Made by a program: the position numbers and the translations under genes | Part shown: piece after piece, positions 1 through 10,632 of the stretch | Position numbering within the stretch: the first letter of the stretch is position 1 | How the letters are laid out: the number at the start of each line of letters is the position of its first letter | The notes under the pieces: model-generated | The model's input: only the letters and a program-made list of their open reading frames with translations | What the model was told of the DNA's origin: nothing | Databases searched by the model: none | Assembly (NCBI GenBank): GCA_016840035.1 | Contig: JAEOTC010000098.1 | Location: 1 to 10,632 of the forward strand | DNA length: 10,632 bases | Reading direction: 5' to 3' | Origin: Candidatus Hodarchaeota archaeon | GTDB lineage: Archaea; Asgardarchaeota; Heimdallarchaeia; Hodarchaeales; Hodarchaeaceae

Positions 1-81
1 AATTAGATAAGTAGAAAACTGTCTTATGAAAATCCCTCCGTCCCTATCTCTTCGCTTTAATTTAGATTGAGATGAAGGCTA

Positions 82-618
82 CTGACATCCCTCCCCACTT
101 ATTCACAATGTTTACAACTACTGTTCAAATCTTCAGTTCCCAATAGGGTCATTTCGCATCTTTATCTTACAACTCGATCTGCTATGAAAATAACCCGAGA
201 ACTGAAAGAACGAAATATTCCAATCAATTGTGATCTAGTTTTAGCTGGGGCTATGCTTCATGATATCGGAAGATCATTGTCGCATAAACTTGATCATGGG
301 GTTATTGGCGCTAATATTTTAAAAATAGAAAGAATGCCGTCAGAATTAGTGAGTGTTGTAGAAAACCATATTTTTGCTGGAATCTCAAAGGAGGAAACCC
401 CAGAGTTTAATCTCCCGTTTAGAGATTTTCTCCCAAACACACTAGAAGAAAAAATCGTCGCTTATGCTGATAATATATCTAAGGAAAATGATATTTTAAC
501 ATCGGAACAAGTTGTCAAACGATATTCTCGTTATTTGGAAGAATCTCATCCAATTATTCAAAGAGTAAAAACATTGCAGTATGAAATTGAAACATTACTT
601 AACACTCCAGAGAAATAA
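82..618 (+). CDS. HD-domain (HDIG) metal-dependent phosphohydrolase, archaeal TIGR00295-like
   Basis: Motifs AGAMLHDIGRS, HGVIGA, VENHIFAG and EEKIVAYAD. The frame is open upstream of ATG184 back to TGA 73-75 and encodes LPTYSQCLQLL..VISH, the family-typical N-terminal helix plus first metal-binding His, so the start is moved to CTG82. The ORF track start is 184. Confidence 0.85.
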   Translation: MTSLPTYSQCLQLLFKSSVPNRVISHLYLTTRSAMKITRELKERNIPINCDLVLAGAMLHDIGRSLSHKLDHGVIGANILKIERMPSELVSVVENHIFAGISKEETPEFNLPFRDFLPNTLEEKIVAYADNISKENDILTSEQVVKRYSRYLEESHPIIQRVKTLQYEIETLLNTPEK

Positions 619-627
619 GGGATATAG

Positions 628-1608
628 TTGTCTTTCCATAAAAGAATCGAGAAATTTATTAACTGGATAGAAGTTAATGATGAACCGATAATATTAGCTA
701 TGCATGAACAGGCTGATCCTGATGCAGTAGGTTCTGTTATAGCATTAATTCAGCTAATAAAACACATAAATCCAAATTTATATGTTTCAGTTCATAAACC
801 TGATCTCAGTCAACTCAGTAAACAATTATTACTTCATCTTGAATATGATTTACCTGAAAAGGAACACAAAGAACAATTGAACCCTCTTATACTTCTTGAT
901 AATCCTTTAATTCCAAAAGAGTTGAACCAGGATGACCGTAAGATAGTAATTATTGATCATCATGTCGAACAGGAGCCCCAATCTCCCCTGTTTGTAGATC
1001 TTAGGACTCAAACGGCCACTTCAACTGCAGAGATACTCATTCGAATAATTCGAACGGGAAAGATTCCACTAGAAAGAATTATTGTTAAAAGTCTCCTTGC
1101 AGGTATAATTTTTGATACAAGACGATTTCGTTATACAAATAGTGACTTATTTGATAACGTTTCCTACCTATTACAGGCTTTTCCTGATTCTTATGACGAG
1201 ATATTATCAATTTTTACCTCTTCAAGACCGCTCTCAGAGCGTATTGCTTGCATTAAAGCCACTCAAAGAATGAAACGAGTAGAAATCAGAAACCACCAAA
1301 TATTATTTTCTCATGTTAGTTCATTTGAAGCAGCAGCAGCAAGAGCGTTCATTTTTCTTGGGGGTGATATTGCAATAATTATTGCTAGACAGTCGAATCA
1401 TACTAGATTAAGTCTTCGAGCATCTGCTAATATCATTAAAAAGACTAATATATCTTTAGGTCGAGATATAGTTCCTCTTTTGATTAATGAATATGGAGGA
1501 ACTGGTGGGGGTCACGATGGAGCTGCTGGTTATAATATTCCAATCCGTATGGACATGAAAATTATCTTTGACTTTATTTTGAAGAATTTAAGAAAATTAT
1601 TGGAGTAG
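628..1608 (+). CDS. DHH/DHHA1 family phosphoesterase (NrnA-like)
   Basis: HEQADPDAVGS (motif I), ILLD, IIDHH, STAE, GIIFDT and C-terminal GGGHDGAAG (DHHA1). TTG start 9 nt after the HD gene stop. Confidence 0.9.
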   Translation: MSFHKRIEKFINWIEVNDEPIILAMHEQADPDAVGSVIALIQLIKHINPNLYVSVHKPDLSQLSKQLLLHLEYDLPEKEHKEQLNPLILLDNPLIPKELNQDDRKIVIIDHHVEQEPQSPLFVDLRTQTATSTAEILIRIIRTGKIPLERIIVKSLLAGIIFDTRRFRYTNSDLFDNVSYLLQAFPDSYDEILSIFTSSRPLSERIACIKATQRMKRVEIRNHQILFSHVSSFEAAAARAFIFLGGDIAIIIARQSNHTRLSLRASANIIKKTNISLGRDIVPLLINEYGGTGGGHDGAAGYNIPIRMDMKIIFDFILKNLRKLLE

Positions 1609-1643
1609 TAGAGAATAATAATTAAAACTTGTAAACTTTAGGC

Positions 1644-1952
1644 TTAGATTAGCCATTCTGTTCTTAGTTGGCCAAATTCATCACTAGATATCTCAAATTT
1701 ATCAAAGCTTTCTTCTTTTATAGCTATTTTAACCGCAAGACTATGTTTACACTGGAAATAAGGGTCTTGATAAAGGCCTTTCTGAAAAGCGTAACATCTA
1801 CACCAAACTGGATTAGATAAGTTAAGATATTCGCGAGCATTGCCAACCACTACCCATCGTTCGTGCTTTCCATCAATTATATATTTTTTAACAGATTTTT
1901 TCTGAATGAGCTTCTTTGCAGCTTCCAATTTTTTGGAAAATGAAACAGACAA
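1644..1952 (-). CDS. SWIM zinc-finger protein, SWS1/ZSWIM7 (Shu2)-like
   Basis: CRCYAF-x11-CKHSLA fits CxC..F..CxHxxA, preceded by a WVVVG..EY beta hairpin. TTG start directly abuts the upstream TAA. Confidence 0.8.
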   Translation of the reverse strand: MSVSFSKKLEAAKKLIQKKSVKKYIIDGKHERWVVVGNAREYLNLSNPVWCRCYAFQKGLYQDPYFQCKHSLAVKIAIKEESFDKFEISSDEFGQLRTEWLI

Positions 1953-2537
1953 TTAGCTCTTCACCTGTTTAAGAATAAAATCCAGAGCTGCAAGATATTC
2001 GGTCTTAAATTCAAGATCCTTTCTTAATTCCTGATCACGTAAATTGAATTCATCTATGGAAAGCTCTTCAACATCTTTTCGTACGGCAAGCTCCTCTATC
2101 TGAAAATTCAATACCTGAATTAAGGGCTGTGTTTGTTGTCTGGCGATTTCGAGTTTTTTGAGGAATCTGCTAAGATCCTCTGTTAATTTATTGAATTCTG
2201 TATGATATTCATCTTTCAGAGCTTGATACACTTCTGGTTGGATTGTATTTCGTTTTTTTTCCAATTTTTCCAATCTTTCTTTGAGAACGGTCTGATTTCT
2301 GAAGATTTCTAATAATAAGTTCGATTCTTCACTTGATCCAGGACTTTCATCCTTCAAAGTAGATATTTCTGTTTCTATGCTTTGGATTTCTGCTTTCTTA
2401 TCAATTCCCTCAATCTCAGATTTGACAAGTAATAGCTCAAGCTCCTCCTGTAACTTGGATAATTTTGTTTCTGACTTAAATTGTACTGCTAGCTTAATAA
2501 TCGCTTTCGGGGAGAGATCTTCAATATTGGGGGTCAA
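1953..2537 (-). CDS. Coiled-coil protein, CdvA-like helical domain (no PRC barrel)
   Basis: Heptad-rich, E/K/L-rich sequence. ERLEKLE..IQPEVYQALKDEY and IEELAVRKDVEELSIDEF resemble the two hairpin turns of CdvA-like coiled coils (by eye). TTG start with GGAGTAGG upstream. Confidence 0.6.
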   Translation of the reverse strand: MTPNIEDLSPKAIIKLAVQFKSETKLSKLQEELELLLVKSEIEGIDKKAEIQSIETEISTLKDESPGSSEESNLLLEIFRNQTVLKERLEKLEKKRNTIQPEVYQALKDEYHTEFNKLTEDLSRFLKKLEIARQQTQPLIQVLNFQIEELAVRKDVEELSIDEFNLRDQELRKDLEFKTEYLAALDFILKQVKS

Positions 2538-2592
2538 AATTTCCTACTCCAACTAAGTAACTTTGTTATTCTGTCGACTATCTATTGTGTGG

Positions 2593-2611
2593 TTTAAATA
2601 TAATTGTTTCC
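2593..2611. promoter_or_regulatory. Candidate archaeal TATA/BRE, possibly bidirectional
   Basis: The + strand has TTTAAATA at 2593-2600. The - strand reads GGAAAC-AATTATATTTAAA (purine BRE-like plus TATA) about 60 nt upstream of the TTG at 2537. Confidence 0.4.
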
Positions 2612-2693
2612 TTAGAGGATCCAAATATACCCAGAATGATAATAAAAGTGGACCCAAGATTATATCTATTTAAGGAAAGAATAATAATTAAAA

Positions 2694-2785
2694 AAAATAT
2701 TGTGTGGAGTATATTACGAAGATTAACATCCTTGAAATTGAAATAAATTCGCAAATTCGTGCTTAAATGGAGAACACAATATTTT
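2694..2785. repeat. Perfect 12-bp inverted repeat, 68-nt spacer
   Basis: AAAATATTGTGT (2694-2705) and ACACAATATTTT (2774-2785). TATTGTGTGG is also a direct repeat at 2583-2592 and 2698-2707. Confidence 0.7.
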
Positions 2786-2894
2786 ACGAGGAAACAGAGA
2801 AGTATCTAAAGTCGAAGAAAAAAAATCTTAAGATACATAAATTGTGAGCGGTTAGACTAAGGATTAAAAAACAATTCCACAAGAAGGATTGAAT

Positions 2895-4679
<1,785 letters not shown>

Positions 4680-4682
4680 GAT

Positions 4683-5315
4683 ATGTTTCCCCTTGCAAAA
4701 GGACATGTTCAAATCTCTTTAGCGTTAACCACATTACTCCCAATAATTTTCTTCTATTCTCTACTCTATAGCTGGATATTAATACTCCTCCCAATAAACA
4801 TTCTATTACTTGGAGGTCATATCTACTTTTTTCGTGACCCTCAAAGACCAAGTCTCACACCTTCTAAAGATCTGATCGCTCCTGCCGATGGGAAGGTGTA
4901 TGAAGTTGTGCATGATGAGGGGATCGTTAGGATCCGTATGACTTTGTTTGATGTTCATGTCAACCGTTGGCCTATTTCTGGGAAAGTCACGAAAATTTCC
5001 AATCAGTCAGGAAAACACTGGCCCTTTCTCTCATTCATTTCGCGTGGAACCATGGAGAACGCGAAACAAACTATCGAGTTAACAAATAAAATAGGGATAT
5101 TTAAAATAGTACAAATAGTTGGAATGATCGCTCGCCGTTGTGTTGTTTATGTGGAAGAGGATGAAAACATTGAACAGGGAGATCGTTTAGGAATGATTCG
5201 ATATGGGAGTGAAGTTGATCTACATTTCCCGAAAGATAAATATAAAATCCTTGTGCGAGAGAATCAGAAAACTCGGGCAGGAGTAACCGTAATTGCGGAA
5301 TATAAAGCTGGATAG
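4683..5315 (+). CDS. psd: Phosphatidylserine/archaetidylserine decarboxylase proenzyme (short pyruvoyl type)
   Basis: Hydrophobic N-terminus, FFRDP, APADG, DVHVNRWP, GMIARR and self-cleavage motif RYG/SEVD. Adjacent to pssA. Confidence 0.93.
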   Translation: MFPLAKGHVQISLALTTLLPIIFFYSLLYSWILILLPINILLLGGHIYFFRDPQRPSLTPSKDLIAPADGKVYEVVHDEGIVRIRMTLFDVHVNRWPISGKVTKISNQSGKHWPFLSFISRGTMENAKQTIELTNKIGIFKIVQIVGMIARRCVVYVEEDENIEQGDRLGMIRYGSEVDLHFPKDKYKILVRENQKTRAGVTVIAEYKAG

Positions 5316-5323
5316 AAAAGATA

Positions 5324-6055
5324 ATGAGTTATCTTAACAAATATACAGTAGTCGCAAATATTTTTACTGCTTTTAATGCTTTTGCAGGGATAATAGGTAT
5401 TGTAATTGCCATAAATTACGCAGATACTTTACCTTATGTTCCATTACAGCTCATAATTATCGGAGCGATCTTTGATTTTCTTGATGGATTCATGGCTAAA
5501 CGAGCACCAATAACAACGAACTTTGGAGTTTATGCTGACTCAATAAGTGACGTCCTTACGTTTGCAATCTTACCTGGAATAATGGTTCTGCAGACGAATC
5601 TAATAGGATCAGGAGAATCTGGATTAAATGGATTGACTCCACTTTTTATTGCAGCGTTCTATACAATAAGTGGATGGCTTCGACTAGTTCGATTTGCAAC
5701 AAGCCCCACCACTATATATTTTGAGGGTCTTCCTTCTCCTGCAGCTGCATTATTAATTGGAACTTGTGCCACGCTTTCCACGATACCTGAAGTATCATGG
5801 TTATTTTCACAAGATGGTATCGTATTATCTATTTTTACAATAATTACTGGGCTCTTAATGACCGAGATAGTTAAATATCCTTCACCTAAAAGAGGCCAAC
5901 TTGTAGATTTATCATTAATTGCAGTAGCTGGACTTGTTGTCTTATGCTTCGTAATCTTTCCAGGTATCCTCACACTAAGTATGATCCTATTTATATCATT
6001 ACTCTATACGATATTTGGCTCTCTCTATTTATTAATTACAAATAAATCAAAATAA
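5324..6055 (+). CDS. pssA: CDP-alcohol phosphatidyltransferase, phosphatidylserine/archaetidylserine synthase
   Basis: DFLDGFMAKR..FGVYADSISD (CDP-alcohol motif), RLVRF and FEGLPSPAAA (PssA-typical), multiple TM helices, next to psd. Confidence 0.9.
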   Translation: MSYLNKYTVVANIFTAFNAFAGIIGIVIAINYADTLPYVPLQLIIIGAIFDFLDGFMAKRAPITTNFGVYADSISDVLTFAILPGIMVLQTNLIGSGESGLNGLTPLFIAAFYTISGWLRLVRFATSPTTIYFEGLPSPAAALLIGTCATLSTIPEVSWLFSQDGIVLSIFTIITGLLMTEIVKYPSPKRGQLVDLSLIAVAGLVVLCFVIFPGILTLSMILFISLLYTIFGSLYLLITNKSK

Positions 6056-6081
6056 ACTTATTTATGTAGAAGGTTTCCCAA

Positions 6082-7425
6082 ATGGAAATTCAAACAGAAA
6101 AAGGAAAAGACTTTGAAATACGAGATTCTTCCTTAGCTGAAGCAGGAAGAAAAACAATGGACTGGGCTGAGAGTAGAATGCCTGTCCTGAAACTAATCAA
6201 ACAACGGTTTGAAAAGGAGAAACCGCTGGAAGGTGTAAAAATTGGCGCTTGTCTGCATGTTACCAAAGAAACATCTCAACTTTGTGATACTTGGCTTGCA
6301 GGAGGAGCGGAAGTATTTTTGTGCGCCTCCAATCCTCTTTCCACTCAGGATGAGATTCCAGCTGCATTAGTGGAAAAAGGAGTCCATGTGTATGCCTGGA
6401 AATTTATGGACACTGAAGGGTACTATCGATCGATTGGAAATGTCATTGCATCCCGTCCTCATATCACAATAGATGATGGAGCGGATCTAGTAAGCATTTT
6501 GCATAAGTTGAAACGAGGGGAAACCGATTCGGAAATCGAGGTCGTAAAGCAAATCATTGGAGATACAAGAGATATTATTGATGGAGTATGGGGTGGAGCA
6601 GAAGAAACAACTACAGGTATTATTCGATTAGAGGCAATGGCAAAGGATAATGCACTCTTATATCCAATTATGGCTACTAATTCATCTCCCTGTAAAAATC
6701 TCTATGATAATGTATATGGAACAGGACAATCTACAATAGATGGTATACTTCGGGCAACTGCCGATTTAATTGCATCGAAAGTGTTTGTAGTTGCTGGATA
6801 TGGACATTGTGGGAAAGGAGTAGCAATGAGAGCAAAAGGAATGGGAGCTCGTAGAGTTATCATTACTGAAATTGAACCTCATGCTGCACTGCAAGCTGTC
6901 ATGGAAGGAATGGAAGTTATGTCAATGATAGAAGCAAGTAAAGTAGCCGATATCATCGTAACCACAACAGGCAATCGAGATGTTTTGAGAAAGGAGCATT
7001 TCACCGTTATGAAAGATGGTTGCTTATTAGCAAATTCAGGTCATTTCAATGTAGAAATTAACATACCCGACTTAGAGAATCTTTCAGTGGAAAAAATCCA
7101 AATAAGACCGTTTGTAGAGCAATTTGTATTATCTGATGACAGAAAAATTAACTTATTAGGAGAAGGACGGCTAATTAACTTAGCAGCTGCAGAAGGACAC
7201 CCTTCCGAAATTATGGGGATAAGTTTCTCTCTACAGGCTCTAGCGACAGAATATATAGCAAAAAACAAAGATAAATTTACAAAAATAGGGGGAAAAGTCT
7301 TAGAAATACCAAAAGCAATCGATGATAACGTTGCTCATCTAAAATGTAAAGCATTGGGGATCGAACTCGATGTATTAACAAAAGAACAGGAAAAGTATCT
7401 TTCCAGTTGGAAGGTTGGAACTTAG
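6082..7425 (+). CDS. ahcY: S-adenosylhomocysteine hydrolase
   Basis: CLHVTKET, SNPLSTQD, DDGADL, EETTTG, KNLYDNVYGTGQS, GYGHCGKG (NAD binding), NSGHFNVEI, GRLINL..EGHP. Confidence 0.97.
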   Translation: MEIQTEKGKDFEIRDSSLAEAGRKTMDWAESRMPVLKLIKQRFEKEKPLEGVKIGACLHVTKETSQLCDTWLAGGAEVFLCASNPLSTQDEIPAALVEKGVHVYAWKFMDTEGYYRSIGNVIASRPHITIDDGADLVSILHKLKRGETDSEIEVVKQIIGDTRDIIDGVWGGAEETTTGIIRLEAMAKDNALLYPIMATNSSPCKNLYDNVYGTGQSTIDGILRATADLIASKVFVVAGYGHCGKGVAMRAKGMGARRVIITEIEPHAALQAVMEGMEVMSMIEASKVADIIVTTTGNRDVLRKEHFTVMKDGCLLANSGHFNVEINIPDLENLSVEKIQIRPFVEQFVLSDDRKINLLGEGRLINLAAAEGHPSEIMGISFSLQALATEYIAKNKDKFTKIGGKVLEIPKAIDDNVAHLKCKALGIELDVLTKEQEKYLSSWKVGT

Positions 7426-7446
7426 ACAAATGTAAGTATGAAATCT

Positions 7447-9075
7447 TTATTCAATCGTTTTTTTATGTTGATAAAGATCAATTGTCTGCTTAATTAAGGG
7501 CAAGAGATCACTATACTCTGTAACATAGCTACTAAAGATTTTGAAGTATGATTCTGTACCAATCACATCACTTTTCCTTAATTTCTCATCAAATTTCCAA
7601 GGAAAAATGGATTTGGCGACTTTATAACTCCTAAAGTTTGAATTTTTCAGATACTGTAGTAATATATTCTGATCATTATTTCTACAGATTACTAGAACAG
7701 GTTGATTAATCCCAGTTTTATTCTTCGTTATTCTTATATGAGACCTAATTCCAAGAATGTTATTCAATTGATCACTTAAGAATCTTACATCGGTGACGGG
7801 GAAATTGTGAGTACTAAAAAGTATAGATGAGGTAGAATAACTGCCATCTCCAATATACCAATGTAGCAAGGTATCAGGTGTGATACGTAAAGTTTTTGGT
7901 ACAATTTTAGACGATTTAGGATACCATACATTATAAATCTCACGAAATTGAGTTGTAAAACTGCTCCATAAATTGAAAGTATGATATTTACTCCCTGTCG
8001 ACTTTGCATTTCCAAAATTTGTTGATAAATTAATCGAATTCCCTTGAAATATGTGTTTCAAATGTAATATCCAAGGAAGTGATAGGATCGAAGAACAAAG
8101 GTGCATTCTTCCCATTGAGTAACAAAGAAGGCATTTTAAAGCAAGATTAAATCTATTTATTGCCTCTTCAATCTTTTTTGGAGCTATAGTCTGAAAGTTT
8201 CTCATACACGAAACACTAGTTAGATACTCGCTAAGTGAGAGAGAGTCAGTTATCAAACAATTTTTCCTTTTTAATTCAAGACTCAAATCTCCAAGTAGTT
8301 CCCCATTGAGTACCTCCATTAGATAAGGATTTAATGGGAGGTGAAAGCCACCAGAAACATGTTTACGCACATTTCTCAGATTACGAGTTCTAATGACATC
8401 AGCTTCATCTAAGATTCGTCTGATTGTCGTTCGAGGAAACCCCCAACGAGTAGCAATACTTTCAATAGAATTCAAACGAAGATAATCAAGAATAATACTT
8501 GATTTTGGATACTCCTTGGTTTCAATCCCAGCAGCTGCATGACGTCTTTTTAGTTTATAAATTCTCAACCAATTCTTTAAAGAAGTTCTCGAGATACCTA
8601 ATTGATGCGTGATTTCATTGAAGGGCAGTTCTTGCTCAGTATATAACTCGATAAGGCGGTTACGTTTTACATCTGTAGGAAGCCACTTAATTACTTGTTG
8701 TGGTTCCATTTGTAGTTGTACACTGATTTCTGAAATAGGAATGCCCTCTAAAAACATATAAACTATTTTCTTAGTTATCTTATCATGTAGTCCTGATTTT
8801 TTTGCATAAGAAATAATCGTTTTTGAATCAATTCCTAAACGATTGGCAATCGTTTCATAGGGAAGCCCTTGATTCATGAAATCCTCAATACTATTGAGAA
8901 GTATAGTCCGAGGAAAATTTCTGACAATATGCGTCTTACTTAAGTTCAATAGAAGAGCAATCTCGGGAAAATTCCTTCCCTGTAAAAAAAGTTCAACCGC
9001 TTGAGCAAAAGGAACTTGAATTGAGTTTTTACTTTCATCTGATGGAGGATCAAAAAACTTGTCTTTGTCTTGCAT
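7447..9075 (-). CDS. Free-standing LAGLIDADG (I-SceI/LAGLIDADG_2-type) endonuclease with five N-terminal HTH modules
   Basis: Motif 1 VLNGELLGD (D263) and motif 2 TPDTLLHWYIGDGS (D410), plus WY..KIVP, STHNF..DVRFL..L...LGI and FPWKF. Residues ~24-231 hold five modules of the form L-Y/F-x-x-G-x-P/S-x-x-E-I-A-x-x-L-G-I-S-x-x-T-I. Confidence 0.8.
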   Translation of the reverse strand: MQDKDKFFDPPSDESKNSIQVPFAQAVELFLQGRNFPEIALLLNLSKTHIVRNFPRTILLNSIEDFMNQGLPYETIANRLGIDSKTIISYAKKSGLHDKITKKIVYMFLEGIPISEISVQLQMEPQQVIKWLPTDVKRNRLIELYTEQELPFNEITHQLGISRTSLKNWLRIYKLKRRHAAAGIETKEYPKSSIILDYLRLNSIESIATRWGFPRTTIRRILDEADVIRTRNLRNVRKHVSGGFHLPLNPYLMEVLNGELLGDLSLELKRKNCLITDSLSLSEYLTSVSCMRNFQTIAPKKIEEAINRFNLALKCLLCYSMGRMHLCSSILSLPWILHLKHIFQGNSINLSTNFGNAKSTGSKYHTFNLWSSFTTQFREIYNVWYPKSSKIVPKTLRITPDTLLHWYIGDGSYSTSSILFSTHNFPVTDVRFLSDQLNNILGIRSHIRITKNKTGINQPVLVICRNNDQNILLQYLKNSNFRSYKVAKSIFPWKFDEKLRKSDVIGTESYFKIFSSYVTEYSDLLPLIKQTIDLYQHKKTIE

Positions 9076-9176
9076 ATATGAATTACATACTTGTCAAATC
9101 ACGTATAAGATTGTAAGAGAGAGAGAACTCTGAAAATGAGATTGTAAATGTCCTGATAACTGCTAGTAGAAGTTCA

Positions 9177-9998
9177 TTATTGGGGAAGCGATTCTAAAAA
9201 GAAATTAGTTACAGTTAGTTGCCCCTGGTAAAAGTTCGCATTTTCCGTTAAAAAATTCTGAAAGTTTTTGATACTCTTAAGATCGTGATTGAACGAGATA
9301 TCATTATACCCAATATTTTCGAGAATCAATCCTTCTGGAGGAGCACAGGGGGGTTTAGGCCCACTATACTGGTCCTCAAAGAGAGATTCGGTGGTAGATA
9401 CGGGTAGATCAGTGGTAGCAACTTCAATTAAATGGCCAATAATTCGTCGAACTTGCTGCCATAGAAACGATTGAGAGGAGATACGTAATTGTAGAATATT
9501 TTCAGACTGTTTTAAGATTGAGGTTTCAACAACAGTTTTAATAGGATTTTTGGGTTTCTTAGAATCGGTTTTAGCAAAGTTCTGAAAATTATGTGTTCCC
9601 TGAATCAAATTGAAAGATGTTTCCAATTTTTCGAGGTCAAACTTATCAGAAATGACTAAGAAATATGAGTAAGTTCGAAGAAAAGCATTTTTCCTAGGAT
9701 GAAAATCGTCTGCAACAATCGTTTGGCCTAATACCCGAATTCCAGTAGGTAAGTATGAATTAATTTCTGGAATGATAGGACTGTGACCAGAATCTAAAGA
9801 GATAACCTGATATAATGCGCCAACACCACGATCAGTTCTACTTGCAAATGTAACATTATCCTTTGATTGGAGGAGCCTTGATTGAGTTAAAGCTTTGCAT
9901 ACTAATGTAAAAATATTCGTTGTATCGTGAAGCTGGTGATTAAAGCCACTGTAGTTAACATCTGGAATATACCCAATTTTTAATGCATACTGGGGCAT
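9177..9998 (-). CDS. truA: tRNA pseudouridine(38-40) synthase TruA, archaeal type
   Basis: ALKIGY..YSGF, ASRTDRGV (catalytic Asp), RTYSYF, GTHNFQNF, SFLWQQVRRI, APPEGLIL. Tandem TAA TGA stop. Confidence 0.93.
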   Translation of the reverse strand: MPQYALKIGYIPDVNYSGFNHQLHDTTNIFTLVCKALTQSRLLQSKDNVTFASRTDRGVGALYQVISLDSGHSPIIPEINSYLPTGIRVLGQTIVADDFHPRKNAFLRTYSYFLVISDKFDLEKLETSFNLIQGTHNFQNFAKTDSKKPKNPIKTVVETSILKQSENILQLRISSQSFLWQQVRRIIGHLIEVATTDLPVSTTESLFEDQYSGPKPPCAPPEGLILENIGYNDISFNHDLKSIKNFQNFLTENANFYQGQLTVTNFFLESLPQ

Positions 9999-10000
9999 CC

Positions 10001-10632
10001 TTACTCCTCGAGCAGAATGTTTTGTTGGTTCATAATTGTAGTGATTTGTTTCTGATTCGTTTTAAAGAAATCTACAAGAAGAGTATGAACTCTTGAGGGA
10101 TCATTCATTGTTACTAGATTGAATGCATAATTAGGAAAATTTTCTTTATAAAACTCTTCTAATTGACTTTTCTCATCCTCAGTTAGTAAATCGGCCTTAC
10201 CAAATAATAAAAGTAGTGGAACCTCGGAAAATTCGCTGCAGATTTGATTAAAGAGGTTAATTTGGGCATCAATTGCTTCTTGTTGAGTAAAGTCAAAAAT
10301 GAATACAATAGCAGCAGCTAACGTTTTCAATGCTGCCAAAGCACGCAATTCGATTTCATTACGTTCATTGAGGGGACGATCAAGAATCCCAGGAGTATCA
10401 ACAATCTGACATGGAACATGAGTTAACGGTTTAGAGTGAGAAGAAGAAGCGAATACAGGAATTTCTAAATGACCTACAGTTGCATCTTTAGTAGTAAAAG
10501 GATATGCACCAATTTCAGGAGTTGCTGATGTTACTCCATTCACTAGAGAACTTTTTCCGACATTAGGGTATCCCGCTATACAGAAAGTTGGTTGTTCAAA
10601 ATCTATTCCAGGCATTAATCGCATTTCTCTTC
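10001..10632 (-). CDS. NOG1 family (OBG superfamily) GTPase, 5'-truncated by window edge
   Basis: G1 GYPNVGKS, G2 YPFTTK, G3 DTPGILDRPLNERNEIE. The frame is open to the window end. The stop is 2 nt before the truA ATG. Confidence 0.92.
   Translation of the reverse strand, partial: REMRLMPGIDFEQPTFCIAGYPNVGKSSLVNGVTSATPEIGAYPFTTKDATVGHLEIPVFASSSHSKPLTHVPCQIVDTPGILDRPLNERNEIELRALAALKTLAAAIVFIFDFTQQEAIDAQINLFNQICSEFSEVPLLLLFGKADLLTEDEKSQLEEFYKENFPNYAFNLVTMNDPSRVHTLLVDFFKTNQKQITTIMNQQNILLEE

Follow-up and report, generated by a model that had tools for sequence, protein, structure and literature searches.

The stretch of DNA analysed here (the window, 10,632 nucleotides) derives from an Asgard archaeon of the Heimdall/Hodarchaeales type and carries, at positions 7447-9075 of its reverse strand, an open reading frame with an ATG start that encodes a protein of 542 aa. 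This gene, which we call X, combines five HTH units with an I-SceI-type LAGLIDADG core. It converges on ahcY, the gene for adenosylhomocysteinase (6082-7425, forward strand), with a spacer of only 21 nt (7426-7446) between the X stop codon and the ahcY stop at 7425, while truA (9177-9998, reverse strand) lies 101 nt upstream of X on the same strand. The two flanking genes are full-length, as judged from the matches to TIGR00936 for ahcY (565.8 bits, 1-416 of 416) and to TIGR00071 for truA (4-228 of 228), and no host gene is interrupted by X. The spacer between truA and X (9076-9176, reverse strand) is the probable promoter region of X, and contains two 12-mers, ATAAGATTGTAA at 9105-9116 and ATGAGATTGTAA at 9136-9147, which are situated 31 nt apart, are both recognisable in the B3_Heim genome too, and could have an operator role.

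An earlier, sequence-only reading of this DNA had described X as a stand-alone gene with a 21-nt convergent gap to ahcY, no intein and no broken host gene, and the coordinates and the full-length neighbours agree with this description. A search with family profiles yielded zero matches to intein/Hint families in X. To judge from its sequence context, X is an open reading frame situated outside any intein, between intact neighbours, and is not of the intein- or intron-encoded kind. We found no terminal inverted or direct repeats of note bounding it. The paralogue count proposed in the same reading gave a single copy in its own genome (4.3 Mb, 87% complete). PADLOC returned only a generic 'HEase' match for X and no membership of a defence system. 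A transposase or maturase identity was also considered and rejected, as the domain content of X does not fit either.

The sequence-only reading had further proposed a fusion of five HTH units to a LAGLIDADG domain, and the AlphaFold model recovered exactly five tri-helical units followed by a two-lobed core. DSSP assignments on the predicted models place the N-terminal array at 8404-9027 of the reverse strand, with unit 1 spanning residues 17-53 (8917-9027), unit 2 residues 56-93 (8797-8910), unit 3 residues 96-131 (8683-8790), unit 4 residues 134-172 (8560-8676) and unit 5 residues 191-224 (8404-8505). The Pfam profiles HTH_23 and HTH_28 both exceed their cut-offs in X, and single units match the HTHs of GerE/LuxR, AsnC, IstA and resolvases with Z-scores of 6-7 and an rmsd of 1-2 Å over about 41 residues. 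Residues 18-96 and 97-182 constitute an internal duplicate (E 7e-9), and across the X family the length of the array varies from two to more than 10 units. The archaeal CRISPR-repeat-binding protein Cbp1 also has tri-helical HTH units arranged in tandem along a single chain, but only three of them, and it has no nuclease. Its matches to X are weak (NF040595 at E 0.0099; PDB 2lvs among the weak rows), and membership of X in this family was rejected, the match being far below the cut-off. For the array as a whole no solved counterpart was recovered, the structural matches being confined to the single HTH units and a designed repeat protein, 8vd6 (PMC12339374). The array of X most probably extends the DNA stretch that is recognised and anchors the protein there, as does the TALE array of engineered megaTALs.

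The remainder of the protein is dominated by a monomeric, two-lobed LAGLIDADG endonuclease core (residues 231-499; 7579-8385, reverse strand), which was delineated through structure and profile matches to I-SceI. The occurrence of this fold had been a point on which the sequence-only reading could fail, and the AF2 model predicts it with a pLDDT of 93.4. The best structural match is I-SceI itself (1r7m_A in VIA-align: Z 20.4, rmsd 3.0 Å, 202 of 223 residues aligned), with I-DmoI scoring about 13, and the relationship was also recovered by Foldseek (E 5e-7) and by a sequence profile comparison (E 1.7e-9). The Pfam domain LAGLIDADG_2 (PF03161) matches residues 323-463 with 57.8 bits against a cut-off of 25. 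The first LAGLIDADG helix (residues 250-263; 8287-8328, reverse strand), with the sequence ending GELLGD, is invariant in 7 orthologues and terminates in the acidic residue D263 (8287-8289); G258, L261, G262 and D263 each show at least 90% conservation among 56 members of the family. The second (residues 400-411; 7843-7878, reverse strand), ending HWYIGDG, contributes the acidic D410 (7846-7848), which aligns with D145 of I-SceI in the profile comparison, is invariant in the orthologues and is conserved in at least 90% of the 56 relatives. The same comparison aligns K390 of the KIVP motif (7906-7908, reverse strand), a candidate active-site lysine conserved at the same level, with K122 of I-SceI. 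A second conserved basic residue, K494 of the WKF motif (7594-7596, reverse strand), the putative equivalent of I-SceI K223, is likewise conserved along with F495 in at least 90% of the 56 sequences. Both acidic residues lie where the sequence-only reading had placed them, and the two lysines that it picked out are present.

Two further elements elaborate the core, namely a two-helix insertion in the β1-β2 loop of the first lobe (residues 281-318; 8122-8235, reverse strand), which according to the model and the family alignment harbours the family-wide conserved N310, and a C-terminal helical extension that the model places beyond the I-SceI-like core (residues 501-541; 7453-7575, reverse strand). 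By family score, predicted fold, acidic residues and lysines, X belongs to the I-SceI branch of the LAGLIDADG homing endonucleases, and its product is predicted to be a single-chain nuclease of this type, with an intact predicted active site, tethered to the five-HTH array.

All the genomes we compared are MAGs or metagenome contigs. Of the 22 genomes of the genus, 3 have an intact X and 1 a truncated copy, whereas 12 have a bare truA/ahcY spacer of 27-466 bp and 3 have other genes in the spacer, including an NAD-epimerase gene (G072, G068) and a membrane ORF (G069) that are unrelated to X. The search for empty alleles, which the sequence-only reading had put forward, therefore found ahcY-truA loci lacking X in sister species; for instance, B3_Heim (G058), which carries X, and G063, which does not, are sisters with support of 100/100. 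At least six changes of state are needed to account for gain and loss of X on the host tree. Degenerate copies were also encountered: the C-terminal half is gone in G060, the copy in L079 is interrupted by a single in-frame stop, X falls into two parts of 197 and 344 aa on a Logan contig, and G074 has suffered a 1.6-kb internal deletion, after which no more than 14 nt from the start and 30 nt from the end of the ORF remain. The last of these is the only solid scar among the empty spacers. In the empty spacers of G066, G076, G075, G065, G067, G064 and G063, the best local scores for X protein remnants lay within the shuffled range, and a profile search of six-frame spacer fragments recovered nothing besides the known X copies. 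We also noted a truA-proximal element conserved in G066 and G076, which may be a truA terminator rather than a remnant of X. Presence/absence polymorphism at one locus among close relatives, combined with degenerate copies, is expected of a free-standing homing gene, and X displays both.

The position of X is typified by its association with one end of one gene. In 10 of 10 readable loci, across which ahcY identity ranges from 100% down to 56%, X is convergent with and adjoins the 3' end of ahcY. The gene on its other side differs by locus, and may be truA, an epimerase, a BpsA/AdoMet_dc gene or an orphan ahcY fragment; truA is the upstream neighbour in this genus and not a constant partner. 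The sample is small, at about 13 loci, and scans of metagenome and genome contigs for further members of the X subfamily gave only distant relatives or loci already known. Relatives occur alone, at other, unrelated intergenic sites. What stays constant as the anchor of X is the ahcY 3' end rather than the ahcY-truA pair on which the sequence-only reading had focused. Its description of the copy in the window as an inserted element also needs revision: this copy shares just 53% identity with its nearest relative, lies in conserved synteny, and is therefore an old resident rather than a recent insertion.

The tree of the intact X copies is congruent with the host tree. The dN/dS values of 0.19-0.28, in lineages between which synonymous sites are saturated, point to purifying selection on X. 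No transfer among the living copies is visible, either on comparing X and host trees or in nucleotide identity along the locus. Between G077 and mP0006 this identity is flat, being the same for X as for its neighbours, with no trough centred on X; the dS of X is 0.43 as against 0.66 and 0.90 for the neighbours, which is only suggestive. Fixed synteny and vertical phylogeny had been named in the sequence-only reading as observations that would speak against mobility. Both were seen, so mobility of X to new sites is unsupported, while spread between alleles at the one site is favoured by the evidence that follows.

Three footprints of recombination were detected around X. B3_Heim and G063 are 91-98% identical except at ahcY nt 1119-1344, where 30% of sites differ as compared to 7% upstream. 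The breakpoint maps to nt 1118 (maximum chi-square, 103), the 3' excess is significant against a control pair (Fisher p 5e-6), and the outlier is B3_Heim. These values suggest that the ahcY 3' tract adjoining X in B3_Heim is foreign and entered laterally, though an AU test on a 304-nt ahcY 3' segment does not reject a clade of the two genomes (p 0.18). On the soil contig L080, the far side of X bears a second, orphan copy of the final 61 ahcY codons, which begins near codons 383-387 and shares 79% identity with the resident 3' end. The third footprint is the scar in G074, whose flanks share 86% identity with those of mP0006, more than the 73% seen in the genes around them (p 9e-6), and only 54% with the X locus of its own clade. 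Together these suggest lateral entry of X despite the congruent tree. As the data are MAGs and metagenome contigs, assembly chimeras could mimic such mosaics, but a chimera would not explain the duplication in L080. General homologous recombination could also move any accessory gene flanked by conserved genes.

The breakpoint in B3_Heim and the start of the L080 copy fall close to each other and define a candidate homing and cleavage zone in ahcY (7177-7241, forward strand), which might serve as the target and is made up of a conserved block, NLAAAEGHP (ahcY nt 1096-1122), plus the next 40 nt or so. The ahcY 3' tract that apparently travels with X in other lineages corresponds to window positions 7200-7425 (forward strand). 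No ahcY position separates alleles with X from those lacking it above background. The tract transferred in G074 ends in spacers, at the ahcY stop codon, and does not include the ahcY 3' end; a cut at nt 1118-1160 therefore does not fit that event.

We favour, with moderate confidence, the proposal that X is a free-standing homing endonuclease gene, which would cut ahcY alleles lacking it and be copied in with the 3' end of ahcY. On meeting the DNA of an X-less allele in the cell, the enzyme would cut in or near the conserved ahcY segment, at about nt 1118-1160, and repair of the break would copy the donor ahcY 3' end and X into the cut allele (intron-less homing). The resident gene would then pass on vertically, and could later be lost through nonsense mutation, frameshift, truncation or deletion. 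In this scheme cleavage, the target site and the nuclease as driver of the transfers are all elements that we infer. The sequence-only reading had offered a homing element and a domesticated nuclease or regulator as alternatives, and the evidence leans to the former because of the empty alleles in sister species, the decayed copies and the three footprints. Domestication, which we consider unlikely, would make X an HO-like or regulator-like nuclease or DNA-binding protein serving the host, ancestral and vertically inherited, kept where useful and lost elsewhere, with the footprints reflecting ordinary allele exchange. The congruence of the X and host trees, purifying selection persisting over saturated synonymous divergence, the single copy at a fixed locus and the long retention of the catalytic residues are all compatible with such a history. 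However, X is dispensable, as 19 of the 22 species in the genus lack it or have a broken copy, sisters of carriers among them, and it has decayed repeatedly. Nothing ties it functionally to its neighbours, each of which faces it with its 3' end, and relatives are scattered singly over unrelated intergenic sites. Moreover, the orphan ahcY duplicate of L080 and the foreign tract of B3_Heim would be unexpected for a purely vertical gene.

The broken copies, the unrelated cargo that the same spacer hosts in G072, G068 and G069, and the ends of the G074 tract in spacers could also be accommodated if X were a former homing endonuclease, now a slowly decaying passive cassette moved by homologous recombination between its conserved flanks. 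We give this little credence, since an open frame of 542 codons would not have persisted as a neutral relic in six or more diverged lineages, and both the dN/dS of 0.19-0.28 and the invariance of the active-site residues across synonymously saturated lineages speak against it. A WhiA-like transcription factor, with a LAGLIDADG scaffold that functions in binding only and HTH modules that regulate, is a highly improbable identity for X. The combination of the two domain types, the presence of WhiA chains among the structural matches (Z 12.3) and the possibly operator-like pair of 12-mers upstream of X would be in keeping with this, but I-SceI scores far higher (Z 20.4), Pfam LAGLIDADG_WhiA is not matched, the domain order is reversed, and the distribution of X is patchy as opposed to the universal WhiA. 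Furthermore, X conserves both acidic residues and both lysines, which are missing in WhiA (PMC3384342).

If X is indeed a homing endonuclease gene, it would represent the first case in which a LAGLIDADG enzyme performs intron-less homing within a cellular archaeal chromosome, and also a natural 'megaTAL-like' nuclease with a modular HTH addressing head of variable length, which targets the conserved gene ahcY and carries the ahcY 3' end along; this wider claim is a tentative one, on which our doubt slightly outweighs our confidence. To our knowledge, neither this lifestyle nor this build has been described so far for archaeal chromosomes. Free-standing homing would then reach beyond phages and organelles into archaeal chromosomes and would take in the LAGLIDADG class, and the design of a DNA-addressing repeat array placed before a meganuclease would already exist in nature. 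Since the family includes both longer and shorter arrays, it could be mined for long, specific targets. The Hodarchaeales are the closest known archaeal relatives of eukaryotes. X would serve as a marker by which gene flow and recombination, processes otherwise hard to observe, could be traced among these and other Heimdall-type Asgard archaea, and its coming and going would directly attest to the exchange of DNA, and to homologous recombination, between lineages of the Hodarchaeales. Should X instead be domesticated, it would constitute a second, independent capture of the WhiA/HO kind, yet one in which the active site was kept.

Among known systems, the closest in structure are I-SceI and I-WcaI of yeast mitochondrial group I introns, which share with X the fold, the order of the lobes and PF03161 (Z 19.6-20.4, rmsd about 3 Å, about 202 residues), and in the case of I-SceI also the acidic residue that closes each of the LAGLIDADG helices and the lysine aligned with K390. 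X differs from them in its archaeal chromosomal location outside an intron, in an identity of only 19-20%, and in the addition of about 230 N-terminal residues with the five HTH units, the two-helix insertion in the first lobe and the 40-residue C-terminal helical tail. In lifestyle, a close parallel is provided by the seg/mob genes of T-even phages, free-standing homing endonucleases that spread by 'intron-less homing', for example mobE (PMC2790892). Like X, these are intergenic ORFs adjoining a conserved gene, display presence/absence polymorphism between close relatives, and possess a modular DNA-binding region that includes HTH units; flanking host sequence may also be co-converted with X, as with these genes. 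However, they are GIY-YIG or HNH enzymes operating in phage co-infection, whereas X is a predicted LAGLIDADG nuclease of a cellular archaeal chromosome. Free-standing LAGLIDADG ORFs outside introns and inteins are known from fungal mitochondrial and algal chloroplast genomes (PMC4524492, PMC11328819), and are set apart from X, going by their descriptions, by their occurrence in organelles rather than archaea and by having no multi-HTH array reported. WhiA (DUF199), which has no catalytic Asp/Lys and carries its HTH at the C-terminus, and HO endonuclease, which is intein-derived and bears zinc fingers (PMC3384342), resemble X by analogy only, in that both combine LAGLIDADG with an extra DNA-binding domain and are free-standing in the chromosome. 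Both are fixed in their clades, while X is patchy and has kept its active site; with conserved catalytic residues and an HTH array predicted at the N-terminus, X is not a member of WhiA/DUF199. The overall plan of X is reminiscent of the megaTALs, in which an engineered TALE array is fused N-terminally to a LAGLIDADG meganuclease (PMC3936731). In both, an N-terminal repeat array, which in X would presumably read DNA, precedes a monomeric LAGLIDADG cutter, but megaTALs are man-made and use TALE repeats, whereas X is natural and uses HTH units.

The ORF under study (hereafter X) occupies positions 7447-9075 on the reverse strand of the window, which is low-GC (about 35%) chromosomal DNA of an Asgard archaeon of the Heimdall/Hodarchaeales group, and encodes a protein of 542 amino acids. 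Among public sequences, X is closest to a hypothetical protein from Candidatus Heimdallarchaeota B3_Heim. The sequence-only reading had placed X 21 nt from ahcY, with acidic residues D263 at 8287-8289 and D410 at 7846-7848, between uninterrupted neighbours; these coordinates are right, and both ahcY, which adjoins X, and truA are full length. The window also encodes a NOG1-type GTPase, an HD-domain protein, a DHH phosphoesterase, an archaetidylserine decarboxylase and an archaetidylserine synthase. The gene for A-type ATP synthase subunit A (2889-4679) is solitary, other ATPase subunit genes being absent alongside, and its GC (0.41-0.43) lies above that of its surroundings. Two adjacent conserved ORFs of 194 and 102 aa (1644-2537, reverse strand), for which no Pfam or NCBIfam family was matched, keep their synteny in B3_Heim and on the related contig L004. 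The latter has no ATP synthase subunit A gene at the corresponding position, a phosphatidylserine decarboxylase gene there being followed directly by the 194-aa ORF.

Residues 323-463 of X match the Pfam family LAGLIDADG_2 with 57.8 bits (cut-off 25), making X a member of that family. An AlphaFold2 model built on 56 relatives (pLDDT 93.4, pTM 0.76) shows a two-lobed LAGLIDADG core following five HTH units, with two additional helices (residues 281-318) inserted into the first lobe and a helical C-terminal tail; the fold suspected from sequence alone is predicted. The best structural matches of the core are I-SceI and I-WcaI (Z 20.4-19.4, I-SceI reaching 20.4; rmsd about 3 Å over about 202 aligned residues), with I-DmoI, PI-PfuI and WhiA clearly below them at Z 12-14. 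The sequence profile of X likewise matches I-SceI (E 1.7e-9), and in this alignment D410 falls on I-SceI D145 and K390 on K122. We noted that the GELLGD and H-W-x-I-G-D-G motifs are invariant across seven orthologues, and that conservation across the 56 wider relatives reaches at least 90% at G258, L261, G262, D263, N310, Y385, K390, P393, D410, G411, K494 and F495, among them the putative catalytic Asp and Lys residues (D263, D410, K390, K494) earlier described as retained. Given this conservation, the active site of X looks intact.

The first 230 residues contain matches to the Pfam families HTH_23 and HTH_28, and the model resolves the anticipated five tri-helical units at residues 17-53, 56-93, 96-131, 134-172 and 191-224. 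Units 1-2 and 3-4 are internal duplicates (E 7e-9), and the array modelled in isolation reaches a pLDDT of 81.8. Against solved structures it gave single-unit matches to the HTHs of GerE/LuxR, AsnC, IstA and resolvase (Z 6-7). The only solved chain aligning with several units together (X residues 20-178; profile E 5.6e-8, structural Z 7.2, rmsd 8.8 Å) is PDB 8vd6, a computationally designed 'CAP repeat' protein (PMC12339374), and this match probably reflects a generic idealised HTH repeat. The truA-X spacer carries a near-identical pair of 12-mers, ATAAGATTGTAA (9105-9116) and ATGAGATTGTAA (9136-9147), 31 nt apart, with a comparable pair recognisable in B3_Heim; they may serve as an operator through which the HTH array regulates its own gene, or as promoter elements.

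Only one copy of X is present in its genome, and X is seldom met in public data, where a word search recovered eight proteins among 5.8 billion. For the wider family, an exhaustive profile search recovered 76 cluster representatives at E below 1e-30, and strong genome matches are concentrated in the window's own class. Public records name these proteins hypothetical, HTH-domain-containing or LAGLIDADG family homing endonuclease. Relatives sharing 22-35% identity are free-standing genes in other intergenic positions amid housekeeping genes, flanked by two aldehyde dehydrogenase genes, by TrmO and a radical-SAM gene, or by RNase HII and ArgRS. The array is a module of variable length, the proteins of these relatives measuring 446, 550, 846, 919 and 1099 aa. 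The 1099-aa LAGLIDADG_2 protein (P0014, contig L060, 5748-9047) has an HTH array of about 700 residues, and three proteins of 700-820 aa (P0069, P0085, P0099) apparently consist of many tandem HTH units, with no nuclease-domain match among the listed Pfam families. A separate 312-aa gene near the HD-domain gene on L004 (13037-13975), with faint LAGLIDADG_3 and LAGLIDADG_WhiA matches, may encode a further protein of LAGLIDADG origin in these archaea, distinct from X.

X follows directly after ahcY, the two genes converging, in all ten readable loci of its subfamily (G000, the window's own; B3_Heim, G058; G077, L003; L004; L058; L006; G060; L079; L080; and one Logan contig). Between the two genes there are 1-130 nt; the exception is L006, from one metagenome lineage, where an IS605-family tnpB (Cas12f-like) and a small HTH ORF lie exactly between X and ahcY (9580-10935). 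On the far side the neighbour is variously truA, an epimerase gene, a BpsA/AdoMet_dc gene or an orphan ahcY fragment, and ahcY identity among these loci falls to 56%. The stable partner of X is therefore the 3' end of ahcY and not the ahcY-truA pair: of the address originally proposed, the ahcY side holds throughout, and the truA side only in the window's genus.

We fetched the region downstream of ahcY from other genomes of the genus, and 18 loci besides the window's own were readable across the truA/ahcY spacer. NOG1-truA and ahcY are convergent neighbours in all 19, with differing spacer content. X is intact in G000, G058 and G077; in G060 a 310-aa remnant ends after the first LAGLIDADG helix, the C-terminal half having been deleted; and 12 genomes have a bare spacer of 27-466 bp, the empty alleles that the sequence-only reading had proposed seeking. 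The spacer instead holds an NAD-epimerase-like gene of 358-369 aa in G072 (L050, 1658-2734) and G068 (L052, 3714-4823), and a small putative membrane ORF of 155 aa, hydrophobic in appearance, in G069 (L053, 1571-2038). Since unrelated cargo occupies it in other species, the spacer tolerates, or attracts, accessory genes. The two epimerase-like ORFs resemble an Epimerase/3Beta_HSD-family gene at the same position on the Logan contig, where it sits side by side with a split X. A conserved non-coding element of about 130 nt lies 3' of truA in one clade (L043-L046, L058, L003, L051); it comprises a GAAGAG-TAG-CTCTTC hairpin followed by a T-rich run, is retained even where X is lost, and may be the truA operon terminator.

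On a concatenated ahcY, truA and NOG1 tree, at least six changes of spacer state are required, and the X-bearing B3_Heim is the immediate sister of the X-less G063 (support 100/100). Decayed copies were also seen at other loci, with one in-frame stop at about residue 320 in L079, a split into ORFs of 197 and 344 aa on the Logan contig and a broken HTH region in L080. The 'empty' spacer of G074 is a deletion scar in which the upstream spacer, the opening 14 nt of the X ORF (ATG changed to AAG), its closing 30 nt and the 3' spacer are still present, indicating that at least some empty sites arose by loss of X. Where kept, X follows its hosts: a tree built from eight X sequences agrees with that of the hosts, nucleotide identity across X in the closest X-bearing pair equals that of neighbouring genes, and the dN/dS check suggested beforehand returned purifying selection (0.19-0.28, near the 0.21 of truA in the least saturated pair). 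These observations point to X as a long-term functional resident of each lineage retaining it, and neither the eight-sequence tree nor identity across X and its neighbours gave any sign of jumping to new sites.

Three independent footprints, all in MAGs or metagenome contigs, argue that X alleles also enter laterally at the ahcY site. B3_Heim and G063 are 91-98% identical over NOG1, truA and ahcY nt 1-1118, and differ at 30% of sites over ahcY nt 1119-1344 but at 7% upstream of it. This gives a 3'/5' divergence ratio of 4.2, compared with 1.3-2.0 in control pairs (Fisher p 5e-6 against a control pair), and the maximum chi-square breakpoint is ahcY nt 1118 (chi-square 103). In the 3' tract the distances of G063 to G061 and G062 are normal and B3_Heim is the outlier, which marks the X-bearing genome, not G063, as the apparent recombinant; its foreign tract begins at the 3' edge of the conserved NLAAAEGHP block, includes X and ends at the truA stop. 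In L080, from a distant soil lineage, X has a complete ahcY on one side and on the other an orphan segment repeating the terminal 61 ahcY codons; the segment begins near codons 383-387 and shares 79% identity with the 3' end of the resident gene. Such an arrangement is to be expected if a cassette of ahcY 3' end and X were copied into an ahcY break, displacing the original 3' end. The flanks of the G074 scar are 86% identical (196/227 nt) to mP0006, an X-bearing relative of another lineage, against 73% for surrounding genes (p 9e-6); with the X locus of G074's own host clade, the scar shares only 54% identity. Compared with G066, the true host sister of G074, similarity is lower in the non-coding flank than in the genes, the usual pattern for non-coding DNA, and sister genomes of G074 lack the scar. 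At the ahcY end, the G074 tract terminates with the stop codon and does not extend into the gene; for the short 3' segment of ahcY, an AU test was not significant (p 0.18), and no ahcY base separating X-bearing from X-less alleles was found.

On balance, X is probably a free-standing homing endonuclease undergoing intron-less homing at ahcY. An apparently active I-SceI-type nuclease, to judge from its residues, with a constant address at a highly conserved gene would be expected under homing, as would sister species that differ in whether they carry X, copies at every stage from intact through nonsense, split and truncated to deleted, and recombination tracts beginning at a conserved ahcY block and bringing the ahcY 3' end along with X. 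The congruent trees and long-term constraint would also suit a domesticated nuclease or regulator serving the host, a reading we regard as unlikely since it does not suit the dispensability of X or the recombination footprints. Purifying selection likewise does not fit a passive, decaying relic, making this improbable. That X is a WhiA-like regulator is scarcely credible, for X fails the defining feature of that family; WhiA has lost the LAGLIDADG catalytic residues (PMC3384342).

The homing cycle has been described (PMC1654191, PMC3229294), and its intron-less form is known from T-even phages (PMC2790892). Our full-text literature search, itself incomplete in coverage, found no description of a LAGLIDADG enzyme with a tandem-HTH array or of free-standing LAGLIDADG homing in archaeal chromosomes. 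The lifestyle of X is like that of the phage seg/mob genes and of free-standing LAGLIDADG ORFs in organelles, and its design parallels that of the engineered megaTALs (PMC3936731).
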